A DNA stretch of 48,368 bases from Minisyncoccota bacterium (GTDB lineage Bacteria; Patescibacteriota; Minisyncoccia; Phycocordibacterales; UBA9973): contig JAGOOX010000001.1 in NCBI GenBank assembly GCA_017992305.1, positions 1 to 48,368 of the forward strand. Reading direction: 5' to 3'. The translations under genes were made by a program, and so were the position numbers. This document shows positions 1 to 48,368 of this stretch, in pieces. The first letter of the stretch is position 1. Every line of letters begins with the position of its first letter. The notes beneath the pieces were generated by a model, which was given only the letters and a program-made list of their open reading frames with translations, ran no database searches and had not been told where the DNA came from.

Positions 1-103
1 AGGTTGGTTAGATTAAAAAATAGAAGCTTTGCTGTAATTTATAGCAAGGCTTTTATTTTTTACCTTGATAAAGTTCCACTCTAACGATACAATATACATA
101 TAT

Positions 104-2314
104 ATGCAACTAAAAAGCTTAGAGCTAAGCGGTTTTAAATCATTTGCGAAAAAGCATTCGCTTGATTTTCGTTCGCCTGTTACTGCGGTTGTTGGACCCA
201 ATGGTTCGGGTAAATCTAATGTTGTCGAAGCTATTCGCTTTGTTTTGGGCGAACAGTCAAACAAATCTATGCGGTCAAAGGCTGGCGCTGATTTAATATT
301 CAAGGGCTCAAAAAATTTAGAACAGTTGAATCGCGCCAAGGTTGAAATTGTTTTTGACAATACTGACCGCAAATTAACTTTTCAAAATTCATCTGATATC
401 AAGGTTGATTTAAACTTTGACGAAGTACGCATTTCGCGCGAAGTCTTTCGCGACGGGGCCAATAAATACTTAATCAATGGTAGCGAGGTACGGTTAAAAG
501 ACGTCACTGAGTTATTGGCAAGTGTTCATATTGGCGCATCGGGCCACCACATTATTTCGCAAGGCGAGGCTGATAAAATACTGTCAGCAACTCCGCGGGA
601 CAGAAAGAACATGATCGAAGACGCCCTGGGGTTAAGGATATATCAACTAAGAATGAAAGACGCCGAGAAAAAGCTTGAAAAAGCCAAGGCTAATTTAAAA
701 GAAGTAGGGTCACTTCGTCGCGAATTGGCACCGCACTTAACTTTTTTAAAGCGCCAGGTTGAAAAAATTGAAAAGGCCGAAAGCGTGCGTACTGAACTAG
801 AGGCCCGAACAGTTGAATTTTATAGTAATGAAAAGGCCCTGTTGTTATTAGACCGTCAAACCATTGAACAAGAACTAATTTTAAACAAGAATTTACTTGA
901 AAATATAAAGTCTGAAATTACCGGTACTGACAATGTTGAACGGGCAAATATTGATACAACTGAATTAAATAATTTGAAAAGGTCATTGCACGATAAGCAA
1001 TCGGCTCGGCAAAATATTGGTCAATCAATTGCGCGTATTGATGGTATGATATCAATGCTAGGTAGCTATGGCAAAGACTCGGCCGGCACTATATCGCTAA
1101 GTGTTTTAAAGGAAGAATTTAGAGTTGTTGCTTCGGTTTTGGATTTGGTTTTAAATTCAAGGCCTGACGAAATCAAAAACCATATTGAGCGTATTAAAAG
1201 TATTTTACATAAATTAGTTACCAGCGAGGCTGACATTAAGCAGGCTGAAAATCAATCAAAACTGATTGAGCTTGAGGTTGAAAAAAACAAATTGTTGGCC
1301 GAAATGCAAATTGCCGATGCTGAAGTTGTTGAATTAAACGGCAAGGTTAACGAAATTGAAAGTTCTATTCAATCTGCTAATCGAAATATTCAAAACAAAG
1401 AATTTGCTTTGCGCAGTATTTTAGAACGTGAAGGTGAAGTCAAAACAAAAATCGCCCTACTTGAACGCGACATGCAAAATTTGGGTGAGCGCGAAAATTT
1501 TATCCCCGCATTCGAAGAGGAGATGGCAATGCTATTAGGCCCAGCGATAATTCACAAAGCTCGTGGTGCAGAGGTAGTTAATGTACCTAGTAAAGAAGCC
1601 CATACTGAGTCTCGTCGCATACTAGAGCGCCTTAAAATAAAACTTGAAGAGCTTGGCGGTATTGGAGGAGGCGAGGTAGTCAAAGAATTTAATGAAACCG
1701 CCGAACGTGACCAGTTTTTAGAGAAGGAGGTTAATGATATAGAGGGTAGTATTGAAAACCTATCTAATTTGGTCGTTGATTTACGCGAAGAAATGAATAA
1801 GTTGTTCAATGAGGGCATATTAAACATTAACAATGTGTTTAAAGACTTTTTTGCATCAATGTTTGGTGGTGGTAATGCATTTTTGAGTGTTGTAACCGAA
1901 CATAAACGCAAAGACGATGATGATGTGGCCGACAACAAAGAAGGTGACTTTGTGGTTGAACAGGGTATAGACATTAATGTGTCATTGCCTCATAAAAAGG
2001 TTAAAGACCTGCACATGCTATCAGGTGGCGAAAGGTCACTAACATCTATTGCACTACTATTTTCAATGAGTCAGGTTACACCACCACCGTTTTTGGTATT
2101 AGATGAAACTGACGCCGCACTCGATGAAGCAAATTCGCGCCGTTACGGTGACATGATCGAACGCCTTTCAAAACTATCACAACTAGTGGTTGTAACCCAC
2201 AACCGCGAGACCATGTCACGCGCTGGGGTATTGTACGGGGTAACTATTGGGGCCGACGGCTCGTCTAAACTGCTATCAGTCAAATTCGACGAGGCTACGC
2301 AGTACGCTAAATAG
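104..2314 (+). CDS. smc: SMC-family chromosome-condensation ATPase, unusually short (736 aa), no recognisable hinge
   Basis: ORF 65..2314 with start moved to ATG 104 (MQLKSLELSGFKSFAKK...). Motifs: Walker A GPNGSGKS, ABC signature LSGGERSLTSIALLF, Walker B FLVLDETDAALD, coiled-coil-like middle. Promoter TTGATA(65-70)-17 nt-TACAAT(88-93) lies just upstream. Confidence 0.8.
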   Translation: MQLKSLELSGFKSFAKKHSLDFRSPVTAVVGPNGSGKSNVVEAIRFVLGEQSNKSMRSKAGADLIFKGSKNLEQLNRAKVEIVFDNTDRKLTFQNSSDIKVDLNFDEVRISREVFRDGANKYLINGSEVRLKDVTELLASVHIGASGHHIISQGEADKILSATPRDRKNMIEDALGLRIYQLRMKDAEKKLEKAKANLKEVGSLRRELAPHLTFLKRQVEKIEKAESVRTELEARTVEFYSNEKALLLLDRQTIEQELILNKNLLENIKSEITGTDNVERANIDTTELNNLKRSLHDKQSARQNIGQSIARIDGMISMLGSYGKDSAGTISLSVLKEEFRVVASVLDLVLNSRPDEIKNHIERIKSILHKLVTSEADIKQAENQSKLIELEVEKNKLLAEMQIADAEVVELNGKVNEIESSIQSANRNIQNKEFALRSILEREGEVKTKIALLERDMQNLGERENFIPAFEEEMAMLLGPAIIHKARGAEVVNVPSKEAHTESRRILERLKIKLEELGGIGGGEVVKEFNETAERDQFLEKEVNDIEGSIENLSNLVVDLREEMNKLFNEGILNINNVFKDFFASMFGGGNAFLSVVTEHKRKDDDDVADNKEGDFVVEQGIDINVSLPHKKVKDLHMLSGGERSLTSIALLFSMSQVTPPPFLVLDETDAALDEANSRRYGDMIERLSKLSQLVVVTHNRETMSRAGVLYGVTIGADGSSKLLSVKFDEATQYAK

Positions 2315-2353
2315 GTTAGAATACTCACTTTTCCACATAAAAACCACAAAAAC

Positions 2354-2382
2354 TTGACAAACAGAACATATCTTGCTATACT
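2354..2382 (+). promoter_or_regulatory. Near-consensus sigma70-type promoter (TTGACA-17 nt-TATACT, TGc extended -10) with no ORF downstream
   Basis: TTGACA 2354-2359, 17-nt spacer, TGCTATACT ending at 2382. The next ~900 nt are non-coding. Confidence 0.6.
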
Positions 2383-2388
2383 CTATTT

Positions 2389-2472
2389 GTGAGTTAAGAA
2401 CTCCAACCAGAAACGATTTATTGTAACTGGTTAAAGTCACAACATTACCGCCTTCGGGCGGTTTTGTTGTTT
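2389..2472 (+). ncRNA. Candidate small RNA (~80 nt) bounded by a promoter and an intrinsic terminator; identity unknown
   Basis: Predicted TSS lies ~7 nt after the -10 at 2382. Internal stem aaccag/ctggtt. Terminator CCGCCTTCGGGCGG (2448-2461) plus T-rich run to 2472. Confidence 0.35.
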
Positions 2473-2568
2473 AGATGAAGTTTGTAATTGCTTTGACGAG
2501 CTTGGTCTGGTTGAGCCCAGGATAGGGCGACCCGAGGACCCGAGGAGGAGCAATTACAAGCTTCATCT
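2473..2568 (+). ncRNA. 96-nt long-hairpin RNA candidate (20-bp closing stem, GC-rich apex); identity unknown
   Basis: agatgaagtttgtaattgct (2473-2492) pairs with agcaattacaagcttcatct (2549-2568). The only non-Watson-Crick pair is U2481.G2560, which would be A.C on the minus strand. The apex contains a tandem cccgagga repeat and GG-GCGA-CC. Confidence 0.35.
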
Positions 2569-2651
2569 ACGTGGCCTATTGCATTTAAATTTATATTTGT
2601 AATAATAAGGGTTCGGGGGCGTCATCTTAGTGTAGGCTCCATTTCGTATAT

Positions 2652-2745
2652 AAAAATTACCCCTTTCATGCAGGCATCGATTTCACTCACTTATTGACTT
2701 TGTGGAGTTTGACTCGTTACCTGCATCAAGAGGGTAATTTTTTTT
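2652..2745 (+). ncRNA. Large imperfect hairpin followed by a T-run (structured RNA 3' domain or terminator)
   Basis: aaaaattaccc..atgcagg (2652-2674) pairs with cctgcat..gggtaattttt (2720-2742), then a T-run. No ORF. Confidence 0.25.
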
Positions 2746-2770
2746 GTTTTATACCGTTTGATTTTTTGTA

Positions 2771-2936
2771 GAAAAATAAAAATAGCTTCTCACGCAGGGT
2801 ACGTATATTTTGTCGAGACAAAATTACTCAGTCTCGCGCCGACGCGCTGCGAAGCCCCTGCTTAGAGAACTATTTTATATTTTTCTTCCCCCTCCTTGTC
2901 AGCCTTGGCTGATGGGGAGGGGGTTAGGAGGTGGGG
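2771..2936 (+). repeat. Copy 1 of a ~165-nt GC-rich structured repeat (probable RNA element) ending in a G-rich tract
   Basis: Homologous to 16421-16583 in the same orientation. Termini are conserved and stems covary. 17-bp hairpin 2888-2923 has three G.U pairs. ORF 2810..2992 is an artefact of this element. Confidence 0.7.
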
Positions 2937-3235
2937 ATGTGACTAATTTTTTAATTTTGTTTTTATATTTTCTATATTTCGTTTGTAAATAATAGTTTAC
3001 ATATAGATAATTTTATTAAAAAAGCTATTTTATATATAAAAAATATAGAAAATTTATTATTTTTTATAAGTTTATGTAAATAATAATTTACGTATATACT
3101 TTTTTAACTTTTCCACACATACTAATGCTAAAAATATTGTTATTACATAACTATTAAACGATAATATATGTATAGCAACGAGATGGTTACCTGGTCGCAT
3201 CACGTTGCGCTTATAAATAATATGCATTAATGTTT

Positions 3236-3367
3236 ATGGCAGCAAAGAAAAGAAAGGCAGCTAAAAAAGCAGTTAAAAAAGTAGCAAAAAAGAAAGTTGC
3301 TAAAAAGACTGTAAAAAAAGCAGCTAAAAAAGCAGCAAAAAAGAAAACAGCTAAAAAGAAGAAATAA
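3236..3367 (+). CDS. 43-aa Lys/Ala-rich histone-H1-like (Hc1/HCT-like) basic protein
   Basis: ATG 3236 to TAA 3365-3367 encodes MAAKKRKAAKKAVKKVAKKKVAKKTVKKAAKKAAKKKTAKKKK. A strong terminator follows directly. Absent from the ORF track (<60 aa). Confidence 0.6.
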   Translation: MAAKKRKAAKKAVKKVAKKKVAKKTVKKAAKKAAKKKTAKKKK

Positions 3368-3390
3368 TATTTCTTAATACGCTTTTTAAG

Positions 3391-3428
3391 AAAACACTCC
3401 GTTCGATAGCCGGAGTGTTTTCTATTTT
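3391..3428 (+). terminator. Rho-independent terminator
   Basis: AAACACTCCG-loop-CGGAGTGTTT followed by TCTATTTT. Confidence 0.8.
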
Positions 3429-3481
3429 ATAAAGACCTGGTTATAGCAAAAAAGGCCTTTATTTGCTATAATGTCTACCTT

Positions 3482-5782
3482 ATGGGATTTTTCAATTTTG
3501 GAGGCGATATACGCGAAAAGACAAAGAAAAAATACACTCCTTTTGCGGAGCTTGTTAATAAGCACGAACCTGAATTGGCCAGCAAAAGTGCTGATGAATT
3601 AAAGGCTATTGTTGCTGATTTAAAAACAAGGGTTAGTGAAAAAGGTTTTGACGAATACGTCGAATCAATGGCTTTTGCGTTGGTGCGCGAGGCTTCAAAG
3701 CGCACGATTGGTCAACGTCATTACGACGAACAAATAATTGGTGGCAAAATCATTCACGAAGGCAACATTGCTGAAATGCGCACGGGTGAGGGTAAAACAT
3801 TGGTTGCAACATTACCTGCATTTTTAAATTCATTGTCAGGCAAGGGTGTGCACATTATTACTGTTAACGATTTCCTTGCACGTCGTGATGCTGGTTGGAT
3901 GGGGCAGGTATTTAATTACCTAGGTGTAAGTGTTTCGGTCATTGGTGGTCAAACTTCATTTATGTATGACCCTAGCGTTGTTGCACCCGAAGATACCAAT
4001 GATGAAGAAGTATTTCGTGTTGTCTATGAAAAACTGCGCCCTTGTACACGCCCCGAGGCTTACCAGGCCGATGTTACCTATGGTACCAATAGCGAATTTG
4101 GTTTTGACTATTTGCGAGACAATTTAATATATAGTTTAGATCAAAAAAACCAACGAGGTCACAACTATGCAATTATTGACGAAATAGACTCTATTTTAAT
4201 TGATGAAGCCCGAACACCATTAATTATTTCACAACCAGCCGAAGATAGTGATGAACTGTATGCAAAATTTGCAGGTATTGCCCGAAATTTGCACGAAACC
4301 GAAGACTACTCAATCGATGAAAAAATGAAGGCCATTCAGCTAACTGATAGTGGTATTTCAAAGACTGAAAATGAAATGGGTGTTGAAAATATTTATACCG
4401 AAAAGGGTATTCGTTATGTGCACCACCTTGAAAATGCAGTACGCGCCAAGGCACTGTACCTAAAAGACCGCGACTATGTTGTTAAAAATGGAGAAGTTAT
4501 AATCGTCGATCCTTTTACTGGCCGTATGCAACCAGGCCGCCGTTGGAGCGATGGATTGCACCAAGCTATTGAAGCCAAAGAGGGTGTTAAAGTCGAGCAA
4601 GAAACTAGAACTGTTGGTTCAATTACATACCAAAATTACTTTAGGTTCTACGATAAACTATCTGGTATGACAGGTACTGCCATGACTTCACGCGAAGAAT
4701 TTTATAAAGTTTACAAAATTGATGTTATACCTGTGCCTACACACCGTGCGATTAAACGTGTCGACCACAATGACCAAATCTTTCAAACTGAAAAAGGTAA
4801 ATTTGCCGCCGTTGCTAAAAAGGTTAAAGAGCTACAAAAAAATGGTCAACCTGTATTGATAGGTACTGTTTCAATTGAAAAAAGCGAATTGTTGTCGGCA
4901 TATTTAAATAGCGAGGGTGTAAAGCATACTGTTTTAAATGCTAAAAACCACGAAAAAGAGGGTGAAATAATTGCTCAAGCCGGCCGACGGGGTAGCGTAA
5001 TGGTTGCCACAAACATGGCAGGTCGCGGTATTGATATTATTTTGGGTGGTATGCCAGTTAATGTAGAAGATCAAGAGGCAATAAAGGCCATGGGTGGTTT
5101 ATACGTTATTGGTACTGAACGCCACGAGGCACGCCGAATTGATAACCAGTTGCGTGGCCGTGCTGGCCGTCAGGGTGACCCGGGCGAAACAGTGTTTTAC
5201 GTATCTCTTGAAGACGACCTAATGCGCATATTTGGTTCAGAGCGTATTAAAACTATGATGGGTCGTTTTGGTATACCCGAAGATCAGCCAATTGAAAACG
5301 GTATGATAACCAAAACTCTTGAAAACGCCCAGGCTAAAATTGAAGGCTTTCATTTTGATGCTCGTAAACACACTTTGGAATACGACGACGTGCTAAGCAC
5401 TCAACGAAACAGTATTTACGCTCGTAGAGCTAAATTGGTTGAAAGCGACAAAGCCCAACTTGATATAGTAATTGATCAAATACGTACAACCTTTACCGAT
5501 GTAGATGCGATTTTTGATGACAAGATAAAGGAGTTTGGCGAGGAGGCTTTTTATAATACCTTCAAGCAAATTTGTTTGTACACTAACGATTTATTATGGA
5601 TCGACCACCTAGAAACTATGGAATACATGCGAAATTCGGTTAATTTGCGTGCCTACGGCCAACGCGAACCACTAGTTGAGTATAAAAAAGAGGGCTTGGA
5701 ACGGTTCAGGGCAATGGAGGTCAACTTTTTGGCCGAATGCTTGAATTTGGTCAAGACTATGCAGGTTCAAAAGGGTCAATAA
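3482..5782 (+). CDS. secA: Preprotein translocase ATPase SecA (766 aa, short form)
   Basis: Motifs MRTGEGKT, DEIDSILIDEARTPLIIS, ATNMAGRGIDI, RIDNQLRGRAGRQGDPG. TGCTATAAT ends at 3472, 9 nt before the ATG. Confidence 0.95.
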   Translation: MGFFNFGGDIREKTKKKYTPFAELVNKHEPELASKSADELKAIVADLKTRVSEKGFDEYVESMAFALVREASKRTIGQRHYDEQIIGGKIIHEGNIAEMRTGEGKTLVATLPAFLNSLSGKGVHIITVNDFLARRDAGWMGQVFNYLGVSVSVIGGQTSFMYDPSVVAPEDTNDEEVFRVVYEKLRPCTRPEAYQADVTYGTNSEFGFDYLRDNLIYSLDQKNQRGHNYAIIDEIDSILIDEARTPLIISQPAEDSDELYAKFAGIARNLHETEDYSIDEKMKAIQLTDSGISKTENEMGVENIYTEKGIRYVHHLENAVRAKALYLKDRDYVVKNGEVIIVDPFTGRMQPGRRWSDGLHQAIEAKEGVKVEQETRTVGSITYQNYFRFYDKLSGMTGTAMTSREEFYKVYKIDVIPVPTHRAIKRVDHNDQIFQTEKGKFAAVAKKVKELQKNGQPVLIGTVSIEKSELLSAYLNSEGVKHTVLNAKNHEKEGEIIAQAGRRGSVMVATNMAGRGIDIILGGMPVNVEDQEAIKAMGGLYVIGTERHEARRIDNQLRGRAGRQGDPGETVFYVSLEDDLMRIFGSERIKTMMGRFGIPEDQPIENGMITKTLENAQAKIEGFHFDARKHTLEYDDVLSTQRNSIYARRAKLVESDKAQLDIVIDQIRTTFTDVDAIFDDKIKEFGEEAFYNTFKQICLYTNDLLWIDHLETMEYMRNSVNLRAYGQREPLVEYKKEGLERFRAMEVNFLAECLNLVKTMQVQKGQ

Positions 5783-5872
5783 AATATATAAAAACATGTG
5801 CAAAAGTCATAAAAAGCCTTATAAAATAAGGCTTTTTATGATACAAAACACCTAAAAGTCAAGTAAAATGAC

Positions 5873-5901
5873 TTGACTTTTAGGTTCGGTTTTGCTATAC
5901 T
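5873..5901 (+). promoter_or_regulatory. Promoter TTGACT-17 nt-TATACT (TGc extended -10)
   Basis: TTGACT 5873-5878, TATACT 5896-5901. It sits in the 3' arm of the second post-secA hairpin. Confidence 0.6.
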
Positions 5902-5988
5902 TGTACTAATCCCAAAACGTATTGGGATTTTGCTTTTAAAGGCAAGAAACATTCAGTCACGGGTTCCGCAGGTGCACAACTTGCAACT

Positions 5989-6528
5989 ATGTATAGTAAA
6001 ATAAAATTAACATTTTTCCAGTCGTTGATAGTAATGCCACTTATGGTAACGAATATCCTATCGGGTGTTCCGGTAAGTGCTACGATCACTACAGGCGAAA
6101 TGAACTCTACAAATTCGGCCGTAACTCCTGATGTTCGTGCTGAAAAGATCGACCAATACTTCAAGAGTAATAACATGCCTCTTGCTGGATATGGTCAACA
6201 AATGGTTGAAGTCGCCGATAAAAACGATATCGATTGGAGACTAATACCGGCGCTTGCCGTTATTGAGTCAACTGGAGGTAAGTTTGCGTGTAAAAGCGTA
6301 ACCTTTAGTGCCTTCGGTTGGGGATCATGTAAAATTGGTTTCAAATCATATGACCAGGCGATTGAATCTCTAGGTGAACACCTAGGTGGTAATAACCCGA
6401 ATACAAGTCGTTACTATAAAGGTAAAGACACAAAGGGTAAGCTTGCCAGATATAACTCGGTTATTCCCGATTATACAGCAAAAATAACGAAAGTTATGGA
6501 CACTATCGAGAATACTAAAGTTAAATAA
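5989..6528 (+). CDS. Secreted cell-wall hydrolase-like protein (glucosaminidase/lysozyme-like), tentative
   Basis: N-terminal hydrophobic signal-like segment. LIPALAVIESTGGKFA resembles the catalytic A-x-x-ES-G-x-G region of the FlgJ/LytD glucosaminidase fold. Terminator follows. Confidence 0.45.
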   Translation: MYSKIKLTFFQSLIVMPLMVTNILSGVPVSATITTGEMNSTNSAVTPDVRAEKIDQYFKSNNMPLAGYGQQMVEVADKNDIDWRLIPALAVIESTGGKFACKSVTFSAFGWGSCKIGFKSYDQAIESLGEHLGGNNPNTSRYYKGKDTKGKLARYNSVIPDYTAKITKVMDTIENTKVK

Positions 6529-6531
6529 AAC

Positions 6532-6565
6532 AAAACCCCGACATTGTCGGGGTTTTGTTTTATTC
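6532..6565 (+). terminator. Rho-independent terminator
   Basis: AAAACCCCGAC-attg-TCGGGGTTTT plus T-run. A second hairpin (6585-6612) with an A-run on plus serves the convergent minus-strand gene. Confidence 0.8.
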
Positions 6566-6621
6566 TTCTGTGTAAAAATAAAAAAAACCGGTCATTATAA
6601 CCGGCTTTTTAAGTAGATCTT

Positions 6622-7017
6622 TTAGTGGGACATAAAGGTTGGGTACTTATCGAACTCTCTCTTTATTTCAAGTGCCTCCCGCTCTTGTTTTGCTTTTTGA
6701 ATTGCAAACAATTCTTGTTGGATTTCAAAGTAAATCTCTCTTTCCTCATTTTTAACCTTGTTGAATTCTCGGCGCTTCTTGAGGTTTGGGGCAAGAAATG
6801 ACTTGAAGTCTTTGATATCATGAATATCCAAAGCTGGCATTTCGGGGGCAAATTTAGTGTAAACACTAGAACAGATGCGGTCAAAAGCTTCTTTTAATTG
6901 AGCTTTTTTAGCATTAGGGCGTGAATTTTTGAAGTTATTGTATCTGGTACAAAACTCTTCAACTACAAGTAGTCCTATTTCCATAGCTTTAATGATCTGT
7001 ATAGTCACATTATACAC
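6622..7017 (-). CDS. Hypothetical protein (131 aa from GTG 7017; alternative ATG at 6984)
   Basis: ORF with a charged helical C-terminal half and no recognisable motif. Start is uncertain because TATAAT overlaps the GTG codon region. Confidence 0.5.
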   Translation of the reverse strand: MYNVTIQIIKAMEIGLLVVEEFCTRYNNFKNSRPNAKKAQLKEAFDRICSSVYTKFAPEMPALDIHDIKDFKSFLAPNLKKRREFNKVKNEEREIYFEIQQELFAIQKAKQEREALEIKREFDKYPTFMSH

Positions 7018-7077
7018 TTATTATCTAAATTAGTCAAGTCTTTCATAGGCATAGAAATCATTGGCTAAATTAAGTGT

Positions 7078-10000
7078 CTAAAGCGCCTTTACTGCTTCGA
7101 TTATAATACTTTTTTCATCGTTGCGCAATGTAACCTTGCCGGCCAGGCCAATTGGCTCGCCTTTTTCGATAGCTGGGAAGAACTCTTTGAAGTTTTTAGG
7201 GAACACAACGGCCTCGATTGAACCTGTTTTGTCTTCAAGTTTTACAAAAGCCATTTGTTCGTTGTTTTTAGTAAAGATTTTGCGATAACCTATAGGTAAT
7301 ACAACTAACTTTATGACTGTATTTTTTTTAGTACTATCAATAATTTCTTTGATAGTTAGGCTTGATTTGCCGTCATATTTATCTAGTGGGTGACCCGAAA
7401 TGTATAAACCTAGCAACTCTTTCTCCCAGTCTAGTTTTTGTTTTTGGGTTGCAGGTTCGCACACCTCTAGTTGCATAGCACGAGACTCTAGGCCTAATGA
7501 AAATAGTGATGTTTGTTCGGTATTGGCCCCAATTGATTTACGATGCTCAAGTATTTTTTCAAGGCTTTGCATTAATTGGTTGCGTTCGCCAAAATCATCA
7601 AGCGCGCCTGATTGTATCAATGCCTCCATTGATTTTTTATTTAAATTTTTGTGTTGTATGCGCTCGATAAAATTATCAATAGTGGTAAATTTACCATTTG
7701 TTTTACGTTCGTTAATTATGGCTTTGCCAATTTCGTAGCCAAAGTTTTTAATACTTTTTAAACCAAAGCGAATTTTGTCGGTCACGACGCCGTCTTCAAC
7801 CACCGTGGTAAAGTCTGAGAATGATTCATTGACTGATGGGGGTAGTATTTTAAAGCCCATACGTTTAGCCTCGACAATCATTTCAGTTACTGTGTCTAGG
7901 TTGTCAGATTCGCAAGTCAGTACAGCCGTCATGTATTCAGACGGGTAGTGAGCCTTCATGTACGCTGTGCGATATGCGAGCAGTGCATACACGGCCGAGT
8001 GAGATTTGTTAAAACCATAGGCGGCAAATGTTTCGATCATGTCCCATAGTTCCTTGGCGGCGCGTGGGTGCATATCATTTTCAATACAGCCATCAATAAA
8101 GTGGTCTTTTTGTTTGGCCATTTCTTCGGGAATCTTTTTACCTACTGCTTTACGAAACTTGTCAGATTCACCACGTGTATAGCCGGCCAGGTCGGTGGCC
8201 ATTCTCATCACATCTTCTTGGTACACGATAATACCATATGTCGTTTTTAAAATTGGCTCCATGCGAGGGTCTAGGTATTTAATTTTGCTTGGGTTGTGTT
8301 TACGTTCAATATAGTCAGGTATAAAAGCCATCGGGCCTGGTCGGTAAAGTGATGCCATGGCGATTAGGTCTTCAAGTGTCGAAGGCTTTAGTTCTTTTAA
8401 CCATTTTTGCATACCACTAGAGCCGAATTGAAAAACGCTCATTGTTTCGCCACGGCCAAACAATTCGTAGGTTAGTTTGTCATCCATTGGTATATCTTCA
8501 AGTTTGATTTCAATATTGCGAATTTTTTTAACCCGTTCAATTGCCTCGGCAATAATTGAAAGGTTGCGCAAACCCAAGAAGTCGAATTTAGGTAAATTAA
8601 TAATACCTTCGCGGTCGCCCGTGTACATACTGTATTGGGTTATAACCTTAGTTTCGCCTTTGGGGTCAAACTGTACTGGTGAGAAGTCATCGATACGACC
8701 AGTGGGTGATATAACAACGCCGGCGGCATGCACCGAAATGTGGCGCACGTTACCTTCGATTTTTTTAGCCATGTCAATAATTGTTTTGACATCGCGTTCT
8801 GTTTCATATGCTTCGGCCAGTTCAGGGGTTAATTCAAGTGCGCGTTTAATTGTCATAGGGAAGCCTTGTGAGCCCATAGGTACTAATTTTGAAATACGGT
8901 CACCGGTTGAATACGGGTAACCCAATGCACGCGCCACGTCTTTGACCGAACCACGGGCCGCCATAGTACCAAATGTACCAATTTGGGCCACTGCATCAGC
9001 CCCATATTTACCTCGGGCATAGTCAATAATTTCATCGCGTCTAGTGTCGGCAAAGTCCATGTCGATATCGGGCAATGATGGCCGGTCAGGGTTTAGAAAA
9101 CGCTCAAAGAGTAGGCCGTACTTCATTGGGTTAATGTTTGAAATACCAATTAAATATGAAACCATTGAACCAGCGGCCGATCCACGTGTTTGGTTAAATA
9201 TGCCCATGCGTGTTGCATTTTTCATAAAGTCAGACACACACAAAAAATATGATGAATAGCCTTTGTCTTGAATAACTTTTAATTCAAAATTTACACGTTC
9301 AACTATTTCAGGCGTTTTTTCAATTTTGCGATCAATGTAGCCTTGTTCAACTAATTGCAACAATTCGCTTTCAAATGTTGTGCCAGCAGGTATTGGGAAG
9401 GTGGGGAAGAACCATGAACTGGTGTCGATATCAATATCAACTAAATCGGCCACCATCATTGTGTTCTCTACTGCCCCTGGAACATCGCTAAATTCTTCGT
9501 AGGCTGTATTTTGGTCAATGAACGACCAGTTGCCATCCATTTTAAAATTATCACTGTTGGTGTTGATTTTAAGTAATGTGTCGTGGGCCTCGTTATCGTC
9601 GGCGCATAAATAGTGCGAATCCCAAGTACCAACCATGGGTATATTTAATTCCTCTGAAATCTTTTTAATTTCAGGGATGACTTGTTTGTACCATTCGTTG
9701 TAAAAATCAGTTTCTTTGTGGCACATGACCTCTAAAAAGACATCGTCAAAACATTCGGTATAAAACTTTATCAATTCGCGAGCCTCTTTGTAATTTTTAT
9801 TGCGAAGTAGTTGTATAAATTCACTGCCTGGGCAACCCGATAGGCAAATAATACCGGCACCATATTGTTTTAATAGGTCTTTGTCCATGCGGGGTTTGTA
9901 GTAAAAGCCCTCTAGGTTTGCCAGTGAAACCATTTTCATTAAATGTTTATAGCCCTCTAGATTTTTAGCTAGTAGTGTTAGGTGGTAGCGTTTTGTGTCA

Positions 10001-10281
10001 ACACCGGCCTCTTTGTCGAACCGTGTGCGGTTGGCAATGTATGCCTCGACTCCAATGATTGGTTTAATGTCGGCTTTTTTGCAGGCCTTATAAAATTCGA
10101 TTGCGCCATACATTGCACCGTGATCGGTTAGTGCCAGTGCTGGCATATTAAACTCTTTGGCCTTTTTAACCAAATCAGTTACCTTTGATAATCCATCAAG
10201 TAGGGAATAATGCGAATGCACATGCAAATGCACGAAATTTTTAGCATCACCTGTATTAGTCTGTGTCACTTTTTCATCCAT
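7078..10281 (-). CDS. dnaE: DNA polymerase III alpha subunit
   Basis: PHP motif [15 protein letters not shown], palm/fingers [18 protein letters not shown]. Start moved to ATG 10281 (MDEKV...); the ORF-track start 10299 is TTG. Confidence 0.95.
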
Positions 10282-10362
10282 GTTGGTTAAGTATACCAAG
10301 AGGGTGGCTTGTTTGACAAAGATTGCTTTTGTGATATTGTTTAGGTTGAAAAAGATCTTATT

Positions 10363-10794
10363 ATGAACAAAAAATTAAACAAATTTATCGAATTGGTACT
10401 TAAAAAAAGTGACCTTTTTGCATTAGGGGTTTTCTTGCCTGCAAGTATTGTGTTTATTATGGAAAGTATAAGAGTTAACCCTGCCATAGGTTATATTGCC
10501 TTTATTGTAGCTCTTTTTTTGTCAGCAATGGCATCTATGATTGTAAGATGTGTTTATGGCATTATGTCTAAAAATGTTTTTTATAGTTCTGGGGATTTAT
10601 TTTTCCCAATTATTATGTTTATTTTTAGCTCAGTTACTTCTTTGTATTATGTCAATCTATTGCATAGTAGTATTTTAATTTTTTTAATTATTAATTTAAT
10701 TACTGTTGCTGTACCTATACTAATTCCATATATTGCCCACAGGTTTTATGGTATTGAGTATAAACTAGAAGAGGTTAGTTGTGATTCAAAATAA
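10363..10794 (+). CDS. Integral membrane protein (4 predicted TM), unknown function
   Basis: ORF with four hydrophobic stretches. Terminator directly downstream. Confidence 0.55.
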
Positions 10795-10811
10795 TTTTTA
10801 GAAAAGCTGGG

Positions 10812-10837
10812 GCCGAACCGCAAGGTTCGGCTTTTTT
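10812..10837 (+). terminator. Rho-independent terminator
   Basis: GCCGAACC-gcaa-GGTTCGGC plus TTTTTT. Confidence 0.8.
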
Positions 10838-10838
10838 G

Positions 10839-10847
10839 TGTTAAAAT
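10839..10847 (+). promoter_or_regulatory. Extended -10 (TGtTAAAAT) 6 nt upstream of the rnhB ATG; leaderless geometry
   Basis: TG 10839-10840, TAAAAT 10842-10847, ATG 10854. Confidence 0.5.
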
Positions 10848-10853
10848 TGTTTA

Positions 10854-11486
10854 ATGGATATGTTTACTATTGGTATTGACGAAGTTGGGCGGGGGCCGTT
10901 GGCGGGGCCCGTGGCCGTTTGTGCTTTTGGTTTTTGTGTTAGGCAAGACCTAACGCAGGATTTTAATATATTTATTGAAAATGCAAAAACAGAGCATAAG
11001 CTAAAATTGAAGGATTCAAAAAAACTTTCGGCCAAGCAACGCGAAAAATGGTTAGAGGTTATTTTGGATTGGCAAAAGCAGGGTGTATGTGATTTTGCAA
11101 TTACATACGTTTCAAACGAAAATATTGATAAATTTGGTATTGCGCCATGTATTAAAAAAGCTTTGGCTGAGTCGTTAAAAAAAATGCTAGAGCAAAATAA
11201 AATACAGCCTACTAACTGCAAAGTATTATTAGACGGGGGGTTAAAGGCGCCCGATGAATACATAAACCAAGAAACTTTTATAAAAGGCGACGAAGACTAC
11301 CCGCAAATTTCATTTGCATCAATTGTAGCCAAAGTCTCGCGCGACAAAATCATGGCAGATTACGCCAAAAAATACCCCCAATATGGGCTTGATACAAACA
11401 TGGGCTATGGCAGCGCCGCCCACATGCAGGCTCTTAAAACCCACGGCCTAACCCCAATCCACCGCAAAACCTTCACACATCTCTAA
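10854..11486 (+). CDS. rnhB: Ribonuclease HII
   Basis: N-terminal IGIDEVGRGPLAGPVAV; C-terminal region with the SKKLS motif and GYGSAAH. Confidence 0.9.
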   Translation: MDMFTIGIDEVGRGPLAGPVAVCAFGFCVRQDLTQDFNIFIENAKTEHKLKLKDSKKLSAKQREKWLEVILDWQKQGVCDFAITYVSNENIDKFGIAPCIKKALAESLKKMLEQNKIQPTNCKVLLDGGLKAPDEYINQETFIKGDEDYPQISFASIVAKVSRDKIMADYAKKYPQYGLDTNMGYGSAAHMQALKTHGLTPIHRKTFTHL

Positions 11487-11524
11487 AGTGCTAAAATACC
11501 CTTACGAAATAAGGGTATTTATAC

Positions 11525-11553
11525 TTGACTATTTCTATATAAGGTGATATAAT
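11525..11553 (+). promoter_or_regulatory. Promoter of cassette A (TTGACT-17 nt-TATAAT), inside a 60-nt repeat shared with 12258-12286
   Basis: TTGACT 11525-11530, TATAAT 11548-11553. Preceded by the perfect hairpin ATACCCTTA-cgaaa-TAAGGGTAT. Confidence 0.65.
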
Positions 11554-11625
11554 TTTAAGGAAGTCCATATTGGAGGCGGATTCTAGGAACGAACCTATTA
11601 CTGACCGAAGAGTGGCGTTAAAATT

Positions 11626-12165
11626 ATGCACATTTATTTAAGAAAAGACGAAGAATTAGAAAGTGTTATCACGCTTAAAAACACTGAAACAGTACCTCAA
11701 AAATTTTGTGGTCAAACCGTTTGGAACTATGACCTGGTTCCGTACATCGAAATCAATACCGATCTTGAAGCGTTAATGAAAAACGAAACACTTAGAAAAT
11801 TCTTCCTTAGGGCTACACTCATTACGTTTCCAGAGTATCAAAAGATTAATAATCCAAAAAGGAACGGTTGGATTACTCGAGAGTTTGGAGATTATAAATT
11901 GGGTAATGCGACTGCTCAACTTGCACCTGCCAAGTCGGCTGAAACAACTTATTTGCTAAAAGTTGAAACTGATTCATGGCAAGGACTCGTTGATATGGAA
12001 AAATTGCAAAAAAGATTATGGGCCGGTACGATTGCTCCTGTTATTTCTTACGAAAGACAACAGGATAAGCAACACCCACTTACTGTCTTGAAAGAAATTT
12101 TAGGACTGCACAAGTTAAGTGCTTTAAAAAGATTTATTCTTGCAATGAGGTTAACCCGGGCATAA
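11626..12165 (+). CDS. Hypothetical protein, cassette A (179 aa)
   Basis: ORF between the duplicated promoter and terminator. ~72-nt leader. C-terminal tail LHKLSALKRFILAMRLTRA. Confidence 0.6.
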   Translation: MHIYLRKDEELESVITLKNTETVPQKFCGQTVWNYDLVPYIEINTDLEALMKNETLRKFFLRATLITFPEYQKINNPKRNGWITREFGDYKLGNATAQLAPAKSAETTYLLKVETDSWQGLVDMEKLQKRLWAGTIAPVISYERQQDKQHPLTVLKEILGLHKLSALKRFILAMRLTRA

Positions 12166-12184
12166 AGCCTACTTAAGATAATTT

Positions 12185-12216
12185 AAAACCGCTGAAATTA
12201 AGTAAGCGGTTTTTTT
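12185..12216 (+). terminator. Terminator T1 (identical to 12929-12960)
   Basis: AAAACCGCT-gaaattaagta-AGCGGTTTTTTT. Confidence 0.8.
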
Positions 12217-12257
12217 ATTTTTAGCAAAATTACCTTACAAAATAAGGGTATTTATAC

Positions 12258-12286
12258 TTGACAATTTCTATATAAGGTGCTATAAT
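12258..12286 (+). promoter_or_regulatory. Promoter of cassette B (TTGACA-17 nt-TATAAT, TGc extended -10)
   Basis: TTGACA 12258-12263, TATAAT 12281-12286. The 60-nt context is near-identical to 11493-11553. Confidence 0.65.
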
Positions 12287-12366
12287 TACATAGTAAGTTA
12301 TTTTCAAACAGTGACCTAGTAAGCAATGCTGTCGCAAAGTAAATTAGGTACATAAAAAACAAAAAA

Positions 12367-12906
12367 ATGAAACAGGAAACACCTAAAGCAAGTTTGAAGT
12401 TTTTCATTCCCAGTGGGATTGTTGACTCAAGAGAATTTAAAGAAAAAAAGGGTACCTATCATGGCGGTTGTGGCGAATGGTCACCAACAGGAGCCGGATT
12501 TATTCAGTACTCTCATGAATTTTTACACCTACAGCCATCATCCTTTATTTCAGACGATCTCTTACGGTATTTAAATGAAAATGCAACAAGAGTCGTTTTG
12601 CAAATACCGGCGGTACCAAACGAAAAAGTTATTAAAGGTTTAAGGCCTAAAGATAGCACTATTCAAGCAAACCAGGAGAAAGAATTTTCTATTCAGTTAG
12701 GTAAAAGAAGAATCTCAGGTATGAATTGTCAAATACAAAGTTCCTCGTTTGATCTTATCTTTGAAGGTAAATCTTCAAAAGATGTTTTTGAGACATTTCA
12801 CAGTTTTGCACCAGGCTATTTTCCTCAATCTTCTTTTATTCCAATTACTCATTTTTTGAGTGGAATGAATTTTTTTAGAAGGTTGCGTTTAGTTTTTGGT
12901 AAATAA
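12367..12906 (+). CDS. Hypothetical protein, cassette B (179 aa)
   Basis: Same length as cassette A with the same flanks. C-terminal tail THFLSGMNFFRRLRLVFGK aligns with the cassette A tail (H-x-L-S-x4-F). Confidence 0.6.
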   Translation: MKQETPKASLKFFIPSGIVDSREFKEKKGTYHGGCGEWSPTGAGFIQYSHEFLHLQPSSFISDDLLRYLNENATRVVLQIPAVPNEKVIKGLRPKDSTIQANQEKEFSIQLGKRRISGMNCQIQSSSFDLIFEGKSSKDVFETFHSFAPGYFPQSSFIPITHFLSGMNFFRRLRLVFGK

Positions 12907-12928
12907 GCACAAAACAAAATTTTTATCA

Positions 12929-12960
12929 AAACCGCTGAAATTAAGTAAGCGGTTTTTTTA
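12929..12960 (+). terminator. Terminator T2 (identical to T1; bidirectional, also downstream of fmt)
   Basis: Same 32-nt sequence as 12185-12216. Confidence 0.8.
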
Positions 12961-12976
12961 TTTCTAGATAATTTTT

Positions 12977-13834
12977 TTAGTGCAAATAATTTTTTTGAAA
13001 TTCAGTAAATGAAATTGGTTTTTTGCCTTCGGGGGTTACTGTTGTGGGGGTGAAGGTTTCGTTAATGAATTCAGCTTCATTGATTTTTACATGCATAGGA
13101 ATGCCCGCGTGTTCGATTTCAAAATAAAGCCCTGGCCATGGGTAATGGGCGCGCCACTTGGCCCACAATGTTTTTGCATCGTCAGTTAGACTTATTTTAG
13201 CGTCTAGTTTTTTAGTTTTGTGTGTAAATGTGGCCAGGTCATGTTTTTGGTCAATTGAATTTGTTTCGCCCGCTAACCATTTAGGTATAACATCGGCTAA
13301 CATTTCGCCACCAACTTTAAATAAATTTATTGCCATATCGTGGGCAAATTCATTGCCACCTAGGTGCACCAAGTGTTGGGCTAGTATTGGCCCATGGTCA
13401 ACCATAGGGTCTAGTAATATTATAGTTACACCAGTTTTGTCATCACCATTTAGTATAGGGCCAATTTCGGGCGCAGGGCCACGGTATAATGGCAATAGTG
13501 ATGGGTGCACATTTAAAAATCCGTATGGTACCGCATCTAACAAATTAGCCGGCAAGATTTTGCCATAGGCGGCCACAACTGCATATTGTGGTTCGTATTT
13601 TAAAATTTCATCGATGGCTGACTGGTCAATTTTGGCGGGTTGCAATACGGGTATATTGTTTGCTATGGCAAAGTCTTTGGCTGGTGGGGCAGTTAGTATT
13701 TGTTTGCGGCCAACACGCGCATCGGGCGAACAAACAATTAGTCTTGGCAAAAAACCAGAATTTTTCAATGACTCTAATGCATGTACCGCGTATTCAGGTG
13801 TGCCAAAAAATACAAATTTATTATTTTCGCTCAT
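12977..13834 (-). CDS. fmt: Methionyl-tRNA formyltransferase (short, 285 aa)
   Basis: FFGTPEYAV N-terminus, LNVHPSLLPLYRGPAP motif. Immediately downstream of def. Confidence 0.9.
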   Translation of the reverse strand: MSENNKFVFFGTPEYAVHALESLKNSGFLPRLIVCSPDARVGRKQILTAPPAKDFAIANNIPVLQPAKIDQSAIDEILKYEPQYAVVAAYGKILPANLLDAVPYGFLNVHPSLLPLYRGPAPEIGPILNGDDKTGVTIILLDPMVDHGPILAQHLVHLGGNEFAHDMAINLFKVGGEMLADVIPKWLAGETNSIDQKHDLATFTHKTKKLDAKISLTDDAKTLWAKWRAHYPWPGLYFEIEHAGIPMHVKINEAEFINETFTPTTVTPEGKKPISFTEFQKNYLH

Positions 13835-14440
13835 TTATTTTGTCTCTAGTTCTTCGGGTAAAATCTCTTCGACGTCGATGGCTTTATCAATAAATAAAAC
13901 TCCGTTTAGGTGGTCAATTTCATGTTGAAAAATGTGGGCCAATAATCCACCCGCACCACGTACATGTAATTTGGCTGTATGGTCATGGTATTTAATGGTT
14001 ACGTTTGTGTGGCGTTTAACCTTGCCGTATAACCATCGTACTGATAGGCAACCTTCGCCTTCTTTTAAAACTAATTTTTTTGAAGCCTTTATAATTTCAG
14101 GGTTTATGTAAACTTGGTTTGGGGTAGGGGTTTTTGGTGGGTTTTTTTCATCATCAAATACTTTGCCCGACACCATAAATACACGTAGGTTTATACCTAT
14201 TTGCGGTGCGGCAATAGCTACGCCATCACTTTGTGAATCAAGTGATGCTGACATATCGGCAAGCATTGATTTAAATTTTGGACTAGTTATATCAGCTAGC
14301 TTTACGTCTTTACTGATTTTACGCAGTCGGGCGTCGCCATTGGTAATTATTTTATCTACCACTTTTTTAGCAGAGGTTTTAGCTAGGCCAACCGATTTTT
14401 TTATAGTTTTTTTAGCAATGTTTTTATCCATACGGATCAC
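13835..14440 (-). CDS. def: Peptide deformylase with a Lys-rich N-terminal extension
   Basis: Motifs GVAIAAPQIG, EGCLS, HEIDHLNG. GTG start at 14440 overlaps the hisS stop by 1 nt; alternative ATG at 14431. Confidence 0.9.
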   Translation of the reverse strand: MIRMDKNIAKKTIKKSVGLAKTSAKKVVDKIITNGDARLRKISKDVKLADITSPKFKSMLADMSASLDSQSDGVAIAAPQIGINLRVFMVSGKVFDDEKNPPKTPTPNQVYINPEIIKASKKLVLKEGEGCLSVRWLYGKVKRHTNVTIKYHDHTAKLHVRGAGGLLAHIFQHEIDHLNGVLFIDKAIDVEEILPEELETK

Positions 14441-15750
14441 TATTTAAGCTTTTTAAGGTATTCAGCTAGGGCGCTTAGTTTAATAGTTTCTTGTTTACGA
14501 TTGTGCATGTCGCGTACAATAACAGTGCTGTCGATGGCTTCTTTGTGGCCAAAAATTAGAGCATAGGGTACACCTGATTTTTCGGCAATGGCTAGTTGTG
14601 TGCCCAGTGTGTCTTTTGAAATTGATTGCATTATTGGAATATGAGCCAAGCGTAATTGTTCAACAACGTTCAAACTTTTTAATTTAGCTTCAAGGCCAAG
14701 TTGAATAAAGTAAACTTTTGGTTTTTTCATTATACGAGGTTCAAGCTTTTTGTACCAAGATGATTCAATAACACGGTCTACACCAAAAGCCATACCCATA
14801 GCAGGTAGTTCTTTTTTAGCGCCTAGTGTTTTGGCTAAATAGTCGTAACGTCCTCCACCACCTAGTGTTAGTGGGGCTTCGGTGCCATCGCCCATTTCAA
14901 TAATTTCAAAAACGGTGTGGGTGTAATATGACAAACCGCGTACCAGGTTTTTGTTAATGCGGTATGAAATATTCATTTCATCTAAATATTCTAGTACTTG
15001 TTTAAAGTGTTTTTTGCCACTTGCTGACAGGCTTGCCACTGAATCAGGCGCACCTTCGTTGATTTTAATTGTTTTAGGGTCTTTTGAATCAAGTATACGC
15101 AACGGGTTTGTTTTCAAACGTTCGCGATCAATAGGTGGAAGGTCAGATAGGTGTTTTTTGTAGTAATTGGTTAGTTCTTTAATATAACCCGGGCGAGATT
15201 CTTTGTCACCAATTGAGTTAATGTCTACGATTATTTCTTTGGCACCGGCTTCTTCTAGTATACAAACAGCAGTTTTAATAATTAGTGCGTCGGCAATGCT
15301 TTTTTCAGTACCAAGTATTTCTAAATTAAATTGTCGAATTTCGCGGTAGCGACCATTTTGTGGGTTATCGTGACGGTAAACTGGGCCATAACTATATAGC
15401 ATAACTGGTTGAGGCATTGATTGCATACCGTTTTCAAAATACGCACGCATGATTGATGCAGTGTATTCGGGTCGCAATGCTAATTTATCGCCACCTTTGG
15501 TTTTAAGGGTGTACATTTCTTTGTCGACGATGTCGGTGCCTTCACCTACACCACTGACCCACAAAGATTCTTGCTCCATTACAGGTGTTTCAATTGGTTT
15601 AAAACCATAGTACATGGCTATTTCTTGGGCCTTTTCAAAAAAACCTTGGTAGTGGTAATATTTTTCATTCAAAATGTCACGCATACCACGAACTGATTGG
15701 GCAATTTCCTTCTTAGGTTCTTTATTCTGATTTGTTTTTTTATCTGGCAT
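14440..15750 (-). CDS. hisS: Histidyl-tRNA synthetase
   Basis: Class II motifs: RGMRDIL, LRPEYTASIMR, YRHDNPQNGRYREIRQF, GGGGRYD. Confidence 0.95.
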   Translation of the reverse strand: MPDKKTNQNKEPKKEIAQSVRGMRDILNEKYYHYQGFFEKAQEIAMYYGFKPIETPVMEQESLWVSGVGEGTDIVDKEMYTLKTKGGDKLALRPEYTASIMRAYFENGMQSMPQPVMLYSYGPVYRHDNPQNGRYREIRQFNLEILGTEKSIADALIIKTAVCILEEAGAKEIIVDINSIGDKESRPGYIKELTNYYKKHLSDLPPIDRERLKTNPLRILDSKDPKTIKINEGAPDSVASLSASGKKHFKQVLEYLDEMNISYRINKNLVRGLSYYTHTVFEIIEMGDGTEAPLTLGGGGRYDYLAKTLGAKKELPAMGMAFGVDRVIESSWYKKLEPRIMKKPKVYFIQLGLEAKLKSLNVVEQLRLAHIPIMQSISKDTLGTQLAIAEKSGVPYALIFGHKEAIDSTVIVRDMHNRKQETIKLSALAEYLKKLK

Positions 15751-15764
15751 ATTTTTATAAAATA

Positions 15765-16358
15765 TTATTTATTAAGCAGGTCTGTTTCACCGGGTAGGTA
15801 ACTAATTCGGTTTAGGGGCCATAGGCGCAGGTATACTCGGCCGACTAGTTTCTTCTCATCAAGTAAGCCCCACGCGCGTGAATCATAACTAACCGGTCGG
15901 TTGTCACCTAGTACAAAAGCTTTTCCATCGGGTATGGTTATAGTTAAACTGTCGCCATCATGATTTTGTAAATAGGCTTCGTAAATTGTAAAGCCTTCTG
16001 GATGTTCTGTATTTTTTATTGTTATTTTACCGTCAGTTGTTAGGGTAATCGTATCGCCTGGCAAACCAATAAGCCTTTTAACCAAATACTTTTGATTTTC
16101 ATTAGGGAAGTGGAAAACAACAACATCGCCCCTATGAATTTTGTTTAAATTATAGGTTAATTTGTCGACAATTAGATATTCTTTGTCATGAAAAGTTGGG
16201 TCCATAGAAGTGCCCGATACAACAAAAGGTTGCATTATAAAATACCGAATAGGTATAACAATAATTGCTGCAATTATTAAAAACCTAAACAGTTCCTTGA
16301 TATCATCAACGTAATTGCCTTTTTTGCCATCAACTGATGGATTAATTTGTTCATTCAT
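15765..16358 (-). CDS. lepB: Signal peptidase I
   Basis: Motifs SGTSMDPTF, KRLIGLPGD, GDNRPVSYDSR. Start moved to ATG 16358 (MNEQINP...); the ORF-track extension to 16517 reads through the GC-rich repeat. Confidence 0.85.
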   Translation of the reverse strand: MNEQINPSVDGKKGNYVDDIKELFRFLIIAAIIVIPIRYFIMQPFVVSGTSMDPTFHDKEYLIVDKLTYNLNKIHRGDVVVFHFPNENQKYLVKRLIGLPGDTITLTTDGKITIKNTEHPEGFTIYEAYLQNHDGDSLTITIPDGKAFVLGDNRPVSYDSRAWGLLDEKKLVGRVYLRLWPLNRISYLPGETDLLNK

Positions 16359-16420
16359 CTGTGTTAGTATACACTTTTTTAAATATTGACACAAATAGGG
16401 TTTTTGTGTGGTAGGTGCGA

Positions 16421-16583
16421 GAAAAATAAAAATAGCTTCTTGCGCAAGGACCGCATATTTTCCTGAGCGAAAATTGCTCTGGCTCGGCTCGCCAGCCTGC
16501 GCGCGCCCTTGCCACAAGAACTATTTTTATTCCCCCCCCCTCCTTGTTGCCTTGGCCAATGGGGAGGGGGTTAGGGGGTGGGG
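16421..16583 (+). repeat. Copy 2 of the GC-rich structured repeat; ends in the canonical G-quadruplex motif GGGGAGGGGGTTAGGGGGTGGGG
   Basis: Homologous to 2771-2936. Hairpin 16536-16570. G4 motif 16561-16583. Lies in the lepB/pth divergent intergenic region. Confidence 0.7.
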
Positions 16584-16588
16584 TTTTG

Positions 16589-16597
16589 TGTTATAAT
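16589..16597 (+). promoter_or_regulatory. Extended -10 (TGtTATAAT) 6 nt upstream of the pth ATG; leaderless geometry
   Basis: TG 16589-16590, TATAAT 16592-16597, ATG 16604. Confidence 0.55.
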
Positions 16598-16603
16598 CTA
16601 TTC

Positions 16604-17143
16604 ATGTATATTTTCGCACTTGGTAACCCTGGTAAAAAATATGAAAACACTCCGCACAATGCGGGCCAAATTGTACTGCGTGATTTGGCCCCAAGTGGCG
16701 CCCAAATAATTTATCCCGATACTTTTATGAACGAATCGGGCAAGTTTATTAAAAAGTTTCTAGACTATAAAAACATAAACAATACTGAATATAAAAATAT
16801 TGTTATAGTGTATGACGACATTGATTTGCCAATTGGTGAATTTAAACTTGCTTTTGGCCGTGGCGATGGGGGGCACAATGGTTTAATTTCAGTCATTAAC
16901 GAATTAGGTACCCGCGATTTTATACGACTACGCATTGGTATTTGCCCAACTGACAGTAATGGTAATGCGCGCAAACCTAAAAACATATTTGGTCAAAACA
17001 CAACGCACAAATACGTATTACGAAATTTGTCACCTAACGAAACTACTAAACTAACTGCCAATCGCTCAAAAATCAAAAATATTTTAGAATCACTATACAT
17101 AAACGGTTACGAAAAAACCGCTAGTTTTATGGGGGTTTTGTAA
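16604..17143 (+). CDS. pth: Peptidyl-tRNA hydrolase
   Basis: MYIFALGNPGKKYENTPHNAGQ N-terminus, GRGDGGHNGL motif. The ORF-track start 16544 lies inside the repeat. Confidence 0.85.
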   Translation: MYIFALGNPGKKYENTPHNAGQIVLRDLAPSGAQIIYPDTFMNESGKFIKKFLDYKNINNTEYKNIVIVYDDIDLPIGEFKLAFGRGDGGHNGLISVINELGTRDFIRLRIGICPTDSNGNARKPKNIFGQNTTHKYVLRNLSPNETTKLTANRSKIKNILESLYINGYEKTASFMGVL

Positions 17144-17429
17144 AAACCTTTAAATTAGGTTTAATTCTAAATCTGTGTCATAAAACAATTTAACTTGATT
17201 TTTGTCAAATATTATTATATAGTTATTATATCGCAAGGGTCTCTAAGTTGGCTGTGCATAGTAAACTCCTTAAATCCCGGTCGCCTGAAGTGTAAGATTA
17301 AACATTTTCAGCGGAGGTTATCTAGTTGTGTGTATTTTAGAAATCGCTTTTCTTTGGATGGTTATTAAGCCCGATGAAAGAAAATGCAAATTCGGTACGA
17401 AACTATTATTCTTAAAAACAAATAAATAT

Positions 17430-18086
17430 ATGACTAATACTCAAAAAATCTCAAAGGCATTTGCTTTTGGTGCGACTACTTTGGCCTTAGCTATGCTAAT
17501 TGCGCCTTCAATCTCAAGTGCGTTAACACTAACTCGTCAATTACAAGTTGGTAAATCAGGTGCTGACGTTACGGCTTTACAAACATTCTTGGCCCAAGAC
17601 CGTGTTATTTACCCACAAGGTAAAGTTACTGGCTACTTTGGTTTTTTAACTAAATCTGCAGTTTCAAACTTCCAATCTCGTAATGGTTTAACTGCTGACG
17701 GTATTTCAGGTGCACGAACTAATGCCATAATAAACTTTCAAATGTCAAACGGTATGGGGAACGCTAATGGATTAGACGTTGATGCTGCAATTATTTCTAG
17801 TACTGGAGTAAATGTTACTACAAACACTGCAAATGTTGCTTGGTATACAAATGAAAATACAACTGGTGTAGTTTACTACAGCACTAGCCCGATAATGCTT
17901 ACAGAAGGTGATTACAGTGCAACCGTTACTGGTCAAACTGCAATGACTGACAACATGATGCATACTAGTCAAAATGTTGCCCTACAAGGTTTACAATCAA
18001 ATACAACTTACTACTACTCAATATACACAACTGATGCAAAGGGTAATGTAACAATTACATGGCCTGCAACATTTCGAACTAACTAG
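17430..18086 (+). CDS. Secreted protein with a peptidoglycan-binding (PG_binding_1-like) domain plus an FN3-like domain
   Basis: Signal peptide MTNTQKISKAFAFGATTLALAMLIAPSISSA. GADVTALQTFL...GYFGFLTKSAVSNFQSRNGLTADG. C-terminal WYTNENTTGVVYY...LQSNTTYYYSIY. Confidence 0.7.
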   Translation: MTNTQKISKAFAFGATTLALAMLIAPSISSALTLTRQLQVGKSGADVTALQTFLAQDRVIYPQGKVTGYFGFLTKSAVSNFQSRNGLTADGISGARTNAIINFQMSNGMGNANGLDVDAAIISSTGVNVTTNTANVAWYTNENTTGVVYYSTSPIMLTEGDYSATVTGQTAMTDNMMHTSQNVALQGLQSNTTYYYSIYTTDAKGNVTITWPATFRTN

Positions 18087-18123
18087 TAGTCGAATACTAG
18101 AAGGTTAAAAAATTCGGAGACTT

Positions 18124-18157
18124 AAAAAACACCCCTCGGTAGAAGGGGTGTTTTTTA
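18124..18157 (+). terminator. Rho-independent terminator
   Basis: AAAAAACACCCCT-cggtaga-AGGGGTGTTTTTT. Confidence 0.8.
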
Positions 18158-18225
18158 TTGTCCTGTTTTTCGTCATTTACAATGACCCTAAAAGGGTGTA
18201 TTGTTGTGGAGGAAATCATCTTTAT

Positions 18226-18492
18226 ATGAAAAACTTTAAATGGTATTACGTACGTGAATTTTTATTGAAATTTGGCTTTATTGGCAGATTAGTTGTTAAG
18301 GGTATAATCTTTACATGGCTAAAGCTGATAATTGCCGGCTTTATCAAGGTTGATAAAAATCATCCTATTTTGCAAACAGTTATAGAAATTGACCCATTTG
18401 TACACAAAATTGGCTGTATTGATAGGTTTTTTGGTAAAAAGGGTTTGTATCAACCCTTACTAACTAAAGCAATAAGATTAACTCCGTGTTAA
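18226..18492 (+). CDS. Hypothetical small protein (88 aa), weak call
   Basis: ATG 18226 preceded by GGAGGA. The ORF-track start 18148 lies inside the upstream terminator. Confidence 0.35.
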   Translation: MKNFKWYYVREFLLKFGFIGRLVVKGIIFTWLKLIIAGFIKVDKNHPILQTVIEIDPFVHKIGCIDRFFGKKGLYQPLLTKAIRLTPC

Positions 18493-18542
18493 TTACTAAA
18501 AAACTCCGCCCCAGGTTTGGGACGGAGTTTTTATTTTTTACA

Positions 18543-19682
18543 TTATTCAGCGTCAGTTTTTACTTCTTCTGATTTTTCTTCTACTACTTCTTTAGTTTCA
18601 TTAGTTTCAACTTTTTCTAATTTCTTGTCTGGGTCCATGAATACCAATGTCATACGTTGGTCTTTTGGTTCAAACAATGTAACTTGGAAGTCATATGTTT
18701 TACCTAGTGTTAGTTTTTCGCGAAGTCTTTGTTCGCCACCGATTGATGAGTTGTGTATCAAACCTGCAACGCCTTCTTTGATCGAAACTAATGCACCGTG
18801 TTTGTTGTATTTAATAACAACACCTTGTACGATGTCACCCTTTTTCAGTGAGTTTTCAAAATCTTTCCATGGGTTTTCACGCAATGCTTTGATAGAAAGT
18901 GAAACTTTACCATCTTTGATTTCAATAATCTTGGCTTTAACTTTGTCACCAATTTTAAATCGTGAACGTGTGTCGTCAACTAGACCCCAGTCAATTTCTG
19001 AGATGTGAACTAGGCCTTCTAGGCGGTCTTCAAGCTTTAGAAATACTCCAAAGTCTACGATACCGGCAACAGTTGTTTCAACTTCATCCCCAACATTGTA
19101 TTTGATTAGCATTTCACCACGGCCTGCGTCTTCACCTGTTTTTTCAGAGAAGATTAGTTTGCCTTCCTTTGGTAGTGCTGAAATCATAGTTAGGTTTAGT
19201 TTTTGACCAACTAATTTTTTCAACTCAGTGTGAATTTTGTCTTTGTCTGAATCGGCAACACGAGGGTAATTTTCAGCTGATAGTTGTGACGCTGGCAAGA
19301 AGCCCATAATACCTTGCCATTCAATGATCAAACCACCCTTGTTAGCATCCTTCACGGTAACCTCAATAGGGGTTTTAGCTTTGATCAATTTGTCAGCCTC
19401 GCTCCAAATTAGGGCTTGCTTAGCTTCTTTTAGAGACAATTCAACATAACCGTCTTCGTTTTCAATATCAACAACTTTGGCCTTGATTGAATCACCAACG
19501 GCAACTTTCTTGATAATGTCACGAGCTACCATGAATTCACGACCATAAATGATACCTGTGCTAGATGGGCCTAGGTTAACATAAACGGCGTTTTTGGTAA
19601 TCGAAATAACTGGTCCTTCAACCAATGCCTCGATTAACGGCTTGTCGCTAGTCTTGTCTAATAGTTCTGTTTTTGTGTTCAT
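18543..19682 (-). CDS. rpsA: S1 RNA-binding repeat protein (ribosomal protein S1-like, four S1 domains)
   Basis: Repeated S1/OB motifs (GxVxxVxxFGxFVxL...GLVHISE-like), acidic C-terminal tail. Confidence 0.8.
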   Translation of the reverse strand: MNTKTELLDKTSDKPLIEALVEGPVISITKNAVYVNLGPSSTGIIYGREFMVARDIIKKVAVGDSIKAKVVDIENEDGYVELSLKEAKQALIWSEADKLIKAKTPIEVTVKDANKGGLIIEWQGIMGFLPASQLSAENYPRVADSDKDKIHTELKKLVGQKLNLTMISALPKEGKLIFSEKTGEDAGRGEMLIKYNVGDEVETTVAGIVDFGVFLKLEDRLEGLVHISEIDWGLVDDTRSRFKIGDKVKAKIIEIKDGKVSLSIKALRENPWKDFENSLKKGDIVQGVVIKYNKHGALVSIKEGVAGLIHNSSIGGEQRLREKLTLGKTYDFQVTLFEPKDQRMTLVFMDPDKKLEKVETNETKEVVEEKSEEVKTDAE

Positions 19683-19902
19683 ATAAATATAAAATCCGCA
19701 TTAATGCGGAGACCTCAAGTGTTCCTGCTCATCCAAAGTCTTGTGATGGACGAACAGGGGTTACATCTTGTGGTATACGTCTAAGGTATTCCCTAGACCT
19801 CCTAATAATATTTAATACTCATACCTTACTATAAAACCAACCTTTTTGCAAGGTATGTAAACATATAAACAAAGACCTGAAAGTGCGCAAATTTTTTGAA
19901 TA

Positions 19903-19911
19903 TGTTATAAT
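19903..19911 (+). promoter_or_regulatory. Extended -10 (TGtTATAAT) 7 nt upstream of ATG 19919; leaderless geometry
   Basis: TG 19903-19904, TATAAT 19906-19911. Confidence 0.5.
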
Positions 19912-19918
19912 AGACGGT

Positions 19919-20569
19919 ATGATAATTTCTTATTTAGGCAAGGAGTGTTTTAAGATTTCTCAGGGCGATTTTACTTTGGTGGTAAATCCTCCAAATAAAG
20001 ACTCAAAGTGGTCAAAGGGTATATCTCGTTTTGGTTCAAATGTAGCTATTTCAACCACCCTAGAAGATGATTTTTCAGGGACTGATTTATTCTCATATGG
20101 CGAAACTGTACCTTTTGAAATTCGCGGTGCCGGTCGCTATGAAATGAAGGGTATAGATGTAACTGGTGCATCTTTTTATATACAAAGACAAGTTGGAAAA
20201 GAGATAAAGAAGGTTTTAAATACTGTTTATACAATTACAATTGATGATATCGACATTGCCTTTTTGGGCCCAGTAACTACAACTGAAATAACTGGCGAGG
20301 CCCGCGAGGTGTTGGGTAGCCCACACATATTATTTATACCTATTGGTGGCGCAGATGTTATCGACCCCAAAGCCGCGGCCAAAATTGCTGTTATGTTAGA
20401 TGCACACATAACTATACCGATGGACTATGGCGACGACCAAAAACCTGACGCCCTAAAGACTTTTTTGAAGGAAATGGGTGCCGAAAACGTTAAAGCCGAG
20501 GATAAACTAACGCTAAAGCGTCGAGACATCGAATCAAAAGAAGGCGAGGTAATGGTTCTGTCGTATTAG
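19919..20569 (+). CDS. Metallo-beta-lactamase-fold (UPF0173-like) hydrolase homologue, tentative
   Basis: MIISYLGKECFKISQGDFTLVVNPP resembles the N-terminus of the MBL-fold UPF0173 family. Start chosen from the promoter geometry (the ORF-track start is GTG 19883). Confidence 0.5.
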   Translation: MIISYLGKECFKISQGDFTLVVNPPNKDSKWSKGISRFGSNVAISTTLEDDFSGTDLFSYGETVPFEIRGAGRYEMKGIDVTGASFYIQRQVGKEIKKVLNTVYTITIDDIDIAFLGPVTTTEITGEAREVLGSPHILFIPIGGADVIDPKAAAKIAVMLDAHITIPMDYGDDQKPDALKTFLKEMGAENVKAEDKLTLKRRDIESKEGEVMVLSY

Positions 20570-20597
20570 TCATTCTACAAATAATTCATTTTAATTT

Positions 20598-20870
20598 ATG
20601 GAAGAAGGTAAAAATATTATTGATAAAAAAAGGGAAAACAAGGTTATTGATGCCAAAAATAACATCAAGGCTGGCTTTTATACTTTAATAATTTTTGCTA
20701 TAGTTGTTGCCATATGGGTTTACACAAATCCTTTTTTTAATAAACCGCAAATTATAATTGATAGTTTTCAGGCCCAGCCCGAAACCGTTGCAAAAGTTAA
20801 CACGATTAACCAAAGCTTTAAAACCATGTGGTCAGATATTGCAGAAGGTTTTTCAAGTCTAAAAAAATAA
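20598..20870 (+). CDS. Small single-pass membrane protein
   Basis: One TM segment ([16 protein letters not shown]). Just upstream of gyrA. Confidence 0.5.
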
Positions 20871-20889
20871 AATAATTTTAAATAACAAA

Positions 20890-23412
20890 ATGCCAAAATC
20901 AAAAAAAGAAGTTAATAATGATTCTCATGAATTTGACCCATCAAAAAACAATGGTGGTGTTAATAATACTGGCATAAATGTAGCTGGCTTTAAAAGCATA
21001 CTACCCGTTTCAATAGTGGACGAAATGAAAAGTTCGTATTTAGACTATGCCATGAGTGTTATTACGTCTCGTGCGCTACCTGATGTTCGTGATGGTTTGA
21101 AACCTGTGCATCGCCGAATACTATTTTCAATGTATGAAAATGGTCTAACCGCTAGTGCTAAATTTAAAAAATCAGCCTTTATTGTGGGTGACGTGTTGGG
21201 TAAATATCACCCGCACGGTGATGCTTCAGTTTATGATGCCATGGTTAACTTGGCACAACCTTTCTCGACCCGCTACCCACTAGTCTTTGGTCAAGGTAAC
21301 TTTGGTTCAATTGATGGTGATAGCCAGGCTGCTATGCGTTATACCGAGGCTCGTATGTCTAAAATCGCCATGGAAATGATGCGCGACATTAATAAAGAAA
21401 CTGTTAATTTCGCCCCAAACTATGATGGTACTCGCAAAGAACCAACTGTTATGCCAACTGTTGTGCCACAACTACTATTAAATGGTACTTTGGGTATTGC
21501 CGTGGGTATGGCTACAAATATGGCGCCACACAATTTGCGCGAGGTGGTAGACGCAACCGTTCACATGATCGACAACCCCGATGCTACAACCGAAGATTTA
21601 ATGGATTATGTTCAAGGGCCCGACTTTCCAATTGGAGGTATTGCTTATAACAAGGCCGACATTTTACGTGCATATTCAACCGGCCGCGGTGGTGTTGTAA
21701 CACGAGGCGAGGCTGAAATTGTCGAAACAAAAAGCGGTCAATTTAATATAATAATTTCATCAATCCCATACCGCGTTGTTAAACAAAACATGGTTACCGC
21801 TATTGCTGAACTAGTGCACGAGAAAAAACTTGAAGGTATCAAAGACATGCGCGACGAATCAACCGACGAAATTCGTGTTGTTATTGAACTTAAAAATGGT
21901 GTTGCGCCAGAGAGGGTACTAAACTATTTATATAAACACACACAACTTGAACAAACCTTCCATTTCAACATGGTTGCGTTGGTTGACGGCGTACCACAAA
22001 CACTATCACTATCATCATTAATTAGTAATTTTATATTACACCGCGAAACAGTTGTACGACTACGTACCGAATACGATTTGCGCAAAGCTCGCGAACGCGA
22101 ACATATATTGTTGGGTTTGAAAAAAGCCCTTGATCACATTGATCGTGTTATTACAATAATTCGCGAATCAAAAGACGCGGCATTGGCCAAAGTTAACTTG
22201 ATGAAAGAATTCAAATTCTCTGATTTGCAAACTACTGCAATATTGGAAATGCGTTTGCAAAAATTGGCAGGCTTGGAACGTAAGGCTGTTGAATTAGAAC
22301 TAAAAGACATTCAAGATTTTATCAAAGAATGCGAATCAATTTTGGCATCACGACCAAAAATGCTTGCAATCATCAAAGACGAATTAAATGAGATCAAAGA
22401 AAAATACGGTGACGATCGCCGTACAAAAATTGTCAAAGGTGGCTTGAAATCAGTTAGTGATGAAGACCTAATACCGAACAAAGAAAACGTTTTGGTTTAT
22501 ACCAAGGGTGGTTATGTTAAACGTACTGACCCGTCTGAATATCGCGCGCAAAAGCGTGGCGGTGTAGGTGTAATTGATATTGAAACCAAAGACGAAGATT
22601 TTGTTACAATGTTAGTTTCAGCCAATACGCATGCTGACTTGCTATTTTTCACAAACTTGGGTAAAGCTTACCAAATTAAAATGTATGATATACCCGAGGG
22701 CAAAAAGGCCACAAAGGGTAAATCAATCATGAATTTCTTGTCGATTACTCAAAATGAATCAATCACATCGATTTTGCCAATTTCGAAGGAAAACAAAGAC
22801 AGTGTAAAAGCTTTGGTTTTGGTTACCAAAAACGGCGATGCTAAAAAGGTTTCAGCAAGTAGTTTCAAAGACGTACGTCGCAGTGGTATTATTTCAATCA
22901 AATTAGCGGCAGGTGACGAACTAGTTTCAGTACTACCTGTAACTGATACTGATGAGGTTGTAATTGTTTCAACCGAGGGTCAATCAATACGATTCAAAGA
23001 ATCAGACATTCGCGAAATGGGCCGTAGTGCTGGTGGTGTGCGCGCTATGAAGTTAGATAAAACTGATTTTGTGGTAGGTGTTGATGTTATTAAAAAGGGC
23101 CAAGATAAAGGCGCAGGTAAATTGTTAACCATGAGTGCTAATGGTTTGGGTAAACAAACTGAACTTTCTGAATACAAGGTGCAAAAGCGTGGCGGTAGCG
23201 GTATTAAAACCGCCAAGGTCACCCAAAAAACTGGTAATATTATAATTGCCAAGGTTATAACCGAACAAGAAGAACTAATTGCCGTATCACAAAAAGGCCA
23301 AATCATTCGCACTAGTATTGAATCAGTGCCAACATTGGGTCGCGATACCCAGGGCGTGACTGTTATGAAACTTCGCGCAGGGGACACAATCGCTTCGTTT
23401 ACTTGTTTGTAG
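20890..23412 (+). CDS. gyrA: DNA gyrase subunit A
   Basis: Motifs [28 protein letters not shown], plus C-terminal beta-pinwheel repeats. Confidence 0.95.
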
Positions 23413-23492
23413 AATTTTTTGTAATTTAAATCCCATACCTAGTATGGGAAAATAAAAAAGCCTCGTGTGTATAAAAACCACGAGGCTTTTTG

Positions 23493-24233
23493 CTAATTAA
23501 ATGTAATTTCAGCCATTTTTTGCCAAAAATTACCAAATACTTTGGTTGATTTTTTTACTGATTTAAAAATCTGGTCTAACCTTTCAGGAGTATTACCTAC
23601 CAGAGTAATTAAACTTTGGCTGTCATCAGCGTGAGTCTTCTCAAGCTTTTCATGTAGTTTAAAGTAGATCAAGTCCTCACCTTTTAATATGTCATGGCCG
23701 GGTTGGTATAAACTTTTTTCGAACGCCTTACCAATCGTTAAAATGTTGCTAGCAGTATATTCGACTACCAACAATTTACCGAAACCGTACTCAACAGAAG
23801 TTCTATTACTGAAGCTCTGATCCAAACTTTGTATAAGCATCTTAGTTTCGTGTTCGATTTCTTCGACAAAGCCAAGTTTTTTGGGAATTCTTTCAAAAAG
23901 TTTAAAATGAATAATTTTATGATCATTAGTGTCATCAACTTTTTTAATACCCAAGCCCCAATCGTTGCCCAAGATTTTTAATACTTCTTGTGTAAGTTTT
24001 TCAAGCCTAAATAATTCTTTCTCGTCATTTGTCAGTTCTTGTTGTTCAGTCAGCTGGCTTACCAGTCTTGGTAGACTTCTGGCAAAATGTCGTGTGACGG
24101 CATGCCAATTAGTGGCTAATTTTTGTAACTCTGATGAAGGGAAGCTGACAGGGCAGCGAAGTGATTTCTCAAAGCACGGGTTCCAAAAGGCCTGACTTTG
24201 TTGAATGTAGTTAATTATTTCTTCTTTTTCCAT
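23493..24233 (-). CDS. Hypothetical helical protein (246 aa); possibly a haem-oxygenase-like/iron-containing redox enzyme fold
   Basis: Clean ORF with its own bidirectional terminator (23454-23491). IYFKLHEKLEKTHADDS resembles the H-x3-E/D-x2-H motif of that fold. Sits between duplicated gyrA 3' ends. Confidence 0.45.
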   Translation of the reverse strand: MEKEEIINYIQQSQAFWNPCFEKSLRCPVSFPSSELQKLATNWHAVTRHFARSLPRLVSQLTEQQELTNDEKELFRLEKLTQEVLKILGNDWGLGIKKVDDTNDHKIIHFKLFERIPKKLGFVEEIEHETKMLIQSLDQSFSNRTSVEYGFGKLLVVEYTASNILTIGKAFEKSLYQPGHDILKGEDLIYFKLHEKLEKTHADDSQSLITLVGNTPERLDQIFKSVKKSTKVFGNFWQKMAEITFN

Positions 24234-24320
24234 AATTTAAAAGTTCAATTTATACAATCTTGCCGAATTTTAATCAAAATGTCAATATCGGAAGGTCTTG
24301 CCCTCCAATAGGCCATTGAA

Positions 24321-24380
24321 GGCGCTACCGTAATGAAACTTCGCGCAGGGGACACAATCGCTTCGTTTACTTGCCTGTAA
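24321..24380 (+). pseudogene. Displaced relic of the gyrA 3' end (encodes [19 protein letters not shown])
   Basis: 24333-24373 is identical to 23365-23405 (41 nt). Frame and stop are preserved. Followed by its own terminator (24404-24432). Confidence 0.8.
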
Positions 24381-24490
24381 GACTCTATAAATAAAAACCC
24401 ATAAAAAGCCTTAGTTTCTAAGGCTTTTTAACTTTTTATGTCTATTGACAAATAGGGTATAAAGGTGCTATAGTTACAGAGGTAAAAAAT

Positions 24491-24841
24491 ATGGAAAAGA
24501 AAAATATATGGATTAGCGCAATAAGCGCAATGTTCGCTGTACACATAATTGGTTGTACAGGTTTGATGAATGTACATGTTGCGATTTTAGTAATATTACA
24601 CATCATTTTGGGTTTAATTTTTGGCTTTTTGGTCAATTTCTATTATTCAGAAAAGAACCAGCTTTGGTTTTTTATCAGCTCTGTATTATTGATTGTGCTT
24701 ACGGTGGCCGGCTTTAGTGGCGACTCATTGCTATTGAATAAGGTCTTAAAAGACTACGCAGTACTTATTGCGCCAAGTACATTAACCTTTTTTTGTTTTG
24801 TAGGTCACTATATAGACAAAATAAAGTTGCTTAGGGCTTAA
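24491..24841 (+). CDS. Integral membrane protein (4 TM), unknown function
   Basis: Promoter TTGACA...TATAGT and GAGG Shine-Dalgarno upstream; terminator downstream. Confidence 0.6.
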   Translation: MEKKNIWISAISAMFAVHIIGCTGLMNVHVAILVILHIILGLIFGFLVNFYYSEKNQLWFFISSVLLIVLTVAGFSGDSLLLNKVLKDYAVLIAPSTLTFFCFVGHYIDKIKLLRA

Positions 24842-24905
24842 ATCAGGCCCTTCAAATCTTAAACACCTCAAAAGGGTGTTTTTCTTTTAGATAATACATA
24901 ATGTT

Positions 24906-24914
24906 TGATATACT
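24906..24914 (+). promoter_or_regulatory. Extended -10 (TGaTATACT) 6 nt upstream of ATG 24921; leaderless geometry
   Basis: TG 24906-24907, TATACT 24909-24914. Confidence 0.5.
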
Positions 24915-24920
24915 ATATAT

Positions 24921-25433
24921 ATGATTGATGCACCGCATAAAATTTTGGCACAATTAGTTATTCACGACGGTTCGTGTGTGATTGATTTTGGTGCAGGGTT
25001 TGGGACTTATTCATTACTGCTGTCAGACTTGGTCGGGCAGGGAGGTAGTGTTTTTGCAGTTGATGTACAAAGACATTTGATAGACAAAATTAAACGCGAA
25101 GCTAATGAAACTGGCAAAAAAAATATTTACCCAATGTATGCTGATGTTGAAAAATTGGGTGGTGTACCGCTACAGACTGCGGTGGCAGACTATATTTTTA
25201 TTGTAAATGTTTTAAACGAGGTAGATGATAAGCGAATCGTTTTTGAAGAAGCAAAAAGACTATTAAAAATGGGTGGCCGTTTAGTGGTGGTTGACCACGA
25301 AGACACGCCATTGCCGGGGGTAAAACATTTCAAACTTGTTGATTGCGAACTAGTGGCAAAAAATGCCGGCTTTCATAAAGTTGAAAAAATTGATGCAGGC
25401 GAATTTGCATATGGTATAATATATCAGTCATAA
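24921..25433 (+). CDS. Class I SAM-dependent methyltransferase
   Basis: Motif I VIDFGAGFGTYS, motif II-like VFAVD, GGRLVVVD. Confidence 0.8.
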   Translation: MIDAPHKILAQLVIHDGSCVIDFGAGFGTYSLLLSDLVGQGGSVFAVDVQRHLIDKIKREANETGKKNIYPMYADVEKLGGVPLQTAVADYIFIVNVLNEVDDKRIVFEEAKRLLKMGGRLVVVDHEDTPLPGVKHFKLVDCELVAKNAGFHKVEKIDAGEFAYGIIYQS

Positions 25434-25488
25434 GTTTTGTGACTTTTTAAAAAAGAAATTAAAATAAAAATTACGAAACTTTAATTAT

Positions 25489-26811
25489 ATGGATGAAGTA
25501 AAAAGTAAAAATCGGTTTGGTATAATATTGGCTCTTGTTGGGGCTGGCCTTTTGATTTTAGGGGTTTTGTTTTTCTCGGGCAAGTTGGGTGGTAAAAATT
25601 CAACTAGTACAGCCGAACCCGAGGGCATGGTTGTCGTTTGGGGTACTTTGCCACAGGTTGAATTTAACCAGGCCCTACAGTTTATTATGGCTAGGCAAAG
25701 TAAAATTGGCATATCATATACACAGGTTGCCCCAAACGAACTAAGGCCCAAGTTAATAGAGGCAATTGCTGCTGACATTGCCCCTGACATGGTTGTAACT
25801 GATATTTCAAACTTTTATTCAATCAAGTTTTACACCCAAGAAATACCGTATGCTATATACCCCGAGGCTGGGTTTAAACAAGCTTTTTCAGGTGTAACTC
25901 ATGACCTGCTAACCCAAACGGGTGTTTTGGGTATACCAATTGGTATTGACCCAATTATGATGTTCTTTAACCGCGAAATTTTGGCTCAGTCAGGCTATGC
26001 AACACCACCTCTAACATGGAATGACGTTTATTTAATGGCGCCTGATATTATAAAAATCGAAAAAGGACAATTAATTCGCCAAGAATTATTACCTTTTGGT
26101 CAATATAAAAATGTTAATAACGCTTGGGCTATTATTTCAACATTGTTTGCGCAGTCTCGTGTACCAATTGTTAGAACTGACCCAGTTATTGGTAAATTCG
26201 TTAACCTAGCTAATTCAGACATTGCCGGTATTGAAGGTGCGGGGCAACGAGTTATAGAATTTTATACACAGTTTTCTGACCCTAAAAGTCAATTTTACAC
26301 ATGGAATCGTTCAATGCTTGATTCAAAAAAAGAGTTTTTAGAGGGTAGGTTGGCTTTTTTGCCAAGCTTTGCATCTGAAGCCAAGGACCTGCGCGACCGT
26401 AACCCAAACTTAAACTTTGGTGTTGCCCAAATACCTCAGTTAAATACCGATGCTCAATATCAGGCGACTTTTGCAAATGTATATGTCGCAGGTATGCTAA
26501 AAAAATCAACTAACCCGACCGCTACAAATGTTGTGTTGTTCGAAATGGCGGGCACTGACTTTCAAAAGGCTTTTTCGCAAATACTAATGATGGCGCCAGC
26601 CCTAAGTTCATTGCTAATGTTGCCACCAGAAACGACTTATTTACCAACTGTATATCGTAGTGCCCTAATTGCTAAATCTTGGTACAATGATGATATGGTA
26701 AAAACTGAACAGGCATTTAGTCAAATGGTTGAATCGGTTATTTCGGGTAAGCAAAATGTGCAACAAGCAATTTATCAAGCTGAAAGGATTTTGAACAATA
26801 CAAACTTTTAG
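25489..26811 (+). CDS. Membrane-anchored extracellular solute-binding-protein-like protein (SBP family 1-like), orphan
   Basis: N-terminal TM. VVVWGT...APDMVV...PIGIDPIMMFFNREILAQSGYATPPLTWNDV matches the SBP_bac_1 pattern. No permease or ATPase genes adjacent. Confidence 0.6.
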   Translation: MDEVKSKNRFGIILALVGAGLLILGVLFFSGKLGGKNSTSTAEPEGMVVVWGTLPQVEFNQALQFIMARQSKIGISYTQVAPNELRPKLIEAIAADIAPDMVVTDISNFYSIKFYTQEIPYAIYPEAGFKQAFSGVTHDLLTQTGVLGIPIGIDPIMMFFNREILAQSGYATPPLTWNDVYLMAPDIIKIEKGQLIRQELLPFGQYKNVNNAWAIISTLFAQSRVPIVRTDPVIGKFVNLANSDIAGIEGAGQRVIEFYTQFSDPKSQFYTWNRSMLDSKKEFLEGRLAFLPSFASEAKDLRDRNPNLNFGVAQIPQLNTDAQYQATFANVYVAGMLKKSTNPTATNVVLFEMAGTDFQKAFSQILMMAPALSSLLMLPPETTYLPTVYRSALIAKSWYNDDMVKTEQAFSQMVESVISGKQNVQQAIYQAERILNNTNF

Positions 26812-26845
26812 ACAAATTTATACTAATTTCTAACCTAATTAAAAG

Positions 26846-27253
26846 ATGATCAAGCAACAAATTATAAAACTTTATAAAAATACAAATAATAGAATTTTGT
26901 TTTTTATAGCTTTATTAATGACAAGCTTTGTTCAACCAGTTCGCGCTGCTGGACTAGTGCCTTGCGAGGGTGTTGATGATTGTAATTTTGGCAAACTTGT
27001 TGAGCTGTTAAATAATATTGCCAGTTTTGTAATGTTTAGATTGCCAATATTGCTATTGGTAATTGTTTTTGCATGGAACGGGGTAATGCTAATTTATAAA
27101 AGCGACCGCGCGGGTACATTAAAAACTATTAAAAAAAATATGCTAAACGTTTTATGGGGTTATTTACTAGTGGTTGGTGCATATATAATTGTTAAAACAT
27201 TTATTATGCTGATTGCTGGTCAAGAGTTATCATTTAAGGTATTCTTTAATTAA
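26846..27253 (+). CDS. TrbC/VirB2-like 'T4SS pilin' family small membrane protein, paralogue 1
   Basis: Signal peptide ending VRA-AG, GLVPCEGVDDCNF motif, then two hydrophobic helices separated by a charged loop (KSDRAGTLKTIKK). Confidence 0.55.
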   Translation: MIKQQIIKLYKNTNNRILFFIALLMTSFVQPVRAAGLVPCEGVDDCNFGKLVELLNNIASFVMFRLPILLLVIVFAWNGVMLIYKSDRAGTLKTIKKNMLNVLWGYLLVVGAYIIVKTFIMLIAGQELSFKVFFN

Positions 27254-27254
27254 G

Positions 27255-27803
27255 ATGAAAAAAATATTCAATAAAAATTTAAAATTTGTAACTATTTTTA
27301 GCATAGTTTTTTTGGCTTTGTTTGTGTTTGGCGGGCATCGTGTTTTAGCTCAATTTAATACTGCAAACGACCCCTTTTTTGACCCGCTCAATGATACAAA
27401 AAAACCGGTAGACCTAAAACTTACAAACACCAATACTCCACCTACAGGGGGTAACCCTACTGGGGGCGCAGGGGGTAACCCGGCCCAAGGTGGTGCAGGT
27501 GGTCCCGGGACTGAAAAAAGTGGTCTACAAATAACCTTAACAAATCCCTTAAAATCAAATAGTTTAGAGGATTTTATACAAATAGTTTTAGGTGTTATTT
27601 TAAAGTTTTTAATACCTATTTTGGCTATATTATTTATGTACACTGGCTTTAAGTTAATTATAGCCAAAGGCGAGCCGGCGGCTTTGAAGGCAGCAAAGCA
27701 AGACTTTTTAAACCTAGTTATTGGTTCAGTATTAATACTGGGCGCATGGACGTTTGGTAACATTATTATGAACACATTAAAAGAAGTGGGTATTTTAAAT
27801 TAA
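27255..27803 (+). CDS. TrbC/VirB2-like 'T4SS pilin' family protein, paralogue 2, with a Gly/Pro-rich linker
   Basis: Start ATG 27255 (MKKIFNK...), signal peptide ...VLA-Q, PPTGGNPTGGAGGNPAQGGAGGPG linker, then LTNPLKSNSLEDFI...two TM helices with the loop AKGEPAALKAAKQD. Confidence 0.6.
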   Translation: MKKIFNKNLKFVTIFSIVFLALFVFGGHRVLAQFNTANDPFFDPLNDTKKPVDLKLTNTNTPPTGGNPTGGAGGNPAQGGAGGPGTEKSGLQITLTNPLKSNSLEDFIQIVLGVILKFLIPILAILFMYTGFKLIIAKGEPAALKAAKQDFLNLVIGSVLILGAWTFGNIIMNTLKEVGILN

Positions 27804-27829
27804 ATAGTTAAATAACTAATTGCATTAAT

Positions 27830-28216
27830 ATGAAAAATATAACAAATAAAATTTTAACAATTGTTGCCCTGGCGTTTGCGCCTCTTTCGGTTTTTGCTCA
27901 AAATAGAAGCGCTTCGTTGTGTGGGCCTATTAAATATTCACAATCATTGCAAAGCTATTTGTGCGAGGCATACAGGCTAGTTGGTTATTATTTAATACCT
28001 TTATTGACACTGGCTGCACTGGGTTGGTTTATGTGGAACGCAATAATGTTAATTAAAAATGCAAATGTTGAAAAACTTCGCGGTGAATACAAAATTGCCA
28101 TGATGTGGGGCTTGGTAGCACTGTTTGTTATGGTTTCGGTTTGGGGTATTGTGGGCATAATGGGTGGTATTGTTGGTACTAATACATCGGTTATTCCACA
28201 AATTCGTTACAAATAG
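27830..28216 (+). CDS. TrbC/VirB2-like pilin family protein, paralogue 3
   Basis: Signal peptide ...SVFA-Q, two TM helices, loop KNANVEKLRGEYK. Confidence 0.55.
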   Translation: MKNITNKILTIVALAFAPLSVFAQNRSASLCGPIKYSQSLQSYLCEAYRLVGYYLIPLLTLAALGWFMWNAIMLIKNANVEKLRGEYKIAMMWGLVALFVMVSVWGIVGIMGGIVGTNTSVIPQIRYK

Positions 28217-28291
28217 TTGACTTTTTATATTAAATATATGGTACAATATGTTTATAAAAGGTTTTAATTTTTTATTAGTAATTAATTGTTT

Positions 28292-28690
28292 ATGAAAAAA
28301 GTATTATTGATTTTAGTTTCAGCTCTAACCCCATTGGTTGCATCTGCCCAATTTATAAATTTGGGTGGTGCGCCTAATTTTGGTTACGTTAGTAGCGGTG
28401 TTGACCAATTGTTTCGTATTGCGACAACGTATGTTATACCTACGTTAACTCTATTAGCATCAGCCTTCTTTATTTGGGGTGTTATTGGTTACATTAGAGC
28501 TGACACCAAAGAAAACAAAGAAAAGTCAAGACACGCCCTAGTACAAGGCATTATTGCGCTAGCTGTTATTGTGTCAGCTTGGGGTATTGTTAGATTGCTA
28601 CAAAACGTAGCTGGTGTTACGCCTTCGACTACAACAAACACAATTTGTCCACCTGGATACACACCTGTTGGAGCTATTTGTAGGCCTTAA
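28292..28690 (+). CDS. TrbC/VirB2-like pilin family protein, paralogue 4
   Basis: Start ATG 28292 (MKKVLLIL...), signal peptide ...VASA-Q, two TM helices, loop RADTKENKEKSRH, Cys-containing tail. Confidence 0.55.
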   Translation: MKKVLLILVSALTPLVASAQFINLGGAPNFGYVSSGVDQLFRIATTYVIPTLTLLASAFFIWGVIGYIRADTKENKEKSRHALVQGIIALAVIVSAWGIVRLLQNVAGVTPSTTTNTICPPGYTPVGAICRP

Positions 28691-28694
28691 ACAT

Positions 28695-29006
28695 ATGTTT
28701 ACAATTGCCTATGCAGCTGAAACCGGCGAAATAGTTAACGCTGTTTTTACAAAAATTGTTGACCCTGTTGTAATTTTCGGTTTCGTTGTTGCCTTTTTCT
28801 ACTTTATGTGGGGGATAGTGGCATTCATTCGTAATGCCGACAACTCAGCCAAACGCGACATTGGCAAACAGCATATTGGTTGGGGTTTAGTAGGATTGTT
28901 GGTAATGTTTAGTTGTTATACAATATTACAAATTATTGTTAATACACTAGATTTGCAATCACCCCCTAACGGGCCTGATTATCGAACAATCAATCAGCGC
29001 CAGTAA
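28695..29006 (+). CDS. TrbC/VirB2-like pilin family protein, paralogue 5 (short leader)
   Basis: Start ATG 28695, 4 nt after the previous stop. Two TM helices, loop RNADNSAKRDIGKQ. Confidence 0.5.
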   Translation: MFTIAYAAETGEIVNAVFTKIVDPVVIFGFVVAFFYFMWGIVAFIRNADNSAKRDIGKQHIGWGLVGLLVMFSCYTILQIIVNTLDLQSPPNGPDYRTINQRQ

Positions 29007-29010
29007 TAAT

Positions 29011-29042
29011 AAAACCCCGACTTAATTAATAGTCGGGGTTTT
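29011..29042. terminator. Bidirectional rho-independent terminator
   Basis: AAAACCCCGACT-taattaat-AGTCGGGGTTTT between convergent genes. Confidence 0.8.
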
Positions 29043-29047
29043 GATTT

Positions 29048-29677
29048 CTAGAAAAATCTTTTTAGAATCGGCCTACTGTAACCCTTTGTGTGTGTAAACA
29101 CAATTCTTTCGCCAGCTTTGAATTGTTCACCCGGTGTCAATAATAAAGGTATTATCTCGACATTCCCCAATGAGTCAGTTCTTTGTACTTGTTTCAGCCT
29201 AAGACCGTCTTCACCGGTACCAGAAACAATGACTTCTTCATTTGGGCCCAAGCCATCAATTCTATACTGCTGATAAGGTTCAAGGTGGGTAATAAGTCGA
29301 CCACCATTAAATTCAGTATAAGTAGTGTCGGATCGTGTTTGCACAACGTCTCTACTTGCAGTTACTGGATCTCTGTTTAGGTCACTACCTAATAGTTTTT
29401 TAGGTACGAAAATAAGAGAAGGTAAAAGTGCTATTACAAGCAATATTTTACCTCGCAAACTTCTACCCATTTGAAACGCCAGTATTGCTATAAGTAAGGT
29501 AGTGATCGTGAACCAGAAATACCATGTCCATGCCCAAACTTCCCAAACTGAAGGAAAGCTCAGCTTTAGGGCCATTACGGATAAAACAATAATCGCTAGA
29601 CTGGATGTAATTTTAAACTTCCAGTTAGATCCTAAGATATTTTGAATGAAACTCGCTATTAATATAAATGTTCTCAT
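29048..29677 (-). CDS. Membrane protein (3-4 TM) with a beta-rich C-terminal domain; possible NfeD-like partner of the upstream SPFH gene
   Basis: Start moved to ATG 29677 (MRTFILIAS...). Trp-rich TM region, soluble C-terminal ~110 aa. Confidence 0.5.
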   Translation of the reverse strand: MRTFILIASFIQNILGSNWKFKITSSLAIIVLSVMALKLSFPSVWEVWAWTWYFWFTITTLLIAILAFQMGRSLRGKILLVIALLPSLIFVPKKLLGSDLNRDPVTASRDVVQTRSDTTYTEFNGGRLITHLEPYQQYRIDGLGPNEEVIVSGTGEDGLRLKQVQRTDSLGNVEIIPLLLTPGEQFKAGERIVFTHTKGYSRPILKRFF

Positions 29678-29781
29678 GATTTTTATTTCTAACTTAATTA
29701 TAGCATATACTACGAAAAAAGTCAAATAAAAAAGCCCTATTTGATTAGTATCAAATAGGGCTACTCTGGGGGATTTTAGTT

Positions 29782-31299
29782 TTACGGTCTGTTTTTCATT
29801 GCTTCGGCAACCTCTTTTAGGGCTTGAACAATTAATACTGTTGATACGGAATTGTCTGCAGGTCCTGAATTACCAGGCGCTGCTACATTATTATTATTAT
29901 CTTTAATAATAACAGTTCCTTTAGCGCCAGCATACTGCTTGGCTACCTCAAGAGCATATTCTGCATCAATAATAATTTGTGCATCAACGCCATTTGCCTT
30001 GGCCGTCTTTAAGAGATTACTTAAGGCTTTTACTTCAACTACATTCATTTCTTTGGCGCCTTTGGCTTTAGCTAAGAGGTCCATTTTGGTGAGCATTGCC
30101 GCGGCCTTGTTCAAAAGAGTGTTCTTGCCAGCCTCTTCTTTACCCTTAACTTTTATGTTGTAGGCTTCACCTTCAGATACTCTTTTACTAGTATAAAGGT
30201 CTTTATCAGCGTCTATTGCCTCCTTTTCTTTTTTGGCTTTAGCAATTGAAATATTGATTTGAGCTTCATGCATATCTTTAGGTGCATGCAGGGCTGAAAC
30301 TGATGAAGTACGAATATTTAAACCAAGTTCCTGGCTTTCATTAAGCTTGCTTACTTTTTTTAATAATTCATAAGACATTGCGCCAACGCGTAATAATGCT
30401 GCCAATTTACCATAAGGGAACTTTTTAAAAATTTCGTTTAGTACAGCCTTTGTATTAGCAACCATTTGACTGATTATGTACTCGCGTCTTTTTTCTTCGG
30501 TTTGACCCTCAACGTTTTTCCAAAACAGTTCAATGTTGTGCTGCCATTTAGTATCATCTTGAATGTCAATATCTATTACCAAGTTAACTTCGGGGAACAG
30601 GGTTGTTTGAGTATGCATAACAGCATCCTTTTCCTCTTGTTCCCATACTTTTTTTGCTATTTCAATCTCGGTATTGTTTGGCTGGGCATCCTCGTACGCA
30701 CCTCTAGTTATACCAGCTAAGACTTCTCTTTTTCTAGCAATAGCAACAGAATACATTTCAATAAAATCTTTTTTGTAGGATTTTGATTGGTCAGCGGTCG
30801 ATGTTCCGATTGCAAAATCAGGATTTGCACCACCGGTTTTGTTAAATAAAATCTCTATGTTTTTATTACTTCGAGATTCTACTGTAAAGATGGGGTTATG
30901 AATATATGGACCACCTCTTCTAAAGTGGCCAACTATTTTACCCTCAACTGTTAGTATTCCTACGTGGTCAACTGGAACTTCCCGTATCTCTTGTTTGAAT
31001 AACGTAAGGAACAAAGCAATTTTTGATGTCGTATAATAAATGTTTTTATAATAGTCATCGATAAACACAAACGGTATGAAACCGTCGTCAGATTGATTTA
31101 TTGTTTGATTCTTCTGCACTGGATTGTAAATAACTCCCTGGCTTGCCAGTATCATCCAAATTAGAATCGGGATGAAAATTGCAAGAGTGCAGCCAACAAT
31201 TACGAGCTCTGTTTTTTCTATGAATGTTAGGGAACAGATCACCCCAGCTATGATTACTATCAATACGATAACAAGCATGTTTTTCGTTTTTATCCTCAT
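29782..31299 (-). CDS. SPFH/band-7 (flotillin-like) membrane protein, 505 aa
   Basis: Two N-terminal TM helices. VPVDHVGILTVEGKIVGHFRRGGPYIHNPIF matches the start of the SPFH domain. LGLNIRTSSVSALHAPKDMHEAQ...EGEA plus an Ala/Lys-rich coiled-coil tail. Confidence 0.55.
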   Translation of the reverse strand: MRIKTKNMLVIVLIVIIAGVICSLTFIEKTELVIVGCTLAIFIPILIWMILASQGVIYNPVQKNQTINQSDDGFIPFVFIDDYYKNIYYTTSKIALFLTLFKQEIREVPVDHVGILTVEGKIVGHFRRGGPYIHNPIFTVESRSNKNIEILFNKTGGANPDFAIGTSTADQSKSYKKDFIEMYSVAIARKREVLAGITRGAYEDAQPNNTEIEIAKKVWEQEEKDAVMHTQTTLFPEVNLVIDIDIQDDTKWQHNIELFWKNVEGQTEEKRREYIISQMVANTKAVLNEIFKKFPYGKLAALLRVGAMSYELLKKVSKLNESQELGLNIRTSSVSALHAPKDMHEAQINISIAKAKKEKEAIDADKDLYTSKRVSEGEAYNIKVKGKEEAGKNTLLNKAAAMLTKMDLLAKAKGAKEMNVVEVKALSNLLKTAKANGVDAQIIIDAEYALEVAKQYAGAKGTVIIKDNNNNVAAPGNSGPADNSVSTVLIVQALKEVAEAMKNRP

Positions 31300-31325
31300 T
31301 TTTAATGTTCTATATTTCAGTCTAC

Positions 31326-31354
31326 ATTATAGCAAACTTTATATAAAAAGTCAA
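31326..31354 (-). promoter_or_regulatory. Promoter (minus strand) TTGACT-17 nt-TATAAT for the SPFH gene, directly after a terminator hairpin
   Basis: Plus-strand agtcaa 31349-31354 and attata 31326-31331. Hairpin aaaaaccctt..aagggattttt lies just upstream on the minus strand. Confidence 0.65.
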
Positions 31355-31436
31355 GTTAAAAATCCCTTATAAACAAGGGTTTTTTATACAAAAACAGCCC
31401 CTTTTTTAAGGGGCTGTAGTATGCGTAAAGAACTTT

Positions 31437-32645
31437 TTAGCTAGATGTGCTTGAACTGTTGTTGCTAGTCTGCTGCATGCGTCTTCTGATGTCAGCGGCT
31501 CTTTCGTTGGAGTTCTGAATCAGTTGTACATGCTCTATGGCTCTTTCAAAAACGAATGAATCGCTTTTTGAGAAGAACTTTAACAATACAGGTATCGCCT
31601 CAATGAAGAAAAACATAAAGAACACTGCCCAAATGATTGGGTTTCTGCCAGCGATGTCGTTTAACACGTCTAACATAAATGCCAAACCATTTACCGGCCT
31701 TGCTAATACTTTTTCAATCAGGACTTGTTCGGCTGTGTCAATATCGGCCAGGTCAGCTTTTGCTTTTACTCGGGCTTTTTCAAGCTCTTTGGTGTAAACA
31801 TCAACTGATTGAGCTGCAACAGATTCTGTTTTGGCAGCATTTCTTTCAGCTATGAGGTTCTCCTTCAGTGCTTCGTAGCGCGAAATTGTTTCGCGAATAC
31901 CTTTTGCAACAGATCCATCACCAGCTCGGCCAGATACTCCACCTGGGCCTTTGATCTCGTAGGGGAGTTTTGAACTCCAAAACTTGATTGAGTCATCGGT
32001 TGCAGTGATCTTTTCCTCGTAGCTTTGAGCTAGAGTAGCCAGGTCAGCTTGCATTTTTCCAAGGGCGTCCTCAGCCTTTTTTACAGTGTTTACTACTGAG
32101 TCTTTTTGATGTTTGAGTGAATCAGATATGGCAGCGGTTTCGCTGTCCTGACGTATCTTAATTTCAGCCGTTATTTCCGGCTTAAACATAATCACCCTGA
32201 TCATCTCACTGTTAAAATAACAGATGAAGAAAATCATTACAAAACGAAGTAATAGCCAACCAAAGCCGGCACTGGAATTCTTTTCGATGTGTTCATGATC
32301 GAAAGTTCCTTCCTTCATGGCTTTGGCTACTTTTCGAACTGAGATCACATCCATCTGCTGTAGAATTGATCGTTCAAGCATTAGCATAATCATGAACCAA
32401 AATGGTCCCACGAGGTAACCCCATGGACCCATTGGTATGAACCAGGCTACTGATGCAAGCACTGCTGATACTAATGCAACCACGAATACTACAATACCTG
32501 CAGTAATACGTTTTTGCTTGTCATCGGGTAAGGTTTTTTTGAAAGCGGCAAGGGTGCTTCCACCACATGCTGCAAAAAACAGGCTGATAGGGCTCGAGTG
32601 ATGAGCCTCTAAAGAGTTGAGGTATTGGTTATCTGTGTTGTTCAT
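31437..32645 (-). CDS. DUF4407-like membrane protein (TM pairs flanking a long coiled coil)
   Basis: N-terminal FFAACGGSTLAAFKKTLPDDKQKRITAGIVVF...ERSILQQMD pattern, central coiled coil, C-terminal TM (IIWAVFFMFFFIEAIPVLLKF). Confidence 0.55.
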   Translation of the reverse strand: MNNTDNQYLNSLEAHHSSPISLFFAACGGSTLAAFKKTLPDDKQKRITAGIVVFVVALVSAVLASVAWFIPMGPWGYLVGPFWFMIMLMLERSILQQMDVISVRKVAKAMKEGTFDHEHIEKNSSAGFGWLLLRFVMIFFICYFNSEMIRVIMFKPEITAEIKIRQDSETAAISDSLKHQKDSVVNTVKKAEDALGKMQADLATLAQSYEEKITATDDSIKFWSSKLPYEIKGPGGVSGRAGDGSVAKGIRETISRYEALKENLIAERNAAKTESVAAQSVDVYTKELEKARVKAKADLADIDTAEQVLIEKVLARPVNGLAFMLDVLNDIAGRNPIIWAVFFMFFFIEAIPVLLKFFSKSDSFVFERAIEHVQLIQNSNERAADIRRRMQQTSNNSSSTSS

Positions 32646-32674
32646 CTTTTTTGTGTTTTTTAAATCCTGCTATA

Positions 32675-32703
32675 ATGATAGCATATAATAAATAAAAAGT
32701 CAA
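32675..32703 (-). promoter_or_regulatory. Promoter (minus strand) TTGACT-17 nt-TATCAT for the DUF4407-like gene
   Basis: Plus-strand agtcaa 32698-32703 and atgata 32675-32680. Preceded on the minus strand by the hairpin aaaagctctt..aagggcttttt. Confidence 0.6.
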
Positions 32704-32784
32704 GCTAAAAAGCCCTTATCTATAAGAGCTTTTTGGGCAAAAGAAAAGGGTTTTTGTACAAAAAATGCAACAAAACCCCTTGTA

Positions 32785-32994
32785 TTAAATAGTAACTTTA
32801 AATATGAGCGAAAGTATTTTAATTATTGCCCATATTAAATATGCACTACTGACCCATATGACTAAGGCAAAAACCATTTCTTTTTTTTTGCCTTTGCCTA
32901 GTAATAGGCCAATTGTTCCGACTTTGAACATTTCAAATTTATTTTTTTTATTCTCGATAAAGTCGCTATCTAGAATAATTTCTTTATCTTTCAT
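32785..32994 (-). CDS. Small membrane protein (69 aa)
   Basis: Strong dedicated promoter. C-terminal TM FALVIWVSSAYLIWAIIKILSLIF. Confidence 0.5.
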   Translation of the reverse strand: MKDKEIILDSDFIENKKNKFEMFKVGTIGLLLGKGKKKEMVFALVIWVSSAYLIWAIIKILSLIFKVTI

Positions 32995-33015
32995 CTCTGA
33001 CTAATTACGTATTAC

Positions 33016-33044
33016 ATATTAGCATACTAAATAGCCTTTGTCAA
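33016..33044 (-). promoter_or_regulatory. Promoter (minus strand) TTGACA-17 nt-TAATAT (TGc extended)
   Basis: Plus-strand tgtcaa 33039-33044 and atatta 33016-33021. Confidence 0.6.
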
Positions 33045-33107
33045 TATCTGTAATAAGTCAAAAACTGAATTTATAGTTTGTTTAGTTAATGTTTATAAAA
33101 CGTTTTA

Positions 33108-33116
33108 TGTTATAAT
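33108..33116 (+). promoter_or_regulatory. Extended -10 (TGtTATAAT) 6 nt upstream of ATG 33123; leaderless geometry
   Basis: TG 33108-33109, TATAAT 33111-33116. Confidence 0.55.
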
Positions 33117-33122
33117 ATTTTT

Positions 33123-35009
33123 ATGGAAAGTTTTAACCCTAATGAGTCTGATAATAATTTAGACAATTACTTAGATAAAAAATTAAATTCTGAAAAAAGC
33201 CCAGAACATGAGCCCGAAGTTCTTTTTAAAGATAAAAATTTTTTAGGTAAAACTAGAGAAATTATTTCATCTATTGGTGAGGCTTTTGGTGATATGCCAG
33301 TGCTTATGAAGGCGACCCTTATATCTACCGTCGCTTTTTTTACGGCACTTCCTGTTGTTGAACAGGGGAAACGTATGTATGCTGATAATGAGTATGATAA
33401 AGCCAAAGAGATGTTGCATGAATATGTAATAAACAACACTCCTGAAACTCCAACCCCATTTCAGGTTGATCAAGAAAAATACGACAAAGCAGTAGAGATG
33501 TTTGGTCAGGATAATTTATGGTGGCTTGAAGAAGCCGAGACCGATAATACAGATAAGGAAAATTTCGACTATGACACTGCAAGTATAAACAGGGGGATAA
33601 AACATTATGAAACAAAGAGGGGTGTTTTTGACTATGTATTCAAATCATCATATTCAATACCTAGGTTTTTTAGTGAAAACCACTATCTTCAAGACGCAAA
33701 AGACATTCAGGATCGAATAAACAAATTACCTAAGTATTCAGAAAACCAAACAGGTAAAAGTCTTGATTCAACAACCATTTCGTATGACTCTGATGCTGTT
33801 GTAGGGTTTAGGGACCGAGAAAATAAAAACAAATTTGATACGTTACGAAAAGAAACTTTTAAAAAGATAATTTATGAAACGTACCCCAAGAATTGGTTTA
33901 ATGGAGACATTAGTAGTATTGTTATGCATAATACCGGTGATCCAGATACCTCATATAATTACGGCAGTCCAGTTGTTGCCGCGGCACAAATGTCTAGAAA
34001 TAATCAAAAGATGGAGTTTTTTGATTATATGAATGAATTTGAAAATAATCCAGAATGGATGTTTAGTGTTCTGTCTCATGAGTCAGCTCACGCCAATGAC
34101 TGGGGCGCAATTGAGGGGCTAAATAAAAACGAGCGTCTTGATTTTTTAACATCTTTATCTGAAAGAATTTATGCACCTGATCGTTTTATAAGTTCTTATG
34201 TTGAAGATAAAATTGTAAATGAAAATTTAAAAGATAGATTATATAATAGGTCTGTTGAGTATTGGGCTGAAATTTGTGGCGAGTATTTTGCTAATGGTAA
34301 GGGCAACCTTTCGCCAAAAGACGTCAAAATTATTGATAAAATTATCAAAATAAAGGACACTGATTTCAGTATTGACGAAGCGTTGTCTAGGCGATTTGAA
34401 ATTATTCACAAAGATATTTATAAGGTTGGGCCCGAAAAAATGAAGTTACTTGATGACTTTAAGGCTATAATTAAATTACAAAAATTATCTAATGATTTTA
34501 GTCAAAAGTTTTATGATTTTATAAAAAAGAATAAAAATGTCGATAACGGAATAAATTATATTTTTAATGAAAAAAGTAAAAGGTATGAGTTGATAGAAGG
34601 CAATTCTGATACTGTTCTTGCGCAGGAGTGTATTGATGCAATAAATGCCAATCACGAACTATTTAAAAATAAAAAAATTGAATATGTGTTTGACCCCATT
34701 TCTAAACAGTTTAACCGTACTGGTGATAGTTTAAGTTTGGCCAAGTTTAAACAGTATGAGACTTTCATGACAGAACATGAAGACGTAATTCGTGATCTTC
34801 AATATTACATAGACGAAATCACTGATACATATGTTTTAAAGGGTCCAACCATAAATATGGCTTTGGCTAAAGAATATCTGCGATTAAGAAATGCTGAACA
34901 AGAATCATGGCAAAGAATCGTAAATAAGGTTAAAAAATTTAACATAAAAAACAAAGGATCTTCTGAGCTTAAACCATACAGAGGCTATGGTATGTATTCA
35001 AAATATTAA
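33123..35009 (+). CDS. Membrane-anchored HExxH zinc-metalloprotease-like protein (628 aa)
   Basis: TM MKATLISTVAFFTALPVV. HExxH in VLSHESAHANDW. Downstream VEYWAEICGEYFA (gluzincin-type third ligand, as in the anthrax-LF-like/MtfA-like families). Asn/Lys-rich C-terminal third. Confidence 0.6.
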   Translation: MESFNPNESDNNLDNYLDKKLNSEKSPEHEPEVLFKDKNFLGKTREIISSIGEAFGDMPVLMKATLISTVAFFTALPVVEQGKRMYADNEYDKAKEMLHEYVINNTPETPTPFQVDQEKYDKAVEMFGQDNLWWLEEAETDNTDKENFDYDTASINRGIKHYETKRGVFDYVFKSSYSIPRFFSENHYLQDAKDIQDRINKLPKYSENQTGKSLDSTTISYDSDAVVGFRDRENKNKFDTLRKETFKKIIYETYPKNWFNGDISSIVMHNTGDPDTSYNYGSPVVAAAQMSRNNQKMEFFDYMNEFENNPEWMFSVLSHESAHANDWGAIEGLNKNERLDFLTSLSERIYAPDRFISSYVEDKIVNENLKDRLYNRSVEYWAEICGEYFANGKGNLSPKDVKIIDKIIKIKDTDFSIDEALSRRFEIIHKDIYKVGPEKMKLLDDFKAIIKLQKLSNDFSQKFYDFIKKNKNVDNGINYIFNEKSKRYELIEGNSDTVLAQECIDAINANHELFKNKKIEYVFDPISKQFNRTGDSLSLAKFKQYETFMTEHEDVIRDLQYYIDEITDTYVLKGPTINMALAKEYLRLRNAEQESWQRIVNKVKKFNIKNKGSSELKPYRGYGMYSKY

Positions 35010-35010
35010 T

Positions 35011-35391
35011 ATGCAGATAATTGAATTTGTAAAACAACAAAATGAAAAGTTTACCTTTTACCAAGAAGGGGAGGTTTGGGTTTTAAAATTTAAAAATAAA
35101 GAAAAACAAAAACAAGCTGATGAATTTTTTATTAATTTACTTCAGGACTTAAAATTGCGGTCAATATATAAATACGTGCCAGTATTTAATGAATCTGAAG
35201 TTTCTGCCTTTATGGCTTATTTAAAAAAACAAGGTTTTACTATTAGGTGTCGTGATACTGAATTAGAAGAAAAACTTAAACATGCTTTGGTAATAATTAC
35301 CAAAAACAACCCACAAGATATTTCAGATCTGGTTAATGAAATGACTTATCACGATCAATTATTGATCGCCGATAAAATCGCTAAAGCGTAA
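35011..35391 (+). CDS. Hypothetical 126-aa protein, tightly coupled to the metalloprotease gene
   Basis: ATG 35011 lies one nucleotide after the upstream TAA (35007-35009). No motif recognised. Confidence 0.55.
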   Translation: MQIIEFVKQQNEKFTFYQEGEVWVLKFKNKEKQKQADEFFINLLQDLKLRSIYKYVPVFNESEVSAFMAYLKKQGFTIRCRDTELEEKLKHALVIITKNNPQDISDLVNEMTYHDQLLIADKIAKA

Positions 35392-35401
35392 ACCTAAATT
35401 G

Positions 35402-35474
35402 TCCGCCCGGTTGGATTCGAACCAACGACCCTCCGCTTAAGAGGCGGGTGCTCTACCAACTGAGCTACGGGCGG
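35402..35474 (-). tRNA. tRNA-Lys (anticodon CTT)
   Basis: The reverse complement folds as a cloverleaf: acceptor CCGCCCG/CGGGCGG, D-arm GCTCAGTTGGTAGAGC, anticodon loop CTCTTAA, T-arm GTTGGTTCGAATCCAAC. Confidence 0.9.
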
Positions 35475-35507
35475 TTTTTGTTTACCGCCAAAATCGTTGG
35501 CGGTTTG

Positions 35508-35589
35508 TGCCCCGGGCGAGACTCGAACTCGCACGGCCTACGGCCTGGGGATTTTAAGTCCCCTATGTCTACCATTCCATCACCAGGGC
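35508..35589 (-). tRNA. tRNA-Leu (anticodon TAA), long variable arm
   Basis: Acceptor GCCCTGG/CCGGGGC (one G.U), anticodon stem-loop GGGGA-CTTAAAA-TCCCC, variable arm GGCCGTAGGCC, T-arm GCGAGTTCGAGTCTCGC. Confidence 0.9.
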
Positions 35590-35625
35590 ATGTCGTATTA
35601 ATTTAAAACCGCCAATGCGGTCATG

Positions 35626-35697
35626 AGGTCTAGGGCGGAATCGGACCGCCGTATAAAGGTTTTGCAGACCTTTGCCTTACCACTTGGCGACTAGACC
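35626..35697 (-). tRNA. tRNA-Cys (anticodon GCA) with the non-canonical T-loop TCCGATT
   Basis: Acceptor GGTCTAG/CTAGACC, anticodon stem-loop AAGGT-CTGCAAA-ACCTT, T-arm GGCGG-TCCGATT-CCGCC. Confidence 0.85.
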
Positions 35698-35712
35698 GTC
35701 GTAGTACCTTTG

Positions 35713-35794
35713 TGCCCAGGAAAGGACTTGAACCTTCACGGATTACTCCACTAGTTCCTAAGACTAGCGCGGCTACCAATTACGCCACCTGGGC
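35713..35794 (-). tRNA. tRNA-Leu (anticodon TAG), long variable arm
   Basis: Acceptor GCCCAGG/CCTGGGC, anticodon stem-loop CTAGT-CTTAGGA-ACTAG, T-arm GAAGGTTCAAGTCCTTT. ORF 35712..35930 is an artefact over this gene. Confidence 0.9.
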
Positions 35795-35862
35795 TTATTT
35801 ATTTTTTAACCTACAAATAGCATTCTACACGAAAAAAATATTTTTTCAATACCTCGCGCGTG

Positions 35863-36195
35863 CTATTTATCAGCGTCGCGAAGTAGGCCATTTATGTGGC
35901 GAAAGTTTTTCTCGCCGTCGTCAATCATAACATCTAAATAGGGTATAGTGTGGGTTTTAATACGGCTTTGGCAAAACTCACGAATACCTGATAGGCTACG
36001 TTTTAAAAATCCAAAAGCGGCGTTCTCCTTGTCCTCGGGTATGCAAGTATAAAAAATCATAGCTTTGCGGCCCTTTTCATCCAATTGTACACGGGTAATT
36101 GTTATCATTGATGTTGTGCCACCTTCGCGCGCAACATATAAACCTGCGGCTTCGCGAATGGCTTCTTCTATTCTGTTGTGTTTTATGTTGTTCAT
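35863..36195 (-). CDS. rbfA: Ribosome-binding factor A
   Basis: 110-aa protein immediately downstream of infB (conserved infB-rbfA order). RbfA-like pattern R..R....I.E......VT.V..... Confidence 0.75.
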   Translation of the reverse strand: MNNIKHNRIEEAIREAAGLYVAREGGTTSMITITRVQLDEKGRKAMIFYTCIPEDKENAAFGFLKRSLSGIREFCQSRIKTHTIPYLDVMIDDGEKNFRHINGLLRDADK

Positions 36196-36204
36196 ATTTT
36201 TATG

Positions 36205-37722
36205 CTATTTACTAACTACCTTAAAAGCTTCTAAATGGTCTCCGTGTTCAATCACTACTTTTGATTCAACCGTTAGGCCACATTCATTACCTTCATTTAA
36301 TTCTTTAACCTTAATTTTTTGGCTTTGAATTTCAATAATTGTGCCAGTACCTAGCTCCTCACCAGCGCGAATAATTGCAACTTGGTTGTGTACGTTAATG
36401 TGTCCAGTATCAATACGGGCGCCAACAACTTGTTTGTCTTTCATGTTGCTGAAAAACTTTAATACTTTCATTGTGCCTAGTGTTTCGCGAATTTCTTGGC
36501 GGGGGCGTAGATTTTCAATGTATTCTTCTAGCCACTCGGTTAGTTTGTAGATAATGTCAAATATTTCAACACGAACACCTGCTTGTTCGTTAATGTCGCG
36601 GGCAATGTTATCGATTTTTACATTAAAGCCAATAATGACTGCGTCTTTGTCGCCAGTAGCTAGTTTTATGTCGCCTTCGCTAATGTTACCAACGCCGGCT
36701 GAAATGATTTTATAGCTAATACATTCTTTTTTAATTTTACCAATTTCACGCAAAATTGCCTCGTTTGTACCAGCAACGTCAGTTTTAATAATTATTGGTA
36801 TTATTTTGTCACCCTCTGCGCATACGTTTTCATCAAGCAGGCTTTTGCCTTGTTTGTATTCTGCACACAGCGCCTCGGCTTCTTTTTTAGTTTTAACGGT
36901 CTCAAATATTTCGCCAACTTTTGGCACCATATTAAAACCAGTCAATGTTATTGGTTGTGAAGGTCCAGCCGTGTCAATGCTTTTACCAAAATAATTTTCA
37001 AGCATGCGGGTACCTACAAAGCTTTGACCAGCAACAATAAATTCACCTTTTTTAACAACACCGTCTAGTATTACAAGGGTTGCCTTTGAGCCTGTTTTTG
37101 AATCAATGTGTGATTCTATAACTAAACCTGTGGCTCCATTTTTATAATCGCCCTTAAGTTCGTTCATGTCGGCAACTAATAATACTGTTTCTAGTAGGTC
37201 ATCAATACCTGTACCTTTGGTTGCCGAAATTGGCACAAATGGTATGTCGCCACCTAGACCCTCTAGGTAAACTTCGTATTCAAGTAGTTCATATTTAACT
37301 TTTTCAATATTTGCATTTGGTTTATCAATTTTATTGATTGCTACAACATATGGCATGTTGGTTTTTTTAATCAATTCAATAACTTCTTTGGTTTGGGCTT
37401 TAATACCGTCTTCGGCTGAAATAACTAGTATGGCAATATCAGCAACAGTTGCACCACGTGAACGCATACCGGTAAAAGCCTCGTGACCTGGTGTGTCAAG
37501 AAATGTAATGCGACGCATATTTTTCTCGCGGTCTGTATGTTCAACTTCATATGCTGAAAGATGCTGTGTTATACCACCAGCTTCGCGGTCTACAATGTTT
37601 GTTTTACGAATGTAATCAAGTAGGGTTGATTTGCCGTGGTCGACATGGCCCATGACAACAACGATTGGTGGGCGTGAGGCAACATTACTCTCTTTATTAG
37701 AAATGGTATTTTTAGCGTTCAT
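36205..37722 (-). CDS. infB: Translation initiation factor IF-2 (505 aa, lacks the long N-terminal region)
   Basis: G-domain VVVMGHVDHGKSTLLD, DTPGHEAF, NKID, plus C-terminal IF-2 domains. Confidence 0.95.
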   Translation of the reverse strand: MNAKNTISNKESNVASRPPIVVVMGHVDHGKSTLLDYIRKTNIVDREAGGITQHLSAYEVEHTDREKNMRRITFLDTPGHEAFTGMRSRGATVADIAILVISAEDGIKAQTKEVIELIKKTNMPYVVAINKIDKPNANIEKVKYELLEYEVYLEGLGGDIPFVPISATKGTGIDDLLETVLLVADMNELKGDYKNGATGLVIESHIDSKTGSKATLVILDGVVKKGEFIVAGQSFVGTRMLENYFGKSIDTAGPSQPITLTGFNMVPKVGEIFETVKTKKEAEALCAEYKQGKSLLDENVCAEGDKIIPIIIKTDVAGTNEAILREIGKIKKECISYKIISAGVGNISEGDIKLATGDKDAVIIGFNVKIDNIARDINEQAGVRVEIFDIIYKLTEWLEEYIENLRPRQEIRETLGTMKVLKFFSNMKDKQVVGARIDTGHINVHNQVAIIRAGEELGTGTIIEIQSQKIKVKELNEGNECGLTVESKVVIEHGDHLEAFKVVSK

Positions 37723-38170
37723 TGAGTAATTCTTTTTCTTCGTCTGATAATTCTTGTTCGGCTGACCAGTTAGTTATTGGTTTAGCAAAAATAGATGTTT
37801 TTTCGCGAGCATAAAGTGTTGACATAATAACACCATTGCCTTCTTCGTCGGTTATTTTTGTTGTAAAGCTTTGTGCGCCCGACATGTCACCCCAGGCATT
37901 GAATCTAATTGTTTTAGGTGTCTTTACTGATTTTTTAATACGGTTTTCGTGATTATCGATTGTCTCCTTGGTTTTATCAAGGCTTTCATAGATGTCTTCT
38001 ATGGCAACACGATAGGCAACTAGTATGTCGTCAATGTTTTGGGCTTTGCCTCCTTTTAAAAGCTTCTTTAGGCGGGTGTATAAAACTAAATGTAGAACCA
38101 GGGTAAAAACCGATACTATACCAATAGCTACGATTGCAATAATTTCAGCTTTAAGTGCGCCGCCCAACAT
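37712..38170 (-). CDS. DUF4446-like membrane-anchored protein
   Basis: N-terminal TM, then RFNAWGDMSGAQSFTTKITDEEGNGVIMSTLYAREKTSIFAKP, typical of DUF4446. Overlaps the infB start by 11 nt. Confidence 0.6.
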   Translation of the reverse strand: MLGGALKAEIIAIVAIGIVSVFTLVLHLVLYTRLKKLLKGGKAQNIDDILVAYRVAIEDIYESLDKTKETIDNHENRIKKSVKTPKTIRFNAWGDMSGAQSFTTKITDEEGNGVIMSTLYAREKTSIFAKPITNWSAEQELSDEEKELLNER

Positions 38171-38214
38171 AAATCGCAGTTTACCACAAAATCATTGTCT
38201 TTTCAATGGTTTTT

Positions 38215-38223
38215 TGCTTAAAT
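38215..38223 (+). promoter_or_regulatory. Extended -10 (TGcTTAAAT) 6 nt upstream of ATG 38230; leaderless geometry
   Basis: TG 38215-38216, TTAAAT 38218-38223. Confidence 0.45.
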
Positions 38224-38229
38224 CAATAG

Positions 38230-39474
38230 ATGTGGAATAATCTTGTGAATAAGTGGGGTTTTATGGCAAATAGGTATCGAAATCTATACCTAGACACAGC
38301 CTCGGCAACCGAAACTGACAAGTCGGTTGTTTTGGCCATGCACCATGCCGAAGGCCTGTTTGCCAATCCTTCAAGTTTGCATAAATTGGGTGTTTTGGCT
38401 CGTAATAAAATCGAATCTAGCCGCGCGACTGTCGCTAAATTTATAAGCGCACATACTGACGAAATTATTTTTACGGGTAGTGGTACCGAGGGTGACAACT
38501 TGGTAATTTTGGGTGTAATAAAATTTGCAAAATTAAAAGGTATTAAAATACCGCATGTAATTGTTTCAAGTATTGAACATTCGGCTGTGATTGGTTTGGT
38601 TGAAAAACTAGAATCACAAAACGAAATTAGCGCTAGTTACTTACCAGTTGATGAAAACGGTGTAGTTGATTTAAAAGTTTTACCTGAATTGATTAATGAG
38701 AACACTGTTTTAATTTCAATACATTTGGTTAACAATGAATTGGGTACTATCGAGCCAGTTAGGGAGGTTGCAAAAATTATAAATAATTACAAAAAACAAA
38801 ATCAATTAACGTACCCACTGGTTCATACTGACGCTTGTCAGGCGAGTGCACTAATTAAAATTAACGTAAACCAATTAGGTGTCGATCTACTAACCATAAA
38901 TGGGCAAAAAATGTATGGGCCAAAAGGGGTGGGTGCATTGTTTGTAAAAAGATGCACACCTATCGAACCTGTTTTCGTTGGGGGCGATCAGGAATTTGGT
39001 TTTAGGCCCGGCACCGAATCATTACCACAAATTGTTGGTCTTGCTTGTGCTTGCGAGATTACGTCAAAACGCCAAGAAAGTGATTTTATAGCACTTACTT
39101 ATTTGCGAAACTATTTTGTAGCCCAGCTTGAAAAAATCCCTAACACAATCATTAACGCTAAAAACGTACCAGTGAGCCCCCATATTATAAATGTTGAGTT
39201 TGCTAATATTTCTAGCGAAACATTGATTTTATACCTAGATGCCCGAGGTATTTATGCTAGCAGTAAAAGTGCCTGCAAGATGGATGACCCCAATGAGTCA
39301 TACGTGCTAAAGGCCATAAAACATGCTAAAATAGATGAACAAGAGGGGAAAGTAGATGATTTTGGCAGCATTCGTTTTTCACTAGGTCGAGATACTAATA
39401 AAAATGACATTGACTATGTTATTAAAAATCTTAAAGAAATTCTAGATATTTTAAAATATGATTCCATCATTTAA
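38230..39474 (+). CDS. Cysteine desulfurase (class V aminotransferase, NifS/IscS-like)
   Basis: YLDTASAT, HTDACQA, PLP-lysine region NGQKMYGPKGVGALFV, active-site loop SSKSACK. Alternative start ATG 38263. Confidence 0.85.
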   Translation: MWNNLVNKWGFMANRYRNLYLDTASATETDKSVVLAMHHAEGLFANPSSLHKLGVLARNKIESSRATVAKFISAHTDEIIFTGSGTEGDNLVILGVIKFAKLKGIKIPHVIVSSIEHSAVIGLVEKLESQNEISASYLPVDENGVVDLKVLPELINENTVLISIHLVNNELGTIEPVREVAKIINNYKKQNQLTYPLVHTDACQASALIKINVNQLGVDLLTINGQKMYGPKGVGALFVKRCTPIEPVFVGGDQEFGFRPGTESLPQIVGLACACEITSKRQESDFIALTYLRNYFVAQLEKIPNTIINAKNVPVSPHIINVEFANISSETLILYLDARGIYASSKSACKMDDPNESYVLKAIKHAKIDEQEGKVDDFGSIRFSLGRDTNKNDIDYVIKNLKEILDILKYDSII

Positions 39475-42181
39475 TCAATTTACAACCAAAGCCAAAGAGG
39501 CTATCAAACGAGCTCATGAATTTGCAATTGAACGTGGTCAAAATCACGTCAACTCTTTGCACTTGCTAGCAGCACTTATATTCCAAGAAGAGGGAATTGT
39601 TTTTTCAATGCTTGAATCTATGAACATTGATGTATTACTACTATCTGACAATGTTGTTGATTCGCTAGAAGAACCGACCAATCAAAGTGTTTTGTCGCAA
39701 TCATACCAAATGTATTTGGCTCAAGATTTGGCAAGCATATTAGAAATCTCACCAAACATTGCTAAATCAACTAGTGACGAATTTGTTTCAACTGAACATT
39801 TGTTTTTAACTATGCTTGAAGTCGAATCACCAGCTTTGGAGTTATTAAAAAAGTTTGAAGTTGACCCAGCTAGTGTTCGTAAATTTATTGTTGAAAATAA
39901 AAATAATAAAAACCCAGGCGCTAGTGCTGAAAAGAAGAATCGTAATTTGTCAAAATATACTCGCAACCTAACCGACCTAGCACGCGCCGACAAACTTGAC
40001 CCAGTCATTGGGCGAGATACTGAAATAATGCGTGTTATGCAAATACTTTCACGCCGTACAAAAAATAATCCAATTTTAATTGGCGAACCAGGCACTGGTA
40101 AAACCGCTATTGTCGAGGGTTTGGCTGTTCGTATATCAAAAGGCGACGTGCCTGAATCACTAAAAGACAAAGAGGTTGTGTCATTAGATATTGGTCTATT
40201 GCTTGCAGGTACAAAATACCGTGGCGAATTTGAAGATCGTTTGCGTAACATAATCAAAGAAGTTGAAAAATCTGACGGTAAAATAGTTTTATTTATTGAT
40301 GAAGTGCACAGTATTGTTGGCGCAGGTAATACCGAAGGTGGTGTTGATATGGCCAATATGTTAAAACCAGCGCTTGCCCGTGGCGAATTAAAGGCAGTGG
40401 GCGCTACAACCCTAAAAGAGTATCAAAAATATATTGAACGTGACCCGGCACTTGCCCGACGTTTTCAGCCTGTTTATATTGACGAACCAAGTGTCGAAGA
40501 TTCAATTGCAATTTTACGAGGATTGAAAGATAAATATGAACTATTCCATGGCGTGCGTATAACTGACGATGCGATTGTGTCAGCAGTTGAATTATCATCA
40601 CGGTACATTACAAGTCGATTTTTGCCTGACAAGGCAGTTGATTTGATCGACGAGGCATCATCGACATTGAAAATGTCACTTGAAAATAAACCGGCCGTGC
40701 TAGAAGAAGCCGAGCGCAAAATTATGCGTTTAGAAATTGAACGTCAAGCGTTAAACAATGAACTATCACTTGAAAGTTTGACTCCAAAACAGATCAAAGA
40801 CATTAAATCTCGCATAAAAGAGGTTGAAATTAACATTGCCGATATTGGTGAGAAAACTAACGAAATTAGCGTGCGTTGGAAGAACGAAAAAAGCACTTTA
40901 GTTGATATGCGTGCGATGAAAAAAGAGCTTGAACAATTGCGTATCGAGGCCGAGAATGCCGAAATGCAAAGTGATCTAGGTTTAGCCGCCGAAATTCGTT
41001 ATGGCAAGATCCCAAATATTGAAAAAAATATAGAACAAAAGCTTGATAAACTACGCAAACTACAAAAATCTCGTCGCATTTTAAAAGAAGAGATTAATAC
41101 CGAAGACATTGCTAATGTCGTGTCTCGTTGGACAGGTATACCATTATCGCGCATGCTTGAAGAGGAGCGCGCAAAATTAATACGCATGGAGGCCGAGCTT
41201 GCAAAACGGGTCAAAGGCCAAAGTGAAGCAATTGAAAAAATTGCTAGCGTGATTCGTCGCAATCGTGCCGGTATTTCAGACCCAAACAAACCAATTGGTT
41301 CATTTATATTCTTGGGCCCAACCGGTGTTGGTAAAACCGAATTAACTAAAACATTGGCTGAATTTTTGTTTGACGATGAAAAGGCCCTAATACGTGTAGA
41401 TATGAGCGAATACATGGACAGACACAGTACCTCAAAATTAGTTGGTTCGCCACCTGGTTATGTTGGTTATGACGAGGCAGGGCAGTTGACCGAGGCCGTA
41501 CGCCATCGCCCATATTCAGTTGTATTGTTTGATGAGGTTGAAAAAGCTCACCCCGAGGTTTTTAATATGTTATTGCAAGTATTAGACGAAGGTATGTTGA
41601 CCGATTCAAAGGGCCGCAAGGTTAACTTTAAAAATACTGTTATTGTGTTGACCTCAAACATTGGTTCGCAACATATTCAAAAGATGGAAAGTTTAGGTTT
41701 TGGCAATAATGACCAATCACAGGTTTACACTCAAACCAAAGAGAAAGTATTGGAGTCATTAAAAGACCACTTTAGGCCTGAATTTTTAAATCGAATTGAT
41801 GAAACAATCGTGTTTGATATTTTAACACCTGAAATTGTTCGTGAAATTGTCGATGTTCGTATTGCCGAAATTCGCGAACGTTTGGGTATAAAAGGTATTA
41901 ACTTAATTGTTAGCGGTAATGCGATTGATTTGATGGCTAAAATTGGTTACGACCCAGCATATGGCGCGCGCCCATTAAACCGATTAATACAAACTAAAAT
42001 ATTAAACCCAGTCGCTAATCACATAATTGCCGATGGTGTAACTGCGGGTGAGAGCGTGCTAGTTGATGCCCTAAATGACGAACTAATAGTTGAAACTAAA
42101 AAGAAAAACAAAAAAACTGTTTCAAATATTATGAACGAAACCGGTGTTAAAAAACCTAAAAATTCAAAAAGCAAGAAATAA
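39458..42181 (+). CDS. clpB: AAA+ disaggregase ClpB
   Basis: Clp N-domain, two Walker A sites ([16 protein letters not shown]), long middle coiled coil, [10 protein letters not shown]. Overlaps the upstream gene by 17 nt. Confidence 0.95.
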
Positions 42182-42228
42182 TTATAAAAGCCCACATAAA
42201 TTGTGGGCTTTTATACATGCACGGCCGC

Positions 42229-42474
42229 CTACATGTATGTTTTTACTTTCTCAAGCATCAGCGTATATGTTTCTTTACCTAGTACGCTTTTGCTACCTTC
42301 AATAAGTTTTTCGGAACTTCTTAAATGAGCTCGGCCGGTACTTGAAACCTTGCCTTCAAAATGTGACATTAGCTGATTAACTTTTTCGCGGCTGCTTGCT
42401 TTTGCTGATTCAATGATTTTTTGGATGATCTCGGTTAGAGTCATTTGTTCGGGGGTTGTTGTTTTTTGTGCCAT
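42229..42474 (-). CDS. Hypothetical small protein (81 aa)
   Basis: ORF convergent with clpB, sharing the bidirectional terminator at 42187-42215. Confidence 0.45.
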   Translation of the reverse strand: MAQKTTTPEQMTLTEIIQKIIESAKASSREKVNQLMSHFEGKVSSTGRAHLRSSEKLIEGSKSVLGKETYTLMLEKVKTYM

Positions 42475-42532
42475 ACTTATTACTATTTAAATATAGATTA
42501 CGCCTGTCATATGTCCTTGTCAAATAAGGGCA

Positions 42533-42561
42533 TTGAAAGACATGGGCTTTTGTGCTATACT
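42533..42561 (+). promoter_or_regulatory. Promoter TTGAAA-17 nt-TATACT (TGc extended) for tRNA-Tyr
   Basis: TTGAAA 42533-42538, TATACT 42556-42561. Confidence 0.6.
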
Positions 42562-42589
42562 GTTTTTCTATATATAAATAGAAATGTAT

Positions 42590-42672
42590 GCGTCGATGGC
42601 GGAGTGGTCAATCGCATTTGACTGTAAATCAAACGACTTATGTCTACGCAGGTTCGAATCCTGCTCGGCGCA
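42590..42672 (+). tRNA. tRNA-Tyr (anticodon GTA), long variable arm
   Basis: Acceptor GCGTCGA/TCGGCGC, anticodon stem-loop TTGA-CTGTAAA-TCAA, T-arm GCAGGTTCGAATCCTGC. Confidence 0.9.
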
Positions 42673-42953
42673 CAAATAATAAAAACCGAAGGCAACGGCC
42701 TAAGGTTTTTATTTTATGTGGCAGAGAGGTTCGAACCGTAGGCGCACATTTTATAATGCGCGTTTCGACCGTAGGAAGAGGCGAATCCTGCTCGGCGCAC
42801 AAATGATAAAAACCTAGGTTATAACGGCCTAAGGTTTTTATTTTTTGTGGCAGAGAGGTTCGAACCGCAGGCGCCAATTTTTAAGAAATAAAAACTGTGC
42901 GTCTCGACTGAAAGGAGAGGCGAATCCTGCTCGGCGCACAAATGATAAAAACC
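42655..42953 (+). repeat. Three direct copies of the tRNA-Tyr 3' end plus flank (33 nt), within a ~127/139-nt tandem repeat
   Basis: cgaatcctgctcggcgcacaaat(a/g)ataaaaacc at 42655-42687, 42782-42814 and 42921-42953. aacggcctaaggtttttatttt.tgtggcagagaggttcgaaccg is also duplicated (about 42694-42738 and 42823-42867). Confidence 0.85.
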
Positions 42954-42974
42954 CTTTTAAAGCAAAGGGTTTTT
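42947..42974 (+). terminator. Rho-independent terminator after the third repeat copy
   Basis: AAAAACCCTTT-taaagc-AAAGGGTTTTT. Confidence 0.75.
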
Positions 42975-42978
42975 ATCA

Positions 42979-43007
42979 TTGACAAATAATCTTTTATCTG
43001 CTATAAT
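42979..43007 (+). promoter_or_regulatory. Promoter TTGACA-17 nt-TATAAT (TGc extended)
   Basis: TTGACA 42979-42984, TATAAT 43002-43007. Confidence 0.65.
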
Positions 43008-43027
43008 ATACAAGACTGATCAGCACC

Positions 43028-43495
43028 ATGAAAAAAGAAAAATATAGAAAAATAATCGTAGCACTTTTAATGTGCTTTGTTGCTAATATTGCTTTAGCAC
43101 AGAACAATGTTGGAATTATTCGTTTCCCAAAAAACACCAAAATAACAACAACGGGTCATTTTGTGACCGTGTGTACAGATTCACTAATAAAAATTAAAGG
43201 TTATTGTGTTAGGCAAGAAAAAGCGGTTTACACTAATGCAAAAACACAAAACAACTCTAATGGTCCCTCAACAAGAGGCTTTACAATATATCATTTGCCA
43301 GGCGAGGACACTCTCAATTACCGTGACTATATATATTTTGATAACATTTACATAATGTATCAAGGGGAAAAAAGTATATTGGTCATGCCGTTTTTATCTA
43401 ATTTCGAACAATTAGATTTAGGTCTGATTAAAATATATGAGACATACCTAGCAATAGTTCGAGACTCTAACCAAAACATTTACCAAGCAGAATAA
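43028..43495 (+). CDS. Secreted hypothetical protein (signal peptide ...IALA-QNN)
   Basis: MKKEKYRKIIVALLMCFVANIALAQ signal. No recognisable domain. Confidence 0.55.
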   Translation: MKKEKYRKIIVALLMCFVANIALAQNNVGIIRFPKNTKITTTGHFVTVCTDSLIKIKGYCVRQEKAVYTNAKTQNNSNGPSTRGFTIYHLPGEDTLNYRDYIYFDNIYIMYQGEKSILVMPFLSNFEQLDLGLIKIYETYLAIVRDSNQNIYQAE

Positions 43496-43539
43496 TTTTC
43501 TGTAAACGATACTAAAAGGCATGCTCCAAAAGCATGCCT

Positions 43540-44181
43540 TTATTTTTTTACAAAAACATTAATACGTCTTTCGCCCCACAATTTGTATTTATTTTTATTT
43601 AAAAATAGCTCTAGTTTATGCAAATTTTTCTTGGGCAACATTACATCTTTGAAGTCATCGATCGATTCAAACTTCCATTCGGTTTCGCCCCAAAATTCGC
43701 TAATCATTTTCATTTTTGATTCGTTCATTATTGTTTCGTAGGCTTTGGCTTTTTGTTTAGTTTCATCGCCATCGAAACAATCAAAGTTTATTTCGGCTTC
43801 GTACAAGGTGCCATTTGTGCCTGGTTCAATTACTACAATCGTGCCCCTGTTTTTTAAAACTCGGCATGCCTCGGTCAGTGCCTTTTTACCGCTATTAATG
43901 TGGTGCATTGATAATGTAAAAATAACAATGTCAAAAGTTTTTTCGCTAAATGGCAAACTTTCAGCCTGGGCTACGGTATAGTTTATGTCGTCATCGTAAT
44001 TGTTTTCCTTGGCATAGGCAATACTTTGTTTGTCGGGGTCAATTGCCTCGATTTTAACACCGCGAATATGCCCAAATTGCTGGGTTCTAAATCCATTACC
44101 ACAGCCAATTTCAAGCACGTATTGGCCCTTTAGTTCGACTTTTTTAAATAGGTTTTTCATGAAGTGGTCTTTGACAATCAT
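43540..44181 (-). CDS. Class I SAM-dependent methyltransferase
   Basis: Motif I VLEIGCGNGFRT; post-I AIDPD; FDIVIFTLSMHH; GTIVVIEP. Confidence 0.8.
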   Translation of the reverse strand: MIVKDHFMKNLFKKVELKGQYVLEIGCGNGFRTQQFGHIRGVKIEAIDPDKQSIAYAKENNYDDDINYTVAQAESLPFSEKTFDIVIFTLSMHHINSGKKALTEACRVLKNRGTIVVIEPGTNGTLYEAEINFDCFDGDETKQKAKAYETIMNESKMKMISEFWGETEWKFESIDDFKDVMLPKKNLHKLELFLNKNKYKLWGERRINVFVKK

Positions 44182-44278
44182 TTGGTTATTCTAGCACAAA
44201 AGGGCTTTTTTGGCTTGGTAAATTGGTCCACAGCGGGTCGCTTGTTTATTTTACGATTTATGCTAGAATGGACGGATT

Positions 44279-44440
44279 ATGGCATGGTATAAAGACAAGC
44301 TTGTAAAGCTAATAAACAAAGACACCAAAGAGGTGATTTTTACGCGTAAAAACAAAAAGCAAGTTCAACGCAAATTAGAGATGAAAAAGTTCTCAAAGAA
44401 ATTGCAAAAACGTGTTGTTTTCAAAGAGGCTAAAAAGTAA
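44279..44440 (+). CDS. rpmG: 50S ribosomal protein L33
   Basis: 53 aa: MAWYKDKLVKLINKDTKEVIFTRKNKKQVQRKLEMKKFSKKLQKRVVFKEAKK matches the L33 C-terminal consensus (...K.L.L.KF.P....H..FKE.K). Missing from the ORF track (<60 aa). Terminator at 44460-44497. Confidence 0.8.
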   Translation: MAWYKDKLVKLINKDTKEVIFTRKNKKQVQRKLEMKKFSKKLQKRVVFKEAKK

Positions 44441-44539
44441 AATATCACAAAAAAACAAAAAAATCTCAAATAATTTGAGATTTTTTTGTTTTAAAATAGC
44501 TTAACTTTTATTAAAAAATCTGTTAGAATGCGTGGGCAT

Positions 44540-44610
44540 GGGTCTATAGTTCAGTGGTAGAATTCTCGTCTCCAAAACGAGCGACCGAAGTTCGAATCTT
44601 CGTGGGCCCG
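44540..44610 (+). tRNA. tRNA-Trp (anticodon CCA)
   Basis: Acceptor GGGTCTA/TGGGCCC (two G.U), anticodon stem-loop CTCGT-CTCCAAA-ACGAG, T-arm CGAAGTTCGAATCTTCG. Confidence 0.85.
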
Positions 44611-44616
44611 CAAATT

Positions 44617-45159
44617 TTAAGCTTTATTTTTAAGAGAGTCTTGATATTTTCTAAAATCAATAGCCAGTGAATAATCTTTTATGTGTGATAAATCTTCAGG
44701 CTCTGCTGGGGGTATTTTTTCTGCAAAATCGTCCCAAAAAGTTTTCCAATCTTCTAGAGTAACAGTGTCTTGAGTTGTTGGAGCCACACTTAGTGTTGAT
44801 CTATCCTCAAAAGATTCTACTGAGACATTAAAACCCTTGTCTTTGAAATAATTAATCATTGACTCTGGTATTGTAAAATTTTTATTGTACATATCTACAA
44901 ACTGGTTGCGTAGTTTGGTTTCGTGAAAACCTGATTGAAAAGTTTTGTAGCCTTTTTCGTTTAGTAAAAACACTGCGTCTCGAACCTGGTACTCTAGGCC
45001 TTCTTTGTAGATACCTAATTGGTATTCAGTTTCAGTAGCTATCGGATTTTCGGCTATTCGTTTTTTTATTCTATCGTTCCATCCTAAACGCTCGGCTTCT
45101 CTTTGTGTCTGCTCAAGTTCGTGTATTACTTCATTATTATTTTGTGTAAATTCTTCCAT
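44617..45159 (-). CDS. Hypothetical acidic protein (180 aa)
   Basis: Clean ORF with no motif recognised. Its stop is 7 nt from the tRNA-Trp 3' end. Confidence 0.55.
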   Translation of the reverse strand: MEEFTQNNNEVIHELEQTQREAERLGWNDRIKKRIAENPIATETEYQLGIYKEGLEYQVRDAVFLLNEKGYKTFQSGFHETKLRNQFVDMYNKNFTIPESMINYFKDKGFNVSVESFEDRSTLSVAPTTQDTVTLEDWKTFWDDFAEKIPPAEPEDLSHIKDYSLAIDFRKYQDSLKNKA

Positions 45160-45445
45160 TAGTTTATTTTAGTTTAAATTTTTTAATAAATAAAGGCCAA
45201 AATTTAATAAAGTTTATTGTAAACTTAAATTTACTAAAAATATTTTAGTTTTTTCGGTTAGTAATTCTTCAAAAAGCTTTATTTATAAAGCTCAAAACAA
45301 AAATACAATAAAAAACAAATAAAAACTGTGGATAATGGGTGGGTAACTTTTGGTTTTGAATTTTAAAGCTTAAAAAGCCTTTAAACATAAGACTTTTGTG
45401 TTTTATCTAAAAAGTTTACGAATTCCTAAAAAAGCCTTATTTTTA

Positions 45446-45474
45446 TTGAGAAAGGCCCCTAAAAATTATATAAT
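45446..45474 (+). promoter_or_regulatory. Promoter TTGAGA-17 nt-TATAAT upstream of the fibre-like gene
   Basis: TTGAGA 45446-45451, TATAAT 45469-45474. AAGGAGG at 45486-45492 is too far from ATG 45557 to serve as its Shine-Dalgarno. Confidence 0.55.
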
Positions 45475-45556
45475 ACAAGGGTAACAAGGAGGCACCGCAT
45501 AGGTCAAGTTTTTTGTCTATGTGTTTGCAAATTAATTTGTATTTAATTTAGGCTAA

Positions 45557-48368
45557 ATGAGAAGATTTTTAACAAAAATAAAAAATATTCTAAGCAATTT
45601 CAATGGTAAAAAATCATTTACTTTTGGCTTGTTTTTTATAGTTGTTATTGGGCTTGTTTTGCCTCCGGTTCAATCTATTTATTCGGCGACTGGTTCGCCA
45701 AAAATGATCCACCATCAGGGCCGCCTACTAGATACGTCAGGTAATTTACTGGGTGGTTCATCGGGTACAAACTACTGTTTTCGTTTTTCTTTGTGGGATG
45801 TAGCTTCAGCTGGTAGCGCAAACCCAAACCAATTGTGGCCAAGTGGTTTTGCAACACCGTCAACAATGACAATCAACGTTAAAAACGGTGTTATGAACGC
45901 CCGTGTTGGTGATGTTTCAGCTGGTGGTGATTTACTTGATTTTGACTTCAACTCAACTGACACCGTTTATCTACATATCGATGTTGCGGCACAAGTAGCA
46001 GGTTCTTGCGCGGGTGTTACTTTTGAAAGCCTAACCCCGTACCAACGTATTAGCGCTGCGCCATATGCGTTAAACTCAAACACTGTTGGTGGGTTTGCAC
46101 CATCACAAAATCCAACTGGTTCAAATATTCCTGTTTTAAATTCAGGTAATCTAGATCTAGCTGGTGCCGTAAATGCTGGTGGTTTAACATTGGGTACTGC
46201 ATCAAGTGTTACTGGTGCAATTAATTTTAAAAACTCTACAAACAGTAATACTGCTACAATTCAATCAGGTGTCAGCACTGGTTCTTATACTTTAACTTTG
46301 CCAGTTGACGATGGTGCGCCGAATCAATTTTTACAAACAGATGGAACAGGTGCTTTGAGCTGGACAACGATTGGTGGAGGTGGTGATGCATTAATTGCTA
46401 ATCCTCTTTCGCAATTTTCGGCAACTACATCGGCACAACTAGCAGGTGTCATAACTAATGAAACCGGTAGTGGTGGTTTGGTTTTTGCAACTGCGCCAAC
46501 TTTTGATACAACAATCACTTTAACAACATCACCAACAGCAAGTGCGGGTGGTTATGAAATTTTAACTCGTAATACAACAAGTGGCGTTATTGAAAAAGTT
46601 TCATCGGGTACATTTTTAACAGGTAACCAAACAATCACTCTTTCTGGAGATGTAACAGGCTCAGGTGCAACAGGTATTACAGCAACAATTGGTGCCGATG
46701 CTGTGGCATTAGGTACTGATACAACAGGTAATTACGTAGCGACAATCGCTGATGCTGGATCTGGACGAATTACAGTTACTGGTTCAGGTTCTGAGAATGC
46801 AGGGGTTACGCTAGATATTGCCGATGATGCGGTAACCTTTGCAAAAATTCAAAATATTACCGATGCTCGTTTGATTGGTCGTAGTGCAGGTTCATCAGGT
46901 GATGCGCAAGAAATTACAGTTGGTACAGGTTTGTCACTTGCTGGTGGCGCACTAACTTCAACTATTACTCAATACACAAACGAAGACGCCCAAGACGCGG
47001 TTGGTGGTGCATTAACTAGTGAATTTACATACAATGATGGTGGTAACAGTATTGCAATCAATTCTATTAATTGGTCAAAACTTACAAGTACTCCAACAAC
47101 ACTTTCAGGTTATGGAATTACTGATAGCTTAAGCTCGACACTAGCTGACGGTACAATTTTAATTGGTAATGGTTCAAATGTAGCAACAGCTGTTACACCG
47201 TCAGGTGATGTTACATTTTCAAATGCGGGGGTTGCTACGGTTGCAAACAATTCAGTTGATGGCACAGATATTGCATTAGGCTCTGATGCCCAAGGTGACA
47301 TTATGTATTACGATGGTACTGACTGGGTACGATTGGGTGCTGGAACTTCAGGTCAATTTCTAAAAACTCAAGGTACTAGCGCCAATCCAACTTGGGCTAC
47401 TGTTGCATCAGGTTTAACTGTTGGTACTACAGCAATTACAAGTGGTACTGGCGGTAATATTTTATATAATAATGCTGGCGTATTAGGTGAAATGACGACT
47501 ACTGGTAGTGGTACTGTTATTGCTTTGGCAACTTCGCCTGTTTTTACAACACCTAATTTGGGTACACCGTCAGTTGTAACACTTACAAATGCAACTGGTT
47601 TACCACTAACTACTGGTGTTACTGGCACGCTACCAGTTGCCAATGGTGGTACTGGTGCAACAACACTTGCTGATTTAATTGCACTTGGCACAAATACTAC
47701 AGGCAACTATGTTGCAAGCATTACTGCGGGTACTGGTTTAACCGGTACAGTTGCAAGCGAAGGCTCTACGCCAACACTTGCTGTTGTTTCAGGCAACGGT
47801 GCGATAGTCGCAAATGCTGACGACATTACTTTAACAGTTGCCCCAAGTGCTAACGCCTTGTCATCAACTACATCAAGTGGTTCTGGTATGGAAGTTCTAT
47901 CAACTGGCCTTGCTTTAATACAAGGCTGTAGTGATACTCAAATATTAAAATGGAATGAAACAACTGATACTTGGGATTGTTCTACTGATGTTTCAGGAGG
48001 TGGAGGCGGCGCAACAACTGCACTTGATAATTTGGCCGGAGTTGCAATTAATACATCACTTATTTCTGACACTGATAATACAGATGCTCTTGGATCTGCA
48101 ACAATTGGTTGGTCTGACCTATTCTTGGGTAATGGTGCAGTTATAAATTTTAATAATGGAAACTTTACTGCAACTCATTCATCAGGTGCCCTTACTTTCT
48201 CAGGTACCATTTCAGCGTCTAACTTCTCTGGTTCTTCAAGTGGCACCAACACAGGAGACCAAACAAGCGTTACAGGCAACGCCGGCACCGTCACATTTGC
48301 CGATGCTGGAGGTGACACTACAACATTCATTGCACTTGGTACTGATGCAACCGGTGCACTATCACCTG
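45557..48368 (+). CDS. Large secreted/anchored fibre-like surface protein (at least 937 aa, 3'-truncated by the window edge), with phage-tail-fibre-like Gly/Thr/Ser-rich repeats
   Basis: Manual translation from ATG 45557 is stop-free to 48368. N-terminal TM/signal FTFGLFFIVVIGLVLPPV. Recurrent motifs LGT(D/N)TTGNYVA(T/S)I (x2), LPVANGGTGATTLADL, QGDIMYYDGTDWVRLGAGTSGQFLKTQG. Not in the ORF track because it has no stop in the window. Confidence 0.85.
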   Translation, partial: MRRFLTKIKNILSNFNGKKSFTFGLFFIVVIGLVLPPVQSIYSATGSPKMIHHQGRLLDTSGNLLGGSSGTNYCFRFSLWDVASAGSANPNQLWPSGFATPSTMTINVKNGVMNARVGDVSAGGDLLDFDFNSTDTVYLHIDVAAQVAGSCAGVTFESLTPYQRISAAPYALNSNTVGGFAPSQNPTGSNIPVLNSGNLDLAGAVNAGGLTLGTASSVTGAINFKNSTNSNTATIQSGVSTGSYTLTLPVDDGAPNQFLQTDGTGALSWTTIGGGGDALIANPLSQFSATTSAQLAGVITNETGSGGLVFATAPTFDTTITLTTSPTASAGGYEILTRNTTSGVIEKVSSGTFLTGNQTITLSGDVTGSGATGITATIGADAVALGTDTTGNYVATIADAGSGRITVTGSGSENAGVTLDIADDAVTFAKIQNITDARLIGRSAGSSGDAQEITVGTGLSLAGGALTSTITQYTNEDAQDAVGGALTSEFTYNDGGNSIAINSINWSKLTSTPTTLSGYGITDSLSSTLADGTILIGNGSNVATAVTPSGDVTFSNAGVATVANNSVDGTDIALGSDAQGDIMYYDGTDWVRLGAGTSGQFLKTQGTSANPTWATVASGLTVGTTAITSGTGGNILYNNAGVLGEMTTTGSGTVIALATSPVFTTPNLGTPSVVTLTNATGLPLTTGVTGTLPVANGGTGATTLADLIALGTNTTGNYVASITAGTGLTGTVASEGSTPTLAVVSGNGAIVANADDITLTVAPSANALSSTTSSGSGMEVLSTGLALIQGCSDTQILKWNETTDTWDCSTDVSGGGGGATTALDNLAGVAINTSLISDTDNTDALGSATIGWSDLFLGNGAVINFNNGNFTATHSSGALTFSGTISASNFSGSSSGTNTGDQTSVTGNAGTVTFADAGGDTTTFIALGTDATGALSP

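Follow-up and report, generated by a model that had tools for sequence, protein, structure and literature searches.

Repeats linked to tRNA genes have been known in Escherichia coli since 1978 (Egan & Landy 1978; review PMC8144298). These tRNA-linked repeats (TLR; Egan & Landy 1978, Rudd 1999, reviewed in PMC8144298) were first seen as a 178-bp sequence repeated 3.14 times after tyrT, and E. coli K-12 carries 22 of them at ten loci, with one to five per locus (PMC8144298). A TLR lies directly behind a tRNA or 5S rRNA gene, on the same strand, and ends in the same 18-19 bp as that gene (PMC8144298). Three rRNA-linked TLRs give rise to transcripts that are processed beside the repeated 18 nt and bind Hfq and CsrA; no function is known for the tRNA-linked members (PMC8144298). 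In Rfam the family is named RtT (RF00391); the helix that closes its consensus structure pairs an antisense version of the tRNA end (GGGGAAGGAU) with a sense version (AUCCUUCCCC). According to the RefSeq annotation of 5,426 complete E. coli genomes, one to four RtT copies follow tyrV, and some genomes have none under the match. This within-species polymorphism in RtT copy number at tyrV (locus L097) parallels the difference between the sister species G000 and G005 described below.

The window analysed here, the whole 48,368-nt stretch of a Patescibacteria assembly (G000), contains a tRNA-Tyr gene whose 3' end occurs three times. The locus resembles TLR in several respects. Its two repeat units lie directly downstream of the tRNA gene on the same strand, and their 3' end is identical to that of the upstream gene, over 33 nt instead of 18-19 nt and with one A/G difference in copy 1. 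As in TLR, antisense and sense copies of the tRNA end form a closing helix, which in the window includes a 7-nt bulge. Two tandem units are present, within the range of one to five copies seen at TLR loci, and the units belong to a family that is likewise linked to several different tRNAs. We think that the triplicated tRNA-Tyr end probably represents two stacked copies of a small, non-coding, non-autonomous selfish element that resides at tRNA 3' ends. The link between this Patescibacteria element, which we named type W, and the TLR/RtT architecture of E. coli is new, and no description of type-W-like elements in CPR bacteria was found in the literature.

Layout of the tRNA-Tyr locus

Both ARAGORN and Rfam placed the single tRNA-Tyr(GTA) at the same coordinates (Table 1). 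Its end, from C56 in the T-loop to 15 nt beyond the discriminator base, forms a 33-mer (cgaatcctgctcggcgcacaaatNataaaaacc) that recurs as a direct repeat family of three copies with spacings of 127 and 139 nt, thus confirming the initial annotation, which had reported the tRNA-Tyr 3' end with its flank in three direct copies. The two units delimited in this way are closely similar in their 5' blocks (42694-752 versus 42823-881, 93% identity) and in their 3' blocks (42757-814 versus 42896-953, 90% identity), and are distinguished by an indel in the middle. Neither ARAGORN nor Rfam called a tRNA in either unit on either strand, in agreement with the earlier statement that copies 2 and 3 are not functional tRNAs. 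Permuted, split or minus-strand tRNAs were rejected as an explanation, since neither strand yields a cloverleaf.

Table 1 Features of the tRNA-Tyr locus (window coordinates)
Feature	Position	Strand	Remarks or basis
Sigma-70-like promoter of tRNA-Tyr, TTGAAA-17-TATACT	42533..42561	+	only + strand promoter-like site upstream of the units
Genuine tRNA-Tyr(GTA)	42590..42673	+	only tRNA-Tyr of the assembly; no encoded CCA
33-mer copy 1 (the gene's own end), T-loop C56 to discriminator plus 15-nt trailer	42655..42687	+	
Hairpin H1, tRNA trailer with unit 1 anti-trailer	42671..42720	+	23-nt arms, 83% complementary
Unit 1 antisense arm: anti-trailer GGTTTTTATTTTATGTG, GCAG (anti-T-stem), AGAGGTTCGAACC (anti-T-loop)	42703..42737	+	sequence, fold
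Unit 1 core	42723..42788	+	type-W model, 61.1 bits
Unit 1 hairpin P2 (shortened)	42743..42762	+	type-W model alignment
Unit 1 hairpin P3	42762..42782	+	type-W model alignment
Unit 1 sense arm = 33-mer copy 2	42782..42814	+	sequence
Hairpin H2, copy 2 trailer with unit 2 anti-trailer	42798..42849	+	repeat analysis
Unit 2 antisense arm	42832..42866	+	anti-acceptor deletion identical to that of unit 1
Unit 2 core	42852..42927	+	type-W model, 85.1 bits
Unit 2 hairpin P2 (longer)	42872..42901	+	type-W model alignment
Unit 2 hairpin P3	42901..42921	+	type-W model alignment
Unit 2 sense arm = 33-mer copy 3	42921..42953	+	sequence
Perfect 17-bp hairpin	42941..42980	+	rising strand is the copy 3 trailer

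Promoter-like sites on the + strand were found upstream of tRNA-Tyr and downstream of the array only, and a promoter search inside both units gave none. Since the units have no promoter of their own, any unit RNA would be a by-product of read-through from the tRNA transcript. The anti-trailer GGTTTTTATTTTATGTG of each unit and the trailer before it together form a terminator-like hairpin; that of unit 1, H1, has a T-run. The perfect hairpin at the end of the array probably serves the tRNA-Tyr transcription unit as its native terminator.

As the assembly is a metagenome bin of 52 contigs, we considered whether the tandem copies were created during assembly. The units differ from each other by many substitutions and an indel, and an independent assembly of the sister species carries tRNA-Tyr together with a unit 1 orthologue, which renders such an artefact extremely improbable; comparable stacked arrays in many other genomes speak against it as well.

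Architecture and fold of type-W elements

Both units are copies of type W, a dispersed non-coding element of ~65-100 nt that consists of an antisense copy of the local tRNA 3' end, a conserved core with two hairpins, and a sense copy. In reverse complement, the antisense arm carries the trailer of the local tRNA, the 3' strand of its T-stem and its T-loop back to G52; the sense arm reproduces the local tRNA sequence from C56 of the T-loop onward. The core meets both arms inside the T-loop. The core comprises, in this order, GYAGG, hairpin P2 and hairpin P3 (GUUUCGA-CY-loop-RG-GA-GAGGC). A covariance model (R1; GGAWTCGAACC-GNAGG-P2-P3-GAGRGCGAWTCC), built from nine cores and to be read with rough E-values, matched both window units. 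The antisense arm is usually long, reaching about 70 nt if the trailer hairpin is included, and the sense arm ranges from 7 to >33 nt across copies.

Pairing of the arms closes each window unit as a long hairpin, with a folding energy of -39.7 kcal/mol for unit 1 (z = -3.6) and -43.4 kcal/mol for unit 2 (z = -4.9). The closing helix is broken by a 7-nt bulge formed by the acceptor strand, and the anti-acceptor part is deleted from the antisense arm of unit 1. With the acceptor strand bulged out, the window units form no real minihelix, and true acceptor/T minihelices were rejected given the missing acceptor complement. A reading of the arms as retrovirus-like primer-binding sites was likewise discarded: the arms include A58 and unprocessed trailer, indicating that they were not copied from mature tRNA.

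The core hairpins P2 and P3 are real and backed by covariation. In an alignment of 58 copies, 95.6% of the cells at paired positions were paired and double changes occurred at 13 of the 16 pairs, with 126 double-change cells versus 26.7 in shuffled alignments and at most 14 in slid controls. An independent de novo approach with MAFFT and RNAalifold (25 copies) recovered both hairpins and found compensatory changes at 14 of 22 pairs. A U.G pair was conserved in 52 of the 58 copies, which assigns the fold to the tRNA-sense strand only; the folding molecule could be RNA or single-stranded DNA.

Both arms track the T-loop of the local tRNA. Of 46 copies, 33 had a sense 7-mer equal to C56-C62 of the local tRNA and 30 had an antisense 11-mer that is the reverse complement of local G52-C62, versus 9 matches among 1376 control comparisons with tRNAs that have a differing T-loop. 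Some copies (L038, L085, L052; genomes G069 and G043) showed an extra small hairpin exactly between anti-acceptor and anti-T-stem, and at these loci the 3' half of another core type (GGAATCGAAAAGC...GAAAGATTCC) comes after the type-W core, so that the loci are mosaics of nested and truncated elements.

Despite the common plan, no homology to RtT was detectable. RF00391 gave no match in the window at E<=10 (criterion >=45 bits) and none in 101 genomes of the family. Conversely, R1 aligned in register to all four RtT copies behind tyrT with 4.4-14.7 bits, which is noise level genome-wide, and when R1 was run over the whole K-12 genome the sole match was an unrelated one of 14.3 bits. Given these null and noise-level scores, type W works and is built like TLR without being a detectable relative. 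A resemblance of internal motifs to RtT (UUCGA...GC-loop-GC-GAGAGNGCG) is unproven. In contrast to TLR, the type-W core is shorter and AT-rich with different hairpins, and its arms are longer, running from C56 or G52 into the trailer, whereas the arms in E. coli stop at the encoded CCA.

Distribution and comparison with a sister species

Within the 609-kb assembly, four of 31 tRNAs are followed by a copy of their own last 14 nt. The core found behind tRNA-Tyr also lies behind tRNA-Ile(TAT) on contig C10 and tRNA-Arg(GCG) on contig C39, and each of these type-W copies terminates in the 3' end of its own tRNA; tRNA-Gln(CTG) on contig C2 follows the same logic with a different core. Two further genes, tmRNA (G000:C10:12047-12411) and tRNA-Glu (G000:C16:13227-13299), are followed by a sequence that matches their own 3' end in antisense (score 20 versus a maximum of 17-18 in 200 shuffled controls), and these matches may represent further elements with other cores.

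The type-W core is confined to one family of the phylum. R1 matched 57 of 151 genomes of the taxonomic family (38%), distributed over 24 of 45 genera with 1-7 copies each; in 150 genomes taken from the phylum's other families it matched nothing. Even within a genus the occurrence is patchy, with two to three of seven genomes positive. A search for an exact core motif across 185,579 species hit only 14 contigs, each labelled Patescibacteria; no viral contig contained it. Rfam searches of the window region and of one full-length copy returned tRNA only; type-W elements are absent from this database.

A same-strand tRNA precedes 46 of the 58 aligned copies, mostly at a distance of 21-74 nt, with six copies lying farther out within stacked arrays. 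The tRNAs concerned cover 14 anticodons (four for Arg, two each for Gln and Leu, and one each for Val, Lys, Asn, Cys, Tyr and Ile). Most of the copies not linked to a tRNA are situated at contig ends. Three type-W copies with tRNA-like arms (L081, L082 and L088 in G090, G144 and G059) had neither a tRNA nor an Rfam RNA within ~400 nt upstream, and two of them were preceded by a shared conserved sequence (...GGTTCTRACTTGTTCCAATT...). Stacked arrays similar to that of the window occur in many genomes. Frequently P2 and the sense arm are truncated and nested fragments are present; some other loci combine two core types in nested, truncated and mixed form. Behind tRNA-Gln(CTG) at L031 (G009:C21), an array of at least three units alternates between two core types, each unit ending in the tRNA-Gln 3' end.

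The sister species G005, whose flanks are 79-90% identical to those of G000, allowed orthologous tRNA loci to be compared. At tRNA-Arg, G005 has an empty site (...TTCCTACCGAGAGCACA|CAATAAC), and in G000 that 17-mer, the tRNA end, occurs twice in direct orientation on either side of a 68-nt insert. At tRNA-Ile, G005 lacks ~97 nt that make up the anti-T-loop, the core and a sense arm of 21 nt; their place would be past the native terminator, beside a remnant that is older and degenerate. For tRNA-Tyr, a single unit was found in G005 (contig JACCDN010888319.1), with 93% identity to unit 1 and 83% to unit 2. The "empty" sites of G005 could also have arisen by precise deletion across the direct repeat, in which case they would not represent the ancestral state.

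The surroundings of tRNA-Tyr differ between the two species as well. The flanks 35251-42180 and 43540-44611 are collinear, and the interval in between (42182-43539, from the ClpB-like gene to the methyltransferase) is variable: in G005 the module of tRNA-Tyr and unit is inverted relative to G000, the adjoining small ORF differs, and ~2 kb of unrelated DNA takes the place of a 155-aa ORF. The initial annotation had named invariance of the locus across the lineage as an argument against its own reading; the locus varies, with one unit in G005, two in the window and an inverted module. Its suggestion that the downstream genes are remnant cargo is not supported for the methyltransferase, which is syntenic in G005; the 155-aa ORF alone is missing from the G005 interval.

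How the two window units arose is a separate question. Unit 2 keeps P2 segments that both unit 1 and its G005 orthologue lack and thus is not a copy of unit 1. A 6-nt, locus-specific deletion in the antisense arm is common to both units, which fits a local tandem duplication with later change equally well as two separate insertions. The history may be one of old tandem duplication with subsequent loss in G005, or one of core exchange. These data also bear on the proposal of a purely local origin, in which the 3' region of tRNA-Tyr was duplicated in tandem or by slippage, the spacers are decaying pseudo-tRNAs and no mobile family is at work. The common deletion and the 93% identity of the 5' blocks favour it, 33-nt direct repeats would drive unequal crossing-over, and copy number is variable in the E. 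coli arrays, too. However, the core does not derive from tRNA-Tyr and has homologues behind tRNA-Ile, tRNA-Arg and a dozen more tRNAs across 57 genomes, and the P2 segments of unit 2 are absent from unit 1 and its orthologue. As a full explanation local duplication is therefore refuted; it can account for the size of the array and not for the element, and we rate it as unlikely.

Across the family, cores group by lineage and not by tRNA type. A core tree, weakly resolved on 63 columns, grouped the cores by genus with 28 label changes versus 40.9 in shuffles, none of 200 being as low. Near-identical cores stand behind the Arg, Tyr and Lys genes of one genome, pointing to spread or concerted evolution between tRNA genes.

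Function, mobility and significance

A functional small RNA, co-transcribed with the tRNA and acting as a regulator or decoy, has a modest chance of being the better description and would be compatible with mobility. Its sense arm, mimicking a tRNA 3' end, would allow tRNA-maturation enzymes (RNase E or Z, RNase P, the CCA-adding enzyme) to set free an RNA that is stable and structured. The strong covariation, the conserved unpaired motifs and the strand-specific U.G pairs in the tRNA-sense strand are equally expected of a functional RNA. In addition, the orientation is always that of the tRNA, the elements lie within the tRNA transcription unit before the final perfect terminator, and at the Arg locus no terminator separates tRNA and element. 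The TLR-derived RNAs RrA, RrB and RrF of E. coli behave in this way, but the remaining 19 TLRs of that species have no known function (PMC8144298). Against such a role stand the patchy occurrence (38% of the family's genomes, two to three of seven within a genus), the clean absence in the sister species, and the frequent truncation of P2 and sense arm together with the nested fragments. Moreover, each window unit is preceded by a terminator-like hairpin, and with the 7-nt acceptor bulge there is no real minihelix.

The initial annotation had offered att-like scars or a tRNA-derived repeat array, and of these the array comes close to the truth. The scar part, its main reading, proposes attL/attR remnants of larger elements with an integrase that repeatedly entered and left the tRNA-Tyr site. 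The T-loop is a classic crossover sublocation of tRNA-targeting tyrosine integrases (Williams 2002). In line with this, the repeat starts in the T-loop at C56, a canonical sublocation, and the interval between clpB and the methyltransferase varies between G000 and G005. Like tyrosine-integrase att sites, the locus shows a direct repeat of the tRNA 3' part from the T-loop, with the gene kept intact. Unlike att sites, type W has no integrase or cargo, measures ~65-125 nt, includes an antisense copy and uses one core for many tRNAs, which a single attP could not serve. No integrase was found within the window, and neither an integrase gene nor a kb-sized element lies between the repeats. The only tyrosine recombinase of the assembly is encoded on contig C33, so that the earlier remark about a missing integrase nearby was accurate, as was the view that the intervening units are too small to be integrative elements. 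The idea of the 33-mer as attP on a mobile element is not supported: it matched no viral contig, nor did the core motif, and a metagenome scan returned only the contig of the G005 locus. The units are intact ~65-100-nt family members rather than random remnants, complete with structured core and arms matching the local tRNA. We consequently consider serial integration and excision very improbable.

Small size, lack of coding capacity, hairpin formation, dispersal, non-autonomy and patchy occurrence are properties that type W shares with REP/BIME/REPIN and MITE elements. It differs from MITE and REPIN in that its ends are copies of the target and not fixed terminal repeats, that the duplication length is variable (7 to >33 nt), and that it is confined to tRNA 3' ends in a genome without RAYT or Y1 transposase. 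Indeed, no Y1 transposase/RAYT (PF01797) was found in the genome, which is 87.6% complete, and searches for Y1 transposases, tyrosine recombinases and reverse transcriptases identified no mobilising enzyme for type W. Neither an excised nor a circular form of the element was seen. The reverse transcriptase search revealed a protein with a YSDD motif (G000:C2:1291-3048; open frame of 585 codons, 582 aa from the first ATG) that matched retron-type models best (PADLOC RT_II-A, E = 7.6e-21). It is notable in a 0.6-Mb genome and the only retron-type enzyme found there; no link to the tRNA elements was found.

The reading we favour, a selfish element, is in agreement with type-W copies that occupy a tRNA locus in one species and are missing from the orthologous locus of its sister, that stack in tandem, decay and stand behind many tRNAs. 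We propose that the element spreads at the DNA level between the tRNA genes of a lineage, with the two junctions of core and arms placed inside the conserved palindromic T-loop (TTCGAA) and its arms re-copied from, or converted to, each new target tRNA. This might proceed through template switching during replication, guided by microhomology in the T-loop, or through a host recombinase that exchanges strands on the folded tRNA-sense strand. Arrays would then expand and contract by unequal recombination between the repeated tRNA ends. Sense arms identical to the tRNA could also reflect selection rather than youth or gene conversion.

There is precedent for folded recombination sites. In CTX-phi, other Xer-exploiting elements and integron attC sites, an inverted repeat on a single strand folds up as a double-stranded mimic of the chromosomal target. 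Such sites tolerate strand-specific pairing and rely on host or trans-acting recombinases, with strands exchanged at dif for CTX-phi and at attC for integron cassettes. By analogy, and as a lead only, type W may be likened to these sites, from which it differs in showing no sign of a recombinase, single-stranded circles or a dif-like site. A bolder and rather doubtful extension holds that TLR-type elements, from E. coli to Patescibacteria, are the smallest known site-specific integrating elements and act via the folded tRNA-sense strand. The arms of the exposed sense strand would fold into a duplex replica of T-arm and acceptor region, and a host enzyme would exchange strands with the real tRNA gene inside the T-loop; candidates here would be the one tyrosine recombinase that the genome encodes or, through template switching, the replisome. 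If true, this would explain the target-copying arms, the T-loop position of both junctions and the stacked arrays.

The TLR architecture is now seen in a different phylum, with an unrelated, covariation-supported core, in 0.6-Mb genomes and with clean empty and filled sites. In Patescibacteria it arose or is maintained independently, and its presence in a second phylum points to a general process at tRNA 3' ends, not an enterobacterial oddity. The many young copies and several core types provide comparative material for working out this process. In practice, the elements account for recurrent "duplicated tRNA end" signals in Patescibacteria annotation and mark spots prone to rearrangement, such as the tRNA-Tyr module inverted between sister species.
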